A DNA stretch of 62,242 nt from a virus. Lineage: Duplodnaviria; Caudoviricetes. The translations under genes were made by a program, and so were the position numbers. The DNA is taken from IMG/VR virus record IMGVR_UViG_3300027608_000031, positions 1 through 62,242 of that record; one strand, written 5' to 3'. This document shows positions 1 through 62,242 of the stretch, one piece after another (the first letter of the stretch is position 1; every line of letters begins with the position of its first letter). Under the pieces are notes generated by a model. The model saw nothing but the letters and a program-made list of their open reading frames with translations. It did no database searches and was not told where the DNA came from.

Positions 1-9026: not shown

Positions 9027-9962
9027 ATGACATTACCAGTTGTACCCGGAAGTTCGCTGTCGTTTTCTCAGGTCAATACTGAGTTATCACTTAGTTCGAC
9101 AGCCACAATTTCTTTGAACGATGCAGCAGTGCGTACGCTTGCTGCTGTGGGCGCAAGTCCAGCTACGATTGCTATCACCAATTTAAGTGGCAAATCCAAC
9201 TCATTCCCTCTTAGTATTTCATCTAATCAAACCAACGCCAACTTACGTACTCTAGCAATAAACGCGGGATGGCCCGGAACAGCTCAAGTCATTGCCACTA
9301 TTAGTCCCGGAATATTTGTTTATTCCACAAGCACAGGAACACCAGCACTTACTATAGACGGCGCTTTCCCCAATGGGGTAAAACTTACAAACAACGGTAC
9401 TATTCAAGGCATGGGTGGTGGTGGTGGTAGCGGTGCCGGGATACAAAATTTTCCCAATCCCAACGCCCGCCCGGGGTCTGATGGGGCTGCTGGGGGGTTA
9501 GCCCTTAGCGTTAGTGTTGCCGTTACTATTGATAATGGTCCGGGGCGCATTGCAGGTGGAGGTGGAGGCGGCGGTGGTGGTAAGGCAACAGCCTTCTCTG
9601 TTGGCAAAGGTTTTAGTACCTATACGGGCGGTGGAGGTGGGGGTGGTTTAGGTGGAAACGGCGGTGCTGGAGGTGCAGGCGGATCGGGCGGTGGTTGGAG
9701 TCCATCTTGGAACGCCCCTACCGCCCCTAGTGGTTCGCAGGCCGCAGCCGGTTCCGGCGGTCCCGGGGGTAGTGGTTCGCCATTTCCCGGAGGCTCGGGC
9801 GGAAGTTATGGCGCTGCGGGGTCAACTGGCACTGGCGGCCCTCCCAACGGAAACTATTTTTATGTGGGTCCGTATTCGGGCGGCGCAGGCGGCGGTGCAA
9901 TAACCGGAAATTCAAATATTACATATATAGCAGTTGGAACTCGTAATGGAGGTATATCGTAA
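9027..9962 (+). CDS. glycine-rich receptor-binding adhesin (T-even gp38-like)
   Basis: Poly-Gly motifs (GMGGGGG, AGGGGGGGGG, GGAGG.AI) separated by variable loops. Confidence 0.65.
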   Translation: MTLPVVPGSSLSFSQVNTELSLSSTATISLNDAAVRTLAAVGASPATIAITNLSGKSNSFPLSISSNQTNANLRTLAINAGWPGTAQVIATISPGIFVYSTSTGTPALTIDGAFPNGVKLTNNGTIQGMGGGGGSGAGIQNFPNPNARPGSDGAAGGLALSVSVAVTIDNGPGRIAGGGGGGGGGKATAFSVGKGFSTYTGGGGGGGLGGNGGAGGAGGSGGGWSPSWNAPTAPSGSQAAAGSGGPGGSGSPFPGGSGGSYGAAGSTGTGGPPNGNYFYVGPYSGGAGGGAITGNSNITYIAVGTRNGGIS

Positions 9963-10009
9963 TGGACTATCAAATTTAATGGAGGCATATCGTAATGGAC
10001 TATCAAATT
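9944..10009. repeat. 33-bp tandem duplication of a gene junction
   Basis: taatggagg(t/c)atatcgtaatggactatcaaatt twice (9944-9976, 9977-10009), one mismatch. Confidence 0.95.
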
Positions 10010-10384
10010 ATTCGTACAACGCCCGAAATTGGGCAAATTGAAGTTTTGTACAAACAAGACGGGCAACCTATTGCGGTTTTTGCAATAGACGTACCTATTG
10101 TTGACGGCGCATATATAACAGGAGAAGTGCTAGACGCAGAAATTCTTCACCGTGCTCCAACATGGCTTGTTGAACGTAAACAGGCGGCAGTTTCTGCTAC
10201 GGGCTTTGAACAGATTGTTGCAATTGCCCAGCCTATATCTGCAAATGAACCGGAAACAGCGGAACAACAAGCAAATAAAGCTATGTGGGAACAGGCTGCA
10301 TACGAACAAAAACTAGCTAAAGCGCTTGTTAAGTTCGGTGTTCTCTCTGAAGACCCAACAACCATTAACATAGCTAACCTCTGA
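9995..10384 (+). CDS. putative fibre assembly/accessory protein
   Basis: GGAGG RBS; follows the adhesin. Confidence 0.7.
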   Translation: MDYQIIRTTPEIGQIEVLYKQDGQPIAVFAIDVPIVDGAYITGEVLDAEILHRAPTWLVERKQAAVSATGFEQIVAIAQPISANEPETAEQQANKAMWEQAAYEQKLAKALVKFGVLSEDPTTINIANL

Positions 10385-10956
10385 TGCGCGTAGAGGTCAT
10401 AAAAAACTTTTTGCCCCACGCGGATATAGCCGAGCTAAACGTTTGGGTTGAAGAGGGGGTGAAAAAGAAATGGTTGGATATAGGGTTTACTGCTCGTGGG
10501 CAACCAACAACGCCTGACACGCGTGTTACATCTAGGCTATACGGTGCTAGGTTTAACTATCCTGAAGTCGCCCTTCGCACGTCCAATAAGGTTAGAGAGT
10601 ACTGTGGCATCTTTAATGCACCGTTAATTGAAGGGCACGGTAAAGATGGCATAGTAGTAAGCTGCACATTCCCCGGTGGGGATGTGTACGCCCATAGAGA
10701 CCCCAGAATGTACGAACATTCAGTTTTGCGCTGCAACATAATGACTCAAGGCGCGGACGTTGGTGGAGTTCTGTACGTTGGGGGTCAGCCTGTACCTATT
10801 GAAGTTGGTGACTTACACTGCTATTTAGCATCCGAACATGAGCATTATGTGACCACGGTAGGGGGTAACACACCCCGTGTGTTATGGATGTTTGGTGGCT
10901 GTGTCCTAGCCGAGAATTGGGACACGGGCAGAATCAAAATAGGGGAAACAGCATGA
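10384..10956 (+). CDS. 2OG-Fe(II) oxygenase
   Basis: HxD (AHRD), distal His (HEHYV), downstream Arg. Confidence 0.75.
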   Translation: MRVEVIKNFLPHADIAELNVWVEEGVKKKWLDIGFTARGQPTTPDTRVTSRLYGARFNYPEVALRTSNKVREYCGIFNAPLIEGHGKDGIVVSCTFPGGDVYAHRDPRMYEHSVLRCNIMTQGADVGGVLYVGGQPVPIEVGDLHCYLASEHEHYVTTVGGNTPRVLWMFGGCVLAENWDTGRIKIGETA

Positions 10957-11312
10957 ACTACCCAGAAACAAAAATGACGTGTGTCTCAAACTTGTGGGTT
11001 CGTATGATGCACTTTGTAAAAGCTGGTGACCGCAACGAGGGACATGTGCACAATTTTGACCACGTTACTTTGCTCTCAAAAGGCAGCGTGGAAGTAGACG
11101 TTGAAGGCAACAAGACAATCTTCAAAGCGCCGCACATGATCTACATTGCCAAAGGTAAAAGACATTTCATAACAGCGCTTGAGGACGACACGATCGCCTC
11201 GTGTTTGCACGCTCTGCGTACCGGGGAACGTGAGGAAGACGTTCTTGACCCGTCAATGATTCCAGCGGGTATTGATAACCCCCTGCAAGCTGGCTTGGCG
11301 GTGCCGCTATGA
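10953..11312 (+). CDS. cupin-domain protein
   Basis: GHVHNFDH...HMIYI..G.RH; ATGA-coupled start at 10953. Confidence 0.8.
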   Translation: MNYPETKMTCVSNLWVRMMHFVKAGDRNEGHVHNFDHVTLLSKGSVEVDVEGNKTIFKAPHMIYIAKGKRHFITALEDDTIASCLHALRTGEREEDVLDPSMIPAGIDNPLQAGLAVPL

Positions 11313-11878
11313 GTGCTGTTTTTGTTAGTAATAATGCGTACTGGCTTTGGGAATCTTGTGTTCCAAAAGAAACTTGTAAAAAGTTTATTGAAGCTCACTT
11401 TGATGTTGAGCACGTTATGGATGGTGGGTATCACGACGGCGTTAAGATGGTTATTGGGGATAAGAGAAAAACAAAAATATGCTGGGCACACCAAGAAACT
11501 TTTCTTGGAGCAAAACTCCTGTCTTATATTTTGATGGCTAACCAAAAAGCCAATTGGTACTTTGATATTGACGGCACGGAGAATATTCAGTTAGGTCGAT
11601 ACGGTGTTGGTGGACATTACGATTGGCATACAGACGGCGCTATACATCAAAAAGATTTGACTGGGATGCAACGTAAATTGAGCGTGTCTTTATTTTTGTC
11701 AGACCCTGCGGACTACGACGGCGGGGACTTTTTGTTCCGGGGGTCCGACATACCTATCACCCGCGCACAAGGTTCAATCCTCGTGTTCCCTTCACTTATT
11801 GAGCACACTGTGACTCCGGTTACTAGGGGGGAGAGATACTCCGCCGTAACATGGGCGCAGGGGCCAAACTTTAGGTAA
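11309..11878 (+). CDS. 2OG-Fe(II) oxygenase (PKHD/prolyl-hydroxylase-like)
   Basis: YDWHTD, RKLS.S..LS....Y.GG, FPS..EHTV.PVT.GERYS.V.W. Confidence 0.9.
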   Translation: MSAVFVSNNAYWLWESCVPKETCKKFIEAHFDVEHVMDGGYHDGVKMVIGDKRKTKICWAHQETFLGAKLLSYILMANQKANWYFDIDGTENIQLGRYGVGGHYDWHTDGAIHQKDLTGMQRKLSVSLFLSDPADYDGGDFLFRGSDIPITRAQGSILVFPSLIEHTVTPVTRGERYSAVTWAQGPNFR

Positions 11879-11886
11879 ACACGAAT

Positions 11887-12609
11887 GTGGACCCTTTCAC
11901 TCTTCTCATGGCGGCCCAAACCGCCGTTGGTTTTATCAAGCAGGGGTGTGCTCTCCTGCATGAAGGGCGTATGGAGTTGGAAGGGGCCAAGAAGACAGCC
12001 GAGCAGGTCATTGGCGATGTCAAAGCAATCAAGGGCATTTTTGATTGGTTCATTGGTCTATTCGTTAGTAAACCAGCCAAGCCAGACGAAGCGCCCAAGC
12101 CTGTGGCAAAAGCGAAAGCCAAAGCCACAACCAAACAGCAACAGTCTTACGAGGAACTTGAACTCAAACTCATCAAAGACATCGGGGACAACATTGGTGT
12201 CCTCTTTGACACGCAACAACAGATTACAAACTTCTACCTTGAACTAGAGGAGACATCAAAGACCAACTACGACCCAACGCAAAACACCAGCAAAAAAGCC
12301 ATTGAGCGTGCGCTGATTGAATTGCAGATGGAGAAGTTGATGGAGCAAACAAGGGAAGCAATGGTCTATGCGCCTCCTGAGTTGAAGGACTTGTATAGCC
12401 GATTCCTCAAGATGCACGCCCGAATAGAACAAGAACAAGCATGGGCAAGGTCAGAAACGATACGCAGGAATAGGCTGGCAAGGTGGAAGCAAGAGCAAGA
12501 CGAGATTCGGGTTATTGAAACAATAAGTGGGGTGATTGCCGTGATGTTTATATCAATGTTTTTTGGGTGGTTCATGTGGCAACTACGAAGCTGGTCTACT
12601 GGATATTGA
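11887..12609 (+). CDS. helical protein with C-terminal TM segment
   Basis: 240-aa ORF; hydrophobic ISGVIAVMFISMFFGWFMW. Confidence 0.75.
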   Translation: MDPFTLLMAAQTAVGFIKQGCALLHEGRMELEGAKKTAEQVIGDVKAIKGIFDWFIGLFVSKPAKPDEAPKPVAKAKAKATTKQQQSYEELELKLIKDIGDNIGVLFDTQQQITNFYLELEETSKTNYDPTQNTSKKAIERALIELQMEKLMEQTREAMVYAPPELKDLYSRFLKMHARIEQEQAWARSETIRRNRLARWKQEQDEIRVIETISGVIAVMFISMFFGWFMWQLRSWSTGY

Positions 12610-12743
12610 TAGGAGTGGCGATATGCGTAATTGTTGGAGTGACCTCAATGGCATACGTAGAAACCCTATATATGAAAGCGCAGCTCAAGCAGGAAATCAA
12701 AGAGTTGCGTAAATTGAAACGGGAACTAAAGGAATCAAAATGA
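12576..12743 (+). CDS. small TM plus coiled-coil protein (lysis accessory?)
   Basis: Hand translation from GTG: MATTKLVYWILIGVAICVIVGVTSMAYVETLYMKAQLKQEIKELRKLKRELKESK*; stop overlaps next ATG. Confidence 0.65.
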   Translation: MATTKLVYWILIGVAICVIVGVTSMAYVETLYMKAQLKQEIKELRKLKRELKESK

Positions 12744-13195
12744 TTGACCTTGCCAAAACTATTGGAGCGGTTGCCGCTAGTATTGCCGCATTAGGGGGCA
12801 GTTACACACTTGCCGATAAATTTGGTTTTTTTGACCGAGCCATCATTGAGTGGACTCCAGAGCATTTTAAAATCGTGTCAGAGGTTGGACAGCCCATCAA
12901 TGTCACAGTTGCACGAATAAAGAAGCGGGACGATTGTTCTGTTGAGAGTTTTACGCCAAGTATTCGTGATGCGGCAGGCATGGTGCATGAGGCGACCACC
13001 ACCGCAAGCAAGTTTAGCGGCCCAGCAGGGCCAGAGATTGACACATTTACATACCAACTCACAATGGTAGGTAAAGAAAAAATTGCTGGTGGTAAAGCAA
13101 CTTTGCTGGCAACCATTAAATACAAATGCCCTGAAGGGGAGCGTGTTGTGCAATACCCCCGTCATGCAAATCTAAGTTTTGAATTGAAAGGCTAA
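12740..13195 (+). CDS. N-terminally anchored protein with two Cys (lysis module)
   Basis: Hydrophobic N-terminus, beta-rich soluble domain. Confidence 0.7.
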   Translation: MIDLAKTIGAVAASIAALGGSYTLADKFGFFDRAIIEWTPEHFKIVSEVGQPINVTVARIKKRDDCSVESFTPSIRDAAGMVHEATTTASKFSGPAGPEIDTFTYQLTMVGKEKIAGGKATLLATIKYKCPEGERVVQYPRHANLSFELKG

Positions 13196-13198
13196 AAA

Positions 13199-13705
13199 AT
13201 GATGACACTATTCTCAACCCTACTGTCTTTCCTGATGGGCGGTTTACCCAAACTGATGGACTTCTTCCAAGACCGTGCTGACAAGTCGCATGAACTAGCC
13301 TTGGCGCAGATGCAGACCGAAAGAGAACTGGCTTTACGTAAGGCCGGTTTAGAAGCCCAAGAGCGCATCGAGCATATCCAAACAGAGCAGATTCAGATTA
13401 ACGCTGAAGTGACCAACGCACAGACTGCTATGCAAGAGCGTCAAGCCCTATATGCCCACGACATTGCTATCGGTCAAGGAGCCAGCCAGTGGGTAACTAA
13501 CGCCCGTGCTATGGTGCGTCCTGCCATAACCTATGGCTTGTTCATATTGTTTGCCTTTGTAGAAATCTTTGGCTTTTGGTTTGCTTTCTACAAGGAAGTG
13601 CCATTTGAAGTTGCACTAGATTTGCTGTGGGATAACGAGACACAAATCATTTGGGCGTCTGTAGTGTCGTTCTGGTTTGGCACTCAAGCCTTTGGCAAGA
13701 AATGA
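13199..13705 (+). CDS. holin (3TM/GTA-holin-like)
   Basis: VRPAITY and VSFWFG motifs, TM segments, directly before the lysozyme. Confidence 0.75.
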   Translation: MMTLFSTLLSFLMGGLPKLMDFFQDRADKSHELALAQMQTERELALRKAGLEAQERIEHIQTEQIQINAEVTNAQTAMQERQALYAHDIAIGQGASQWVTNARAMVRPAITYGLFILFAFVEIFGFWFAFYKEVPFEVALDLLWDNETQIIWASVVSFWFGTQAFGKK

Positions 13706-14178
13706 ACCTGTCAGACAAAGCCCTCAAGATGATTACGCACCATGAAGGTGTGCGTCAAAAGCCTTATCGTTGCCCAGCCAAGCTGTGGACGGTGGGGGTG
13801 GGGCATGTCTTGTACCCAGAGCAGGGCAAGATGAAGATAGAAGACCGTGATGGGTTTGCCCTTAAAAACGCAGACAACCGCACGTTTAGCATGGAAGAAG
13901 TCAATGGAATTCTTAAAGCAGATTTGGCTAGGTTTGAGCGAGGTGTGGTTCAGTTCTGTCCTGTCCCCCTCACTCAAGGTCAATATGATGCTCTCATATC
14001 TTTTAGTTTCAATGTTGGTCTGGGAACACTACAGCGTTCAACCCTCCGTCAGAAGGTTCTGCGTGGGGATATGGAAGGCGCTGCGGAAGAACTCTTGAAG
14101 TATTGCAAGGCGGGTGGCAAAATACTCAAAGGGTTGGAGAATCGTCGTAAAGACGAACGCGCCCTGTTCTTAGGATAA
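13702..14178 (+). CDS. endolysin, GH24 phage lysozyme
   Basis: HEG....YRCPA..WTVGVGH (E-x8-C-x5-T), FNVG, GL..RR..E..LF; ATGA start at 13702. Confidence 0.92.
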   Translation: MNLSDKALKMITHHEGVRQKPYRCPAKLWTVGVGHVLYPEQGKMKIEDRDGFALKNADNRTFSMEEVNGILKADLARFERGVVQFCPVPLTQGQYDALISFSFNVGLGTLQRSTLRQKVLRGDMEGAAEELLKYCKAGGKILKGLENRRKDERALFLG

Positions 14179-14181
14179 AAC

Positions 14182-16518
14182 ATGCCATTACAGAAACTTG
14201 CATTTAGACCCGGCGTTAACCGCGAAGGCACTACCCTCTCCAACGAGGGTGGCTATTTTGACTGCGACAAAATTCGTTTCCGTTCCGGCTTCCCTGAGAA
14301 AATTGGTGGCTGGCAAAAAGACGCTGGGCTTGCATCCACTACTTGCCCAACAAGTACATTTGTTTCTAGCGGAACATCTACTCAGGCTACCGTTACTAAC
14401 GGAGTGTTTTGGGGTGTAACCAAGGGTTTGTGGAACTGGATTAACTTAACGGGCTATAACTTACTTGGCATTGGTACAAGCCTTAAATACTACATACAAA
14501 ACTCTTCTGGCGGCACGTACAACGATGTGACTCCTATCCGTGTAACCACTTCTGCTGGCGCAGTCACTTTTGCCGCAACATCTGGCTCTACCACTCTTGT
14601 AGTTACTAACAATTCACATGGCGCACAGGCGGGAGATTTTGTTTGTTTTACTGGCGCTGTAACCCTTGGCGGAGCCATTGATGCAACTGTTCTTAACAGA
14701 GAGTATCAAGTTCAAACCGTTACAAGTAACAATACATACACAATTACTTCTTCTGTTGCTGCTAACGCTAGTGATATAGGTAATGGCGGCGGTTCTGTTA
14801 TAGGTAACTATCAATTAACCACTGGTTTCACAACATTCACGCTAGGTACGGGCTGGGGCGCTGGTGGCTGGGGCGGCTCGGTTGGGCCAAGTGCTGCAAC
14901 TGCGTTGACTGCAAGCATTGCTGACGGTACTACTACTGCGGCTGTTTCTGTAACGTCTACAACAGGTTTTGCGGCAAGTGGGTTAATCTACATTGGTTCT
15001 GAGGGTATCTCTTACCCATCAACAACGGGAACTACATTTGCCTCGCCTGTAATCCGTGGATTTAACACTACAGCGACAGCACACACTAACGGGGATGCCG
15101 TCTATCAATACCCTGCTACGGCTACTGGCTGGGGTTCTCCTGCAACTACAGGTATTGGTATTCAGTTGCGCCTGTGGAGCCAATCTAATTACGGAGAAGA
15201 TTTAGTTATTAACCCCCGTGGTGGAGCGATGTATTACTGGGCTAATAACGCTAGTGTTAACGTCTATGACCGTTGCCAAATTATTAAAGCATCTACAGGC
15301 ATAGTTACCAAAGCAGGCACAATAACGCCAGACACAACTTGCCCTTCGTTTGCTAATTTTGTGCTGATTTCAGACTCTTCACGTTTTACTTTTGCGTTTG
15401 GAACTAACGACCCAACCGGAACATACGCAACAACCGCACAAGACCCAATGCAAGTGCGCTGGTCTGACCAAAACAGCGTAGCCACATGGACACCATCTGT
15501 TACTAATCAAGCGGGCGGTATAAAGTTAAGCCACGGTTCACAGATTATTACTGCTATACAGACGCGCCAAGAAATCTTGGTCCTTACTGATGCCGCGCTT
15601 TACTCGTTCCAGTACCTCGGAGCGCCGTATGTTTGGGGTAATCAACTTCTTGGTGACAATATTTCTGTCGCTGGACCTAACGTAATAGCAGTGGTAAACA
15701 ATGTCACTTATTGGATGGGTACAGATAAATTCTACGTTTACTCTGGACGGATTGAAACCCTACCTTGTTCGTTGCGCCAATTTGTATTTGACAACATTAA
15801 CTTGACTGAATCGTATCAATTCTGTGTTGGCACTAGCGAGGGTTACAGCGAAGTGTGGTGGTTCTACTGCTCTATGACAGGTACTACGTCTACTGGGGGA
15901 AACAGCACAGGCACACCAGCATCACCTAATCGTATGCTCGACCGCTACGTCATCTATAACCATTTAGAAAAAGTTTGGTACTACGGTACTTGGAACTGCA
16001 CTAGCGCCCGCCCACGTACTGCTTGGCTAGACAGCCCGCTACGCGCTCAACCAATTGCTGGAATTGCGTACAACTCTAGTAATGTGTATCAAAACGCAGA
16101 TGTGGTCTACCATGAAACAACTGTGGACAACAACGAGACTAGCACGCCCACTGCTATTGATGCTTATGTTCAATCCTCGGACTTTGATATTGGGGACGGT
16201 CATAATTTTGGTTTTGTTTGGAGACTTATTCCAGACATTACCTTTGATAGTTCCACAGTGGTAGCACCTTCTGTTGACTTTACTGTAAGACCGCGTGCCT
16301 TCCCCGGTTCAAGCTACGGCTCGTCTGGCATCAGAGGGGTTACAAGTTCGCAATCGTTTGCAAGTACAAATGTCTATAACGTGCAGTTGTTTACTGAACA
16401 GGTGTATGTACGTATTCGCGGTAGGCAGATGGCGTTTAAGATTTCATCTAGCACTCTTGGTGTTCAGTGGCAGTTGGGTATCCCACGTATTGATATTCGT
16501 CCTGACGGCAGGAGATAA
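14182..16518 (+). CDS. tail nozzle/stabilisation protein (P22 gp10 / tubular B-like)
   Basis: 778 aa; RFR.G.PEKIGGW, VRWSDQ, C-terminal R.RGRQ..DGRR. Confidence 0.7.
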   Translation: MPLQKLAFRPGVNREGTTLSNEGGYFDCDKIRFRSGFPEKIGGWQKDAGLASTTCPTSTFVSSGTSTQATVTNGVFWGVTKGLWNWINLTGYNLLGIGTSLKYYIQNSSGGTYNDVTPIRVTTSAGAVTFAATSGSTTLVVTNNSHGAQAGDFVCFTGAVTLGGAIDATVLNREYQVQTVTSNNTYTITSSVAANASDIGNGGGSVIGNYQLTTGFTTFTLGTGWGAGGWGGSVGPSAATALTASIADGTTTAAVSVTSTTGFAASGLIYIGSEGISYPSTTGTTFASPVIRGFNTTATAHTNGDAVYQYPATATGWGSPATTGIGIQLRLWSQSNYGEDLVINPRGGAMYYWANNASVNVYDRCQIIKASTGIVTKAGTITPDTTCPSFANFVLISDSSRFTFAFGTNDPTGTYATTAQDPMQVRWSDQNSVATWTPSVTNQAGGIKLSHGSQIITAIQTRQEILVLTDAALYSFQYLGAPYVWGNQLLGDNISVAGPNVIAVVNNVTYWMGTDKFYVYSGRIETLPCSLRQFVFDNINLTESYQFCVGTSEGYSEVWWFYCSMTGTTSTGGNSTGTPASPNRMLDRYVIYNHLEKVWYYGTWNCTSARPRTAWLDSPLRAQPIAGIAYNSSNVYQNADVVYHETTVDNNETSTPTAIDAYVQSSDFDIGDGHNFGFVWRLIPDITFDSSTVVAPSVDFTVRPRAFPGSSYGSSGIRGVTSSQSFASTNVYNVQLFTEQVYVRIRGRQMAFKISSSTLGVQWQLGIPRIDIRPDGRR

Positions 16519-16520
16519 AT

Positions 16521-16832
16521 ATGGCAAACAAAGGTGTAGTAGCTCCACGACTTCCGCTTGCTCCAGTTGAGTATGACCAAAGGTTTATGGATGTGTTGCT
16601 TGGTATTTTGCGTCAGTACTTCAATGCGCTAGATAACCCCGGACCCATTCTTGCGGCAACAGAGAGAACAACAAACCCCACAGAAGTTATCTCTGCATTA
16701 AGTTGTTCTACACCAGATATAAATGGTTCTCCAACTGTTAGTCTACCAACACAGGCTGATCTTGCTAACTTGCGTTTAGGGGATATTTACTACGACACCA
16801 CTGCTGGTAATGTTCTAAAGATTAAAGTTTAG
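16521..16832 (+). CDS. virion protein
   Basis: P.LP.AP.EYD...LRQYFN motif. Confidence 0.7.
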   Translation: MANKGVVAPRLPLAPVEYDQRFMDVLLGILRQYFNALDNPGPILAATERTTNPTEVISALSCSTPDINGSPTVSLPTQADLANLRLGDIYYDTTAGNVLKIKV

Positions 16833-16861
16833 TTGTTCCCAACGACCTAACATGATAAACT
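16833..16861 (+). promoter_or_regulatory. sigma70-like promoter for the ejection genes
   Basis: TTGTTC-17-TAAACT with extended -10 TG, in the intergenic gap. Confidence 0.5.
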
Positions 16862-16889
16862 CAATTAACCCCCCATTTACGAGGCAAAA

Positions 16890-19169
16890 ATGAGCCTACA
16901 ACTAGCTGCCCAACATTTAGCCGATAAAGGTCGTGGACCTGATACTACGCTTGTTCACATGTCGAACAAAGAGGTCAAGAGCCTCAATGACTTGGCTATG
17001 GCGCATGGTGGTCAACTAACTATTAACCCACAGACTGGGCTACCCGAAGCTGGCTTTCTTTCTGCTATCTTGCCTCTGGTCGCAGGCGCGGCTCTTGGTC
17101 CCGCTGGTTTTGGTTTGACCGCTATGCAAGCTGGTTTGCTTGTTGGTGCAGGGTCGTATGCGTTAAATCCTAAAGGGGGTTTGATGGGTGGCTTGTCAGC
17201 AGGTCTTGGCGGTTATGGTGGCGCTGGGTTAGGGGCGGGGTTGTCAGGTCTTGCTACTTCTGAAGCTGGAGCCTCTGTTCAAAACGTTGCTAATGAAGGT
17301 GCTCAACAAGAACTAGCAAGACAAACTGCGCAACAACAGGCACAGCAAGCAATAATAAACGCGTCTCCCGAAGCGGCTGGATTTGCTACCCCATCAGCAT
17401 TACCATCAGCAGACCAGCTTGCAACGATAAAAAGCAATATCGTAAATGAACAACTGTTGGCTAATCCACCGCCTACAGGGTTTGACGCAGTGAAACAAGG
17501 CGCTAAGTCTTTATTTACTGACCCAACAGCAGATAAATTCAAAGCCTTGGGTGGTGGAAGCTACTCTGGTTTAGCCAGAATGGGGTTAGCGGCTGCGGCT
17601 CCTGCGGCGGGCGAACAGGCAAAATTTACACCTCCCCCTACATCTGCTACCGCTGGAAAACAAGTTGTACCGCATTACAAGTTCAGTCCCGGTATGCAAA
17701 CACCTACACCTACTGCCAGTCCAACTGGCGTAGAAAACGTATATTTCAAGCCACAGTACACAGCCCTTTCTGATGAAGAGGCTAAACAGATGTACCCCGG
17801 TTATGGCGCGTATGTTCCCCCCACTACCGCCGCAGATGGTGGACTTATGGGCTACACAGGTGGCGGCCCAGTTGAGCAGATGTCCACTAACGCCATGATG
17901 GGGGTAAACACAATGTACCCGATGGCAAATATTGCCCCATTTGGTGGCGGCGCGATGAACATGATGTCAGGCGGGCAAAGAATGGCGGATGGCGGTGTGT
18001 CTTATGACCCCAAGACCCAACGATACTCAAAAGGGATTTCCGAAGCCCTTAGACCAGAAAACCGTGATGTAAACATCTACAACGATACAGGTGGTATCGG
18101 TTCTGGCGGCGGTCCAGCTTCCGCCTCATCGTCCTCATCTTCTACTGGTTCTCCGACCGGTTCGACGATAGGTGATATAGGCTACGCCATATCTAATCAG
18201 TCTATTTCTCCTATGGCAGCCGCGATTGCACAAGCGGCAATGGATGCCATGTCTCCAACAAGTAACACCTCGGCTAACGCAGTAAATGGTATGGACGCGG
18301 CAAGTGATGCCGCTTCTGCCGCTTCTGCTGCTGCCGCAGCCGCTGACGCTAGTGGTGGTGCCCCCGGTATGGGTGGTGGCTCTGATGCTTCTTCTGGCGA
18401 TAGTGGAGCCGCAGGTGGTGGCGGCGGTGGCGACGCTGGTGGTGAAGCTCGTGGTGGCTTGTCCCCACGCTTTACACACCATATGGCTGACGGCGGTATT
18501 TCCGGTAGAGGTCATCTTGATTTAAATATTCCACTTGACTTTGGTAACGGAAGCAGTGGTGGCTTTGGCGGCGGTGGCGCTAATGGTTACAGTGCCGCAG
18601 GCTCTGGTGGCGGAAGTCAGACTGGGTTCACTGGGCAGAACAATACTGCTATTGGCGCAAAAGGCGGAGCCGGGTTATCACCACTTTTTAATACCGGTCA
18701 AACTCCTTTTGACAACACATTCGAAGGCGATACGTTCCAACCTCAAGGTACACGCGCTTTTGGTGGTAACCCACAGCAAATGATAGGGTTGCTATCTTCT
18801 TTGATGCAAGGCCAGCAGTCGGGTAACGCATCTGCTCCACAACCTATGCAGATGGCTTCGGGAGGTATCTCAGATGCGGGATATAACTTGGGTGGCTATT
18901 CTGATGGTGGGCGCTTACTTCGCGGGCCGGGAGATGGCGTATCTGATTCAATTCCTGCCGTGATTGGCAAAAGACAACCTGCTCGTTTGGCTGATGGTGA
19001 GTTCGTAGTCCCAGCCCGTATCGTGTCAGAGTTGGGTAATGGCTCAACCGAGGCTGGCGCACGCAAACTGTACGCCATGATGGACAGAATCCAAGCGGCT
19101 CGTGGTAAGACTGTGGGTAAAGGTAGAGTGGCAAAAAATAGTCGGTCTGAGAAGTATCTACCTGCGTAG
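16890..19169 (+). CDS. internal virion/ejection protein
   Basis: GRGPDT.LVHM..INP.TGLPEA N-module; GPGDGVSDSIPA..ARLADGEFVV C-module; many xAxGG motifs. Confidence 0.75.
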   Translation: MSLQLAAQHLADKGRGPDTTLVHMSNKEVKSLNDLAMAHGGQLTINPQTGLPEAGFLSAILPLVAGAALGPAGFGLTAMQAGLLVGAGSYALNPKGGLMGGLSAGLGGYGGAGLGAGLSGLATSEAGASVQNVANEGAQQELARQTAQQQAQQAIINASPEAAGFATPSALPSADQLATIKSNIVNEQLLANPPPTGFDAVKQGAKSLFTDPTADKFKALGGGSYSGLARMGLAAAAPAAGEQAKFTPPPTSATAGKQVVPHYKFSPGMQTPTPTASPTGVENVYFKPQYTALSDEEAKQMYPGYGAYVPPTTAADGGLMGYTGGGPVEQMSTNAMMGVNTMYPMANIAPFGGGAMNMMSGGQRMADGGVSYDPKTQRYSKGISEALRPENRDVNIYNDTGGIGSGGGPASASSSSSSTGSPTGSTIGDIGYAISNQSISPMAAAIAQAAMDAMSPTSNTSANAVNGMDAASDAASAASAAAAAADASGGAPGMGGGSDASSGDSGAAGGGGGGDAGGEARGGLSPRFTHHMADGGISGRGHLDLNIPLDFGNGSSGGFGGGGANGYSAAGSGGGSQTGFTGQNNTAIGAKGGAGLSPLFNTGQTPFDNTFEGDTFQPQGTRAFGGNPQQMIGLLSSLMQGQQSGNASAPQPMQMASGGISDAGYNLGGYSDGGRLLRGPGDGVSDSIPAVIGKRQPARLADGEFVVPARIVSELGNGSTEAGARKLYAMMDRIQAARGKTVGKGRVAKNSRSEKYLPA

Positions 19170-19171
19170 AC

Positions 19172-19579
19172 ATGCCACTTCACCATGTCCACCCTAACTA
19201 TCTGCCCAATGTATGGCCTGTTGCTTTACCGTTGCTAAAGAAGGCAATGGACTTAGAGCCGGGGTCGCATAACGAGCAGTTTATTGAGTACAGCATCCGT
19301 ACAGGTAAGACACACTTGTTGGTGTGGGAAGAGCCTGATGAGGGCATTACTGGTGCATGTACGATTGAATTTATTGACTACCCGATGGAGCGCGTAGCGC
19401 ATGTAAACCTGATGGGTGGCAAAGGGATTGTTAGAGACTATGTGTTTGATGAGGCCAAAAACTTCATGCGACTCAATGGTGCCAAAAAAGCTCAGTGCTG
19501 GGCAAGGGGCACACTGGTTGATATGTACAAGAAAATGGGTATGGAAAACACCCACCAAGTAATGAGGGTTGATCTATGA
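19172..19579 (+). CDS. GNAT-fold virion assembly protein (T7 gp13/P22 gp14-like)
   Basis: Size, position between ejection genes, R...Y.K.G motif. Confidence 0.5.
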   Translation: MPLHHVHPNYLPNVWPVALPLLKKAMDLEPGSHNEQFIEYSIRTGKTHLLVWEEPDEGITGACTIEFIDYPMERVAHVNLMGGKGIVRDYVFDEAKNFMRLNGAKKAQCWARGTLVDMYKKMGMENTHQVMRVDL

Positions 19580-22014
19580 GAACAAGTTATTCACGCCGTG
19601 AACTCTACGCATTTGGCGAGCCGCTTGGGGATAGCGCCACCTATTTAAAAGCCGATGGCGGTCTCATTCTTGGTGATGGAGGCGGGGGTGGCGGCGGTTC
19701 ACAACCTGCATCGTCTACTACACAAACCCAAGACTTACCTGATTGGGCGAAGCCGTATGCGCAAGACGTACTGTCTAAGGGTAAGGCAGTAACTGACCTT
19801 GACCAAAATCCATACCAACCCTATGGCGGTGAGCGTATTGCTGGGTTTGACCCGATGCAACAACAATCGTTCCAAGGCGCAAGGGATATGAGAGTTGCGC
19901 CTCAAATTGGTCAGGCTACTGCTGCATCGGTCGGTGCGGGTTTGGGTGGGTTTGATGTAGCTGGTCAGGCTAATCAGTATGGATTCCAGAATCAAGTAGG
20001 TGGGTACATGAACCCCTACTTGCAGATGTCTTTGGCTCCTCAAATTGCTGAAGCCAACCGTGCGTACGACATTACTGGTACTAGACAACAGTCTGCGGCT
20101 ACTCAAGCAGGTGCATTTGGTGGCTCACGTGAAGCAATCATGGCGGCTGAAAACGAACGCAACCGCAATACAGGTATCAATCAGATTGTTGGTCAAGGCT
20201 ACAACACCGCGTTTACTAACGCACAGAACCAGTACAACCAGAACTTGCAGAATCAACTTGCAGGTTACGGCATGGCTAATCAAGCCGCTGGTCAGTTGGG
20301 TAACTTAGGGCAGAGCCAGTATCAGCAGGGCATGGGCATCAACGCCTTGCAAAACCAATACGGTGCGCAACAGCAAGCCCAGCAACAAAGAGGTCTGGAC
20401 ACTGCATACCAAGACTTCCTCACACAGAAGAACTATCCATACCAACAACTCAGTTACATGTCTAACTTGGTTCGTGGTACCCCAATGGGCATGAACACGC
20501 AGTCGCAGGTCTATCAAGCACCTCCAAGTACTATGGGTCAGCTTGCTGGTCTGGGTATGGGTGCCTATGGTCTAAGCAGAATGGCTGAGGGTGGCTTGGC
20601 GTTTGGTGAAGGCGGGGACATTTCTGAAAAAATGAATGACCCTGCGGCTATGGCGGCACAGGTTGACAAGTTGTCAGATGAGCAACTCCAAGCAATTATT
20701 CAGAACCCTACAACACAGGTTGAGTTAGTAGCCGCCCAACAAGAACTTGCCATGCGTGCATCCGAGCGTGGTGGTATGGCAGCGGCGTATAACCAGTTAC
20801 CCCAACAACAGCAACAAGGCGTAGTTCAAGCCGCTAATGGCGGCATCCTTGCGTTTGCAGATGGTGACTTAATTACAGACCCACAATTTGGTGGCTCAAT
20901 TGGTACATACGAAACACCTAAAAAACTTCCTATGAGTGAAGTGCAAAAAATAGTTAGTGATTTAAAAGACCAAGGAAAGACTGTAGGGCTTTCAGATGTG
21001 CAAGACATTATGTATGGTAAATACGTTGTAGATAAGCCAACAGCTCCGGTAGCTAAACCAACGACTTCGGTTAGTGAACCATACAACGCCGCTACTGCAA
21101 CACGTCGCGTGGACTTTGAAAGTAAAGACAAACCAAAAGTTAGCCCACAAATCTTCTCTGGCATTACTCAGTTGTCCAAGGATAGTGGCGTACCCGCTGT
21201 TTCTTTAATGGATGAGTACACCAAAATGCGCAACATGCTCAAAGCCGAGAGCAAGGGCGACATGGACACATTGAACAAGATGCTGGAAAAATCCGCCGGA
21301 CGTTCAAAAGAAATTAAAGACAAAGGCTTTGGTAAAGCACTGGCTGAGTTTGGTTTTCAAATGGCGGCTAATGCCGCTGAACCCGGTCAAGCGGGTAACA
21401 AAGGTATCTTTGGTGTAATACGAAGTGCCGCAAAAGCATCTCCAACACTTGCCGCATCGGTTGCTAAGACTAATGAGTTGGCTCAAGCCGCAGATGACAA
21501 CCAGCAAAAACTTGCGATTGCTATGCAACAGTTCCAAATGGCGCAACGTAAGGGTGATAACGCTACAGCCCTAGGCTGGGCAACACAAGTACGTCAACTA
21601 CAGCAAGTGGACAAACAAATCGCAGTACAGCGTGAACAACTTGACGTACAACGTCAACAATACGCCTCACAAGCTGGCCTCGGTGCCGCACAACTGGCAC
21701 AGAAAGAACGTCAGTTTAGTTCTCTCATGGACTACCGCAACAAAGCCGCAGACGCTCAAGGATTTGCGGCCAAAGCACGCATGAATGATGTGCGACGTAA
21801 AGCCACGCTTGACTTTGATAGCGCCAACAAGCGTAAAGAAGCGGAACTCATACAACAGTATGGTCCTATTCAGGGTAAATACCAATATAACCAAATCCGC
21901 AACAACTACATCAATGATGTAATGCAATCTACGCGTGACCAACGTGGGGATATGGCTTCCGCAACAGGCGGTGGGGATACAAAATCGTATTTTGATCTTA
22001 TGAACATGGAATAA
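19576..22014 (+). CDS. Q/G/A-rich ejection (pilot) protein
   Basis: LPDWA.PY, YMNPY, GAFGGSR, YPYQQL motifs; MAEGG. Confidence 0.7.
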   Translation: MRTSYSRRELYAFGEPLGDSATYLKADGGLILGDGGGGGGGSQPASSTTQTQDLPDWAKPYAQDVLSKGKAVTDLDQNPYQPYGGERIAGFDPMQQQSFQGARDMRVAPQIGQATAASVGAGLGGFDVAGQANQYGFQNQVGGYMNPYLQMSLAPQIAEANRAYDITGTRQQSAATQAGAFGGSREAIMAAENERNRNTGINQIVGQGYNTAFTNAQNQYNQNLQNQLAGYGMANQAAGQLGNLGQSQYQQGMGINALQNQYGAQQQAQQQRGLDTAYQDFLTQKNYPYQQLSYMSNLVRGTPMGMNTQSQVYQAPPSTMGQLAGLGMGAYGLSRMAEGGLAFGEGGDISEKMNDPAAMAAQVDKLSDEQLQAIIQNPTTQVELVAAQQELAMRASERGGMAAAYNQLPQQQQQGVVQAANGGILAFADGDLITDPQFGGSIGTYETPKKLPMSEVQKIVSDLKDQGKTVGLSDVQDIMYGKYVVDKPTAPVAKPTTSVSEPYNAATATRRVDFESKDKPKVSPQIFSGITQLSKDSGVPAVSLMDEYTKMRNMLKAESKGDMDTLNKMLEKSAGRSKEIKDKGFGKALAEFGFQMAANAAEPGQAGNKGIFGVIRSAAKASPTLAASVAKTNELAQAADDNQQKLAIAMQQFQMAQRKGDNATALGWATQVRQLQQVDKQIAVQREQLDVQRQQYASQAGLGAAQLAQKERQFSSLMDYRNKAADAQGFAAKARMNDVRRKATLDFDSANKRKEAELIQQYGPIQGKYQYNQIRNNYINDVMQSTRDQRGDMASATGGGDTKSYFDLMNME

Positions 22015-22026
22015 CGCGGAGCAAAC

Positions 22027-25000
22027 ATGGTTATTACTCTGCCTAAAGTCGGGAACGTTGAGTTCCCTGACAACTTGTCTCCAGAACAACTCGACGTCAT
22101 GTTGAATAATTTGGCTAGGAAGTATGACTTCAGCCTTCCCAAACCTGATGTTGGTTTAGGTGAGATTGGTAAACGCGGTGCCATGCGTGGTTTGGGAGAA
22201 ATTGGTATTGCTATAGGCGATACCCTTCCCGGTATGGTAGGCAGTGCCATAGGTGCAAACGACTACGCTGAACGCCAAATGAAGGAAGCGGAAGCAAGCC
22301 GCCAACTTCTACAGCAGAAATACCCAACGCGTTTTAAATCATATAAAGACATCAACAGCCCGTTTGAGGCACTTGAGTACGGCGTTGAAACTTTGGGTGA
22401 ACTTACACCTACTCTTGCTACTTCAATAGTTCCCGGTGTAGGGGGCAGTGTGTTGGGCGGGCGCTTGGCTGGCGGCGCGGCTTTCAAGGCGGCTACTGCC
22501 GCTGGCGTTCCTACCCGTGCAGGTCTAGCTGGTGTTGAGACTGCCGCAAAAGCTGGTGCACAAAAGGGTATGTATGGTGGCGTGTTCATGGGTTCATTTG
22601 CTCAAAACGCACCCGAAGTATTTGAGAATATTTATCAAGAAACTGGCAAGTTTGAACCCGGTGTTGCCGCCCTAGCAGGTGGCTTCAGTGCCGTGTTGGA
22701 CTCTGTGTTGCCCGTTGGTGTTCTTAACTCGCTGGGTAGTTACGGCAAACTAAAAGTCATTGAGCAAATGGCTAAAGAGTCTGGTGCCGCACCAAAAGTT
22801 TGGAAATATCTTGGCAAAGAAGTTAGCAAGTCTGCCGCTACTGAAGGTCTTACCGAGAGCGCACAAGAAGCCATAAGCGCATATGCCGCACAAGTTGCTG
22901 GCAGTACAAAAGGTTTGCTCGACCCTGAGAACGTACAAAAGTACAAGGAAGCGTTTGTCAAAGGTGCTGTGGGTGGTGCTGGCTTTGGAATTCCGGGTGG
23001 CATAGCCGCTGGTCGCACAGCCAAGAAAGATTACTCAAACACGCAAGAAGCCAAAGAAGCGTTGAATCAGTTAGCCGCACAAGAAGAAGCGGCACGACTG
23101 CAACCTACTGGCTTGCAAAACCAAATCGAAGGACAGTTCCCAACAGCGGGCAATACGCAAGCTGATATGGAAGCCGCCCTTGCGGAGAACGATGCACGCA
23201 AAGCGCGTGAGATTGAAATCAATGCCTTGCAAGCCCGCATGGATGAGCAACGTCCCGGTTCACGAGCCTACGCTGACTTAGAAGACGCAATTAAAAAAGC
23301 CAAGGCTAAAGACGCTGACGAAAATGCGGCTAAAGCGTCAGAGAGCGCGTTTGCTACTGCCAAGCCAACACCCGGTACGGGCGGCATGTTTATGCCCGGA
23401 GTTGAGAAGCAACGTGTTGAGAACAAAATTAGCCAAGAGCAAGGTATGCGTGGGTTTGCCTTTGGCGACATGGGTGCACAGAACGCACCGAAAGACCCAG
23501 TGACAACACAAGTGCTCAAAGCCTTGCGTATATCTGACCGCTCACAACTTGGTTTGGATTTACTGGGTACCGACATGGCTACGCCCGAAGGCGTGCGCAA
23601 ATTTATACAGACAATGGAAGACCCACAAAAGACGGGCACCATTAACGTCAATGAAGATAACTATCAAAAAGTACTTGACAGCCTATACGCTGACGGTCGT
23701 GGTGGTGAAGTCGAAGCCGCCCGTGCGGAGTTACAAGCGGAGCCTATCTCTGAGAAAACACAGAAGCAACAATCAGCAACGCGTCAATTCGCCTTTGGAG
23801 ATACCAATGCTGGACAACCTAACACCCCAACAGATAGAGCAAGCACTAGCGTGGCTCCATCACCCGATCAAGAAAGCGCCGCCGCAGGAGTTGGAGCACC
23901 TACAGGAGATGGAGTGGTTCTTACTAAGCCGGATGCTGGACTGCCTGTTGTCAGAAAAGCTGAACAGTCCGTTGCAGTAGAAGACCAAAATGCGGCTCCT
24001 GTTGCTACCACTACTACTGATACTGCTCCTCCTGTTGTATCTGCTAAGAGACGAAAGACTACTCCTGTCAAGGCTACTGAAATTGCCCCTGCCGAAACGG
24101 TGGAAGCACAGGATATTGCTAAGGTTAATAAAACTATAAAGTTTGGTGAAGACCTCAAGATTGCCGCTGAGAAATTAGGTCGCACTGCATCCCTCAAAGG
24201 GATGACTGAACTTGCCAAAGACGCCCACGCTTATTTCAGCAAGGTTCTACCTGAGTTGGCGCTTAAAGCGATTGCTAACGACTTGGTGTATCAGCCTACT
24301 GCCTATCGCAATTCCAAAATGAAGGCGTTCAAGGGCGACCCCGAGATGACATTCGGCACACAAGCCGAGGCTGAGTTCTTCAAAGGACAAGGTGGTATAC
24401 ACGCTAAGAACGCCGCACAGTGGGTGCGTCAGAACCTGTCGCCCGAAGCAATCGCATTCATGGATAAGCAGATTGCCCTGTACGAAAAAGAGAACGCCAG
24501 TTCTCAAGTGCACTACTCCAGAATTGATAAACAGCAAGGGGTCAAGAAAGCGACTAAGAAGCAGTTAGCGGCTGAGGCTAAAGAAGCCGCCGCAGACAAG
24601 AAGAAAGTTTCTGTACAGAAGACGATTGATGACATCTACCTTGATGACGCAATTGAGACTTCTTACGATGACTTTATAAACAGAGGACGCGGTGAGGGAT
24701 ACTTTGCATCGCCTGAGATTGCCGCCCTGCATGGCGAGGCGCATCCAGTTGTCCTACACATGTTGGAGCGGGGTGATGTTGCAGGTGCTCTACAAGCTCT
24801 TGCAGATTCCGGTTCTTCTGGTTTGGTACAACGTATTGCTGGTTCTTTGGTTAAGTACTTAGGTGATGTGAAATTGGCGGTGGGCGAAGCCCGCTACGAC
24901 CCAAAGACAAACACTATCTACTTGCCTGCAAACGCCAGCGAGTACGAGATTTTGCATGAGGCCGCTCACGCCGCACTATCACATGTTTTGGCAAACCCAT

Positions 25001-28000
25001 CACATCCGATCACCCGGAAGTTAAACAAACTCTTTGAGCAAATCAAGGGTGATATTGAAGGCGCGTATGGCGCTACAGACTTGCAAGAGTTTGCCGCTGA
25101 AATGTGGAGTAACGAAGTCTTTCGCACCCGCTTAAAGGAAATGCGCACTGAGTCCCCTAACCTGTCAATGTGGGACAAGATTGTTAACGTCCTACGTAAA
25201 CTGATGGGTTACGAGCCAAAGCAAACAAGTGTGGTAGATGCAGTTGACCAGATGCTCAGTGCGATTATGGGTGCACCTCCTGCCGCACGCTACGGCGAGT
25301 CCATGTATGCGCAGTCCATCCACAAACCCAATGTGGCACAGCAGATGATGACTGGTATGGGTAATATCATTTCCAACCAGCCCGCCATGAACAGTGAACG
25401 CGCTGTGAAGTTTCTTGCCGCTACAGAACGCATGGGAATTAGTTTCCGCGAGGCTACTCAACGCTTCCTGAACTTGTCTGCTCTGGGTGAAGTTGGTGAA
25501 AAGATATTGGGTAAAGACTCAATGGACTTCGCCCGCTCTGTGGATGGCATGATTGGTTACCGTGAAGAGTTGCGTGCCAAACTAAAGCCTATTGCTGACC
25601 GTCTAAACAAATACCGTCAGAACGCTAACTATGACGCATGGTCACGCCTTGTGCATGAATCGTCACGCTTGGACGTAAATCCAGAGGCTCCTATTAGCCA
25701 GTACAAGGGCGCACCTGAGAGAGAAGCAGCCCATCGTCAATTCTCTGCTGAGTTCAACAAACTCAATGACGAAGAAAAGCAGTTGTACCGTGACACATTC
25801 GGTGCATACCGTGGCTTGTTCAAAGAGTTGAAGGGGTCGTTGTATAGCAGTCTGAAGGAAACTTTCCCTGATGAGCAAGCGGCGCTAAGTGCGTACAACA
25901 AGATCATTGACCAAATCACGAAGATGGGCATTGACCACTACGTGCCTTTGTACCGTCAGGGTACTTACTGGTTGACCTACACCGACAAGACTAACGATGC
26001 TGTGTCTGAGTTGTATAACAGCCAAGCTGAACGTGACTTTGCACGCCGCAAGTTGGAAGCAGAAGGCAATACAAACTTTGATGAGTTCTCCCGCATTGAC
26101 CAGTTCACCGTGAAGAATGTTCCACGTGGAACTATGGCGGCTCAGATTGTGAAGATCATGCGTGAAGGCAACGCCGATGATGAGGCTGTCAATAAGTTCT
26201 TGCAGTTAATCGTTGCCGCTATGCCCGAGGCTAGTTTGCTCAAGTCTTTCCAAACACGTAAGGGTACGCTTGGTTATGAGAACGATGTTGCCTTGGCATT
26301 TGGTAATGTGACTCAGAACGTGACCCGCCAGTTGTCCTTGATGCGCTACGGTGATCGTATGCGCCGCTTGGTTAGCAACATGAAAGAAACTGCCGCAGGA
26401 CTACGTGGGCAGAATCAAGACCGTGCTATTGAATTGATTAACGAGTTTGAAGCACGCCAAGAATACGCCATGAACCCCAAGGTATCTGATTGGGCACGCT
26501 ACGCAAGTACTGGCGCGTTCTACTTCAACTTGGCTGGTAACGCATCGTCTGCCGTAGTCAACACGTTGCAAACTCCTATGATTGTCTACCCGCTTTTGGG
26601 TGGTAAGTATGGTTGGAAAGACTCAGGACTTGCATTGTTGGCGGCGTTGAAGTTGTATAGAACTAGCGGTGCCAAGCGCGAAGTAATTGATATTAACGGC
26701 AACAAGTCCATGCAAGATAGTTGGTTGGAAGTCGGCCTATCTATCGACAACACGGTCAGTATGGGCAAAGCCCCGCAGTATGCCGCCTTGATGCAACGAC
26801 TCAAAGACCTTGGGTTCTTACAAACATCAACAGCTTATGACGCGTTGGATGTAAACGATAGGCCCGGGAAAGCGATTGATAAGACTTCTAACCTAGCGCA
26901 CAAAACTGCGGTTATTTCCACATACATGTTCCACCATGCCGAGCGTATGAACCGTGAAATCACGGCAGTTGCCGCCTATGAGTTGGAGATGGGACGCCTC
27001 AAGAATAACAAGAAGTTGTCCGATGCCGAGAAGCAAGCACAAGCGATTGAAGAAGCCATCAAAATGGTTACCTTTGCGCATGGTGCTGGTCATACTGAAT
27101 CTGGGCCCAGCATTGGTCATTCAGACATAGGTAAAGTTCTTACTGTGTTTAAGCGGTTTGGCTTCACCATGTACTACATGTTGTTTAACACCATGAATCG
27201 TGCGCTGCCAGTTCAAGGTGCCACAGGACAACAACTTGAGGAAATACAAGCCGCCCGTCGTCAGTTGTTAGGCATATACGGCACTGCCGCATTGTTTGCT
27301 GGTGCTAAGGGTTTACCCATGTATTGGATTATGGAAGCCGCCTACAACGCGCTCAATGATGACGACGAGGATGACTTTGATACAGTCATGCGTAAATATC
27401 TTGGTGAGTTTGCGTTTAAGGGCCCAGTCAACTACATCACGAACCTTGGTATTGCTGACCGTGTGGGTTGGACTGACTTAATCTACCGCGAAAACAAGGG
27501 TGGCAAAGCAGACGCTAGTGCGTTGAGCCAAATTACCGAGGCGATACTGGGCGCACCATATGCCATAGTAAACAACATGTTCCGTGCGGCTGAACTTGCC
27601 AATGATGGTCACATGGAGCGTGCCATCGAGACTGCCCTACCTATTGCGCTACGCAACGTGCTCAAGGGTGTCCGCTACGCCACCGAGGGTGTAAATACTC
27701 TACGTGGAGACCCAGTGATGGGGGATGTGAATGGATACAACGCAGCGTTGCAGGTCTTAGGTTTCGCACCTGCTGACTTGTTGGCACAATATGAGATTAA
27801 CGCCACCGCTAAAAAGATGGGCGATGTGATTACTAAGGAAGAGCAGTCCTTGCTCAAGAAGTACTACGTTGCCCAGCGTGAAGGTGACTTTGAGCGTGCA
27901 GATATGTTGGAAGAAAAACTATTTAAGTTGGGCGATAAGTACCCTGAGTTGAAGATAACTGCCAACACGCTCAAAAAGTCTGTAACAGCACGAGACAGAA

Positions 28001-28086
28001 TCTCAGAAGACATGTACCACGGGGTGCAGTTGAACAAGAAGTTGCGTCCTCTCATCGAGCAGTCAATCCGCGAACTGGAAGACTAA
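22027..28086 (+). CDS. large polyvalent/ejection protein with zincin metallopeptidase motif
   Basis: 2019 aa; YDP....IYL...ILHEAAH..EF.AE (HExxH); YVPLYRQG. Confidence 0.8.
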   Translation: MVITLPKVGNVEFPDNLSPEQLDVMLNNLARKYDFSLPKPDVGLGEIGKRGAMRGLGEIGIAIGDTLPGMVGSAIGANDYAERQMKEAEASRQLLQQKYPTRFKSYKDINSPFEALEYGVETLGELTPTLATSIVPGVGGSVLGGRLAGGAAFKAATAAGVPTRAGLAGVETAAKAGAQKGMYGGVFMGSFAQNAPEVFENIYQETGKFEPGVAALAGGFSAVLDSVLPVGVLNSLGSYGKLKVIEQMAKESGAAPKVWKYLGKEVSKSAATEGLTESAQEAISAYAAQVAGSTKGLLDPENVQKYKEAFVKGAVGGAGFGIPGGIAAGRTAKKDYSNTQEAKEALNQLAAQEEAARLQPTGLQNQIEGQFPTAGNTQADMEAALAENDARKAREIEINALQARMDEQRPGSRAYADLEDAIKKAKAKDADENAAKASESAFATAKPTPGTGGMFMPGVEKQRVENKISQEQGMRGFAFGDMGAQNAPKDPVTTQVLKALRISDRSQLGLDLLGTDMATPEGVRKFIQTMEDPQKTGTINVNEDNYQKVLDSLYADGRGGEVEAARAELQAEPISEKTQKQQSATRQFAFGDTNAGQPNTPTDRASTSVAPSPDQESAAAGVGAPTGDGVVLTKPDAGLPVVRKAEQSVAVEDQNAAPVATTTTDTAPPVVSAKRRKTTPVKATEIAPAETVEAQDIAKVNKTIKFGEDLKIAAEKLGRTASLKGMTELAKDAHAYFSKVLPELALKAIANDLVYQPTAYRNSKMKAFKGDPEMTFGTQAEAEFFKGQGGIHAKNAAQWVRQNLSPEAIAFMDKQIALYEKENASSQVHYSRIDKQQGVKKATKKQLAAEAKEAAADKKKVSVQKTIDDIYLDDAIETSYDDFINRGRGEGYFASPEIAALHGEAHPVVLHMLERGDVAGALQALADSGSSGLVQRIAGSLVKYLGDVKLAVGEARYDPKTNTIYLPANASEYEILHEAAHAALSHVLANPSHPITRKLNKLFEQIKGDIEGAYGATDLQEFAAEMWSNEVFRTRLKEMRTESPNLSMWDKIVNVLRKLMGYEPKQTSVVDAVDQMLSAIMGAPPAARYGESMYAQSIHKPNVAQQMMTGMGNIISNQPAMNSERAVKFLAATERMGISFREATQRFLNLSALGEVGEKILGKDSMDFARSVDGMIGYREELRAKLKPIADRLNKYRQNANYDAWSRLVHESSRLDVNPEAPISQYKGAPEREAAHRQFSAEFNKLNDEEKQLYRDTFGAYRGLFKELKGSLYSSLKETFPDEQAALSAYNKIIDQITKMGIDHYVPLYRQGTYWLTYTDKTNDAVSELYNSQAERDFARRKLEAEGNTNFDEFSRIDQFTVKNVPRGTMAAQIVKIMREGNADDEAVNKFLQLIVAAMPEASLLKSFQTRKGTLGYENDVALAFGNVTQNVTRQLSLMRYGDRMRRLVSNMKETAAGLRGQNQDRAIELINEFEARQEYAMNPKVSDWARYASTGAFYFNLAGNASSAVVNTLQTPMIVYPLLGGKYGWKDSGLALLAALKLYRTSGAKREVIDINGNKSMQDSWLEVGLSIDNTVSMGKAPQYAALMQRLKDLGFLQTSTAYDALDVNDRPGKAIDKTSNLAHKTAVISTYMFHHAERMNREITAVAAYELEMGRLKNNKKLSDAEKQAQAIEEAIKMVTFAHGAGHTESGPSIGHSDIGKVLTVFKRFGFTMYYMLFNTMNRALPVQGATGQQLEEIQAARRQLLGIYGTAALFAGAKGLPMYWIMEAAYNALNDDDEDDFDTVMRKYLGEFAFKGPVNYITNLGIADRVGWTDLIYRENKGGKADASALSQITEAILGAPYAIVNNMFRAAELANDGHMERAIETALPIALRNVLKGVRYATEGVNTLRGDPVMGDVNGYNAALQVLGFAPADLLAQYEINATAKKMGDVITKEEQSLLKKYYVAQREGDFERADMLEEKLFKLGDKYPELKITANTLKKSVTARDRISEDMYHGVQLNKKLRPLIEQSIRELED
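23807..23980 (+). CDS. candidate overprinted gene (+1 frame) inside the large ejection gene
   Basis: GGAG 23797-23800 then ATG 23807; 57-aa amphipathic peptide within a low-complexity linker of the main frame. Confidence 0.5.
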   Translation: MLDNLTPQQIEQALAWLHHPIKKAPPQELEHLQEMEWFLLSRMLDCLLSEKLNSPLQ

Positions 28087-28118
28087 AGAAAAAAACCCCC
28101 CAACTTTTGGTCGGGGGG
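28086..28118 (-). terminator. intrinsic terminator at the convergence of the two arms
   Basis: cccccc..gggggg stem with an A-run on the left (U-tail on minus strand). Confidence 0.75.
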
Positions 28119-28180
28119 CTAGGAGAAGGCAACTACAAAGGAGAGAGGAGATCAGTTGCTAGGCGAACTCTAACACAAGA

Positions 28181-28384
28181 TCATTTGACACGCCAGAACC
28201 TCACTCCATGCGTAGTGCCTTCGACACAAAAACGAAACTTGACTTTCATGCCCCGTTCCTTCGCGGCAGTGTCTACTTCGCCTGATAACACGTTAGGTGT
28301 TAACGTCGGTATATAGAACGAGCTGCCAACTACGAATTTATGCCATTCAATAACAATAGGTACGTTGCTATTATAAATCGTCAT
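28181..28384 (-). CDS. small hypothetical protein
   Basis: Coupled to primase end; W..F.VG.SF.IP...GVRFWRV. Confidence 0.7.
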   Translation of the reverse strand: MTIYNSNVPIVIEWHKFVVGSSFYIPTLTPNVLSGEVDTAAKERGMKVKFRFCVEGTTHGVRFWRVK

Positions 28385-31244
28385 CGCTAGGAGCGGGTAC
28401 AGGAGTGCTATCTTCGGGGTCTAGGGCTGTTGCTTTTGCGCAATCAATCACCAATGCACTCACAGGGGGTGTGGACATTGCAGACCCACGAGACATGGCT
28501 TTCTTCAAAGTTCCAATGCAAGCACCCATCTTGTACAGGTCGTCCACCAGCCCTTTGTAAGAGACTTGGTTCTCGCTACACCACTCGCGCAAGAGTTTCA
28601 CCGTCACGAACAAGTGCTTGGTGTCAGGCTCATAGCGGGTAATAAGTTCACCACGGGGTTCTCGTATTGGCGCTTCGGTAAGTCCTGAGCGTTTGTCCAC
28701 TGTGCTGTTGATGACCAGCATATTGTTGTTGTGCTCATTAAGAAATAATCCCATGTGTGCGAGCGGACCCGATATTCCCGGGCGTACTTCAACTCGCATC
28801 CTGCCAATAGTTTGTACAGCCCATGCGTAAATGTTTTCTACGGCAATGTTATGCAGACCTAGTTTCTTAGCAATCAAACCAGCAGTTATGGCACATGCGG
28901 CATTAGCAGACCAAAACCGCTCACGCTGAGTGAGACCAGCCGCTTTGTCAAACTTACGCTGGATTTTCTCCAACAACTTCTTGACCTCGGGTAAGTTGGC
29001 AATCACGTAGCGTATAAAGATTTCACCAGCCACGCCGTAGTTATCGTACATAGCGTTGAACGCGTTATCGGATTCAGCCTTGGACATGTCATCAGTCTTG
29101 GATACATTGAACTCCAGTATCCGCATCAACTCACCTTCGGGAAAGTCCTTCAAGTTGTACAACTGGTCGTACAAACTTTTGTTACCCGACGTAATCGCAA
29201 TCATCGCCCAGCGCAACGTGTTACTTCGTTCAGCGTTAACTTGTGACTGCATCCGGTTGCGCCCTCTACCATGCGTAATGCCATACGCCATGTTGCTAAC
29301 CTCTTCGTCAGCCATGTTGGTCAGTTCGTCAATCGTCACCGAGATGTTGCCAAGCACAGAGATACGGTGCATACGAGCCAAGTACTTATCTTCTTGGTTC
29401 ATCAGGGTTTCCAATGGACGCCCCCAAATGCTGTTGACCATGTGCTGAATAGTTGTCTTACCCACGCCTGAGCCGTTGTTGGTCAGGTGAATAATTGAGC
29501 CACTTAGTTTGGTGAACTTGAACAGGGCAGACCCAAACCCAGCAAACAGGGTAAACGCACGCACTTCGTTACCTTCACGGGCGTAGTTGTTAGCCACCCT
29601 AGACCACTCGTGTATCGTGCCCTTCTTTGTATACATCGTCGCCAACTCTGCGGTTGCTTGCGATGACGGGCTGTAGTTCACCCCTGCGGCAGTTATCTCA
29701 CGGTTACCAACTACAAACTTCGTGTCGTCCTCACACCATCCAAATTGTTGTCGGGCTTTCTCAGCCTCTGCAAGTTGTTGCAATTCACCTACCCAACGGG
29801 TTACATAAGCCATAAGTCCATCCAGTTTCTTGTTGTATGCAGTCACGCCTTGAAAGGCAATAATTTCTCTAAATCTGTCTCTCGACAGAACACTTGCTAA
29901 AGGCGCAGAGAACTCCCGTATACCGTCCTTGGGCATATGCAAGCGCATCCATAAAGATTCACCAGCATCAGGGTCAGTTAGCCTTTTGACCACGTAGAAG
30001 TCGTACTCATAAATGAGGTGGTCGCGTTCTTCTTCTGTCTCCTCGTCCTCTTTTTTCTTGGCTTTCTCAGAGGGCAAGCCACGCTTGTATACCCCACCGT
30101 TTTTGCCACGAAAGTATGGGAACGGATACTCAGGAATCTCAACCGTAATGTCTTCTTCTAGCGTAGCGTTGCGCATCACCACGATGTTGTCTTCTGCCGT
30201 AGCCGCCGCGATTTGTGACCCAATCTGTATGGGCGATGTAATCTTGTTGCGGTTTGGACAGTCAGTGCACCCTGTGGAATTTAGGCTGTGGAATGTCGCG
30301 CACTTATAAGGCTTACCAAATAGGGCATCTGCCTTTACCTTGGTGTCCTGTGGGTCGTACTCCTCATGGGCATGAGAAATCTTGTGGATTGCCAACTCAC
30401 CGTCTTCACAGTTAATGGCAATAGAGAGCCCCGCTCTCCACAAAGGCTCTTCAACATCTTGCTGGTTGCGGTATATATGCACGAGCTGCGCACAACCTTT
30501 ACCTTCAGCACTCTTACGCATGATTGTCCCAAAGCGAGACACGCTGTTTCCCATCAAGGCGCGAGTGGTCGCATCTATTGGTCGGCGTTGCGTAGGTACG
30601 GCAAAACCCAGTTCGTTGTTGACTTCTTCCTCAGTACCCGCACCGACAATCGCTTGGAATCGGGAGAACTCCATAGCGCCAGAAGAAACCAGCACATCAA
30701 CTCGTGACGGTGGAGAATCTTTATGGTTGAGTGTTTCGGGGATACGTAGGATACGAGCCGCATCTGCGGTTACCGCAGGGTCAGCCTTTAAGTCGTAAGC
30801 CGCACAGAATTTTTTGAACGCTTCAGCCGTGGGCTTCCAATCGTTGTAGAAAACTGCTTTGGTTAGTGTCCAGTAGGCGTGTACGCCACGGCCTGAGTTC
30901 ACTATCGTTGGGCGTGGTAGCCCTGTGTCCTTAACAAACTGCTTGAGTGCATCTAAAGCAACGGCTTGTGTTTCGTAAGGTTTATTCTCACCGCAGTCTA
31001 AGTCAACCCAAAAGGCTTTGAACCATTTTGCGTTTTGTGCGGTACGCCCTTCTGAGGCGTTTAAATATTTAGCACATCCAAAGTACGCGTCGTACCCCTG
31101 TGCTAACAGCCCTTCTACTACACCATCTATTTCTTCAATCGTCTCTACAAAAGTTTGCCTCGGGGCACCTTTCTTTAATCCCACCACACAGTACATGCCT
31201 TCTTCGGCAAGCACGGAGGAGAGAAAGGGAATCCTTGAGGTCAT
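28371..31244 (-). CDS. primase-helicase (AEP/RepB-like primase plus DUF927 helicase)
   Basis: FWVDLD, NSGRGVHAYW, Cys cluster, Walker A GSGVGKTT, Walker B TIDE. Confidence 0.85.
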   Translation of the reverse strand: MTSRIPFLSSVLAEEGMYCVVGLKKGAPRQTFVETIEEIDGVVEGLLAQGYDAYFGCAKYLNASEGRTAQNAKWFKAFWVDLDCGENKPYETQAVALDALKQFVKDTGLPRPTIVNSGRGVHAYWTLTKAVFYNDWKPTAEAFKKFCAAYDLKADPAVTADAARILRIPETLNHKDSPPSRVDVLVSSGAMEFSRFQAIVGAGTEEEVNNELGFAVPTQRRPIDATTRALMGNSVSRFGTIMRKSAEGKGCAQLVHIYRNQQDVEEPLWRAGLSIAINCEDGELAIHKISHAHEEYDPQDTKVKADALFGKPYKCATFHSLNSTGCTDCPNRNKITSPIQIGSQIAAATAEDNIVVMRNATLEEDITVEIPEYPFPYFRGKNGGVYKRGLPSEKAKKKEDEETEEERDHLIYEYDFYVVKRLTDPDAGESLWMRLHMPKDGIREFSAPLASVLSRDRFREIIAFQGVTAYNKKLDGLMAYVTRWVGELQQLAEAEKARQQFGWCEDDTKFVVGNREITAAGVNYSPSSQATAELATMYTKKGTIHEWSRVANNYAREGNEVRAFTLFAGFGSALFKFTKLSGSIIHLTNNGSGVGKTTIQHMVNSIWGRPLETLMNQEDKYLARMHRISVLGNISVTIDELTNMADEEVSNMAYGITHGRGRNRMQSQVNAERSNTLRWAMIAITSGNKSLYDQLYNLKDFPEGELMRILEFNVSKTDDMSKAESDNAFNAMYDNYGVAGEIFIRYVIANLPEVKKLLEKIQRKFDKAAGLTQRERFWSANAACAITAGLIAKKLGLHNIAVENIYAWAVQTIGRMRVEVRPGISGPLAHMGLFLNEHNNNMLVINSTVDKRSGLTEAPIREPRGELITRYEPDTKHLFVTVKLLREWCSENQVSYKGLVDDLYKMGACIGTLKKAMSRGSAMSTPPVSALVIDCAKATALDPEDSTPVPAPSDDDL

Positions 31245-31290
31245 TGTTCGCTCTTTTGAAAACCGTAGTCTGCTGGCGGCAGACGGTCGG

Positions 31291-31536
31291 TCAGGGTTTT
31301 TTAGATTTGAGTGTCTTAATCAGGTCACGTATGGTGTCGCGCATAGTGGGGTGGGGAAATGACTTCCCCAAGAACCACATGTAAACAGCCTGTCGCGATA
31401 CCGATAAATACTCTGCTACGTCTTGCACGGGTATGTCTCTCGAAACGCATATGCGCCCAAGTTGTACACCGATGTGCTCGTTGTCAGCCGTTTTGTTTGC
31501 TTGTACAAACTTACGGGAGTAACCTTTGTTGTTCAT
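31291..31536 (-). CDS. Cro/XRE-like HTH protein
   Basis: VQDVAEYLSVSRQAVYMWF.G; likely start MNNKG at 31536. Confidence 0.75.
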   Translation of the reverse strand: MNNKGYSRKFVQANKTADNEHIGVQLGRICVSRDIPVQDVAEYLSVSRQAVYMWFLGKSFPHPTMRDTIRDLIKTLKSKKP

Positions 31537-31958
31537 GGTCTCTGCATTGCTCCATAGTTGTCCCAATATTCTTTATCAAGGACTACATCTTTCACACTGC
31601 CTATCGTTACTTGTATGGAATCAGTTTCAACCACTATGCCGTCTTTACACCATATGATTTTTGGTACAGCATGTGTCCCTGCAAGGAAGTCCCTACCCGC
31701 CTGTGTGATACGGTACATCCCTGAGCGCGTTGCTCCATGTTCTGCTAAACCAAACCAAACTAAACGGCTTGCATGTGCCTCTGCCCTATAAGGGGCGCGA
31801 ACAGAAACGCCATTAACAATGACGCCATGTCCATGTTGGGCAACTACCCAGTCATCAGCCTTAGCCATGATTTCAAGCACAGTAACTTTGTGTTTGCACA
31901 TTCGGTGTGGGTTTAATTTCCGAATCTTTTGCCCACAACATTCACAAATTTTTGCCAT
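31533..31958 (-). CDS. hypothetical protein (CxxC plus winged-helix-like)
   Basis: CECCG; YRITQAGRDFL; GGAGG RBS. Confidence 0.7.
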   Translation of the reverse strand: MAKICECCGQKIRKLNPHRMCKHKVTVLEIMAKADDWVVAQHGHGVIVNGVSVRAPYRAEAHASRLVWFGLAEHGATRSGMYRITQAGRDFLAGTHAVPKIIWCKDGIVVETDSIQVTIGSVKDVVLDKEYWDNYGAMQRP

Positions 31959-31975
31959 TAGTAGCCTCCTTTGTA

Positions 31976-31993
31976 GGGGGGCATAAGCCCCCC
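31976..31993. terminator. GC hairpin downstream of the SSB-like gene
   Basis: ggggggc-ataa-gcccccc; T-run lies on the plus side, so direction is unclear. Confidence 0.5.
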
Positions 31994-32000
31994 GTTGTTT

Positions 32001-32870
32001 TTACTCAGCCCAGTCGTCCAAGATTTCGCTCACATCTTTCGGTGCGGCTTTCTTAGCGCGTTTGGTTGGTTCAGCTTCTTCGGCTGATACGTCTTCTGCT
32101 TTTGCTACAGGTGCAGGTGCGGCTACTGCTTTTGGTTTTGCGCCGTCCAGTGTTGCAGGGGTTGATGCAATCGCAGACTTGGCTTCTGCTGATTGACCCT
32201 TCTCTTGTGCCAATGCCATCTCGTCGGCTTCCAAAGGACGTAGTGCCTTGAACGTTAACTTAGGTGTAGCACTTGCTGTATCGAAACGCATCTCGGTCAC
32301 AACTGCTGTGATTGGCAAACCGTGGCTACCCAAGAACTTAGCATATGCTTGCAAAGGCATTTTGCCGCCCTCAACATTACCAAAGATTGACTGTGCGGGG
32401 AGTGTTAGTTGATACACATCTCCTTTGAGGTCGTTCTCAAGGGTAACTGCCAAGCGTTGGCTGTAACGGCAAGCACGTCCAGCGCCCTGAGTTGCAGAGC
32501 CAGCAATGTTTTGTGCACATGTTGCGCACTTGCCGGACTGTGGTTCGCTGACTTTGGAATCAGGTGAGACTCCATCGTTTGACCAGCATGAGGGGGCGAG
32601 GACTTGTCCTTCAACATAAGTTTCTGCATAGTAACTACGGGATACATGCGGGTTAGCCGCAACAATAACAATCGGCATGGCGCGGTCTTCGTTTTGCGCA
32701 ATTTCTTTGCCGTCAACAATCATGCGGAATACACCGCCTTTGATTGATATACGCTTGCCTGAGCCACCACCCGAACCCATCAAGGCTTTGGTAGTTGCGT
32801 CCAGTTCAAGGTTACGCAAGTGTGCGGGTAGGGTATTGCCACCCTTGGCAAATAAAGTCATTTCACTCAT
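32001..32870 (-). CDS. putative ssDNA-binding/annealing protein
   Basis: RISIKGG.F, CWSNDG..P, C..C..N, acidic/aromatic C-tail ILDDWAE. Confidence 0.65.
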   Translation of the reverse strand: MSEMTLFAKGGNTLPAHLRNLELDATTKALMGSGGGSGKRISIKGGVFRMIVDGKEIAQNEDRAMPIVIVAANPHVSRSYYAETYVEGQVLAPSCWSNDGVSPDSKVSEPQSGKCATCAQNIAGSATQGAGRACRYSQRLAVTLENDLKGDVYQLTLPAQSIFGNVEGGKMPLQAYAKFLGSHGLPITAVVTEMRFDTASATPKLTFKALRPLEADEMALAQEKGQSAEAKSAIASTPATLDGAKPKAVAAPAPVAKAEDVSAEEAEPTKRAKKAAPKDVSEILDDWAE

Positions 32871-33061
32871 ATAGTTTCTCCTGTGGTTGGTTTGGTTTGG
32901 GTATTTGTCATGGCGTCGAGGTCTGCACGTTTAATGCGTACCTTTGTGCCTACTTTGAAGTGCGGGATTTTTCCCTCACGTATCAGGGTGTAGACTGTTT
33001 GTCGGGAAACCCGCAAGTATTTTGCGACCTCCAAAACAGTCAGGGTTGTTTCAGCTTCCAC
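32867..33061 (-). CDS. excisionase-like HTH_17 DNA-binding protein
   Basis: LTV.EVA.YL.VSR.TVY.LI..G.IP..KVG..RI. Confidence 0.85.
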   Translation of the reverse strand: MEAETTLTVLEVAKYLRVSRQTVYTLIREGKIPHFKVGTKVRIKRADLDAMTNTQTKPTTGETI

Positions 33062-33458
33062 TTGTGCTTCTCCTTACAGTAACTGAGTATTTGCTATCTA
33101 CATTGACGCCCGGGGGCATCAGGTCAGGACTCTCCTCCAAAAGTTGTTTCAGTGTGGCTTGACTAATGCGCTTTTCCAAAAGGTCAGGCATTTGATGTTC
33201 CAAAATGAATTTGTGCATGGACGCCCAATCACTTGTCCAGTAACGGGTTTTGACACCACGTATAACCGTCCCGTGCTTGGTCTTGAGGCTATCGGCACCG
33301 ACGGTCTTGCAGAGGTCAAGTAACTTGCTCTCCACCATTTCCATCTGTGTCTTAACCGAACCATCTTCTTCTTCGTAACCACGTAGAAGTTCGGCTCTCT
33401 TGTCGCGCATCTTTATGTAGACGGCGACGAGTTTGTCGGCTGAAATGTCTTCAGTCAT
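33051..33458 (-). CDS. conserved replication-module hypothetical protein
   Basis: Coiled N-terminus, KT.HGT, LLEKRI, PPG; AGGAG RBS. Confidence 0.75.
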   Translation of the reverse strand: MTEDISADKLVAVYIKMRDKRAELLRGYEEEDGSVKTQMEMVESKLLDLCKTVGADSLKTKHGTVIRGVKTRYWTSDWASMHKFILEHQMPDLLEKRISQATLKQLLEESPDLMPPGVNVDSKYSVTVRRSTSGS

Positions 33459-33487
33459 TGTTCTCTCCTTCTCTCTTTGTGTTGTCC

Positions 33488-33515
33488 ATCATACCGCTAA
33501 ATTTAACATTGTCAA
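33488..33515 (-). promoter_or_regulatory. sigma70 promoter
   Basis: TTGACA (33515-33510), 16 bp, TATGAT (33493-33488). Confidence 0.7.
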
Positions 33516-33521
33516 GTATTG

Positions 33522-35069
33522 TTAACTCAGTATTTCCCCGTATAGGTCAATAATTTTGTGGTGAATATCAACTTTGTTATTCAACATGGTGTACATGCGG
33601 CGTTCTACACCACTACCCTGCAAGTGCACTACAACTGATGGGTTCTTTTGCCCTGCCCTATGGACTCGTGCGTTGCATTGCAAATATGTCTCTACGGACA
33701 TTACTGGACTCCAATACACAATCGTGTTTGCGGCATGTAGGGTAACCCCGTGTGACGCCGCTTGCGGTTGTATGACTAACACTTGTGGGCTGGCAGTCGT
33801 TTGGAATCTCTCAAAAATTTCTGTGCGTTTGCTTGCGGCTACCCCGCCATGAATGACTGCGGTTGCATACCCATGCTTCTTTAAGTCTTCTAGTACAACT
33901 TCAATCGCATGTCTAAACGGTACGAACACCAGCACCTTGTGGCTGGACTCCTCAATAACTTCACGCAAGACGGCTAGGCGGTTGCTTGCATCGAACTGCA
34001 CAACTTCGCCTGTATCGGAATACACCGCACCACCTGATAGTTGTAGTAACTTGTTTAAGTTAGCGGCGGCGTTGACTGTTGTTATCTCTTCACCAGCCGC
34101 TTGTACGATTAACTGACGGCGAAGTAACTCATAGTATTTCTCTTGCTGTGCAGTAAGCGGTACGTCTCGCGTTACGTAGGTCATCTCAGGTAAATCTAAA
34201 CATTGCTCTTTCGTAAAACGTATCGCAGGTTGTAGTGCTTTGTATACCGTGTCGTTCGCATCGGGCTTCGGCACCCACTTGAACTGCGTGACTTTGTTCA
34301 TCACTTGGTCTCTGAACCCACCAAAGAATCGTGGGATATTGTTGGGGTTGACTAACTTTGCTATGCCATACGCATCTACTGGAGACTGTGAAGCTGGCGT
34401 TCCTGTCAACATCCATAGCCATGACGTAGGCTGGAGTAATTTACTCAAGATTTTCCAACGCTTCGTCTGAGGATTTTTATATGCGTTCGCCTCGTCAACC
34501 ACGATTAAATCAAAGCCACCCTGTACAACGGCTTCCGCTACGATTTCTAAACCGTCGTAGTTAATGATGACGAACTCTGCATCACCCTTAATTATTTCTC
34601 TACGTTTCTCAGGCTTGCCATACGCGACATCTACTCTGCGGTGCATCGCAAATCTAAACAAGTCATTACGCCATGCCGAGTCCATGATGGACAAGGGGCA
34701 GATTACAAGCACGCGCTTGATAATCTTTTGCATCATTAGATAGTCTGCCGACCATATAACACTAGCCGTTTTGCCTGTGCCCTGTTCGTTAAAACAGAAC
34801 GCACGGCGGTGCATGGTTAAAAAAGACGATGTAACTTTTTGATGGTCAAATGGTTTATAAAGCCCCGGCCACTTATACGTTCCATTGATAGGTGACGGTA
34901 CGTTGATACGTAAGTTTTTCAACACTAGAGTCTCTTCCAAGCCCCAGTTCACTAACACACTTGCTGAGTTCTCATCTCTCTCCAACACCTTGCTCTTTGG
35001 AATCACCGTAGTGATTCTGTCGGGGTGTTTTACCTTGAGCAGTATTGCTCTGTTCTCAATAATCTCCAT
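33522..35069 (-). CDS. SNF2-family SF2 helicase
   Basis: EQGTGKT, VVDEA, LTGTP, Q..ARVHRAGQ; start MEIIEN at 35069 with GGAG RBS. Confidence 0.9.
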   Translation of the reverse strand: MEIIENRAILLKVKHPDRITTVIPKSKVLERDENSASVLVNWGLEETLVLKNLRINVPSPINGTYKWPGLYKPFDHQKVTSSFLTMHRRAFCFNEQGTGKTASVIWSADYLMMQKIIKRVLVICPLSIMDSAWRNDLFRFAMHRRVDVAYGKPEKRREIIKGDAEFVIINYDGLEIVAEAVVQGGFDLIVVDEANAYKNPQTKRWKILSKLLQPTSWLWMLTGTPASQSPVDAYGIAKLVNPNNIPRFFGGFRDQVMNKVTQFKWVPKPDANDTVYKALQPAIRFTKEQCLDLPEMTYVTRDVPLTAQQEKYYELLRRQLIVQAAGEEITTVNAAANLNKLLQLSGGAVYSDTGEVVQFDASNRLAVLREVIEESSHKVLVFVPFRHAIEVVLEDLKKHGYATAVIHGGVAASKRTEIFERFQTTASPQVLVIQPQAASHGVTLHAANTIVYWSPVMSVETYLQCNARVHRAGQKNPSVVVHLQGSGVERRMYTMLNNKVDIHHKIIDLYGEILS

Positions 35070-35090
35070 GCTCTCTCCGATTGTTATGCA

Positions 35091-35264
35091 CTCCAAACAC
35101 GGTCTGTGTTTAGAGGAAATTGGTGGCACCTTGCGGGTGCCATTCGGTTAAATCACCTACCTCTAGAAAGGGGAGCGGTAGGCTCTAACTGATGCGGTTT
35201 TCGTTTCCATGAGGGGATTGACAGCCCCCGCGCTACTTAACACTCACACCTAACTCAGTAGCGC
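35091..35264 (-). ncRNA. structured leader/ncRNA upstream of the helicase
   Basis: Five consecutive hairpins; G-U pairs favour the minus strand. Confidence 0.55.
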
Positions 35265-35274
35265 ATATCTAAAA

Positions 35275-35535
35275 TTACTTCATTGACTTGTCGGGATTCC
35301 TTTTGAACGAACGGTTCTTTGCGGGGGCTTGCAAGGTGTAACCCTCTTTGTTAGTGCCACCCTTACTCAGCGCAACCTTGTGGGCAACATCTTTACCCTT
35401 GCGGTCTACGCCCTTCTTGTCCAGCGCACGTCTAGCGCGTTGGCGTTCCATGCGTGCTTCGTGCGCACCCGCACGTTTTTTTTCCAGTTCATACTCATGC
35501 TTGGCATCGCGGTCTGATTTGTTTTTGTATGTCAT
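35275..35535 (-). CDS. HNH-like small basic protein
   Basis: GKDVAH...LSKGGTN....NRS. Confidence 0.7.
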   Translation of the reverse strand: MTYKNKSDRDAKHEYELEKKRAGAHEARMERQRARRALDKKGVDRKGKDVAHKVALSKGGTNKEGYTLQAPAKNRSFKRNPDKSMK

Positions 35536-36221
35536 TACTCATTCCTTCCGTTGTGTGGGCATATAAGCACGGGGCACCATGCTTTACATGTGAAGTTTTT
35601 CTTTGGATTAAACACGCCTGACTCGTATGCTGTTTCACGGGTCACCAACATGTTATCCAGTTGTGCAAATATGTTAAGCCCAGTAGCCACCTTGTACTGC
35701 GCCCTGATGAAGTCACCCACCACGACAAACAGTAGTCCACCCTTGACAGTTTCTATCTCAGGGAAATGCACGAATATGCAAGCCGCCATGAGTGCAAGTT
35801 GTTTAGGGTCAGCGTACTTACTGCTCTTGCCTGTTTTGTAATCAATTACACGGGCTTCTTTCTTTTCTTTATTGATAACGATTAGGTCAGCAACACCACG
35901 ATACCAAACTTCTTTATCAAAGAATCCACAAGGTACAAGGCGTCCATCTTCTTTCTTGATGCCCATCTTGAGTTCACAATGCTTCTCGCCTTTCATGTTC
36001 TTCAACACGTCCAACATCGGCAATATGTAGTCGTACTTTGCAGGTAGTGGTTTGTCGTCCCGTATGTAGTGCTCTGCGGCAGAGTGCAAGTCTTTGCCAT
36101 ACATCATCGCGTCGCTCTCAGGTTCCTTGATGTCCTTCGCCACTCGCAAGTGGTAATATTTTTTAGGGCACTGGTCGAACAGCGTGATGCTTGAGTAACT
36201 CCATGCGGGTGCTTTGTTCAT
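35535..36221 (-). CDS. PD-(D/E)XK Cas4/RecB-like exonuclease
   Basis: WSYS...CP, G..D...DYKTGK, QL, C..C....C; start MNKAP at 36221. Confidence 0.85.
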   Translation of the reverse strand: MNKAPAWSYSSITLFDQCPKKYYHLRVAKDIKEPESDAMMYGKDLHSAAEHYIRDDKPLPAKYDYILPMLDVLKNMKGEKHCELKMGIKKEDGRLVPCGFFDKEVWYRGVADLIVINKEKKEARVIDYKTGKSSKYADPKQLALMAACIFVHFPEIETVKGGLLFVVVGDFIRAQYKVATGLNIFAQLDNMLVTRETAYESGVFNPKKNFTCKAWCPVLICPHNGRNE

Positions 36222-36382
36222 TAGTTTGTAGCCCCTATGTGAACCCAACGCATTACAGTCTCGTCGTAAATCATTGACGGCATAACGGGATGCTTAATGA
36301 CTACCTCATTAGCGGAAGTAAGCACCATCTCGGTCTTCTCGTCGTACCCAAGTGGGAACGTAGTAATAGGTTGCGGTGTCAT
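36221..36382 (-). CDS. small hypothetical protein, 53 aa
   Basis: Hand translation MTPQPITTFPLGYDEK...; fills the gap between polA and the nuclease with TAATG coupling. Confidence 0.6.
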   Translation of the reverse strand: MTPQPITTFPLGYDEKTEMVLTSANEVVIKHPVMPSMIYDETVMRWVHIGATN

Positions 36383-38215
36383 TTAACAATCTCCATAACT
36401 ATCTCCATAGCCAGCCTCACAATTTAATGGTATGCCTTTTGCCCATTCGGGTACGTAGCGCATACAGTCCATCACGTATTGCTTGGCTTCTTCAGCTTCT
36501 TCTTTTGGAGCAACACATGCCACGGCATCGTGAACAGTAAGCACGACACAGTATCTCTTTGCAATTCTCAACATCTGTTCGCCAATGATGCAACGTGCCA
36601 AACCCTGACAAACGTTCTCTGTCAACTTGCCACCATACAGTTTTACTATGCCCTTACGGGAGTCATAGACGTACTGCGTCTTGCCTTGGTCGTCCACCAT
36701 TTTTCGCAAGTTTGGATACCGTTGGTACAAACCGTTAGGCATGAGGATACCATCTTTATGTATCTCAATGCAACCGTTGCCCCACTTGGTTGTTTGCCCG
36801 TTTGCTAGAGCCGTAATCGCCGTGGAGCCTGCTTGCCATAGGGCGGGAATATAGGGGTAGGTTTCTCGATAGGTTTTGATAATCCCTGCGGCTTCTCCCT
36901 CAGTAACTGTGACGTCAAACGTCTTGAGTTGCGCTTGGAACTTCGTACCGCCCATGCCATAACCCGCTCCAAGAATTGTGGTTTTACCCACAAACCGTTC
37001 GGGGTTCGCCTTAGTATCCAAGACTTCTTCGATGGGCTTGCGGTAAATCTGCGATGCCATGATTTTGTATACGTCCTCGCCATTCGCAAATGCCTCCATT
37101 AAGTCTGTTTGTCCCGCAAACCAAGCAAGCACACGGGCTTCAATCTGCGATGAGTCGCAGTCAATAATCACATACCCTTCGGGGGCTAGGATTGCGTTCT
37201 TCAATACCCCCGCGTTCTCGCCACGTGAGGGAAAGTTTTGGAAGTTCAGTTTGTCCGACCCACCCCACCGTCCCGTGTGTGCGGCGTAGTATGAGAGGGG
37301 TACAGGTATCAGTCCTCTTGTGGCAATCCCAATCAACCGCTCGGTGCGCGTCTCTTCAAGCGTAGTCTTATTGCCAAGCCGTGCGGCAACCAGTGCTTGC
37401 ACTCGTATATCTTTGTGGTCAGCCATCGCCTTGAACTCTTCGTCGTTCTTAGCCAGTGCAAGCGTCTCCTTGCCCGTAGTTGGACTTATCTTCATAGGCG
37501 GTTCAACACCCAACTTGCGTAGAACTTCTGCAAACTTCTTGTTGGACATTAAATCTTCGATAGAACAACCTGCTGCTGCAAGTGACTTAGCCTTCCTATC
37601 ACGTACTTGTACAAGATGTTTTTCAAGTAGACCCGGATCGAGCCTTAAAACTGGTTCTGTAAACATCCTGATAGTTGTATCAATCAACTTCAACTCCACC
37701 ATCTTGAATGAAGGTAGTAGTGTTCGGAATAAGTCGTATGTAAGTGTTACGTCGTTCTTACAGTAGTCACCATACGCATCAAGTTGTCGCGTTGTGAAGT
37801 CCTCGCGCTTCAAGTCAATAGCCGCCACAACTTCTCTACCCTTGACGCCAAGCCCATAGTGCACAGCCAACTTCTCAAGACTGCCACCCACCTCAGTACC
37901 ATGCACGGCACGCGCCATGCTCAACGTGTCACCGATAGCCATAGGCTTGATGTTGTAGTGCCAACTTAGTATTGCCATATCAAACATGGCATTGTGTGCA
38001 ACCGCCATGCTGTTAGCCCAGTCAAATCGTTTTAGGAACTCGTAGGTCTGCATGTAGTTACCACTGAACCACTCAGGCTTGCCACCATCCATTTGCACCG
38101 ACACACCAATCACATGGAATCGCGGGTCACGCACATACTCTTCAGTGGTCTGCTTCTTGAACCCTAAGTCCCCACTGGTGTAGTACGTCTCAAAATCTAC
38201 GGTCAATACGTTCAT
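36383..38215 (-). CDS. polA: DNA polymerase family A with 3'-5' exonuclease
   Basis: DFET (ExoI), HNAMFD, TGRW, DSSQIEAR (motif A), R..GK...LG.GYG (B), TVHD (C); start MNVLTV. Confidence 0.92.
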   Translation of the reverse strand: MNVLTVDFETYYTSGDLGFKKQTTEEYVRDPRFHVIGVSVQMDGGKPEWFSGNYMQTYEFLKRFDWANSMAVAHNAMFDMAILSWHYNIKPMAIGDTLSMARAVHGTEVGGSLEKLAVHYGLGVKGREVVAAIDLKREDFTTRQLDAYGDYCKNDVTLTYDLFRTLLPSFKMVELKLIDTTIRMFTEPVLRLDPGLLEKHLVQVRDRKAKSLAAAGCSIEDLMSNKKFAEVLRKLGVEPPMKISPTTGKETLALAKNDEEFKAMADHKDIRVQALVAARLGNKTTLEETRTERLIGIATRGLIPVPLSYYAAHTGRWGGSDKLNFQNFPSRGENAGVLKNAILAPEGYVIIDCDSSQIEARVLAWFAGQTDLMEAFANGEDVYKIMASQIYRKPIEEVLDTKANPERFVGKTTILGAGYGMGGTKFQAQLKTFDVTVTEGEAAGIIKTYRETYPYIPALWQAGSTAITALANGQTTKWGNGCIEIHKDGILMPNGLYQRYPNLRKMVDDQGKTQYVYDSRKGIVKLYGGKLTENVCQGLARCIIGEQMLRIAKRYCVVLTVHDAVACVAPKEEAEEAKQYVMDCMRYVPEWAKGIPLNCEAGYGDSYGDC

Positions 38216-38660
38216 GCGTTCTTTTCTTTCTGTTAGTTGGTTCGTAGCAGTCTTCGGGTGCAAAGACTTCTGCAAGTTTAAGTTCGGGGTGCTTCAGTTT
38301 ACGTATTGCCTTCATCTCAATCTGTCGAATACGCTCCCTTGTTACGTCGTACATCTTTGCTATTTCCTCAAGCATAAAATCGTTGTCAAGATTAATACCA
38401 AATCTAAAGCGCAACACTTTGGATTCTCTAGGCGTTAGCACGTCAAGTATTTCTTGTACAAACGCTGAGACTTCTTTCCTGTACAACTCTTCTTCGGGGC
38501 ACACGTATTCTGTGGGCTGTGGTGGGCATGGCAACTCAGGAAACTCGTCGTCATTTTTATACCCGCCGTAGTAGGCTTGGCGCAATTCATAACCAGCATT
38601 TACCATCGTGCCGTAGGGTATGGTGTGCCCCTTGTTTATTTTGCCGTATGGTCTAGCCAT
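38190..38660 (-). CDS. stand-alone sigma70 region 4 protein
   Basis: LTPRESKVLRFRFGI...LEEIAKMYDVTRERIRQIEMKAIRKLKHP closely matches RpoD region 4; no region 2. Confidence 0.85.
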   Translation of the reverse strand: MARPYGKINKGHTIPYGTMVNAGYELRQAYYGGYKNDDEFPELPCPPQPTEYVCPEEELYRKEVSAFVQEILDVLTPRESKVLRFRFGINLDNDFMLEEIAKMYDVTRERIRQIEMKAIRKLKHPELKLAEVFAPEDCYEPTNRKKRTHERIDRRF

Positions 38661-38814
38661 TTTTTTCTTTCAGTTTGGCTTCAATGTACTCACGCAGTTC
38701 GTCAATCTCTTCATGTAACCGCTGTTGAATCATTGAGTTGCTAATCATCCCGTCTTGATGGTCGGGGTGTTCATCACAGCGTTGATAGAAGTCTTTGATG
38801 TCTTCGTATTTCAT
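38653..38814 (-). CDS. small hypothetical protein
   Basis: MKYEDIK...EAKLKEKNG; AGGAG RBS. Confidence 0.7.
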   Translation of the reverse strand: MKYEDIKDFYQRCDEHPDHQDGMISNSMIQQRLHEEIDELREYIEAKLKEKNG

Positions 38815-38972
38815 GTGTTCTTCTCCTTGAGTTTGGCTTCTACTGCTCTTGCTAACGCAACATAGTGTGGCTTCATACCAAACACAGCGTCTTGTATGTC
38901 TTCTATTTCTTCGGCTCGTAATCCAACCCAAGGCTTCTTGTAGTCTTGGATGTCATCGTCTTCTTCAGTCAT
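38811..38972 (-). CDS. small hypothetical protein
   Basis: MTEEDDD..PWVGL...EAKLKEKNT. Confidence 0.7.
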   Translation of the reverse strand: MTEEDDDIQDYKKPWVGLRAEEIEDIQDAVFGMKPHYVALARAVEAKLKEKNT

Positions 38973-39304
38973 GCTTGTCCCCTTGCTCTGATTGCTTTTA
39001 CGTAAGCCAACAACATTTCTGCAACCCAACTCTGTATTGCTGGGTTATCTTTTAGTCCACTTAAGTCTGTTGTTTCTAATAACTTTGCACACGCCTCGCG
39101 CTCTGCTTCTATCGCGGGCTTCAGCATATCTATCGCAGTCTCATGCAACTTCTGTTGTATCTCTAACATCTCTGTTAACTTGACAATCTGTTCTTTGTGT
39201 GGTGGTTCAAAATAAAACCTAACATGATGCCCTTCTTTGTGCGGGTCACTTACTTCAACAAAGTGTTCTGTCCACCTAGCGTCTGTATGTAAAAAGTCAG
39301 TCAT
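38969..39304 (-). CDS. hypothetical protein
   Basis: AEREACAK..AIRARG motif; ATGA coupling. Confidence 0.7.
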   Translation of the reverse strand: MTDFLHTDARWTEHFVEVSDPHKEGHHVRFYFEPPHKEQIVKLTEMLEIQQKLHETAIDMLKPAIEAEREACAKLLETTDLSGLKDNPAIQSWVAEMLLAYVKAIRARGQA

Positions 39305-39477
39305 GTGTTCTTCTCCTTGCTTCTGTCCCACTTCTCTCCAAACAGTTCGTCAGCCATAGCCCACTGCAAGAGCATGGTGTACATAAGTCCTTCCGAACCC
39401 ACGTTGCAAGCCTGCTCTGCCCAGTACAAACTGTTGTGCTTTGCGCCTTCTATGTATTCCTCTCTAGTTTGGTTCAT
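39301..39477 (-). CDS. small hypothetical protein, 58 aa
   Basis: Hand translation MNQTREEYIEG...RSKEKNT*; ATGA coupling at both ends. Confidence 0.65.
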   Translation of the reverse strand: MNQTREEYIEGAKHNSLYWAEQACNVGSEGLMYTMLLQWAMADELFGEKWDRSKEKNT

Positions 39478-39719
39478 TTGTTCTCCTCCGCTTTAGTAAC
39501 TTCGGGGCGTGCTAACCCACCGACACCAACTCTGCTTGCACGTTTTAAATCCTCAACTGCTTTGTGCTGTGCAACGATTTCGGGGTACGCCTCTTGCAAC
39601 CACTTATCACGCTCGAACATAATTTCCCAACGCTTCCACATGGCTTTCATTGTTTCGTTCTGCAAACTGATACGGTCGTCAAGACGTTTTAACTCTTCTC
39701 TTGTTTCGTCTGCGTTCAT
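39474..39719 (-). CDS. hypothetical protein (paralog of the adjacent gene)
   Basis: WLQEAYPEI. Confidence 0.7.
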   Translation of the reverse strand: MNADETREELKRLDDRISLQNETMKAMWKRWEIMFERDKWLQEAYPEIVAQHKAVEDLKRASRVGVGGLARPEVTKAEENK

Positions 39720-39982
39720 TTGATTTCTCCAAAAAACGGTTCAGTGTTTTTGTCTGCCCATGCAGACTGGTCGGCCTTCTCAAGTTCACGTATGGCGTCG
39801 TACTGCTTGATGATGTCGGGGTATGCTTCTGCTATCCAATCCAACTTCCTACCCTCAAATATTTGAAACAACTTCAACTCTTGTATATCGGTTTCTAGTT
39901 TACTTATGTGTTTACGTACGTCAGGGTGTAGGAATGGGTTGGTCTGCCACTCCCCAAGTTCTTGCTCTTTCATCTTGGTCAT
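39716..39982 (-). CDS. hypothetical protein
   Basis: WIAEAYPDI. Confidence 0.7.
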   Translation of the reverse strand: MTKMKEQELGEWQTNPFLHPDVRKHISKLETDIQELKLFQIFEGRKLDWIAEAYPDIIKQYDAIRELEKADQSAWADKNTEPFFGEIK

Positions 39983-40191
39983 GCCTCCCTCACTTTCATC
40001 ATTGCGTCTGCTAGTTGATAGGCTTTTCTTGCCATGTCTTCAAAACTTTTGACGTTCCATGAACTACCCATGAAACCTTGCATAGCTTTAGCCGCAAAGT
40101 AATCACGTAAGGTCATGCCTTCTTGTGCAAACTGTGATGTGCCGCTATATGGTCTTGGAAATGCTGGTATATCTTTCATATCAACCTCCAA
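39979..40191 (-). CDS. conserved phage protein (GMTLRDYFAA family)
   Basis: PAFP..GMTLRDYFAAKAMQG..AY..ADAM. Confidence 0.8.
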   Translation of the reverse strand: MEVDMKDIPAFPRPYSGTSQFAQEGMTLRDYFAAKAMQGFMGSSWNVKSFEDMARKAYQLADAMMKVREA

Positions 40192-40765
40192 AGATTTGCT
40201 TCAGTCGGTCATACAACTCACGCGCTTGTATAACTGATAGTGAGTTAATCACATCATCGGCTCTCCACCGTAATGTTCTGTGCTCAAATTTCTCTGCCAC
40301 CTTCTCAGGTACCAAGTCGCTAATGCCAACCTGTGTAGCCCTCGCTTCGTTCTTTGCTATCTTTGCCGCACGCGCCATAGCCGCACGCGCGACCATACCT
40401 TTACGTTTGTTCTTCTCCGCTCTTCTACGTGCTATGCGTTCTTCATCAGGCACAACGGTGTAGGTATAGGTGTTGCGTATGCCCCTTGATGTTTCATGCG
40501 TGGTGCTTTGTCGGGCTAAGTAGTTCGCATCGGTCAACTGCTTGAGGATTGATGCAATGTTTTTAAAGGTAATGTTGGGGTACTTCTGCGCTACCCTGTC
40601 ACGTAGTGCAGTGCTCTCGATGTGTGGGTTGTCGCGTATGAACCCAACAATTTTTGCTGTAGTTGTTTGTTTCTTTTCCACGGTCTTCTCCTGTATAGGT
40701 TGTTCGTCTTCTTTATCCCACTCTTGTATGACTTTCGCCATTTGTTCTCTTAAAGTTCCCATCAC
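40181..40765 (-). CDS. putative winged-helix DNA-binding protein
   Basis: I..FIRDNP....L...IASIL.QL....L.R...TY.Y. Confidence 0.6.
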   Translation of the reverse strand: MMGTLREQMAKVIQEWDKEDEQPIQEKTVEKKQTTTAKIVGFIRDNPHIESTALRDRVAQKYPNITFKNIASILKQLTDANYLARQSTTHETSRGIRNTYTYTVVPDEERIARRRAEKNKRKGMVARAAMARAAKIAKNEARATQVGISDLVPEKVAEKFEHRTLRWRADDVINSLSVIQARELYDRLKQIFGG

Positions 40766-41061
40766 TCCTCCTGTAAAATTACATCTAATATTTCCTGCAA
40801 CTCGTGCAGGTTCTCTTCATTGACAACGATGGCTATACCCTCCGCGTCTCTGATTTGTTTCAAGTTCTTGTCCTGTAGTGCGGTTGTCTTACCCTTACCT
40901 GCCTTGCACTCAACGGCTATGAAATAACCGCGATAGCAAACCACAATATCAGGTATACCCGCCGCACCATACCCACCCATCACTGGGTAAAAGTAATACA
41001 AGTTCTTGTATAGTTTCAGCATCTTTACGACTGCGTTTTTTACTTTCTTCTCAGGTGTCAT
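40762..41061 (-). CDS. VRR-NUC nuclease (Holliday junction resolvase-like)
   Basis: PE.KV, GIPD, ECKA, T.LQ. Confidence 0.88.
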   Translation of the reverse strand: MTPEKKVKNAVVKMLKLYKNLYYFYPVMGGYGAAGIPDIVVCYRGYFIAVECKAGKGKTTALQDKNLKQIRDAEGIAIVVNEENLHELQEILDVILQEE

Positions 41062-41305
41062 TGATTACCTCCTTTAGTTTCTGCATGTAGTGCCGTGCTT
41101 TACCCGCATCGTCACTGCCTTCTTTCCGTCCCGCACGTAGGGAATATTTAATTACGTTGCCCTTGAGAAATCCAATGAACTCCTCACGGGTAAGCACCGA
41201 CTCCATCACATGCCACGGTTGCACTGGCATATCTTTGTAGTGGTTACCGCTCACCTGTATATCGTCGGCTGTCGTGCCGTTGAAACCTAACTTCTCCTGT
41301 GTCAT
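41051..41305 (-). CDS. DUF3310 protein (T7 gp1.7-like nucleotide kinase family)
   Basis: QV.G.HY, GFLKGNVIKY..R...K...D..KA..Y. Confidence 0.8.
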   Translation of the reverse strand: MTQEKLGFNGTTADDIQVSGNHYKDMPVQPWHVMESVLTREEFIGFLKGNVIKYSLRAGRKEGSDDAGKARHYMQKLKEVINDT

Positions 41306-41526
41306 GTGTTTTTCTCCTTTCTTATGTCAACACATGCTTTACATACGTATTTATGAATACCACTCTGAAAAGACATGATGCATCCTCTTTCGGGTATTGA
41401 TTCTTTTTGACATCGCCAACATAACTTTCCCTGTATGTACATCCAACGTTCAGTTTGTTGTTTTGCTCTTAGTGCGTTCTGTCCTTGACCCATAGGGCTA
41501 AATGTTTGTGCTTGATATTTACTCAT
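41302..41526 (-). CDS. Zn-finger protein
   Basis: CWRC...CKAC; ends KEKNT. Confidence 0.7.
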   Translation of the reverse strand: MSKYQAQTFSPMGQGQNALRAKQQTERWMYIQGKLCWRCQKESIPERGCIMSFQSGIHKYVCKACVDIRKEKNT

Positions 41527-41714
41527 AGCAGTGCTTCTCCATAGTTATTGATTTGCTTTTTAGTATTCTCGATATGTAGTATTTCTAAAACGCTTGGGGT
41601 CGCTCTTTCGAATGGGTTCCAGTCGTTTTTGGTTATTCTCGAGATGAGTTCTTCTCTCTTCGTCGATTGCCTCTTGCGGGACAATGACTTCTTGGGTTGT
41701 AAATCTGTGTTCAT
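41523..41714 (-). CDS. overlapping hypothetical protein
   Basis: AGGAGG RBS inside the NrdR-like gene; stop ATGA-coupled to the next gene. Confidence 0.55.
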   Translation of the reverse strand: MNTDLQPKKSLSRKRQSTKREELISRITKNDWNPFERATPSVLEILHIENTKKQINNYGEALL

Positions 41715-41805
41715 TAGCGCACTCCCTCCTTCTTGTATACCCAAACGTGGGCGAATCTCTTGTTGTCCTTACTGATGACCACGTGTTGCATATAGGGCAT
41801 TTCAT
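41560..41805 (-). CDS. NrdR N-terminal-like Zn ribbon protein
   Basis: MKCPIC....V..TR....RRREC...HRFTTQE; no ATP-cone. Confidence 0.75.
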   Translation of the reverse strand: MKCPICNTWSSVRTTRDSPTFGYTRRRECANEHRFTTQEVIVPQEAIDEERRTHLENNQKRLEPIRKSDPKRFRNTTYREY

Positions 41806-42011
41806 TCTTCATCCTCGTAAATATCTTTACGTGGTGTCATAGGTAAATTACCTAGCGTTCCCGCATCAAGCATCTGCCGCATCACTTGCATGTGTGCCGC
41901 ACTCACCAATAACTTTGTGGGTTCTGATAGGTTGCTTATCGTGGGGAATACCTCTTTCATCTGCGCTATAACGTCTTCTATGGTTAGGTTTTTATTTACT
42001 TCGTTACTCAT
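41802..42011 (-). CDS. hypothetical protein
   Basis: ATGA-coupled ORF. Confidence 0.6.
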   Translation of the reverse strand: MSNEVNKNLTIEDVIAQMKEVFPTISNLSEPTKLLVSAAHMQVMRQMLDAGTLGNLPMTPRKDIYEDEE

Positions 42012-42226
42012 GTCTTCATTCCCCTTACAAATATTGCAAAACTGTTAGTCGTGTCTATGCCAAACGCGGGAGTGAATCCCTCAATCTCCTTGGCAATTTC
42101 TTCTATGATTTCATTGCGGTATATAGATAGTTCACTGTCTAGGTTTGTCATAACTTGTTTTAGTTTGTCTCTACCTAGCCGACTCTCTAACTCTTTAAAC
42201 GCTTCGTCTTCGTAATCGTCATTCAT
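42008..42226 (-). CDS. hypothetical protein
   Basis: ATGA-coupled; RN..IEE.A..IE.F..AFG.DT. Confidence 0.7.
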   Translation of the reverse strand: MNDDYEDEAFKELESRLGRDKLKQVMTNLDSELSIYRNEIIEEIAKEIEGFTPAFGIDTTNSFAIFVRGMKT

Positions 42227-42327
42227 ATATCCTCTCTAGAAATCATCACGATTGCTATGCCCACGGCAACAACTATTATTGCGCCAAGGCACATAAAAAA
42301 TACTATCCATGCGATTGTTTCAAGCAT
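42223..42327 (-). CDS. single-TM peptide, 34 aa
   Basis: MLETIAWIVFFMCLGAIIVVAVGIAIVMISREDI. Confidence 0.55.
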   Translation of the reverse strand: MLETIAWIVFFMCLGAIIVVAVGIAIVMISREDI

Positions 42328-42646
42328 TTGGTTTCTCCAGTTCTTTAAGTTTCTCTTCAAGCCTACGAATACGTTGACGGTTGTACTCCACAATACTCGT
42401 CGCATACTCAAGTGTTTTTTCTGCATCCATCTTCGAGATATAAGCCTCACGTAGTTCAATGTTTATCATCTCTTGCAAGGTGCGTGGGCGCAACATGTCT
42501 TTTAAAAAAGCAATGATGGTTTCGCGTTTAGTCATAGTTTTTTCCTTTCGTGATGGCTCGTGTGGATGCCACCATTTTTTGTTATCGAACGCTTCAGCTA
42601 ACGTACGTGGGAACGTACGTGTAGTCGTGTTTAGTTCTTCATTCAT
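42320..42646 (-). CDS. hypothetical protein
   Basis: TTRTFPRTLAEAF then coiled coil; possible second start MTKRE. Confidence 0.65.
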   Translation of the reverse strand: MNEELNTTTRTFPRTLAEAFDNKKWWHPHEPSRKEKTMTKRETIIAFLKDMLRPRTLQEMINIELREAYISKMDAEKTLEYATSIVEYNRQRIRRLEEKLKELEKPNA

Positions 42647-43073
42647 TGTTAGTCCTCTCTTTGATGTAATACAACTTGTCGTGTATTTTCATGCCCAGTT
42701 CATCTACCTTCTCGTTAGCATCACTGATACGCAACATGGATACGCTCTCCATTATCCATTGCGGTACATCTACTTGTGCTAGGTTTTTCTTTATCCTACC
42801 TTCAGAACTTGGCAGTGTAAAGTCTACGATATTAAACGTCCCGTCCTCATTGATAGAAACCCTTAATACATCTTGCGATAGGTTGTCGGCAACCATGCCG
42901 TGTCCCCCTACCAACATGTTGTACACACTTACTGCGTCATACCAAATACCTGAGAACCGCATGTCTAGGCTAATAGATTGGGACAACGGTGTCGGTGCTT
43001 CGGGGTGGTTAATCATCCGCTCATAGTCTTCCCACTCGACAAACGGCGGTGCGCCGTTCTTAGGAATAATCAT
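42639..43073 (-). CDS. hypothetical protein
   Basis: C-terminal domain shared with 43070..43957. Confidence 0.7.
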   Translation of the reverse strand: MIIPKNGAPPFVEWEDYERMINHPEAPTPLSQSISLDMRFSGIWYDAVSVYNMLVGGHGMVADNLSQDVLRVSINEDGTFNIVDFTLPSSEGRIKKNLAQVDVPQWIMESVSMLRISDANEKVDELGMKIHDKLYYIKERTNNE

Positions 43074-43957
43074 AGGAATATCCAGTATGTTGTGTTATCA
43101 ATCTTCACGCCAACGTCCATGATTGGCTTGCCTTCGCTACCGATTTGTAGGACGGACACCTTGTCCATTATGAACTCGGGCACATCTTGTAGGTTGTACA
43201 CCACCTTGCGCTCTTCGCCCTCGACCTGATACTCAATCTTGTCCTTCTTAGCCCACACAAAACATGACTTGGGTTTGTAATTCAATACAGTTTGTATCTC
43301 AGCATCTTCCTCTTTGAGAACGTGCATGGCGTCTGTGAATGCGGGTGTGACTGGTACATAACCCATGCGCACCATGTTGCGTATTTCATCAATGATGATG
43401 TGGCGTCCCATGTTTGATACACCATACAACTTCTCCTTGGACGGAGCACGTAGGTTTTCTATTGCGCTGTTGAATTCCAAGTCATGCTTGCTCCTCATCT
43501 CCTCGAACAACATGGGCTTCAAGAACTGCACAGCGTTCTTCACAGCATTGGTAAAGTTCTTCGTCTTCTTAACTCTGTACCCCTTGCTGTACGACGCAAA
43601 CTTATCGTTCTGTATGCGCTCTGATGTGACGGTATACATCAACTCACCATGCGCACCACCATCGTTCTCCAACCCAATAATCCCCACTTGAATCTCAGGG
43701 CAGTCCTTGTAGGCGATGCCTAAGTCAGCGAACACACGATAGTCTTTGCCGTTGTAGAAACTCGCATGGGTATCGAACCGAACCACAATGTCAGGACGCT
43801 TGTGCTTCAACTCGTTGTAGAACTTCAATGTGTTATGTGCTACGGGAATCTCATCGTTAATCCAATGAGTATGCCCCTTGGCACGCGCTTCGTTCACTAA
43901 CGAAACGTACCTATCGTATGGCGTCTTGCTACCTACATAGTCTTCTTGCTTAATCAT
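43070..43957 (-). CDS. hypothetical protein
   Basis: 295-aa ORF, coupled overlaps. Confidence 0.8.
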   Translation of the reverse strand: MIKQEDYVGSKTPYDRYVSLVNEARAKGHTHWINDEIPVAHNTLKFYNELKHKRPDIVVRFDTHASFYNGKDYRVFADLGIAYKDCPEIQVGIIGLENDGGAHGELMYTVTSERIQNDKFASYSKGYRVKKTKNFTNAVKNAVQFLKPMLFEEMRSKHDLEFNSAIENLRAPSKEKLYGVSNMGRHIIIDEIRNMVRMGYVPVTPAFTDAMHVLKEEDAEIQTVLNYKPKSCFVWAKKDKIEYQVEGEERKVVYNLQDVPEFIMDKVSVLQIGSEGKPIMDVGVKIDNTTYWIFL

Positions 43958-44153
43958 GGTTAACTCCCTTCATACTGGTTATTCTTGCCTTAGTAATGAC
44001 TGCATCTGCAAGCAAGTCATATAAATCCAAGGCGCTTGCTTCGTCCAACCTACCTCTGTCGGCAACTGCTAACAACTCTTGGACGGTTGTTTCTATATAC
44101 GCTAGGCCGCGTTGACGTTCTTCTAAACTCATCTCTCTTAAATATCTTGGCAT
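43950..44153 (-). CDS. hypothetical protein
   Basis: GGAG RBS, in operon. Confidence 0.6.
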   Translation of the reverse strand: MPRYLREMSLEERQRGLAYIETTVQELLAVADRGRLDEASALDLYDLLADAVITKARITSMKGVNHD

Positions 44154-44156
44154 GTT

Positions 44157-45131
44157 TTACTCCCTGTAGTTGTTATAAAACGGCGTACCTATTGGCACGC
44201 TCTCTCGTCTGAACGGACGCGCTAGTCGATACACCTTCTCGTTGCGTTTGTAGTCAGCACGCAATGTTTCTGCGGTAGGCACATGGTATTTGTAAGTCCA
44301 CTTGTTAGTGTTTGCTTCCCAAGAACTTTGGTAACTCGTGTGTTTGACCAACATTGCTTGTATACCCTCAACCCAACGCTCACCGTATGGCTCACCATCT
44401 TTGCGTGCAAGCCAATTCGACTCACTTAAATACTCTGTGGCTTTCTCTTTCTTTTGCCATGACGTAGCACCCTCAGTAGTTGGGTCAAAGCCAAGCAAGT
44501 CAGCCATTGGTTGAAAGTAATCTAAGAACGCTTTGAAATCTTCTCGTACTATCTTGGCTCTCTCGCGGTTTAGCACTATCTTGGACTCTTGCACCGTGCC
44601 GTGTGTTGGCTCATAGTACCTAACACCATCTCTTTCGTACGGTACGAAAGTCATATCCAACCCGTTGTTGAAGTAATACATAGGCTCTTGCCCATCGGGT
44701 CGTGTGCACTTGAAATACACCTTAGCCCCATACTTTACAAACTTAATACTCTCAGGCAACAACGCTGAAATGGTTAGGTATGTGGAATAACTATACATGT
44801 AGGTCGGAGTAAAGCGTAACGCGCCATGCTCATTCATCATAAGCAGAGGCCGTGCCGTATCGTGATACTTTTTAAACACGTACTCTTTGGTGAGTGGGTC
44901 TTGCTCACTCTCACGGTGGATAGAACGAAACGCCATACCTACCCAACCATCTTTCTCAAACCAAGTCTCGAATGTGCGTCTGCGTACAGTCAATGGTCGG
45001 CAGTCAACGCCCCCTTTCTTTTTGTGCCCTTGTATTGGTTTGGTTGTGTCGTATAAATGCTTGACCGTCTTGTAGTCAACCATGCGAATGTTGTACCCAT
45101 AAAAATGTTTTGCGTTGTATTCGTTGCTCAT
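44157..45131 (-). CDS. hypothetical protein
   Basis: 324-aa ORF; contains one palindrome copy. Confidence 0.8.
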   Translation of the reverse strand: MSNEYNAKHFYGYNIRMVDYKTVKHLYDTTKPIQGHKKKGGVDCRPLTVRRRTFETWFEKDGWVGMAFRSIHRESEQDPLTKEYVFKKYHDTARPLLMMNEHGALRFTPTYMYSYSTYLTISALLPESIKFVKYGAKVYFKCTRPDGQEPMYYFNNGLDMTFVPYERDGVRYYEPTHGTVQESKIVLNRERAKIVREDFKAFLDYFQPMADLLGFDPTTEGATSWQKKEKATEYLSESNWLARKDGEPYGERWVEGIQAMLVKHTSYQSSWEANTNKWTYKYHVPTAETLRADYKRNEKVYRLARPFRRESVPIGTPFYNNYRE

Positions 45132-45346
45132 TTTCCACCTCCATAAAAATATTTAAGTTCAGACTTCAAGTTGTCTATCTCAATTTGTTTTGGGTCGTCA
45201 TAGTCCAAACTTTCAGTCACGATATAGCCACCACTCTTGGCTAACTTTTCAAGTGCGGGTAAGCACGCCATGTAGGTTGCTTCCTCATCAAACTGCGCAA
45301 CCATGTGCGCCCCCGCTTTTGCTTCAAAATAAACTGCTACTGCCAT
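45128..45346 (-). CDS. hypothetical protein
   Basis: GAGG RBS; V.VYFE......VAQFD.E..Y. Confidence 0.7.
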   Translation of the reverse strand: MAVAVYFEAKAGAHMVAQFDEEATYMACLPALEKLAKSGGYIVTESLDYDDPKQIEIDNLKSELKYFYGGGK

Positions 45347-45373
45347 AAAGTCCTCGCTTTCTTGATACCTGTA

Positions 45374-46549
45374 TTAACTAACATAGATTGCTTTGCCGAC
45401 GGACGGCGTAGGCTTGTACCCACCTGTGATAGCCCAAAGAACTGGGTGTTCCCATGTACCCCACCCACCAACATATCCATCGGTGAGCACTACGACACAC
45501 TCAGGCTTCAAGCCCTTGTCTTTGATGTATCGCGGTATACATGATGGGTCAGTACCCCCACCACCTTCGGGCTTCGTAGACTTAACCAAGTCACCCAACT
45601 TGTCGCGTCCATATATCTCATGCGATGCCACCTCGGTATCCCAATACAACAAGTCAACTAACTCGGGTTGCACATTGATACAGATGGCTTGCACTTCTGA
45701 CAAGAACTCATTGAGTGCTTCACCACCGATAGAACCTGATGTGTCGATAGCGATGACGATGCGCCCCATAGATTCTGATAGCGTGCTTGGCATATACATA
45801 TCGTGTTGCAACCAACGACGATTGACCTTCTGCCATGTGGATACATCTTTACCATCGGCTAGTGAGTTGATGTAGTCACGCAACTGCTCACGCCAATCAA
45901 CCTTGGGCTCAACCAATTCACCCAATGCTCGTGACTGATTGCCACCCATCTTGCCCGCCATAAGTTGACCTTGACGGATAGCCTGATTGACTTCCTTGAT
46001 GTGCTCTTCAATTTCTTTCTGAGTCATACCCGATGGAGTCCAGTCATGCGAATCCAAACCCGCACCTTCGTCACCATCACCACCCTCGCCCTGTCCCTCG
46101 TCCATCAAGATGTCAAACACTTCTTGTGAGTTCATGTCACGGAAACGCTCATCAAGTAGTCCGACCTTGGGCAAGGTCACGAACCCACGCGATGCTTGAG
46201 AGATGTCGTAGATGATGAGGTTAATCACATAGTCGCACGCCATGTTTGCGCACCGCGCGTTCTCCTCGTACAAGTGACGCCACAAGAATGTATGTTGGAA
46301 TGTCTTGTGAAGATTTTCGTGCATGATTAGTCCACGCAAGTCGCTGTCCGATAAGTCACCTATGAACTTACTGCCATACATACAGTCGATGCCGTTGGTA
46401 CAAGCAGTAGGTATATCGTCCGACACCTTGTACTTCCCGACCATGATGATGCTCGCATACTCCATAGTATCTTTGTGTGCCATGAGTTCAACATGGGCTC
46501 GCTCAATCCGCTTGATTGCGGGTAGTGCTTGGGTTGCTGTTACAAACAT
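45374..46549 (-). CDS. DUF2201-type metallopeptidase plus vWA domain protein
   Basis: TACTNG, HENLH (HExxH), N.ACD..IN, MIDAS DTSGS, GGGGT, LTDG. Confidence 0.88.
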   Translation of the reverse strand: MFVTATQALPAIKRIERAHVELMAHKDTMEYASIIMVGKYKVSDDIPTACTNGIDCMYGSKFIGDLSDSDLRGLIMHENLHKTFQHTFLWRHLYEENARCANMACDYVINLIIYDISQASRGFVTLPKVGLLDERFRDMNSQEVFDILMDEGQGEGGDGDEGAGLDSHDWTPSGMTQKEIEEHIKEVNQAIRQGQLMAGKMGGNQSRALGELVEPKVDWREQLRDYINSLADGKDVSTWQKVNRRWLQHDMYMPSTLSESMGRIVIAIDTSGSIGGEALNEFLSEVQAICINVQPELVDLLYWDTEVASHEIYGRDKLGDLVKSTKPEGGGGTDPSCIPRYIKDKGLKPECVVVLTDGYVGGWGTWEHPVLWAITGGYKPTPSVGKAIYVS

Positions 46550-46684
46550 TTAGTTCTCTCCTTCTTCGGTTGGTTCATCATTGACTTCGATACTGAGGAT
46601 ACGAACACCCTCAAATATCTCCACGATTTCATATTCAATATCTGCCTTGTCAAGCAAGTCATACAGTTCTGTTGGTGTTTTCAT
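46550..46684 (-). CDS. small acidic protein, 44 aa
   Basis: Hand translation MKTPTELYDLLDKADIEYEIVEIFEGVRILSIEVNDEPTEEGEN*. Confidence 0.6.
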   Translation of the reverse strand: MKTPTELYDLLDKADIEYEIVEIFEGVRILSIEVNDEPTEEGEN

Positions 46685-46693
46685 ATAACCCCC

Positions 46694-47773
46694 TTACTTA
46701 CGAGCAAACAGATAGTTGTTATCTGCCGCCCACTTAGCGAACATGGGGTTAGTTGCCGCGACCGTACGCTTGGGGCACATGTCACTCATCACGCTTCGTG
46801 CAAACAAACCTTGCGACTCCTTGCTCATGCGTGGTAAGAACTCCATCCATGCGTTCATCGTTGCCTTCTCAATACGCTGTACTGCCTTGGCAATCAACAT
46901 ACACGCCGCCGCCGCACTCGTTGGTACAACCGCAGTTGTTGGTGCTTTGATTAGGTCGTCCCATGAGGTTAGTTGTGTATCCAATGTCACCATCGTCAAC
47001 ATGTTGTGCATAGCCTTCTCACCCACCGAACCCTTCAACGCATGGCACATGATGTCGTTGCCAAGAATCATTGTGTCGTTGATGACGTCCGATGCAGTCT
47101 CCAATGAACGCGGAGTAACGACTGCCATACGAACATCTCGTGGGTCATTGATATACATGTTCTGCTCAGGCTTCTCGTAGTCCTCGAACGATGCCAACAT
47201 CTCAGGGAACTCTTGGATAGTCGCAATGACAATCGGATTCCAGTTGTTGTTGATTGCATAGGTAATCAACTCCTCTGCGTTGGGCTTACCCACTCGTGTC
47301 TGAATCACACGGTTGCGTGCATGTGGCGGTACATTGTCACCAATACCCTCGACACTCAGGTTAGTAGTGGCGAACACGATGCCGTCCAAGTCATACACAC
47401 CAAGCGAACGCTCTTGCATAAGTCGTAGACATGCGTTCATCACGCCACCCTTAGCCTTGCCCAACTCATCGAGCATCATCACAATCTTCTTGCCCTTGAA
47501 GTGCAAGCCGAACTCCTCGTTAGGTACAAAGCGACACACCTCGTTGCCGTCGATGTCCTTAATCTTCGGCACCATGAAGTCGCCAACATCTTTCGTTGTG
47601 ATGTCAACATAGCAGAAGAAGTAGTCCTTCAACTCAGGTTTGTTGCGCAACATCTTGAGGATTGATGACTTACCAATACCCATTTCACCTTGCGCTAAGA
47701 CAGTCCGCTTGTGACCGACCGCCAAGATTAGGTCAGCCGTTTGTTGCAGAGATAAAGATTTATATAAAGACAT
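46694..47773 (-). CDS. AAA+ ATPase (MoxR-like)
   Basis: GEMGIGKS, MMLDE, ATTN, ARNR, TPRS. Confidence 0.9.
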   Translation of the reverse strand: MSLYKSLSLQQTADLILAVGHKRTVLAQGEMGIGKSSILKMLRNKPELKDYFFCYVDITTKDVGDFMVPKIKDIDGNEVCRFVPNEEFGLHFKGKKIVMMLDELGKAKGGVMNACLRLMQERSLGVYDLDGIVFATTNLSVEGIGDNVPPHARNRVIQTRVGKPNAEELITYAINNNWNPIVIATIQEFPEMLASFEDYEKPEQNMYINDPRDVRMAVVTPRSLETASDVINDTMILGNDIMCHALKGSVGEKAMHNMLTMVTLDTQLTSWDDLIKAPTTAVVPTSAAAACMLIAKAVQRIEKATMNAWMEFLPRMSKESQGLFARSVMSDMCPKRTVAATNPMFAKWAADNNYLFARK

Positions 47774-47789
47774 GTGATTCCCCTTTAAG

Positions 47790-48014
47790 TTAATGTGTGT
47801 TGGTTTGGTTGTAGATACCGCGAACGGTATTTGTGAATCTGCTGATTGCTTGGTGCTGAGTCAGCCCTTGAGTTCTGCAATAGACAGCAAGTGTTGATGC
47901 AAGTACGCCCGACGCTAGTGCGGGTGGCATACCCTTACTCATAAGTAAGTCGGTTATCTCCAAACTTATGTTCTTGATTACCTCCTCAGTAAACATGTCT
48001 AAGTTATCGTCCAT
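47790..48014 (-). CDS. hypothetical protein
   Basis: AGGAG RBS. Confidence 0.65.
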   Translation of the reverse strand: MDDNLDMFTEEVIKNISLEITDLLMSKGMPPALASGVLASTLAVYCRTQGLTQHQAISRFTNTVRGIYNQTNTH

Positions 48015-48077
48015 GATTTTCTCCTTTGATAAAAAAACAAATCAACTTTCGTACGGTACGAAACCGTACGATTAAAC

Positions 48078-48947
48078 TCACATCGAAAACTTGTCAAGCA
48101 TGGCGTCAACCTTCTGCTTGGTCTGCTCTCGTGTTAAGTCACTCTCACGCAATACCGATGCGTCAATGCCACGCATGGTTTCCTCCAACTCCATACGCAT
48201 TGCTTCCATGCGTACGTCCCCTGTGATATTGAAGTGTCGCAACAACCCACAAACTTCTATAGCGTTCTCAACTAACGAGTCCCTGAATATCTTGCGCTTG
48301 CCATCTTCTGTATCAGACAGTCGCTCACTCATGCGAGTCAACACATCGTGCAATCTATCCCAAGCATCTTGCATGGCGTCAGTCACACGGGTACTCAACA
48401 CATCTTCGTAGTGCTGTTTCATCTCGCGTAGTCCCTCCTCACCAATGTCTACACGAAAGTCACCCGCAGTAGGTAGTGGGGTAAACGCATAGCGAAACCC
48501 AAACTTACTAACAACTTGCTCACGCATGGGGTAGTCCTCACGATTGAACAAGTCCCCTAGTTGGAAAGCGGCGGACGATACAAGCGTGTCGTACTCATTC
48601 AAGAACGCGTTGACACATGTTGTGAACTGTTGCTCGTACTCAGTCAGTCGTGACTTGTAGTCAATGAATGTTGCCATGTTCAATACCCTGTCACCGTTGT
48701 CACCCCAAGGTTGCGTCACCGTGTAGTGCCATGTACGCACAGCGTTTGCCACCTTGGTTATCTCCTCCAACTTGCCCGAACCCGCCAACAAGTTCTTGTG
48801 ATAGTTACCCGCACGGGTACGGGTAGAGTTCTGTTGGTCAACCGCTTCGCTCACACGCTTGTCCAACTTGCGCCCTGTCCATACAGACAGAGATAGGTTA
48901 ACGATGAGGGCAGAGCCCGACAATTTAGATACAACAACTTCTTCCAT
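48078..48947 (-). CDS. DUF3150-like protein
   Basis: L..S.WTGRKLD, T.PW.D.G.R, LGDLFN..DYP; upstream of AAA/vWA. Confidence 0.7.
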   Translation of the reverse strand: MEEVVVSKLSGSALIVNLSLSVWTGRKLDKRVSEAVDQQNSTRTRAGNYHKNLLAGSGKLEEITKVANAVRTWHYTVTQPWGDNGDRVLNMATFIDYKSRLTEYEQQFTTCVNAFLNEYDTLVSSAAFQLGDLFNREDYPMREQVVSKFGFRYAFTPLPTAGDFRVDIGEEGLREMKQHYEDVLSTRVTDAMQDAWDRLHDVLTRMSERLSDTEDGKRKIFRDSLVENAIEVCGLLRHFNITGDVRMEAMRMELEETMRGIDASVLRESDLTREQTKQKVDAMLDKFSM

Positions 48948-49017
48948 TTGATTCCCTTTCGTACGGTACGAAACCGCGTTTGATTAACTTACACACAATA
49001 CTAACTAACAAGCCTAT

Positions 49018-49046
49018 AGTATAACAACTTTACATGAGTATGTCAA
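49018..49046 (-). promoter_or_regulatory. strong sigma70 early promoter
   Basis: TTGACA (49046-49041), 17 bp, TATACT (49023-49018). Confidence 0.85.
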
Positions 49047-49207
49047 GTAGCGTCCTTCCCAAACACCTCTTGCACCCAACACCCATTCGCATCGAACGCC
49101 ACTTGCATGGTTTCGCACGACTCAGTTATGGCTTGCACCTTGGCATCTGCTTCGGGGCTGTTGGGGTCTTCGATACCCTCGAATTCAAAAACAACTAGCA
49201 CTTTCAT
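49043..49207 (-). CDS. small acidic protein, 54 aa
   Basis: Hand translation MKVLVVFEFEGIEDPNSPEAD...; GGAG RBS, ATGA coupling. Confidence 0.6.
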   Translation of the reverse strand: MKVLVVFEFEGIEDPNSPEADAKVQAITESCETMQVAFDANGCWVQEVFGKDAT

Positions 49208-49440
49208 ATATCACTCCCTAAGTTCTTTTGGTTTGTTTGTTTTAGAGTGGTACTTGCTGCCGCTTGTGTAACGAACATGTACCCACCCTTGCCGTACTCT
49301 TGCACCACAGTCCATGACTTGCGCTCTGCCCGTGCAAAATCTTCTCCGCAAAACAAACACATGCGGTATCCCAATGCCCAACGCTCAGTCGGGAACTCAT
49401 CGCCACATATGTTGCACTCTCTGTAGTTACCAAAACTCAT
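49204..49440 (-). CDS. Zn-finger protein (DksA/TraR C4-like)
   Basis: C..CG..F...R...G...C..CG. Confidence 0.65.
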   Translation of the reverse strand: MSFGNYRECNICGDEFPTERWALGYRMCLFCGEDFARAERKSWTVVQEYGKGGYMFVTQAAASTTLKQTNQKNLGSDI

Positions 49441-49811
49441 GCTTCTTCTCCTTTGTTTGCTCTTTCAATTAAACCTACGCCACCAGTCACGGCAACAACT
49501 CGCATGTCCTCCACACTACACTTCACGGTCTGCACACCTGTCGGTCTGCATTGGGTTCGGTGTCGGCTTGTCGTTTGGCTGAACTGGCTGTCGTTCTCGT
49601 ACCAAACATCTGCCGCGTGGTCATACACAAATAGAGGCCATGTGTATCGGTAGGAATAAACGCCATACAACTTGTTGTCGTACGAGTTCACGCCCCACTC
49701 ACCCCACACATTGCTACCTCTGAACGCTTGGCGGTTCTCCACCCTCTCCCTAGCCTTGCCGTTTGCAATCATTTTGATACTCATATAGTTCCCCTGTTTA
49801 GTTACTTCCAC
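49437..49811 (-). CDS. hypothetical protein
   Basis: Y.VYSY...PLF....W..N...S.TTSRH. Confidence 0.7.
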   Translation of the reverse strand: MEVTKQGNYMSIKMIANGKARERVENRQAFRGSNVWGEWGVNSYDNKLYGVYSYRYTWPLFVYDHAADVWYENDSQFSQTTSRHRTQCRPTGVQTVKCSVEDMRVVAVTGGVGLIERANKGEEA

Positions 49812-49969
49812 TCTTGTCTTTCAAGTTTCAAGCGGTCACGCTCTTCTGCTTTCGTACGGTACGAATGTTCCCGTGGTACTTTCTTATCCACGAACATGCC
49901 AACCCACAACATCTTGTGCTGTGTATGCTTACGATTAGATTCTTTGCGTTCCAATTTATTCTGCATCAT
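49802..49969 (-). CDS. small basic protein
   Basis: Hand translation MMQNKLERKESNRK...ERQEWK*; AGGAG RBS; contains a palindrome copy. Confidence 0.5.
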   Translation of the reverse strand: MMQNKLERKESNRKHTQHKMLWVGMFVDKKVPREHSYRTKAEERDRLKLERQEWK

Positions 49970-50126
49970 CAACTCCTACTTCGCTGAGGGCAACCCAAGC
50001 AACTGCACCGATGAGTGCACCCGCGAACACCATGCCCGCTTCAAACAACCAACCATCTTTGTCGTGGCATAACACCAACATAACAAACGACATTATTAAA
50101 TACGCAATCATTTCAACTTTACTCAT
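49956..50126 (-). CDS. two-TM membrane protein
   Basis: Start MSKVEM with AAGGAG RBS; two hydrophobic segments. Confidence 0.6.
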   Translation of the reverse strand: MSKVEMIAYLIMSFVMLVLCHDKDGWLFEAGMVFAGALIGAVAWVALSEVGVDDAE

Positions 50127-50137
50127 TTGATACTCCT

Positions 50138-50317
50138 TTATAAAACATTCGGACATTCGTCTAACTCTTCTTGTGTAAACCATTGGCGTGCGACCGTATC
50201 GTTTTTCAACTTGTCGTACTCGCCCCATGCTTTGCACACGAAACACGCTTTGTGTATATCAGGGCAACGCTCACCCCAATACTCTGTTATTGCTTCTTCT
50301 ACTTTATTCATTTCCAT
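50138..50317 (-). CDS. small Cys-containing protein
   Basis: Hand translation MEMNKVEEAITEYWGERCPD..CFVCKAW... Confidence 0.55.
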   Translation of the reverse strand: MEMNKVEEAITEYWGERCPDIHKACFVCKAWGEYDKLKNDTVARQWFTQEELDECPNVL

Positions 50318-50652
50318 ACTCCCTTCATACTATTAACCTTGGCTTTCGTACCGTACGAATACTCAGGCACATACCAAACATACAACCTATTCTCTTGTTG
50401 CAACATCTTGTCTGCGTATACCTCATCAAGACTATCTTTGTCTATGTATATCGCTTGCTCTGCTTGCGGTATGTTCACTTTGAACTCATTCACTCCACGC
50501 ACATGTGTCGTGCTTGGCACTCCCGATAAGTGCGCCCACTTCTTAGCCAGTATGACCATGCTCATGCGTGATGAACGGTCGGGCAGTTTGATGGTCGTGC
50601 GTTTAAGCACTTGGTTGGTGACTGTATGCACCAGTTCTAAATTGAGTCGCAT
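50308..50652 (-). CDS. hypothetical protein
   Basis: AAGGAG RBS; contains a palindrome copy. Confidence 0.6.
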   Translation of the reverse strand: MRLNLELVHTVTNQVLKRTTIKLPDRSSRMSMVILAKKWAHLSGVPSTTHVRGVNEFKVNIPQAEQAIYIDKDSLDEVYADKMLQQENRLYVWYVPEYSYGTKAKVNSMKGVWK

Positions 50653-50661
50653 GGTTACTCC

Positions 50662-50865
50662 TTATTCCAAACATTCAAAGTATTGACCAATAACATCGGT
50701 GTTCTCGAAGTTGTTGGTGTCTGCTTGCAGTTGCTCTGCGTCATGGTCTTGAAACCATAGTGCGTCCGCATATGCGCCCTCAGCGTTGCATCTAACTCCG
50801 TATGCCCAACCATTGCCGTGGCTAGTGATTGTGTATTTCCCATCTGCTGTATCGAATTGAGTCAT
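50662..50865 (-). CDS. first early-gene product
   Basis: MTQFDTADGKY..., GAAAGGG RBS, just downstream of the promoter. Confidence 0.65.
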   Translation of the reverse strand: MTQFDTADGKYTITSHGNGWAYGVRCNAEGAYADALWFQDHDAEQLQADTNNFENTDVIGQYFECLE

Positions 50866-50960
50866 GGTGTTCCCTTTCTGTTGACCCTTACACATCGGGC
50901 TTTCGTACCGTACGAAAGTTGCCGTGTCACTCGAAACGCTTTTATTCCGAATGAGCCTTA

Positions 50961-50989
50961 ATTATAAGGGATTTACATGGGCTTGTCAA
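50961..50989 (-). promoter_or_regulatory. perfect-consensus sigma70 early promoter
   Basis: TTGACA (50989-50984), 17 bp, TATAAT (50966-50961). Confidence 0.9.
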
Positions 50990-51000
50990 GTTGTTACTAT

Positions 51001-51028
51001 AAAGAAAAAGCCAGTATTAAACTGGCTT
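51001..51028 (-). terminator. intrinsic terminator
   Basis: aagccagt/actggctt stem, U-tail on minus strand. Confidence 0.7.
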
Positions 51029-51085
51029 AAATGGTGTATGAATATAGAATAACGGTGGGTGTGACTTACTCACACCAAAACTTGT

Positions 51086-51475
51086 TTATACATACTCAAA
51101 TGTATGCCCCATAAATGATGGGCGTCTACCTTTCAGATGGTCGCAAAGGTTTGTGGTGCTTCCACCAAAATGCCGAACAGCATCGCGCTGTGAATCAAAC
51201 AGTTGTTCTGTCTCCTTACAACGAATTCGGGTTGCATGGTTAATGATGCCCTTCAACCCTGCGGTCATTTTGGCTTGCACCTCGGGGGTGCGTGCGTACC
51301 CACTACCTACCTTGTATTTCTCTCTGTCTGCTCGTAGCCCGTTGACATTGCGCACGCCGAGGCTGGTAAGTAGTTCAATCCGTGTCTTTGCGTCTAACAT
51401 AGTGATACTCCGTTCTAAAAAGGTTTTATCCGTAAAGTGCTCTAAGTTTCTAAGCACGAGAATATTGTAAACCAT
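51086..51475 (-). CDS. NUMOD3/NUMOD1-type DNA-binding protein without a nuclease domain
   Basis: RTPEVQAKM (NUMOD3-like), IRC.ET...FDS.RDA...G......LKG....GHTFEY (NUMOD1-like). Confidence 0.65.
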   Translation of the reverse strand: MVYNILVLRNLEHFTDKTFLERSITMLDAKTRIELLTSLGVRNVNGLRADREKYKVGSGYARTPEVQAKMTAGLKGIINHATRIRCKETEQLFDSQRDAVRHFGGSTTNLCDHLKGRRPSFMGHTFEYV

Positions 51476-51795
51476 TTATCCATGCGGTGTACGGGATGAT
51501 AACACCCCTATTATTCCAATATTCTGTGTTTTTTGGATTATGAGCGAGACAAAACAAAGGAAGAGAAAATCTGCATGAATGGTTTCGTACGGTACGAAAG
51601 TTAGGGCTGGTAATGAAATAAAAATTTAGACTTCATATATATTTATTTTATAGAATAATAGAATAATAGGGAATTTTCCAAACGCAAGTGCTTGATTTAA
51701 AAGGCTTTTGTATTATTCTGATAATGAGAATAGATGAGAACTAAATAGAGGATATTACGGCTTACACTAACTTAAACCATCTTGACACTAAACGC

Positions 51796-52015
51796 GTACG
51801 GCCAACTTCGAGGATACAGGTTTCAGGGGAGTAAGGGTTTCGTACGGTACGAAAGTTTGCAGGGTGTTTGTGGTGTGATGTTGTACGGCCAACTTCGAGG
51901 ATACAGGTTTCAAAGGGGTAAGGCTCAAATGGTGAGCCTGCCAGATTGTTTGGCATCGGCACGCGTCAATGTGTTGTAGCATGTTCATAGTGGAACCTTG
52001 GGGGTACAGGTATCA
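51796..52015. repeat. 30-bp direct repeat x2 plus a degenerate third copy
   Basis: GTACGGCCAACTTCGAGGATACAGGTTTCA at 51796-51825 and 51883-51912; aaccttgggggtacaggtatca near 51994. Confidence 0.9.
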
Positions 52016-52035
52016 CAGCCCAAAATGTTTGGGCG

Positions 52036-52061
52036 AAAAAAAAGCCCCCTTTCGGGGGCTT
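52036..52061 (-). terminator. intrinsic terminator
   Basis: aagccccc-gaaa-gggggctt then U-run on minus strand. Confidence 0.85.
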
Positions 52062-52075
52062 AGTGGTTTAGGTGT

Positions 52076-52594
52076 TTACTTGATTTCGACGCCTTCAGAT
52101 TCTAGGTAGGATTTCACGCCTTCGAATAAGGTTTTGATTTCGTCATTCTCAAACGATGCTTGCAAGTCGTTGATGAAACCCTCGAAATCAGCGTCTCTAA
52201 AACATGTAGCAAGTTTGGCTGAAAACTCTTTGGTTGCCTTCGCGCCTTTGCTTGCGCCCTTTGCCTTATTCTTTGCGCGTTGGCCGTTCCAGTCTGTTAC
52301 TGGTTTACCGCTTGCTACATGCGCTTTGAATGTAGGTAGGTAGGTTTGTTGCATGGTCGATTGTGTCTTACCCTTTGCAACGCCACCATCTACGAACGCG
52401 GTGGCAATGGCGCAACCCGTGCCGTCCTTCTTATAAGTACCAACAACAACCTTCGCCTTATGTAAGGCGAGAATGTTAGTGTTAGCCAGTTCGCGCTTCT
52501 GCTCAGCCGTTTGTAACGCGCCCGCCATTTCTGCCACCGCGTTGCCACAGTCTGTAGCGAGTTGCACATTAGAGAGAGTAGAGGATTTAGTCAT
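52076..52594 (-). CDS. hypothetical early protein in its own transcription unit
   Basis: Start MTKSS at 52594 with GAAAGGA RBS; terminator directly downstream. Confidence 0.75.
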   Translation of the reverse strand: MTKSSTLSNVQLATDCGNAVAEMAGALQTAEQKRELANTNILALHKAKVVVGTYKKDGTGCAIATAFVDGGVAKGKTQSTMQQTYLPTFKAHVASGKPVTDWNGQRAKNKAKGASKGAKATKEFSAKLATCFRDADFEGFINDLQASFENDEIKTLFEGVKSYLESEGVEIK

Positions 52595-53046
52595 TTGATT
52601 TCCTTTCGTATGACTGTATCTAATCAGAGCCAATCCCTGAGTCGATGGTTGAACTGTATCACAACCAGCAACAACTTGCACGGGATAGATACAAATTTAC
52701 ACTTTCGTACAGTACGAAAGTTTGAGCGGTATATCCGACCCCACCCCCCGCTTTTAGGATTAGGTACCATACGCGCTACTACTACTCTAATCCGCTCATT
52801 AGATAATCCATTTTTAGAAATAGGTACTCCAGATCGTCACATCACCACACAATTTTTCCCATAGTCTTAACACACACAAACATCTTGTGGTAAGAACAAA
52901 CTACACAGGGTCCGCAGCTTAATGAGGGGGGAGAGGGGTTCTTTTTTAAGTATCCAATCCCAGTTTTTAAGTATCCAATAGACCCCCCCGTCACTTTTTA
53001 TTTTGCCCACCCCCCGGGGGGTATATATTTTTTGGTAAAGTTTCGC

Positions 53047-53141
53047 TGTTGGCAACACGAATACGGGTTAGCTCCGTAGCACTTTTTTTCGTTTGTGTTG
53101 TGCAAGTCAAAACACTGCTTTATGTGAGCGTGTTGCCAACA
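53047..53141 (+). ncRNA. candidate small structured RNA
   Basis: 13-bp perfect terminal stem tgttggcaacacg/cgtgttgccaaca, internal hairpins, extended -10 TGgTAAAGT at 53033-53041. Confidence 0.55.
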
Positions 53142-53160
53142 CCTATTTCTGTGTTACATT
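53133..53160 (+). promoter_or_regulatory. putative late promoter
   Basis: TTGCCA-16-TACATT with extended -10 TG, upstream of terS. Confidence 0.45.
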
Positions 53161-53191
53161 TCCTGAACTTCGGAGTGCCAACTTTCCTCCT

Positions 53192-53836
53192 ATGATTCTT
53201 GTTACACCAGAACTAAACGTTCCTGCTCCGTTCACCATGACGGATGAAGAGATTCTCAGTATCCATGAGAAGGCTAAACTCGCCTTCAATACAGTAGAGT
53301 TCTTGCGGGCGAATGGGCTCGACGATGCAGAGACCGCCGTAACTACAGAAGACAAGAAGACTGCACGCTCAGTTTTCATGGACAACCCCACCACGACACT
53401 GGCAGATATAAATACACCGGGCAAAGCACTAATGTTGAAGGCTTTGCTGGATGAGTACGATATTGACGTGATTCGTAACGCACAGCAAGTGCGGTCATAC
53501 ATTAAGCTCAAGTTGCTAGAAAAGTCCGACTGTGGGGATAACAAGGTTGAACTGAAAGCCTTGGAGATGCTGGGTAAGATGAGCGACGTCGGAGCATTTA
53601 CCGAACGTGTGGAAATTAACGTCACGCACAGAACCACGGAAGAACTTGAGAACGAGTTGGCTAATAAGCTGTCTCAGTACTTGGGCGACATCATTGATGT
53701 GGAAGCAAAGAATGTGACGAGTATGGATGTGGTGGCTAGAGCGCCAGCAGTTCAGGTAATAGATATAGACGCCGAGTTGGGGTTTGTGGGCGGCGAATTG
53801 ATAGAAGACGGGCAAGAGAATGACAGCACTGAATAG
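53192..53836 (+). CDS. probable terminase small subunit
   Basis: Directly upstream of TerL; LKALEMLGK..VGAF.ER.E; start MILVTP. Confidence 0.7.
   Translation: MILVTPELNVPAPFTMTDEEILSIHEKAKLAFNTVEFLRANGLDDAETAVTTEDKKTARSVFMDNPTTTLADINTPGKALMLKALLDEYDIDVIRNAQQVRSYIKLKLLEKSDCGDNKVELKALEMLGKMSDVGAFTERVEINVTHRTTEELENELANKLSQYLGDIIDVEAKNVTSMDVVARAPAVQVIDIDAELGFVGGELIEDGQENDSTE

Positions 53837-62242: not shown

Follow-up and report, generated by a model that had tools for sequence, protein, structure and literature searches.

The early region of this uncultured freshwater phage carries a short palindrome in nine copies, which raises the question of what reads these sites and what follows when they are occupied. 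The window, by which we mean the whole stretch of DNA that was analyzed, is the entire virus record (62,242 bp, CheckV 99% complete), so the absence of copies elsewhere in it is genome-wide.

The palindromes and their placement

Scanning the whole record recovers the arms TTTCGTAC-N-GTACGAAW in nine exact copies, at the coordinates claimed in an earlier note on this DNA. The motif TTTCGTACNGTACGAAW starts at 44633, 48047, 48957, 49850, 50344, 50901, 51583, 51838, and 52703 (nine places, exact scan) and has no match in 100 dinucleotide-preserving shuffles; seven of the nine copies are fully palindromic and therefore match on both strands. When the 15-nt core TTCGTACNGTACGAA is allowed up to two mismatches across the whole record, the same nine places are returned with no degenerate copy among them (expected 0.30, largest 2). 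The confinement to the early region that the earlier note had described is thus borne out by both scans, and the sites occupy one region of ~8 kb rather than being spread uniformly over the genome. The centre base on the plus strand reads, in coordinate order, G, G, G, G, C, C, G, G, A, the same G/C/A variation as noted before. The features of the region are as follows, with no strand assigned to the palindromes themselves.

52703 to 52719: palindrome copy 1, centre A on the plus strand, 109 nt upstream of the first early gene ATG and ~14 nt upstream of the conserved box CTATCCCGTGCAA (exact scan, sequence, and upstream-region alignment)
52676 to 52688, minus strand: invariant 13-mer CTATCCCGTGCAA, from an alignment of 11 divergent upstream regions and the sequence
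52076 to 52594, minus strand: first early gene (p52594, 172 aa), the proposed palindrome binder from covariation and a predicted homodimer
52042 to 52061, minus strand: intrinsic terminator 3' of the first early gene, an 8-bp stem with six GC pairs and then a T-run
51796 to 51923, minus strand: two 41-nt direct repeats (51796-51836 and 51883-51923, 93% alike)
51838 to 51854: palindrome copy 2, non-coding, flanked by these two repeats
51583 to 51599: palindrome copy 3, non-coding, directly adjoining an AT-rich block on its downstream side in the sense direction
50961 to 50989, minus strand: early promoter P1, TTGACA-17-TATAAT, 12/12 matches, kept in 11/11 genomes
50901 to 50917: palindrome copy 4, past P1, with the ATG at 50865 following after 36 nt
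50344 to 50360: palindrome copy 5, in the final 12 codons of ORF 50308-50652, with the next start codon 27 nt on
49850 to 49866: palindrome copy 6, within the conserved small ORF 49802-49972
49018 to 49046, minus strand: early promoter P2, TTGACA-17-TATACT with TG, 11/12 matches
48957 to 48973: palindrome copy 7, past P2, ending 10 nt before the ATG of a DUF3150-like gene
48047 to 48063: palindrome copy 8, in the gap separating the DUF3150-like gene from ORF 47790-48014, 33 nt before the ATG of that ORF
44633 to 44649: palindrome copy 9, midway through gene 44157-45131 (324 aa), encoding F-V-P-Y-E

The distances from the end of the -10 box to the palindrome core, remeasured here, agree with those given earlier: 44 nt at P1 (50989-50961) and 45 nt at P2 (49046-49018). 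In all 11 genomes compared (11/11), a palindrome lies 33-45 nt past the -10 of each of two consensus sigma-70 early promoters; a third strong promoter of the window, at 33515, has no copy. Copy 7 does run into the ribosome-binding site of the DUF3150-like gene, as had been pointed out, and supplies part of its Shine-Dalgarno sequence. The three copies previously placed inside coding sequence (44633, 49850, and 50344) are indeed there, the first mid-gene and the other two near the 3' ends of small conserved ORFs.

Upstream of the first early gene, the last six bases of CTATCCCGTGCAA, GTGCAA, form a -35-like element 17 nt upstream of a -10-like TACAGT (52653-52658), and the pair may constitute a putative promoter of this gene's own; in related loci a palindrome copy lies some 123 to 155 nt upstream of where the gene starts. 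The direct repeats share a core, GAAACCTGT(A/T)(A/C)CC, that is found again beside palindromes in relatives, and together with the AT-rich block (about 51610-51760) they suggest an origin-like architecture.

Ten related IMG/VR records hold 108 exact palindrome copies, clustered in the same early region, and none with one mismatch. The window and these relatives, about 72-90% identical in nucleotide sequence, thus contain 117 exact cores and no one-mismatch core, with nine sites in the window and 9-16 in each complete relative, so that the palindrome is a family trait of 11 genomes. Grouped by flank context, the 117 sites form 64 clusters, 32 of which are common to at least two genomes, including one coding-sequence copy. 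At copy 9, the codons are preserved in relatives whose gene product is only 36-38% identical. The centre base is free to change, even between orthologous copies, and the flanks are symmetric, R-S-T[core]A-S-Y. The S at -2 and the S at +16 vary independently, forming Watson-Crick pairs in 23 of the 64 contexts against a shuffled mean of 26.4. Symmetric but independent flanks are what two independent half-sites predict, which supports the earlier reading of fixed arms around a free centre as the signature of a dimeric protein site.

Two site types and residue 84 of the first early protein

Some relatives have no G-type copy at all and instead carry TTCATAC-N-GTATGAA at the same orthologous places, a symmetric switch from G:C to A:T. 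This is the case in 7 of 23 viral loci, which have no G-type copy and 5-12 copies of TTCATACNGTATGAA at orthologous places; orthologous copies have thus been converted in place between G-type and A-type. The switch passes through coding sequence as well, where the ACG codon of copy 6 becomes ATG in A-type relatives (Thr to Met) and the copy 9 place reads F-I-x-Y-E. The placement past promoters is also retained, with the variant palindrome following 16 of 18 strong promoter matches in 10 A-type loci.

We screened for protein positions that follow the site type, using 38 ORF families with 8,539 alignment columns from 24 loci and taking in plus-strand ORFs no more than 10 kb from the first early gene. 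A column was retained if it was fixed within each type, different between types, and not encoded by the motif itself. The sole column retained among these is residue 84 of the first early protein; another covarying protein may lie elsewhere in the genome.

52343 to 52345, minus strand: codon ACC for Thr84, covarying with palindrome base pair 4/12 (Thr with C:G, Val with T:A)

The association was then used as a prediction for 64 metagenome loci fetched after the screen and one contig from a metagenome-assembled genome. Across all 88 loci, Thr84 accompanies G-type sites in 59 of 59 and Val84 accompanies A-type sites in 29 of 29; these loci represent 63 distinct protein sequences, that of the window included (43 Thr and 20 Val). 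When column 84 is left out of the tree, the label switches eight times, and at least five of these changes are forced by well-supported branches. Independent pairs agree in 5 of 5 cases on well-supported branches, for which alone the sign test gives only p = 0.0625, and in 8 of 8 on all branches. Even the close relatives L252 and L272 have different site types. Because one residue changes together with one base pair of all sites, the first early gene product most likely binds at the palindromes.

The predicted structure of this protein is all-alpha, with consecutive helices at 59-73 and 78-95, Thr84 within the second, and a Lys-rich disordered linker at 105-123. Its predicted homodimer scores 0.79 against 0.00 for the best control; contacts agree to 93% or more among three runs, with a partner pLDDT of 79 or higher. 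Among solved structures, 20 of 30 one-chain pairs and 1 of 23 single-chain proteins reached the mark used for this score, counts that are rough when set beside a custom alignment. In the model, the N-terminal helices are paired antiparallel, and residues 82-84, 86-88, and 90-101 lie outside the listed contact residues. The protein has no family in Pfam, PHROGs, or NCBIfam, no recognized DNA-binding domain, and no Pfam methyltransferase or nuclease domain. Its best structural match, a chorismate-mutase-like helical dimer, has a Z score of 5.7, which is below the meaningful level for helical proteins and so assigns no fold. Among 185,579 species genomes, the family is present in one, where it lies on a contig of 9 kb, and the phage accordingly gives no sign of lysogeny.

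Among the candidate binders named earlier, the covariation between residue and base singles out 52076-52594, and the NUMOD-like gene drops out, being absent from the 10 relatives examined. The genes at 51086-51475, 40181-40765, and 32001-32870, which had carried NUMOD or HTH labels, have no such match in Pfam, PHROGs, or NCBIfam. Overall, the dimeric site, the promoter-proximal placement, and the candidate 52076-52594 survive from the earlier interpretation, and the host factor, the partition protein, the remaining candidates, and the first-injected DNA do not.

A proposed early shut-off and the alternatives to it

We consider it probable, with some reservation, that the palindromes are double-stranded DNA operators of the homodimeric first early gene product, which would act as a roadblock that shuts down early transcription. 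Each monomer would read one half-site, 5'-(R)(S)T-TTCGTAC, and residue 84 on the exposed helix 78-95 would read base pair 4, as Thr with C:G and as Val with T:A. The protein would bind just past the two very strong sigma-70 early promoters, about 27-40 bp downstream of their start sites, and further at gene junctions across the roughly 8-kb early operon. The bound protein would block host RNA polymerase and turn early transcription off, and the copy adjoining its own promoter would allow autoregulation, so that the outcome would be repression or an autoregulatory shut-off. In the non-coding stretch that is rich in repeats and in AT, the copies may have the further role of organizing an origin. 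The stoperator-like roadblock network put forward earlier is therefore a reasonable working model, given the promoter placement and the covarying phage protein. What emerges as new is a predicted phage-encoded dimeric DNA-binding protein that has no Pfam family.

The same protein could instead read the motif as an RNA hairpin with a 7-bp stem and a 3-nt loop in early transcripts and thereby act on translation, on the processing or stability of mRNA, or on antitermination, comparable to a phage coat-protein operator or to lambda N at nut. All copies lie in or beside a single leftward transcription unit, and both strong promoters have a palindrome in the 5' leader. A start codon lies within 40 nt in 23 of the 64 contexts, and in 10 it lies 8-15 nt downstream; these copies abutting the ribosome-binding site would also suit translational control and thus count against duplex operators, as does the symmetric G:C to A:T switch, which preserves pairing and looks just like a compensatory change in the stem of an RNA or single-stranded DNA hairpin. 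The sites are also polar relative to the sense strand in both types. The centre base, which would be the loop base, is C in 31 contexts versus G in 14 and A in 25 versus T in 10 for the G-type and C in 31 versus G in 12 for the A-type, even though no base is rarer than C on that strand; in the sense-strand flanks, conservation is lower for the 5' T than for the 3' A. Such polarity is not expected of a dimer that sits with perfect symmetry on duplex DNA, and it weighs against our preferred explanation. Lambda N, too, is encoded by a first gene with a strong terminator behind it, and the proposed binder here resembles it in this respect.

The hairpin is nonetheless weak, the bare stem having only -4.4 kcal/mol, and at 48957 and 48047 the predicted fold prefers competing pairings; covariation does not extend beyond the core. 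Hairpin-binding proteins usually take the loop base as their main determinant, whereas here it is the sole free position, and a symmetric homodimer suits a two-fold symmetric duplex more than a hairpin with its dyad through the loop. Several copies sit past a strong terminator but ahead of the promoter that comes next, and one precedes the putative promoter of the first early gene, places in which an RNA target would be poorly made; a further conserved copy stands midway through a 324-codon gene. The hairpin offered as an alternative in the earlier note is weakened by these observations, and we regard it as unlikely, though more deserving of attention than the other rivals considered below; the target is probably DNA rather than RNA. 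Searching the whole window against Rfam gave no match at the gathering score. Two specific hairpin types were set aside. T7-type RNase III processing hairpins need a long double-stranded stem of roughly two turns, and the stem here is 7-8 bp and is not extended by covariation. Lambda N-nut antitermination uses a recognized, conserved loop with a boxA partner; the loop centre here is the only variable position, and the flanks contain no second conserved element at fixed spacing.

Less likely still is a protein that binds duplex DNA mainly to organize either an origin of replication or a nucleoprotein domain spanning the early region, much as lambda O, papillomavirus E2, and EBNA1 do with palindromic sites near origins. 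In each genome, 2-5 copies cluster in the non-coding stretch with the GAAACCTGT(A/T)(A/C)CC repeats and the AT-rich block (51583-51923 in the window), the cumulative GC skew is lowest near 52 kb, and promoter control accounts poorly for the copies inside genes. The two promoter-proximal placements are, however, the most conserved, and the skew minimum coincides with the switch in transcription direction, so that replication and transcription are not separated by it. An origin role is also compatible with duplex operators. A DUF927 primase-helicase is named among the phage proteins.

A host protein as the reader, with the two types mirroring host orthologues and the Thr/Val change coincidental, is highly improbable. 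The promoters are of the host sigma-70 type, but site type follows a phage residue without exception in 88 loci, through five to eight independent switches, and close relatives differ in type. A scan of the genome collection for the 17-mer gave 44 scattered singletons and one phage-like contig, with no regulon in any scanned bacterial genome, and the host factor suggested earlier is accordingly dropped. The same applies to the partition protein, since a six-frame search of the whole record for PF02195 (ParB_N) had no match, with 10 of 14 control genomes positive. As for first-injected DNA, the cluster lies 8-22 kb from the nearest end in two relatives with direct terminal repeats, which speaks against the idea, weakly, because such repeats may reflect circular assembly only.

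We give equally little credence to the palindromes as selfish or enzymatic targets, whether restriction-modification sites, nicking sites, or miniature mobile palindromes. All 14 core bases are invariant as in enzyme recognition sites, the core holds two GTAC sites (CGTACG if the centre is C or G), and the type switch is a C to T change at CpG in each half-site. The copies are nevertheless orthologous rather than mobile between genomes of only 72% nucleotide identity, with their placement relative to promoters conserved, and they keep to one 8-kb region, although genome-wide GTAC occurs 292 times and CGTACG 20 times; the covarying protein lacks the enzymatic domains noted above. REP/MITE-like mobile palindromes were rejected on the sharing of 32 of 64 flank contexts between genomes and on conversion of type in place.

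A bolder extension of the operator proposal, which we hold only tentatively, is that the two site types are orthogonal regulatory types, in which a Thr/Val toggle and concerted operator conversion create heteroimmunity without lysogeny, driven by co-infection and based on a new fold. The Thr/Val exchange and the conversion of all ~10 operators (20 half-sites) would have toggled specificity at least five times, with rare half-converted or foreign sites (L252, L248, and L250) marking the transitions. Co-infecting relatives would interfere with one another and so drive the switching: once one phage has arrived, its early protein would shut the consensus early promoters of a same-type newcomer, and a switch of type would permit escape. 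If true, this would represent heteroimmunity without lysogeny in virulent phages and a new DNA-binding fold with a recognition rule of one residue and one base pair.

Comparison with known systems

The repressor of Cluster A mycobacteriophages (L5 gp71; TipsytheTRex) binds more than 20 near-identical short sites, some at promoters and many intergenic, which are proposed to stop both initiation and elongation (PMC9283540). These stoperators are described there as asymmetric 13-mers bound by a monomeric two-domain repressor and active in one orientation relative to transcription, and the two DNA-binding domains are proposed to allow the evolution of other immune specificities (PMC9283540). The phage sites described here are similarly numerous and near-identical and lie downstream of two promoters and at gene junctions. 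Unlike stoperators, they are 17-bp palindromes, perfect over 7+1+7, with weak polarity in the centre base and the outermost flank. In place of a monomer with an N-terminal HTH and a second domain, we predict a homodimer with no Pfam or NCBIfam HTH, and the sites are limited to about 8 kb of the early region in a phage without signs of lysogeny. Superinfection immunity in Cluster A mycobacteriophages is reportedly the subject of a separate study (PMC6550527).

On plasmid RK2, the palindromic operator OB is repeated near or far from promoters and serves one global repressor, KorB, a CTP-dependent sliding clamp of the ParB family whose operators lie upstream of promoters (PMC11790492). The repeated palindromic operator on a single element is a shared feature; unlike KorB, the phage lacks ParB_N, and its promoter-proximal sites are downstream of the start site.

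Lambda O iterons and the sites of papillomavirus E2 and EBNA1 provide a further parallel, in which a dimeric viral protein recognizes several dyad-symmetric copies in a control region. Here, too, the sites are concentrated with early promoters and an AT-rich, repeat-rich stretch. They differ in reaching into and between early genes, and no relation in sequence or fold to these proteins was detected. With lambda N/nut and RNA-phage coat-protein operators the phage shares a first early product that would act on sites in early leaders and a possible small hairpin. Those hairpins are recognized through the loop and number one or two per genome, whereas the 9-16 copies here combine a fixed stem sequence with a free loop base.

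The start-associated sequences of Cluster K mycobacteriophages are short, non-palindromic motifs upstream of many start codons that overlap the ribosome-binding site; to our knowledge, their binder has not been reported. Those motifs are always tied to start codons, whereas only 10 of 64 contexts abut one here, and covariation proposes a binder. The protein has no Pfam match to a Cro/cI-type HTH and no fold match above Z 5.7, and its helices 59-73 and 78-95 are consecutive. What it shares with Cro and cI is the arrangement of a homodimer, here predicted (0.79 vs 0.00), on a dyad-symmetric operator, here the palindrome.

Palindrome copies and their conservation in relatives

An exact scan of the 62,242-bp window places TTTCGTACNGTACGAAW, a 17-bp site built on a 7+1+7 palindromic core, at starts 44633, 48047, 48957, 49850, 50344, 50901, 51583, 51838, and 52703 and nowhere else, and 100 dinucleotide-preserving shuffles gave zero matches. 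A search of the window for the 15-nt core at ≤2 mismatches adds no copy (expected 0.30), in agreement with the nine early-region copies listed in the earlier note. Because the window is the entire IMG/VR virus record, rated 99% complete, the confinement to 44.6–52.7 kb holds genome-wide. As that note also described, three copies lie within coding sequence, two stand 44 and 45 nt past the −10 boxes of the promoters P1 and P2, and the copy at 48957 reaches the ribosome-binding site of the DUF3150-like gene. The end of this last copy is 10 nt ahead of the ATG. The surrounding features are as follows:

28.4–52.7 kb, minus strand: replication and early module, encoding a DUF927 primase-helicase, SNF2 helicase, PD-(D/E)XK nuclease, family A polymerase, sigma region-4 protein, DUF2201 metallopeptidase/VWA protein, MoxR-like ATPase, DUF3150-like protein, and many small ORFs
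33480-33515, minus strand: third strong sigma-70 promoter (TTGACA-16-TATGAT), preceding the SNF2 helicase gene
38190-38660, minus strand: gene for a 156-aa protein with sigma-70 region 4 alone (PF04545, E = 1.9e-16)
44157-45131: 324-codon gene
45374-48947, minus strand: trio of DUF3150-like, MoxR-like ATPase (phrog_1297), and DUF2201 metallopeptidase/VWA (phrog_1314) genes
49046-49018, minus strand: P2, near-consensus sigma-70 promoter
50989-50961, minus strand: P1, near-consensus sigma-70 promoter (TTGACA-17-TATAAT)
51008-51028: terminator
51086-51400, minus strand: small accessory gene
51476-52035: non-coding stretch
51796-51836 and 51883-51923: 41-nt direct repeats, 93% alike, flanking one palindrome
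~51610-51760: strongly AT-rich block that follows the two repeats
52042-52061: strong terminator of the first early gene
52076-52594, minus strand: first early gene (172 aa)
52653-52745: ordered elements upstream of the first early gene
~52880: AAGATGTT(T/G), conserved within the divergent intergenic region that separates the early module from the structural one
52943-52979: 16-nt direct repeat TTTTTAAGTATCCAAT, present twice, 21 nt apart
From 53.1 kb, plus strand: structural genes

Clusters of the core also occur in other IMG/VR contigs, and we scanned ten such records in full at ≤2 mismatches. They hold 108 exact copies, none with one mismatch, and a single two-mismatch match; nucleotide identity to the window is ~90% for two records and ~70–73% over the alignable part for the other eight, with G+C from 47 to 55%. 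When 117 sites are grouped into 64 flank-context clusters, the centre base often varies among orthologs (e.g. A/G/C or T/A/T), and the 14 arm bases never do. The copy within the 324-codon gene keeps the codons TTC GTA CCG TAC GAA even in relatives with a protein identity of just 36–38%. In transcription orientation the flanks read R-S-T-core-A-S-Y, where the G/C choice at −2 is independent of that at +16 (Watson–Crick pairs in 23 of 64 contexts; shuffled mean 26.4), so pairing is not under selection beyond the core. K-mers over-represented in the early region were examined for a second element and yielded promoter pieces, AAGATGTTG and TGTGTAAGT, only.

The 9-kb early region gave no megablast match in the cultured-phage collection, and the nearest cultured phages share distant replication genes only (Pseudomonas phage Rollin, 30%; Rhizobium phages, 23%). 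A cyanophage DUF3150 protein shows 29% identity, and a literature search on DUF3150 in freshwater phages found nothing relevant. In all relatives the conserved DUF3150-like/ATPase/VWA trio is located where the palindrome cluster ends downstream. The sigma-70 region 4 protein is found in two of the ten related records (G005 and G010), and the accessory gene at 51086-51400 has no homolog in any of them; for the NUMOD label that the earlier note gave it, Pfam, PHROGs, and NCBIfam returned no match. A DNA contig from an independent run skips from 50999 to 51509, with 103 other letters in between.

Two site types and residue 84 of the first early protein

Loci were collected around homologs of the first early gene regardless of motif. 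Sixteen of the viral loci carry the G-type core of the window, and seven lack any G-type site, with 5–12 copies of TTCATACNGTATGAA instead. This A-type differs symmetrically, the left arm having A for G and the right arm T for C. The window contains no A-type copy, even at one mismatch, and a search of the paper library with five spellings found neither palindrome. Orthologous copies change type, including those behind both promoters and the one within the 324-codon gene (Val to Ile). Site type changes 3–4 times, in a scattered pattern, on each tree of six conserved early proteins (the first early protein, the products from 49811, 49440, and 43957, the ATPase, and the VWA protein), so the switch has recurred within a common backbone.

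We screened for covariation by clustering the plus-strand ORFs of 24 loci within 10 kb of the gene and testing every alignment column, 8,539 in all, in the 38 families with at least four A-type and at least six G-type loci. Only three columns are invariant within each type and also distinguish the types. The palindrome itself encodes two of them (Val/Ile and Thr/Met); the remaining one, residue 84 of the first early protein, is Thr in 16 of 16 G-type loci and in the window and Val in 7 of 7 A-type loci. The codons are ACN versus GTN, so the exchange takes two base changes that are unrelated to the motif. As a prediction test, 64 later-fetched metagenome loci and one MAG contig all conform. Across all 88 loci, some of which are the same contigs in two collections, Thr84 accompanies the G-type in 59 of 59 and Val84 the A-type in 29 of 29; the distinct proteins number 63 with that of the window (43 Thr, 20 Val). 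Mutual information with site type is 0.90 for residue 84 and 0.53 for the next best column. A tree built without column 84 has eight label changes, at least five of them forced by well-supported branches; independent pairs agree in five of five cases (sign test p = 0.0625) and over all branches in eight of eight.

Minority sites appear in four Thr84 loci. At a position that is G-type in its close relative, L252 has the half-converted TTCATACAGTACGAA; L248 and L250 have one full A-type site each, and L269 has C at position 4 in one site. In the closely related L272 (Val84), the orthologous sites are all converted. The half-converted and lone foreign-type sites represent transitional states of the switch within a small clade of near relatives.

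A search of the metagenome proteins gave 297 homologs of the first early protein, none of them named or carrying a Pfam domain, and among 185,579 species genomes its family occurs in one contig only. It has no tblastn match in 50,697 cultured-phage records and no family in Pfam, PHROGs, or NCBIfam. A sequence profile search of the PDB gave nothing below E = 0.018, and Foldseek with the predicted model gave nothing below E = 4; the best VIA-align score (Z 5.7) was to chorismate-mutase-like helical dimers, a value that is not meaningful for helical proteins. The ESM Atlas returned unnamed viral clusters only, with DUF3102 at 0.82 as a lead. Because no known fold matched, we assign no known DNA-binding fold to the protein. 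The AlphaFold model is all-helical (mean pLDDT 81.4), with a long helix (6–46), helices 59–73 and 78–95, a Lys-rich disordered linker (~105–123), and a small C-terminal helical domain. Thr84 lies in helix 78–95 amid the invariant or nearly invariant polar residues S79, T80, Y85, T88, and K90. Two-copy prediction supports a homodimer (score 0.79 versus 0.00 for the best control; at least 93% of contacts agree between runs, partner pLDDT at least 79). Of 30 proteins whose structures are pairs of one chain, 20 reached this mark, compared with 1 of 23 whose structures are single chains; these counts are rough for this alignment. The predicted dimer pairs the N-terminal helices in antiparallel fashion, and residues 82–84, 86–88, and 90–101 are absent from the listed contacts.

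Recognition of the palindrome

The simplest account would be a symmetric dimer of the first early protein on duplex DNA, in which each monomer would use residue 84 to read base pair 4 in its own half-site. A Val facing a thymine methyl and a Thr facing a C:G pair are chemically ordinary. Among the other early proteins considered as binder (the DUF3150-like protein, the MoxR-like ATPase, the VWA/metallopeptidase, and the products from 49811, 49440, and 43957), none has a fixed discriminating column other than motif-encoded ones, and their trees, as far as listed, scatter site type with 3–4 changes. The covariation with a phage residue contradicts the host factor that the earlier note had also entertained, as does a genome scan that found 44 singletons in unrelated taxa and one phage-like contig. 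The note's suggestion of loading sites for a partition protein finds no support, as a ParB_N domain is absent, which likewise argues against ParB/KorB, and the proposed location on first-injected DNA is opposed, if weakly, by two terminal-repeat-flagged relatives in which the cluster lies 8–22 kb from the nearest end. Readings as mobile palindromes or as restriction-type sites fit poorly, since the orthologous copies all fall within 8 kb, while GTAC occurs 292 times genome-wide.

The palindrome might alternatively act as an RNA hairpin target, a reading that the earlier note had also offered. The bare stem reaches only −4.4 kcal/mol, and in the predicted fold at 48957 and 48047 pairings with upstream bases beat the palindrome's own hairpin; the window has no Rfam match, and covariation reveals no extension of the hairpin. 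With a stem so weak and out-competed and no Rfam family, the invariance of the sequence points to sequence-specific recognition rather than structure alone. Sense-strand polarity, however, does not fit a symmetric duplex site. Counts at the centre are C 31, A 25, G 14, and T 10 in the 80 G-type contexts and C 31, G 12, A 8, and T 8 in the 59 A-type ones, so that C (and A) is preferred although C is the rarest base of the sense strand at 21%. On that strand the T flanking the core 5′ is also less conserved than the A flanking it 3′. Direction cannot be read from a perfectly symmetric duplex site, so a transcription- or transcript-linked constraint must act in addition. Because a symmetric duplex site leaves this polarity unexplained, the RNA reading stays alive, although we consider it unlikely. 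Recognition on duplex DNA is favored because the half-site flanks are independent, the centre is free, and some copies are probably untranscribed.

The sole match in the genome collection, L286 (JAIXXE010000033.1), was binned with an alphaproteobacterial MAG from a pond; this 9-kb contig carries a Thr84 homolog and seven G-type palindromes. The contig is probably phage DNA, and its binning is a faint hint of the host, too weak to name one.

Placement at early promoters and proposed role

All 11 genomes have two strong sense-strand promoters, each with a palindrome 33–45 nt past the −10, and the intervening sequence has diverged. These promoter-proximal sites are centred ~35–48 bp downstream of the start points of the two consensus promoters, a distance that is too great for promoter occlusion and well suited to an elongation roadblock. 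A start codon lies 8–15 nt downstream of the palindrome in 10 of 64 contexts and within 40 nt in 23 of 64. X23 is the one metatranscriptome run with part of the region (7% of words) and consists of contigs only; these cover parts of 48000-49034 and 50535-51220, one through P2, and show no transcript starts, ends, or strand. Six relatives keep the promoter of the SNF2 helicase gene, with 11 of 12 matches in five and 10 of 12 in record G004. This promoter is never followed by a palindrome, and it may drive the replication genes independently, apart from the early switch.

Upstream of the first early gene, one copy always occurs ~110–155 nt from the gene start. Alignment of this upstream region from 11 divergent loci gives a fixed order of a G-run TGGGGGGTGGGG, the palindrome, a 5–20-nt spacer, an invariant CTATCCCGTGCAA, a spacer of ~17 nt, and a −10-like hexamer. 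We infer that CTATCCCGTGCAA and the hexamer form the gene's own promoter, which would put the palindrome copy upstream of it; because conservation of this 13-mer goes far beyond what a −35 element needs, it may be the site of a second factor. Behind the strong terminator of the gene, more copies cluster in non-coding DNA. The layout of 51476-52035 resembles that of a replication origin or of a site for another protein, and the repeat core GAAACCTGT(A/T)(A/C)CC is found beside palindromes in distant relatives as well.

In the proposed mechanism, the first early gene product would limit its own operon and shut off the very strong early promoters. The placement of the sites suits the stoperator-like network envisaged in the earlier note; the roadblock itself, like the early shut-off function, is what we infer. 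If this is correct, an orphan protein family would be matched to its exact DNA target from sequence data alone, and a specificity switch of one residue, with Thr for C:G and Val for T:A, would have evolved repeatedly in nature. It would further suggest that abundant uncultured freshwater phages silence strong host-type early promoters by site-specific roadblocks, not by polymerase modification, and the two orthogonal protein–operator pairs with their consensus sigma-70 promoters could offer compact regulatory parts. The repeated toggling of types raises the question of immunity-like groups in lytic phages.

A phage regulator with a dispersed operator set is already known in kind. Stoperator logic has been described for Cluster A mycobacteriophages (PMC9283540), and the roadblock logic proposed here is the same, but with a palindrome and a predicted dimer. 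The protein family itself is new. Also new would be the palindromic, apparently dimeric version placed just downstream of early promoters in what seems to be a virulent phage, and, as read from the sequences, a recurrent one-residue, one-base-pair specificity toggle with concerted conversion of about ten operators.
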